The notes under the pieces were generated by a model. It searched no databases. It was not told where the DNA came from and saw nothing but the letters and a program-made list of their open reading frames with translations. A DNA stretch of 64,000 nucleotides from Eledone cirrhosa (lineage: Eukaryota), in contig CAXHJY010000872.1 in NCBI GenBank assembly GCA_964016885.1, positions 11,692-75,691 on the forward strand. The letters are read 5' to 3'. Every line of letters begins with the position of its first letter. The first letter of the stretch is position 1. Shown here in pieces: positions 1 to 64,000 of this stretch. A program made the translations under genes and the position numbers.

Positions 1-864
<864 letters not shown>

Positions 865-1159
865 ATCGATATTACCGATCACAAAGCTTTAACGTTTTGC
901 TTTCTTAGCGTCCATATACTTTAATGTTCTTAGGCTTCCTGCAAATTTTATGACAATGGCAAAGAAGAAATACGATAGACGGAATCAAACTGCTTTGAAC
1001 GGCCAATGAACTCTTTGAAAATACTCTTATATTATTCCTTTTTTTACTGCATTTATGTATTCTAATATTATTTACGTCCATAAATATTTCGTACAAAAAA
1101 AAAATTGCGAACGGACTTACTTATCTGTTTGAGATTTTCATACATCTAAAAAGTACTAG

Positions 1160-1290
1160 GTAGCCGATTGGTAGAATCATTAGGACGCCGGATTAAATAC
1201 ACTGTCATTTAATCCGACAGTCTGCAGCGTCAATTTAAATCTCATTAGGGTCAACTTTGCCTTTTTATTCTTCGGATGCCAGTGAATAAA
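1160..1290 (+). mobile_element. Degenerate tRNA-derived SINE relic
   Basis: A-box-like TTGGTAGAATC and GGTCAACTTTGCCTTT body motif shared with better copies. Confidence 0.45.
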
Positions 1291-2057
1291 TTGCGAGTCT
1301 AGGAATGGTGGGAGGATTGTTCAGATTGGTAGAGCATCGTACCAGGTGACATGTAGCATTTGATCAGATAAGATGCTTTGTAGCATTGAATTTGGCTCTG
1401 TGCATTCTCAGTTCAAATGCTGCCTCCATCGTCAGTAATTTGCGGCTGGCAGATATTTTCAACAACGTAAAAAGGAAAAGAAATGTAGTTTCCATCGTTC
1501 GACCTCATATTTCCCTCTCATCCTTTATGGAAGACTACTAAGTTTAGTCCTGAATTACTAAGAAGTTCAAGCAACATGAGTCTAGTTATTCATTTCAAAA
1601 TCTAATTTTCTTCCTCGGTTTATGCCTGTAGTAGCTCCTAACATAATTATTTCGTTAAAGATATAGGTGGAAAAATGTTACTTATATGGATATCTCGTTT
1701 TATAGAAGCCAGAAAACTATTAAATTTCATATTGAATAGTATGAAAATAAAAGCAATAAATATATATATATATATTAGTTCCAAACTCTAGTTTCTTGGA
1801 CGTTTATATTTAATCTAAGTCTCAATTTAATTGGAAGTTAAGATTATTGAATTTAGTGTTTGTTTCAGTCTGCACAACACATTGAAAGTCATCTAAGTCA
1901 ACTGGGAATCAAGAAAATAAAATACGTAGACGAAAATATATATTTTATATAACGAATATGTCTGGTAGAAACTATCAACATAACTAGAGTTGAGTAATTA
2001 GGAAATAGTTTCAGCAGCTTAGGAATTTATTGAACTCATACCTTGTCATTGAGATAT

Positions 2058-2225
2058 GCCATATGGTACGGTACGGTACGATTACGGTACAATACAATAC
2101 GATACGATACGATACGATACGATATAATATATGATACATGGTATGGAATGGAATGGTATGGTATGGCATGGTGTGGTATGGTATGGTATGGTGTGGTATG
2201 GTATGATATGGTCCGTTATGGTATG
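2058..2225. repeat. Pentanucleotide microsatellite (TACGA/TGGTA variants)
   Basis: Directly visible. Confidence 0.9.
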
Positions 2226-2391
2226 GTCCCACATATCCTGATGTAATCGTAGTGGTGCAGTAGAGACATGCATTTCTTGGACATTTTAAAGCCTGACAGA
2301 GCCCATCCATCTCCAGGTCTAAACACAGAATATTTTTTCTAGAAAAGGATAGAAAATGAGAGAATAGAACTGAGAAAGAGATATAGAGGAA

Positions 2392-2552
2392 GAATCGACC
2401 CCAGTACTTGACTGGTACATTTTTCATCGACCTGGAATGGAGAAAAAGCAAAGTTGACCGCGGCGGGATTTGAACTCAGAGAGCAGAGAACCGGAATGAA
2501 TACTGCAACACATCCTATCCGCCGTCCTAACGACTCTGCCAATTTGGCGCCT
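2392..2552 (-). mobile_element. tRNA-derived SINE, subfamily related to SINE-A
   Basis: Minus strand has TTGGCAGAGTCGTTAG A-box, GAGTTCAAATCCC B-box and GGTCAACTTTGC body. Confidence 0.7.
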
Positions 2553-2668
2553 ATATGACGTATAACACGTATTAAATAGCTGGGATACGAAATATATATT
2601 GTTTTAAACTATTTCTCTGAGTAGGGAAGCTTAAACTGTTTACTGCGATACATACATACACACACATA

Positions 2669-2776
<108 letters not shown>

Positions 2777-3265
2777 AGTGTCAGCAGAAAATTTCATAAG
2801 CTGACGAAGATTCTCTCATGGAATGACCAAGTGAGGTTTATATTTTAATCATAATCACAGGAAAAAAAAACAATGAAGTTATTAATAAGAAGAGTCGAAT
2901 TTAATGCATGCAAGATTTCACAAGACTAGCGCCAGTTCTTCAAATGTTCACTATGAACTTTTCAGCCGACTCTCCTACATGTAGATATATATATACATAC
3001 ATACATACATACATACATATGTATATACGTGTATATTATATATATATAATTTATTCTACAAATTTGCGTTCGATATATAAGGTGTTTGTGAGTTTGTCAT
3101 TATCTGATATAAAAATTTAGACTACAATTCAGCTGGCTTAAATATAGACACATGCACACACACACTCTCACACACATATTCTCTCTCTCTCGCACACACA
3201 CATTCTCTCTCTCTTTCTCTCTCTCAAATCCTCTCAATCTGTCTCTCACACACACATACACACAC

Positions 3266-3333
<68 letters not shown>

Positions 3334-3376
3334 CTTCAAAATATTAATAAATATAGACATTCATGTGATCAAATAT

Positions 3377-3440
3377 ATTTTATTATACATATTTCAGAGG
3401 TACTGAGCTATTTCTTCAGTACGTCCTCATCAGATAAAAT
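3377..3440 (-). ncRNA. Type I hammerhead ribozyme (family B)
   Basis: ATTTTAT-CTGATGA-GGAcGTACTG..CAGTACcTCT-GAAA-TATGTATA-ATAAAAT; 7-bp stem I, AUA triplet. Confidence 0.8.
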
Positions 3441-3543
3441 AAGTTGATGCCTGACATACCTTGACTATGTTGATGGTTATAATTCAGTCATGGCAGTTTA
3501 ATTATAACCATCAACATAGTCAAGGTATGTCAAGCATCAACTT

Positions 3544-3607
3544 ATTTCATCTGATTAGGACGTACTGTTGAAATAGCTCAGTACCTCTGAAATATGTATA
3601 ATAAAAT
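3544..3607 (+). ncRNA. Hammerhead (family B), core mutated to CTGATTA
   Basis: Mirror of 3377-3440 with G8 changed to U. Confidence 0.6.
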
Positions 3608-3773
3608 ATATTTGATGACATGAATGTCTATATTTATTAATATTTTGAAGTAATATTAATAACTCCAGAAAACCTTACTGTAGTGTGCTTCTAATCTATT
3701 GTGAAACTTTATTCATTGATTAATTCATTGAACCCTGTTAAACTTTTAATCAAATTATCAATATATATATATC

Positions 3774-3907
<134 letters not shown>

Positions 3908-4409
3908 TTGTATATCGTGTCATAAAAGTTTCTCGTTTGTTCGTGTTGTAAGTCCATTTGTTTTCTTCATATTGGTTGTAAACTTGTCCGTAGGTCATGT
4001 CTTTAATGCCAACGTGCGACACATAAACAGAGATAATTACAAAATGACTATTATTCCGGATATATATAAACCACGTATTTATTGACGCGTTAACCTTTAT
4101 ATCCTGTCTTCTTGTTCCTTTTTATAAGGTCTATCTTATGATGTTGATTAGTATATAATATCTATAACATCTTTATCCTTCGGATATATCTTATTTGATT
4201 GTGGCTCTACTTGTTAAAGATATAATTATATGTTAGATTCATCGTTGGTGGGGATTTCTTTTATAGAACTCAAATATGGCAAACTGTATCCATTTAGTTA
4301 TTATCTGCCTTTGCTTCTGTTTCTTGTTTGTCGTTTATTATAAATTGGTTCTTTCACTTCTAAAGTACACAAGTTTATTATGTATATAAAATCGGTAAGT
4401 CTGATCGTC

Positions 4410-4540
4410 AGAACGTCAGAGAGAGTCCACTGTGGTATTTCGTTCGGCTCTCTGCGCTTTGCTCTACGTTCAAATCCCGCCAAGCAAGAATTTGTCTTTC
4501 AGCCATCTGAGGTCGATTAGTAAAGTACCAATACAACACT
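4410..4540 (+). mobile_element. Degenerate tRNA-derived SINE
   Basis: GTTCAAATCCCGCC B-box followed by GAGGTCGATTAGTAAAGTACC. Confidence 0.55.
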
Positions 4541-4683
4541 AGATACATACTTCTTTTCTCTCATATTTGCTCTGTATAGACATGAAAGGAGATGGATCTC
4601 CCCTGGGTTAATATTTTTACTTCTTACTTAATAAGATTTCAAGTCACATGGATAGCCAGGTAGGCATTACAGACACCTCTCTT

Positions 4684-4722
<39 letters not shown>

Positions 4723-4729
4723 ACACACG

Positions 4730-4760
<31 letters not shown>

Positions 4761-4881
4761 TTGCATACTCACACATAAATTTGAATTACCTAAATAAAAA
4801 AATGTTTTCCGCTATCCAGAGACCTTCAACCGTCAAGGTTGTTTTTCTACGAGTATGTCAATATTTATAAAACAAATTTTG

Positions 4882-4947
4882 TATTTTATCTGATGAAAGT
4901 ACACCAAAATTTGCCCTGGTTGCCCTTGAAATATATATAATAAAATA
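4882..4947 (+). ncRNA. Type I hammerhead (family B) within element ~4820-5082
   Basis: TATTTTAT-CTGATGA-imperfect stem II-GAAA-TATATATA-ATAAAATA. Confidence 0.7.
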
Positions 4948-5076
4948 ATTATGGTTTTATAAATATAGTTTCCATTTATTAATATATTGAATATTTACTC
5001 CAGTAACTGTTGAGTGCTTCATATCAGTTATAAAACATTTAAGCTTGTTGAATCCCAACAAAGTAAATATAACTTT

Positions 5077-5119
<43 letters not shown>

Positions 5120-5126
<7 letters not shown>

Positions 5127-5492
5127 TACACGGGTGTGTATGATTGTGTACAGAAGATTATATAAATAAAAATAATTCCAACTTTTCTGATTTACCTCGT
5201 TTTATTTACATTCATTTAAAATTATAATATTATAATGAAATAGTATGGTGGAATATTAAATGTTAAATGTTAATTGAACAAGTACTTTCAAGCTTTCGTA
5301 ATCTTCAGGTTCATATTCTCTGCTGACAGTCAAGTTTGCAATGAACCTCAAGATTGCGAAAGCATGAAAGTACTTGTTCAATTAACATCGAACATTAAAT
5401 ATTTTACCATACTATTTCATTATAATATCATTATACTTTTAAAGATTGTAAATAAAACGAGTAAATCAGACAAAGTTGGAATTCCTTTTATT

Positions 5493-5495
<3 letters not shown>
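5120..5495. repeat. Long imperfect inverted repeat (centre ~5330) between TA tracts; homologue at 24360-24580
   Basis: TGTTAATTGAACAAGTACTTTCA ... TGAAAGTACTTGTTCAATTAACA and outer arms. Confidence 0.75.
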
Positions 5496-6013
<518 letters not shown>

Positions 6014-6305
6014 AAAAACAAATAAAGAAACGAAATTAAATTTCGTTTCATTTGTAACTCACTTTTGTATGACTGACGCTTAAACAATTAAGTTAAAGAT
6101 GTACATCCATATATGTATACTGAAATACTAGTATGTATATGAATACACACACGTATACATATGTAGATGTACCAAGTTTTTTCACTGGTCACTTTACTGT
6201 GAGTGGCAGCTATTCTGTATGTAAACACACAGACAAACCGTTTTTAGAGTCATACTGGTTTTTGAGGAAACACCTTTCCTCTATTCTCCAGAAAGCCAGA
6301 CAAGG

Positions 6306-6350
6306 AATATTGAACTAGTTTCGTTGTTGTTACAACTCATCAGCAATATT
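6306..6350 (-). ncRNA. Type I hammerhead ribozyme (family A)
   Basis: Reverse complement of the motif at 7106-7150. Confidence 0.9.
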
Positions 6351-7105
6351 TACCTATCTTCCGGCCTCTCTAGAGAATCGTAAAAGCACATATCGTTATA
6401 TGCTTTTTCTATGAAAATTAGTAGTGGGCAGACTAATTTGCATAGAGTGTGAGTAAGTACCGGTTCAACGGAGACGATAAAAACAAATAACGAAACGAAA
6501 TTAAATTTCGTTTCATTTGTAACTCACTTTTGTATGACTGACGCTTAAACAATTAAGTTAAAGATGTACATCCATATATGTATACTGAAATACTAGTATG
6601 TATATGAATACACACACGTATACATATGTAGATGTACCAAGTTTTTTTCACTGGTCACTTTACTGTGAGTGGCCAGCTAATTCTGTATGTAAACACAACA
6701 GACAAACCGGTTTTTAGAGTCATACTGGTTTTTGAGGAAACACCTTTCCTCTATTCTCCAGAAAGCCAGACAACAATAGCTGGCCACTCACAGTAAAGTG
6801 ACCAGTGAAAAAACTTGGTACATCTACATATGTATACGTGTGTGTATTCATATACATACTAGTATTTCAGTATACATATATGGATGTACATCTTTAACTT
6901 AATTGTTTAAGCGTCAGTCATACAAAAGTGAGTTACAAATGAAACGAAATTTAATTTCGTTTCGTTATTTGTTTTTATCGTCTCCGTTGAACCGGGTACT
7001 TACTCACACTCTATGCAAATTAGTCTGCCCACTACTAATTTTCATAGAAAAAGCATATAACGATATGTGCTTTTACGATTCTCTAGAGAGGCCGGAAGAT
7101 AGGTA

Positions 7106-7150
7106 AATATTGCTGATGAGTTGTAACAACAACGAAACTAGTTCAATATT
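7106..7150 (+). ncRNA. Type I hammerhead ribozyme (family A)
   Basis: AATATTG-CTGATGA-GTTGT aaca ACAAC-GAAA-CTAG-TT-CAATATT: 7-bp stem I, 5-bp stem II, palindromic stem III, GUU triplet. Confidence 0.92.
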
Positions 7151-7572
7151 CCTTGTCTGGCTTTCTGGAGAATAGAGGAAAGGTGTTTCCTCAAAAACCA
7201 GTATGACTCTAAAAACCGGTTTGTCTGTGTGTTTACATACAGAATAGCTGGCCACTCACAGTAAAGTGACCAGTGAAAAAACTTGGTACATCTACATATG
7301 TATACGTGTGTGTATTCATATACATACTAGTATTTCAGTATACATATATGGATGTACATCTTTAACTTAATTGTTTAAGCGTCAGTCATACAAAAGTGAG
7401 TTACAAATGAAACGAAATTTAATTTCGTTTCGTTATTTGTTTTTATCGTCTCCGTTGAACCGGTACTTACTCACACTCTATGCAAATTAGTCTGCCCACT
7501 ACTAATTTTCATAGAAAAAGCATATAACGATATGTGCTTTTACGATTCTCTAGAGAGGCCGGAAGATAGGTA

Positions 7573-7617
7573 AATATTGCTGATGAGTTGTAACAACAAC
7601 GAAACTAGTTCAATATT
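7573..7617 (+). ncRNA. Type I hammerhead ribozyme (family A)
   Basis: Identical motif. Confidence 0.92.
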
Positions 7618-8039
7618 CCTTGTCTGGCTTCTGGAGAATAGAGGAAAGGTGTTTCCTCAAAAACCAGTATGACTCTAAAAACCGGTTTGTCTGTGTGTTT
7701 ACATACAGAATAGCTGGCCACTCACAGTAAAGTGACCAGTGAAAAAACTTGGTACATCTACATATGTATACGTGTGTGTATTCATATACATACTAGTATT
7801 TCAGTATACATATATGGATGTACATCTTTAACTTAATTGTTTAAGCGTCAGTCACTACAAAAGTGAGTTACAAATGAAACGAAATTTAATTTCGTTTCGT
7901 TATTTGTTTTTATCGTCTCCGTTGAACCGGTACTTACTCACACTCTATGCAAATTAGTCTGCCCACTACTAATTTTCATAGAAAAAGCATATAACGATAT
8001 GTGCTTTTACGATTCTCTAGAGAGGCCGGAAGATAGGTA

Positions 8040-8084
8040 AATATTGCTGATGAGTTGTAACAACAACGAAACTAGTTCAATATC
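8040..8084 (+). ncRNA. Type I hammerhead ribozyme (family A)
   Basis: Same motif, stem I 6 bp. Confidence 0.9.
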
Positions 8085-8321
8085 CCTTGTCTGGCTTTCT
8101 GGAGAATAGAGGAAAGGTGTTTCCTCAAAACCAGTATGACTCTAAAAACCGGTTTGTCTGTGTGTTTACATACAGAATAGCTGGCCACTCACAGTAAGTG
8201 ACCAGTGAAAAAACTTGGTACATCTACATATGTTATACGTGTGTGTATTCATATACATACTAGTATTTCAGTATACATATATGGATGTACATCTTTAACT
8301 TAATTGCATATATATATACAT

Positions 8322-8655
8322 ATTGTTTTTTCCGTTCATTGCCAGAGAACGTCTCCACGAACCACCTAATAGAATATTAGTCTACGACTTCAGTTATACC
8401 ATAAACGTGGTTTCGTCTTTGCGTGTAATTGTTTTCACCGGTCCAAATAATGACGTATTATATTCGTTTTTCGTTCTTTGCCAGGGAACGTTTCCACGAA
8501 CCAAAGTATCGTCTTCCTGTCTTCCTTCGGTTGCCACGTTTTTCGAAATATTTACTTCTGCGATCACAGATTGATTTTGTTAGTTTCAGAAGATCCTCCC
8601 GTTAAAGGTGAACGCAGCGATTCTTTGCTTAAACTTTAATCTGTTATTTTAATAA
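8322..8655 (+). mobile_element. Dispersed repeat (second copy 50073-50350) with degenerate HHR near its 3' end
   Basis: Clear similarity between copies; AGTTT-CAGAAGA..GAAC-GCA..TGC-TT-AAACT at ~8582-8636. Confidence 0.6.
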
Positions 8656-8677
8656 ATACATACATACACATACACAT

Positions 8678-8708
<31 letters not shown>

Positions 8709-8841
8709 AGAAGGGATATTCAATTTGTTGGTAATTCAACATTCAACAAATACAAATGTTTATAACTGTTGAGAAAAACTATTGAGTGCTCTGAATAAAT
8801 ATGGTTTTATAAATATAGTTTCCATTTATTTAATATCATTG

Positions 8842-8995
<154 letters not shown>

Positions 8996-9449
8996 TGGGA
9001 TGGGTCTGTGTGTATGTATGTATAAAAAGTAACTAGAAATAACTCCGGCATAATCTCGTCTGACATCTGTGACAGCTTGTGTCATATTCATTAGCTAAAA
9101 AAAAAAAATTCAAGATAAAAAATTAAGATATCGAATCAATGAGGTGTGGATCGGCGATACCAATATCTAATCTTAAACAACTCCGGCAGAATAAATCAAT
9201 AACAAAATAAATAAATAAATAAATGTATAAATAAATAAATAGGAAAGTTTTCCTGCAGATTTCTTCTGTTCTTTTGAAAGAAACAGTTCTAGTTCTGTAG
9301 AAGTCATTTCTATATTGAACATGATGTTTACACTCTACTAATATATTGAGTACCTTACTAAGTGTTACCCCCACTTTAACCCGACACGCACACACACACA
9401 CACATGTAATATATATATATATATATAAAATTATAAAATAAGACGAATT

Positions 9450-9627
9450 AATTGTTTCTACTTTTGGCACAAGACCAGCAATTATTCAAGTGTATTACTG
9501 GTACTTTATGTTATCGACCCCGTAAGGATGAAAGGCAAAGTTAACCTCGGCGGGATTTGAACTCATACCGTAAAGGGACGTAACTATGCTGGAAAGCATA
9601 GTGTCCGTTTCTCTACCGATACTGCCA
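9450..9627 (-). mobile_element. tRNA-derived SINE-A
   Basis: Minus strand: TGGCAGTATCGGTAGAG A-box, GAGTTCAAATCCC B-box, tail GTGCCAAAAGTAGAAACAATT. Confidence 0.85.
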
Positions 9628-9720
9628 TGGAAATAATGGACAGAACTCTATATTTATTTTGTCTTCGAAGTCCCGAATATAACGTTTCGCTGATCTATAT
9701 ATCTATCTACCCATATCTAT

Positions 9721-9798
<78 letters not shown>

Positions 9799-10109
9799 AC
9801 CCGAACTTCTACCAGGAAATCTTTCGTATCTTTGAAATTTTCTTTGCTTCTTGCATTTAAATATTCCACGACTCTCTACCACTTTTCCTCTACTACATTC
9901 TTCTCAACGTCTATTTTCACTCCCACCCTAGTACCTTCAATATGCCCAATCTCAAATCTTTTCTCTGCCAGCTCCATTCTACTCTCAAGCGCTACTCTCA
10001 ACCTCTCCCCCCTATATGCATCCAATAATGGACCTATTATTTTTATCTAAAGACATGTTTTCCAATTCCATCCCGCCCGTCCCCTTAATCTATTTTATTT
10101 CTCATTCTT

Positions 10110-10145
10110 TCTTCTGATGAAGGACTAGCGTCCGAAACGTTAAGA
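10110..10145 (+). ncRNA. Minimal type I hammerhead
   Basis: TCTT-CTGATGA-a-GGAC tagc GTCC-GAAAC-GT-T-AAGA; degenerate paralogue at ~42612-42650. Confidence 0.75.
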
Positions 10146-10232
10146 CCCTCTTCCTGCTATATCAAGCTTTAACCTAATATATCCCTTCCATATACTGTAC
10201 CGATTGTGTTGTTATTTCTGTTTACCTTTTTC

Positions 10233-10263
<31 letters not shown>

Positions 10264-11291
10264 AATTGGTGTGGGGAAATGAAAGAAATATCAACGTTTC
10301 GATCTGCGGCCCTTCTCTATCTTGAGTATTATTATTCCATTGCAATTACATTTCCTAATATAAATTCTACTAGCTTATCTGATGCTAATTTCATATAACA
10401 ATAATATGCCTTATCTAAGTTTGTAGTGTGTTACAAGGTAAATCTCATGAGATTTCAATTATATATGTGACTATCTAATATTTGTGAATGACTGCCAGGG
10501 AGTTCTTCTGTTGAAAACATTATTATCGTGGTAAATGCACAATTATATAACAAGGTTAAAGCAACACTGACATACTCCGCACAATATCTTATCTAGTGGA
10601 TATTTCTTTTACATTCTCATTATAAAAGATTGCAAAATATTTAAATATTCAACTTATAATTTTTTTAATAACTGGAAGGCGTCGGATAAATTGCCTTAAA
10701 TATTTACTTTGGCATCAATGTTAATAAATTTAATAATAGAAAATTTGTTGCATATATTTTTCTTTATGAAAATAAAATTGTTCTCTAACCAAGTCAGAAT
10801 ATATAATTCTCAGTTTCTATAAGCTTGTTGATTACTGATAATGACCCACCCGGTGAACTGTATTGAGGAGATCCTGTGTCAACCCTATACACTAGTTGTT
10901 TAACACCCTCTGTACTAAATTTAAATTACTTCATTCCACCCGGTTAAACCCGGTAAATTGGCAGAAATGGGAGACCTTGGGCGTAATTTTCCTGATCTTT
11001 GCTTTGGAAGTCCCAAATTCCATTCTAGCCATCATTTCTTTTGGGGTTGATAATAGAGTGTATCAGTCCAGAACGGTGGATTTTCTATGGGAAATGAATA
11101 AACACCTAAATTCAATATAATTCTATCACATTTATATTAGAATATGAAAGCAAACCGCAGAAAACAATATCAGTGTATATGGGAAATGTGTTCCAACAAA
11201 ATATTCAATTGTGTTGAATAAACATGTAATTATTTAAACAGCATAGGAATAATTAAAATCTAAGAAATTCAGAAAATATTTACCTAAATAT

Positions 11292-11475
11292 AATTGTTTC
11301 TACTTTAGGCACAAGGCCAGCAATTACCCAGTGCATTACTGGTACTTTATTTTATCGACCCCGTAAGGATGAAAGGCAAAGTCAACCTCGGCGGGATTTG
11401 AACTCAGATCGCAAAGAGACGTAACTATGCTGGAAAGCATCGCGTCCGACCCTCTACCGATACTGCCAATCCACC
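11292..11475 (-). mobile_element. SINE-A with 13-bp TSD
   Basis: ACCTAAATATAAT at 11282-11294 and 11473-11485. Confidence 0.88.
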
Positions 11476-11482
11476 TAAATAT

Positions 11483-11689
11483 AATGGTTTCTTATATAGG
11501 CACAAGGCCAGCAATTTCTGGGGAGGGGAAAGTCGATTAAATCGACCCCAGTGATAACAGGTACTTTATTTTATCGACCCGGTAAGGATGAAAGACAAAG
11601 TAAACCTCGACGGGATTTGAACTCAGATCATAAAGGGCCGTAACTCTATGTTGCAAAGCATGGTGTCCGACTCTCTACCAATACTGCCA
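11483..11689 (-). mobile_element. SINE-A, longer subfamily with GGGGAGGGG..GATTAAATCGACCCCAG segment
   Basis: Same head and body; same subtype at 56988-57202. Confidence 0.85.
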
Positions 11690-11923
11690 AAATAAAGAAA
11701 TAAATGTATCGATGACTTCATTGCCGATTCATTTTCTAACATCTAATAATGTAAAGAAGTTGTGGTGTTCATGCTTATCTCATTGTCTATTATATATTTA
11801 AACGATGACTAGATATTTCGGCGAAAAGTTTCAAACAGTAAAGTTATTATCTCCATCTACTTTATTTACTCTGCCATTGAATAATCAAAACCGTAACGGT
11901 ATGTCCTATATCCAATCTCTCAT

Positions 11924-11986
11924 TATTTTATCCGATGAAAACGTACTTAAACACCATTGTACCTTTGAAATATGTATAATAAAATA
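11924..11986 (+). ncRNA. Degenerate hammerhead (family B)
   Basis: TATTTTAT-CCGATGA...GAAA-TATGTATA-ATAAAATA. Confidence 0.5.
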
Positions 11987-12045
11987 TATATTTTGGTTAT
12001 GAGAATATTTTTCATTTATTAATATTTTGAATAATATATATATAT

Positions 12046-12271
12046 AGGAATATGTTCAGGACTTCGACGGCAGAGCTGAAGCCTTTTCGACGGCTATTTC
12101 TGGGCTGAAATAGTCGTCTGGACTGAAATAGTCCAGAAATAGCCGTCGAAACGGCTTGGGCTGTGCTGTCGGGGTCCCGAACATTTTCCTATTACCCACT
12201 CTACTACCCGAAGTATCGAGGACTCTGGTGCGTTATGGTCCACCTGGTTTCTAACCACACTTCCTTCGTTA
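12046..12271 (+). mobile_element. Palindromic hairpin element with asymmetric tail (family C)
   Basis: Inverted arms 12046-12190 plus tail TATTACCCAC..CCTTCGTTA; between TA tracts; copies at 18318 and 24588. Confidence 0.75.
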
Positions 12272-12550
12272 TGTATATATATATAATTATTATTGATTAC
12301 CGTATTGATTTCTCTAACAACGACAACAACAACAAAAACAAACTAATTATTTTGAGCTGGAAATGAGGCCGTGGGGTTTAATGTCTTTAAAAAATCATAT
12401 GAAATTATCTTTGATAGTTAAAGGAGTTTCATTGATGGTAATATCATCATTGGATGTCAGACATGACTTTAACACCATTAATTATCTAGTTCTCTTTAAC
12501 GTATGATATAGCCTCCAAGTATATATATACACACATATATATCCATGTAT

Positions 12551-12598
<48 letters not shown>

Positions 12599-12829
12599 GT
12601 GCACATGTTTATATATGTGTGGATGTGTGTATATATATTTATATATTAATAGTGACAGAATCTATGTAAGTTATTGCTATTAGTGATAACTCCTTGTCAT
12701 GTAGCTTTAAGTAAATATAGGTAGTACGTTTTACATTTTCTACAACGATATATTACAATCGATACTTGCTTGAAAGTAAATTTAAACAAGAGAAGACTAC
12801 TTCCTCGATTTTATTACTACACACACACA

Positions 12830-12913
<84 letters not shown>

Positions 12914-13032
12914 TCATATACATAGATACACACACGCACACAGATATATATATATGTATATATATATACATGTTCATATATATATACACATGTATATATA
13001 TATATATATTTACACAGACACACACACACACA

Positions 13033-13117
<85 letters not shown>

Positions 13118-13732
13118 TTACACGCAGGACTAAACATTAGTTCTTTGCATGCAAGTCATTGTTTAAGGGGAAAATTTGTAGATGACAGTTCTTGGCACAA
13201 ACCATATGAGAATTAACTCGCAGATTATTGCCAAAAACATTTAGGATATTGACAATCCGTCATACCTAGCGCGCAAGATATTACAACAAATAATACCACC
13301 ATTACTTCATAAAATGTCCGCTGAGAATTCAGTCAAATTATTTGTTTTGCTATTTTACTAATGGTGGGGAACTGCAAACCGACAAGAGATTGAAGTGAAT
13401 GTTTGAAGCTTTGAATTTAGAATCATGACGTGGCACCTGGCAGGAGACGTCAAAGAGAGTTTAGTAAGAATTTGTTTAGTCACAAACCTTACATGTCATG
13501 TACACATGAAGTTATTATGTATAATTTAGAGTGCAATAGATTTGTAGAACTGTTAGTGTATTAGAGTATTTAATTACAGTATTTAATTACAGCTTTTTGC
13601 ATTCTGTGTTCAAATTCGGCTGTAGTCAGCTATTATATATAATTTTGAGAGCGGGGTTTGGCAGCATATTTAGAGCCACTGATAACATTTCTTGCCGTAT
13701 ATTTAATAAAGACGCGGGGAGAGAGAGAGGAG

Positions 13733-14091
13733 AAAGAAGAGAGAAATCGATAGTGGCTTATAATATTACTGCTGAAAGATATTAGGGAGTACTTAAAAAT
13801 TCAACCTCCACAGCTGACAATCAGAACCCCATAATATAATTATTTTAATTATTTCTAACATTAAATAATTGTTTCTACTTTAGGCACAAGGCCAGCAATT
13901 ATCCAGTGCATTACTGGTACTTTATTTTATCGGCCCCGTAAGGATGAAAGGCAAAGTCAACATAGGCCTAACATTAAATAATACCTTCTAATTTTGAGTG
14001 ACAATTTATTTCATCAACTACAGAAGTATGAAAGAAAATTCTACCTCGTTGGGATTCATTTTGCGGTTATAAACTAGATAAATTAACTAGT

Positions 14092-14150
<59 letters not shown>

Positions 14151-60827: not shown

Positions 60828-60968
60828 CTGGTAATTTATTTTATTGACCCCGTAAGGATGAACGGTAAAGCTAACCTAGGCCTCATTTGAAATTAGAACG
60901 TAAAGGGGCGTAACTATATGCTGTAAAGAATGTTGTCCGATCCTCTCTACCGATACTGCCAATCTACC

Positions 60969-61005
<37 letters not shown>

Positions 61006-61380
61006 TGTTTCTACTTTTGGCACAATGCCAGCAAATAACCAGTACATTACTGGTACTTTATTGTATCGACCCCGTAAGGATGCAAGGCAAAGTTAACCTC
61101 GGCGGGATTTCAAAACAGAACGTAAGGGGCCATAACACTATACTGTAAAGCATGGTGTCTGACGCTCTACCGATACTGCAAATTCACCACATTATATAAT
61201 AATAATAATAATTGTTTCTACGTTAGGCACAAGGCCAGCAATTAACCAGTGTATTACTGGTACTTTATTTTATCGACCCCGTAAGGATGAAAGGCAAAGT
61301 TAACCTCGGCTAATGATAATAATAATAATGGTTTCTACGTTTGGTACAAGGCCAGCAATTACCCAGTGCATTACTGGTAT
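60828..61380 (-). mobile_element. Cluster of four same-orientation SINE-A copies/fragments separated by (TAA)n
   Basis: ~60828-60969, 61003-61190, 61210-61310, 61328-61380. Confidence 0.85.
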
Positions 61381-61402
61381 TTATAATAATAATAATAATA
61401 AT

Positions 61403-61566
61403 GGAACACTTTAAAAGGCATGCTTGCGGGGAAAAGCAAGAACCCTGCGATACGTCCTGAATATCTGAGGCTGCAGGTAGCGGCTTGATATTCATTTCAA
61501 CAAACTTTCCTGTTAAATAACATCAATGACTGAGACTCAAAGAACAATAATAATAATAATAATAAT
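61403..61566 (+). mobile_element. 3' stub of Dong/R4-type LINE in (TAA)n
   Basis: Matches ORF end and 3' UTR of 39119-39940. Confidence 0.85.
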
Positions 61567-61704
61567 AGTGGTGGCTGGGTGGTGCTGATGGAAGATTGAA
61601 AATATGGAATATTAATGAAGACAGAAAGTGTCCTTATGAAGGAATTATAAAAATGATATATATTTTCAACTATACTTTCCGTCAAAATTGAGAGGTATCG
61701 TACA

Positions 61705-64000
<2,296 letters not shown>

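What the first reader, a model, noticed from the sequence alone, without database searches (positions are those of the whole stretch)
6014..8306. 467-bp tandem retrozyme-like repeat with a perfect hammerhead in each unit
Seen: near-identical ~467-bp units, each carrying AATATTG-CTGATGA-GTTGTaacaACAAC-GAAA-CTAG-TT-CAATATT, plus strong internal hairpins (6818-6889, 6935-6972, 7049-7074) and no credible ORF. Known: tandem type I HHR repeats (newt satellite 2, Schistosoma Sm-alpha, metazoan non-LTR retrozymes) self-cleave to monomers that can circularise, and palindromic stem III (ACTAGT) favours dimeric cleavage. Inference: a young retrozyme family giving ~467-nt linear or circular RNA, possibly undescribed in this lineage.
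Basis: partly seen in the sequence, partly recalled or inferred. Interest (0 to 1): 0.92.

Follow-up and report, generated by a model that had tools for sequence, protein, structure and literature searches.

The report
Hammerhead retrozyme with Penelope-type inverted insertions
A 467-base non-coding repeat that carries a self-cutting RNA motif has been pasted thousands of times into TA microsatellites of an animal genome, mostly as two back-to-back arrays with fixed outer ends, a footprint suggesting that a Penelope-type retrotransposon copies one small, probably circular, RNA from both sides of the cut at once, although neither cutting nor the circle has been shown.

Summary
The repeat and hammerheads are real, but the locus is not one tandem array. 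6012-6773 holds 1.6 units on the minus strand, joined 5'-to-5' to 3.3 units on the plus strand (6775-8306). The genome holds about 9,560 such hammerhead cores. Of 83 insertions mapped, 60 are inverted in this way. Their outer ends fall at two fixed monomer positions (about 229-235 and 303): one of each in 53, the same twice in 1. Most lie in (TA)n. This is the known footprint of Penelope-like elements (inverted 5'-truncated copy, 'tail' at one end), and young Neptune-type elements with their own tails occur in the genome. Units of both arms share the locus's haplotype; at 2 of 5 loci tested it occurs nowhere else in the assembly. 5' truncations ignore the cleavage site. Best reading: a non-LTR retrozyme, cleaved as a double hammerhead (the predicted minimum-energy fold), inserted by twin-primed, rolling-circle reverse transcription of one monomer. 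Against this: some older arrays show block duplications, no partner was identified by sequence, and there are no RNA data. A known class, but with genomic evidence for a mobilisation step that was only hypothesised in the papers read.

The parts
6012..6773 (-). Inverted arm: 1.63 units, 5'-truncated at monomer position 10; its outer (RNA 3') end at 6012 is monomer position 303, the tail-bearing end ('T')
   Evidence: monomer position 1 = window 7144
6775..8306 (+). Direct arm: 3.28 units, 5'-truncated at monomer position 100; its outer end at 8306 is monomer position 230, the tail-less end ('S')
6773..6775 (.). 5'-to-5' junction of the two arms, one extra base at 6774
7144..7610 (+). One monomer, cleavage site to cleavage site (467 nt, about 35% GC); the predicted linear or circular RNA
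   Evidence: RNA itself not observed
7095..7166 (+). Type I hammerhead 1: 7-bp stem I with bulged extension, core 7113-7119, stem II 7120-7133, palindromic stem III, predicted cleavage after 7143 (GUU)
7562..7633 (+). Hammerhead 2, predicted cleavage after 7610
8029..8100 (+). Hammerhead 3, predicted cleavage after 8077; one change at the outer end of stem I
6290..6361 (-). Hammerhead of the inverted arm, predicted cleavage between 6313 and 6312
7373..7446 (+). Present at the left end of the insertion (about 6012-6085), absent from the right end
   Evidence: start-site role is inference from PMC11167929
5494..6011 (.). (TA)n microsatellite, left target flank
8307..8324 (.). Short TA-rich right flank; a 16-nt stretch recurs a few bases left of the left end (possible target-site duplication, uncertain because it lies in a TA run)

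Best explanation
A non-autonomous, non-coding retroelement (animal non-LTR retrozyme) moved in trans by a Penelope-like element (PLE). Steps: (1) arrays are transcribed [inferred]; (2) neighbouring hammerheads pair through the palindromic stem III and cut out 467-nt monomers, which cannot re-form stem III alone and are probably ligated into circles [fold computed, activity and ligation inferred from other retrozymes]; (3) a PLE RT-GIY-YIG protein, probably a dimer, binds one RNA around the 70-nt tail and nicks both strands of a TA-rich target roughly 12-16 nt apart [inferred from flanks and duplications]; (4) each nick primes reverse transcription, one at monomer position about 229-235 and the other at 303 [positions and one-of-each pairing shown; priming inferred]; (5) each RT runs round the same monomer for a random distance, through the cleavage junction, giving two multi-unit cDNAs [shared haplotypes and random 5' ends shown; circular or end-juxtaposed template inferred]; (6) the two cDNA ends are joined by microhomology, leaving a 5'-to-5' inverted array [junctions shown]. 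Old long arrays may later grow by DNA-level duplication. PLE mobilisation about 0.9; single-monomer rolling template about 0.6.
For: Architecture: 60 of 83 mapped insertions are 5'-to-5' inverted; 53 have one S and one T end, 1 has S/S, none T/T, 6 have one end elsewhere; all 23 single-arm insertions end at S or T (binomial p 3e-15 for 53 of 54). The rule holds in the best-hit set (25 of 28) and in two position-ordered sets (14 of 16, 14 of 16), including subfamilies at 88% identity. A 61%-identical 429-nt family ends at the homologous positions. An independent run shows loose TA ends at monomer 233 and 303 (run X1, places 7843 and 7913; X1 may be the source sample). TA run within 20 nt on the left in 50 and on the right in 47 of 53; clean 12-16 nt duplications at L046, L048, L053, L153, L187, L200. 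34 of 58 junctions overlap by 1-25 nt. PLE precedent: inverted 5'-truncated copy, tail at one end, (TA)n bias (PMC8557442); two RT start sites bounding the tail, both strands cut and extended, predicted dimer (PMC11167929). RT + GIY-YIG PLEs with the CX4CX2C linker, their own two ends and TA flanks are in this genome, one family with many 775-aa open frames at 98-100% identity. One template: differences per unit 0.64 within an arm, 0.96 between arms, 3.80 between loci; 10 of 12 loci have the same haplotype in both arms, permutation p 1e-5; own arm nearest or tied in 42 of 47; 17 of 20 loci with 3 or more units have no shared internal variant, and L198 has 18 identical units over both arms. The L049 double variant occurs 10 times in the genome, all in that locus, both arms; the C4b pair of variants co-occurs only there, in 16-17 units of both arms. 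142 5' ends are uniform over the monomer (KS p 0.89), 6 near the cleavage site against 6.4 expected; 1 of 226 cleavage-site crossings is altered. Neither arm is systematically the shorter (S longer in 20, T in 29 of 52), so neither is a fold-back copy of the other.
Against: No RNA, cleavage or circle was observed. No PLE sampled shares significant sequence with the retrozyme, so the partner is unidentified; Naiad-type PLEs also target TA (PMC8557442) and none was recognised among my hits. 3 of 5 haplotypes tested genome-wide are shared by several loci (69, 190 and 336 matches) and could come from linear read-through of a uniform parent. 3 of 20 young loci (C451, L037, L060) and two long sister arrays (14 and 29 units) carry variants in repeating blocks, and one array has a 6-unit higher-order period: DNA-level expansion or multimeric templates occur. 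A linear RNA read by both RTs also gives arms of one haplotype. The assembly may lack the parent of a 'private' haplotype, and consensus polishing could homogenise near-identical units. In the anole PLE, hammerhead mutants did not affect insertion and uncut RNA was the main substrate (PMC11167929). 8 of 9 Xenopus elements did not cleave in vitro (preprint). U17 extends the palindromic helix to an A14-U17 pair in the dimer fold, which may slow cleavage. Duplications are unreadable in most TA targets (23 of 53 against 19% in shuffled pairs, many spurious).
Confidence: 0.62

Rival explanations
1. PLE-mobilised by twin priming, but the template is an uncut linear multimeric transcript of a parent array; the hammerhead is dispensable or acts later.
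For: Explains paired ends, uniform 5' ends, clean junctions and shared arm haplotypes equally well. Parents of 30 or more units exist. 3 of 5 haplotypes have several loci. Mixed arrays C451, L037, L060. Uncut RNA is the main substrate of the anole PLE in vitro.
Against: Cannot create a new variant in every unit: L049 and C4b haplotypes have no parent in the assembly, and 15 distinct uniform-type haplotypes occur in 35 loci. The core is invariant with compensatory change and persists in the 61%-identical family, as expected if cleavage is needed.
Confidence: 0.22
2. Short PLE-type insertions (about 1-2 units per arm) that later grow by unequal crossover or slippage, the satellite model of Li, Clavereau and Pollet (preprint 10.64898/2026.07.22.740005).
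For: Block patterns in long sister arrays and C451; 6-unit higher-order repeat; in position-ordered sets median arms are only about 470-630 nt and both arms exceed one unit in 8 of 28.
Against: Long arrays occur in the youngest copies with no internal variation (L198, C4b, L055, C253); both arms would have to expand separately before any mutation; variants fixed across a locus have a different spectrum from single-unit variants (AT-to-GC against GC-to-AT transitions 42:13 and 49:62, p 1e-4), though selection on the RNA or mis-polarisation could cause this.
Confidence: 0.12
3. Not an RNA-intermediate element: a satellite or foldback DNA element, or assembly artefacts, with an inactive hammerhead-like motif.
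For: No expression data; Rfam scores below gathering cut-off; the window is on an unplaced contig.
Against: Fixed 3' ends with random 5' ends, strand-specific fold (circle -149 against -124 kcal/mol for the minus strand), target duplications, the same structure on many chromosomes and in three sequence groups, and matching ends in sequencing-run contigs.
Confidence: 0.04

Closest known systems
Metazoan non-LTR retrozymes (Cervera and de la Pena 2020, PMC7229834; seen: abstract, passages, sections 14 and 17)
   Same: Tandem non-coding units with a type I hammerhead, low GC, no LTR; the paper hypothesises circRNA templates giving tandem cDNA and names PLEs as likely helper.
   Different: Unit 467 nt against about 170-400; 'inverted', 'microsatellite', 'rolling' and 'octopus' do not occur in its main text; here most insertions are two divergent arrays with fixed paired ends; RNA not shown here. 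Its supplements were not seen.
EN+ Penelope-like elements, Neptune/Naiad type (Craig et al. 2021, PMC8557442; seen: passages)
   Same: Inverted 5'-truncated copy, tail at one end only, partial tandems, (TA)n targets; non-autonomous multicopy PLE derivatives such as MRC1 are known.
   Different: No ORF; tail about 70 nt against 30-40; up to dozens of units per arm; no sequence similarity found to an autonomous family, unlike the non-autonomous Chlamys.
Poseidon PLE of the anole in vitro (Frangieh et al. 2024, PMC11167929; seen: parts 1-2 of 4)
   Same: Internal initiation at two sites that bound the tail; AT-rich target; both strands cut and extended; predicted dimer.
   Different: They saw no difference in start site between strands and no need for the hammerhead; here the two sites are used one each per event (53 of 54) and the ends match the target by a few bases.
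Animal retrozymes as PLE derivatives (Li, Clavereau, Pollet 2026, bioRxiv 10.64898/2026.07.22.740005; seen: parts 1-3 of 5, supplements closed)
   Same: Argues PLE origin and PLE mobilisation.
   Different: Evidence there is co-occurrence and pLTR similarity in Xenopus; it favours local expansion by unequal crossover; 'tail', 'mollus' and 'cephalopod' do not occur, 'inverted' only in a reference.
Newt satellite 2 / axolotl and PLE minimal hammerheads (Cervera and de la Pena 2014, PMC4209133; seen: passages)
   Same: Short palindromic helix III, dimeric active form; circular template for more-than-unit reverse transcription proposed.
   Different: Here stems I and II are of canonical size, with GUU in the youngest subfamily and GUC in sisters.
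L1 twin priming (recalled, not looked up)
   Same: Two target nicks prime two cDNAs that are joined 5'-to-5'.
   Different: In L1 the second priming site is arbitrary and limits the first cDNA; here both sites are fixed and 5' ends do not cluster at them (3 and 8 against 6.4 expected).

Membership tests
Type I hammerhead ribozyme | Conserved core and three helices, open at stem I | tested here: met
   Rfam HH9 alignment over the whole model, E 2.5e-7 but below gathering score; stems I and II pair at 0.63-0.99; stem III only in the dimer fold
Type I hammerhead ribozyme | Core conservation and covariation in relatives | tested here: met
   26 monomers: no core change except C/U17; T-A to A-T in stem II in 13; different stems, same core in the 429-nt family
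Type I hammerhead ribozyme | Self-cleavage | not testable with these tools
   needs in vitro assay
Metazoan non-LTR retrozyme | Tandem units of a few hundred bases, one type I hammerhead each, at least two consecutive | tested here: met
Metazoan non-LTR retrozyme | No coding capacity, GC under 50% | tested here: met
   longest stop-to-stop frame 62 aa; GC 33-35%
Metazoan non-LTR retrozyme | Dispersed copies, duplications longer than 4 bp when present | tested here: met
   many chromosomes; 12-16 nt at six readable targets
Metazoan non-LTR retrozyme | Absence of PBS and PPT | not tested
   no LTR-plus-internal-region layout was seen, but PBS/PPT were not searched
Metazoan non-LTR retrozyme | Expression as linear and circular monomer RNA | not testable with these tools
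   only contigs of runs not on record as RNA were available
Penelope-like element (autonomous) | ORF with PLE RT and GIY-YIG endonuclease | tested here: not met
   no ORF; it is not an autonomous PLE
Non-autonomous PLE derivative | PLE insertion footprint: inverted 5'-truncated copy, tail at one end, microsatellite target | tested here: met
Non-autonomous PLE derivative | Sequence similarity to the pLTR or end of an autonomous family | tested here: inconclusive
   none in 46 GIY-YIG loci nor against three family ends versus shuffles; these are 46 of 150 scored and 10,596 candidate sites
Non-autonomous PLE derivative | Recently active autonomous PLE in the same genome | tested here: met
   131 scored matches at 97-100% protein identity, many in 775-aa open frames; RT and GIY-YIG domains

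The most novel reading that the evidence does not exclude
These insertions are a genomic record of a dimeric Penelope-type RT/endonuclease reverse-transcribing a single ribozyme-made circular RNA with both subunits at once, each primed by one target nick at one of two fixed sites flanking a hairpin, and rolling round the circle by strand displacement. This would explain in one mechanism the inverted repeats, the one-sided tail and the tandem copies of PLEs in general, would be direct evidence that retrozyme circles are transposition intermediates, and might even fix RNA-level changes (a weak excess of A-to-G on the RNA strand) into every unit of a new locus.
Probability: 0.45. Interest if true: 0.85.

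Novelty: new variant of a known kind. Interest (0 to 1): 0.63.

Why it matters
How animal retrozymes move, and how Penelope-like elements make their inverted, one-tailed, tandem insertions, are stated as open in the papers read (PMC7229834 discussion; PMC8557442; PMC11167929; the 2026 preprint). This family gives thousands of recent events with a 467-nt template, two mapped start sites and haplotype markers, next to candidate intact helper proteins. That makes three questions directly testable: PLE as helper, circle against linear template, and coordinated two-site priming. A compact RNA that a telomerase-related RT inserts as multimers into TA repeats could also be of use as a tool.

Tried and rejected
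Expression: no RNA holder listed; four runs laid were contigs of unrecorded kind and say nothing on transcription or circles; a 497-nt contig in run X4 equals unit plus 30 and fits a tandem as well as a circle. Rfam miRNA matches are hairpin noise far below cut-off. Partner search: Pfam PF26215 was not in the library; GIY-YIG search gave five C-terminal-endonuclease families and one other PLE type; none matched the retrozyme; a pyrimidine-rich likeness between the T end and the family-A PLE end was no better than shuffles (174 of 300; 16 of 300 for the 429-nt family). A 69% match beside a PLE (L140) proved to be a separate retrozyme family in the TA flank, not a pLTR. Fold-back copying of the first cDNA rejected (arm lengths). 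Template jumping at cut ends not supported by 5' ends or junction errors, but precise jumping on one molecule cannot be told from a circle. A-to-I editing: fixed variants A>G 28 against T>C 14 (p 0.018), singletons 26 against 23, contrast not significant (p 0.21): a lead only. Covariation outside the hammerhead is weak (2 compensatory, 19 consistent, 13 breaking). One 'convergent' locus (L212) is a hairpin self-match and is counted as single-arm T; L036 is counted as single-arm although one search shows S/T; one locus cut by the fetch was dropped; two loci of the list (one long array) and two were not fetched whole. Literature: no relevant cephalopod paper among 7 listed; searches found no description of inverted retrozyme arrays; one further search gave no answer; Lunse et al. 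(PMC5785218) was not held. Repbase and Dfam could not be searched. Earlier scan findings: none by sequence or place.

Full report
Observation. The window holds a 467-bp repeat at 99% unit identity over 6775-8306. There are four hammerheads, three plus and one minus; Rfam HH9 aligns over its whole length at E 2.5e-7 to 2e-6, below the curated cut-off. The listed hairpins fold as stated and no frame exceeds 62 aa. Numbering below: monomer position 1 is window 7144, the base after the predicted cut.

The ribozyme. Stem I has 7 bp plus a bulged extension, stem II 4-5 bp; the triplet is GUU where the Rfam consensus and some sister subfamilies have GUC. In the monomer circle stems I and II form (0.63-0.99) and stem III does not (0.00). 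For 7095-7633, which spans two hammerheads, the unconstrained minimum-energy fold is the double hammerhead with the palindromes paired, so cutting in tandem transcripts and stability of the monomer are both predicted, as proposed for such motifs in PMC4209133 (passages). In 26 monomers the core changes only at position 17, and stem II shows a compensatory pair in 13. Activity is untested.

The family. The genome has 3.0 Gb in 1,796 contigs; the monomer search scored 39 of 121 candidate regions and gave 278 matches, the 150 listed at 99-100%. Two core patterns match 5,321 and 4,242 times, reversed controls 0. Subfamilies at 88-97% exist, and a 429-nt family, 297 of 483 columns identical, has its own hammerhead.

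Insertion structure. I mapped three sets: the window plus 34 best-hit loci (biased to long young arrays), 20 stretches taken in positional order from the list and 27 from the list. Of 83 complete insertions, 60 are a minus arm joined 5'-to-5' to a plus arm, so both outer ends are RNA 3' ends. These ends fall at S (226-236, mostly 229 and 234) or T (299-305, mostly 303): 53 have one of each, 1 has S/S, none T/T, 6 have one end elsewhere; the 23 single-arm insertions all end at S or T, and 4 of them carry a remnant of 11-30 nt ending at the other site. The window is such a case: T at 6012, S at 8306. The 429-nt family ends at the homologous positions, with six clean pairs among about twelve two-arm loci of 20 examined and the rest irregular. 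Contigs of run X1 have loose TA ends at positions 233 and 303. A TA run lies within 20 nt in 50 (left) and 47 (right) of 53; where the target is readable, duplications of 12-16 nt flank the whole structure, so both arms came in one event. Junctions mostly overlap by a few bases (34 of 58). The 142 5' ends are uniform over the monomer, with no excess at the cleavage site or at S or T.

What this resembles. PLE insertions often carry an inverted 5'-truncated copy and a 30-40 bp tail at one end, and some clades favour (TA)n (PMC8557442, passages). A purified anole PLE cuts and extends both strands and starts at two internal sites that bound the tail (PMC11167929). This genome has PLEs with RT, a CX4CX2C linker and C-terminal GIY-YIG (Neptune-type by the motif described in PMC8557442). 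Their copies also show two alternative ends in TA, with tails of roughly 35-65 nt, and one inverted copy has the tail on one arm only. One family is young, with many 775-aa open frames at 98-100% identity. None shares significant sequence with the retrozyme, so the helper is inferred from the footprint, not identified.

The template. Among 167 full units, mean differences are 0.64 within an arm, 0.96 between the arms of a locus and 3.80 between loci; 10 of 12 loci have one haplotype in both arms (p 1e-5); 17 of 20 loci have no variant shared by a subset of units; L198 has 18 identical units. In 47 loci the partner arm is strictly nearest in 25, tied in 17, not nearest in 5. So both arms copy one template. 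To separate a monomer from a uniform parent I counted markers genome-wide. The L049 double variant has 10 matches, all in that locus and in both arms. The two C4b variants have 21 and 86 matches, and only that locus is in both lists. The markers of L198, L201 and L060 are shared by several loci. Two of five therefore point to a single-unit bottleneck at the event; three are uninformative. Against a pure circle model: C451, L037, L060 and two long sister arrays have block patterns, one array has a 6-unit period, and position-ordered arms are short (medians about 470-630 nt). Fixed variants differ in spectrum from single-unit ones (p 1e-4), which fits an origin at the RNA or RT step but also selection.

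Mechanism. Most likely a PLE protein dimer binds one RNA at the tail, nicks both target strands, primes once at S and once at T, and each subunit copies round a circular (or end-juxtaposed) monomer until it falls off; repair joins the two cDNAs. The strict pairing is hard to explain with two independent RNAs, and neither arm is a copy of the other. Shown: ends, pairing, targets, junctions, haplotypes. Inferred: transcription, cleavage, ligation, helper, dimer, strand displacement.

Novelty and verdict. The class is known (PMC7229834), PLE help and circular templates were hypothesised there and in PMC4209133, and PLE origin is argued in the 2026 preprint, which favours later expansion by unequal crossover. 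In those texts and in searches I found no account of inverted, one-tailed retrozyme arrays, of one-of-each use of the two start sites, or of haplotype evidence for a monomer template; supplements and repeat databases were not seen, and subscription papers are missing from the library. An earlier scan note (e1-7810660, unchecked) describes a similar PLE-pattern repeat without a ribozyme. Interest 0.63.

Noticed in passing
window 5104-5555: A small inverted remnant of the end of PLE family C (84-87% to L143), tail on the left arm only: the same architecture in miniature, directly beside the TA run that the retrozyme entered. Another piece at 24341-24578.
   Followed up: partly
window 8321-8660: A further dispersed repeat of about 335 bp (87-89% to copies in L150, L064, L133, L098), often next to TA runs and PLE ends; one more piece at 50263-50350; identity not worked out.
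   Followed up: partly
window 32628-32833: Fragment of the 429-nt sister retrozyme family (86%), next to a TA array.
   Followed up: partly
window 30833-31050: Inverted end remnant of PLE family B (94-98%) beside a long TA array.
   Followed up: no
window 15082-17840, 33833-35286 and 39211-39945, minus strand: Broken LINE-type reverse transcriptase fragments (RVT_1, zf-RVT); no host gene was recognised in the window.
   Followed up: partly
L129 (pLTR), also L083, L134, L138, L140: The young Neptune-type PLE has a hammerhead-like motif with U3 and A8 in place of C3 and G8, a palindromic stem III and GUA triplet, about 75 and 140 nt upstream of its two ends; found only after relaxing the core pattern; activity unknown.
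   Followed up: partly
L198 (G000:C1:30830700-30842000) and six other loci: A sub-lineage marked by three A-to-G changes within six bases of one stem, fixed in all units; 69 copies at 7 loci. Could be captured A-to-I editing; the genome-wide test was weak.
   Followed up: partly
G000:C1:95663266-95679723: Array with a higher-order period of about 2,817 bp (6 units): a marker recurs in 2 of every 6 units.
   Followed up: no
runs X4, X5, X6: Near-identical sequence in runs labelled as three other organisms, including a sister-type monomer in X4; relatives, mixed samples or transfer cannot be told apart.
   Followed up: no
L139: A different PLE type (frameshifted RT, C-terminal GIY-YIG) flanked by inverted ends, with a hammerhead-free retrozyme fragment showing S and T ends inserted in its TA flank.
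   Followed up: partly
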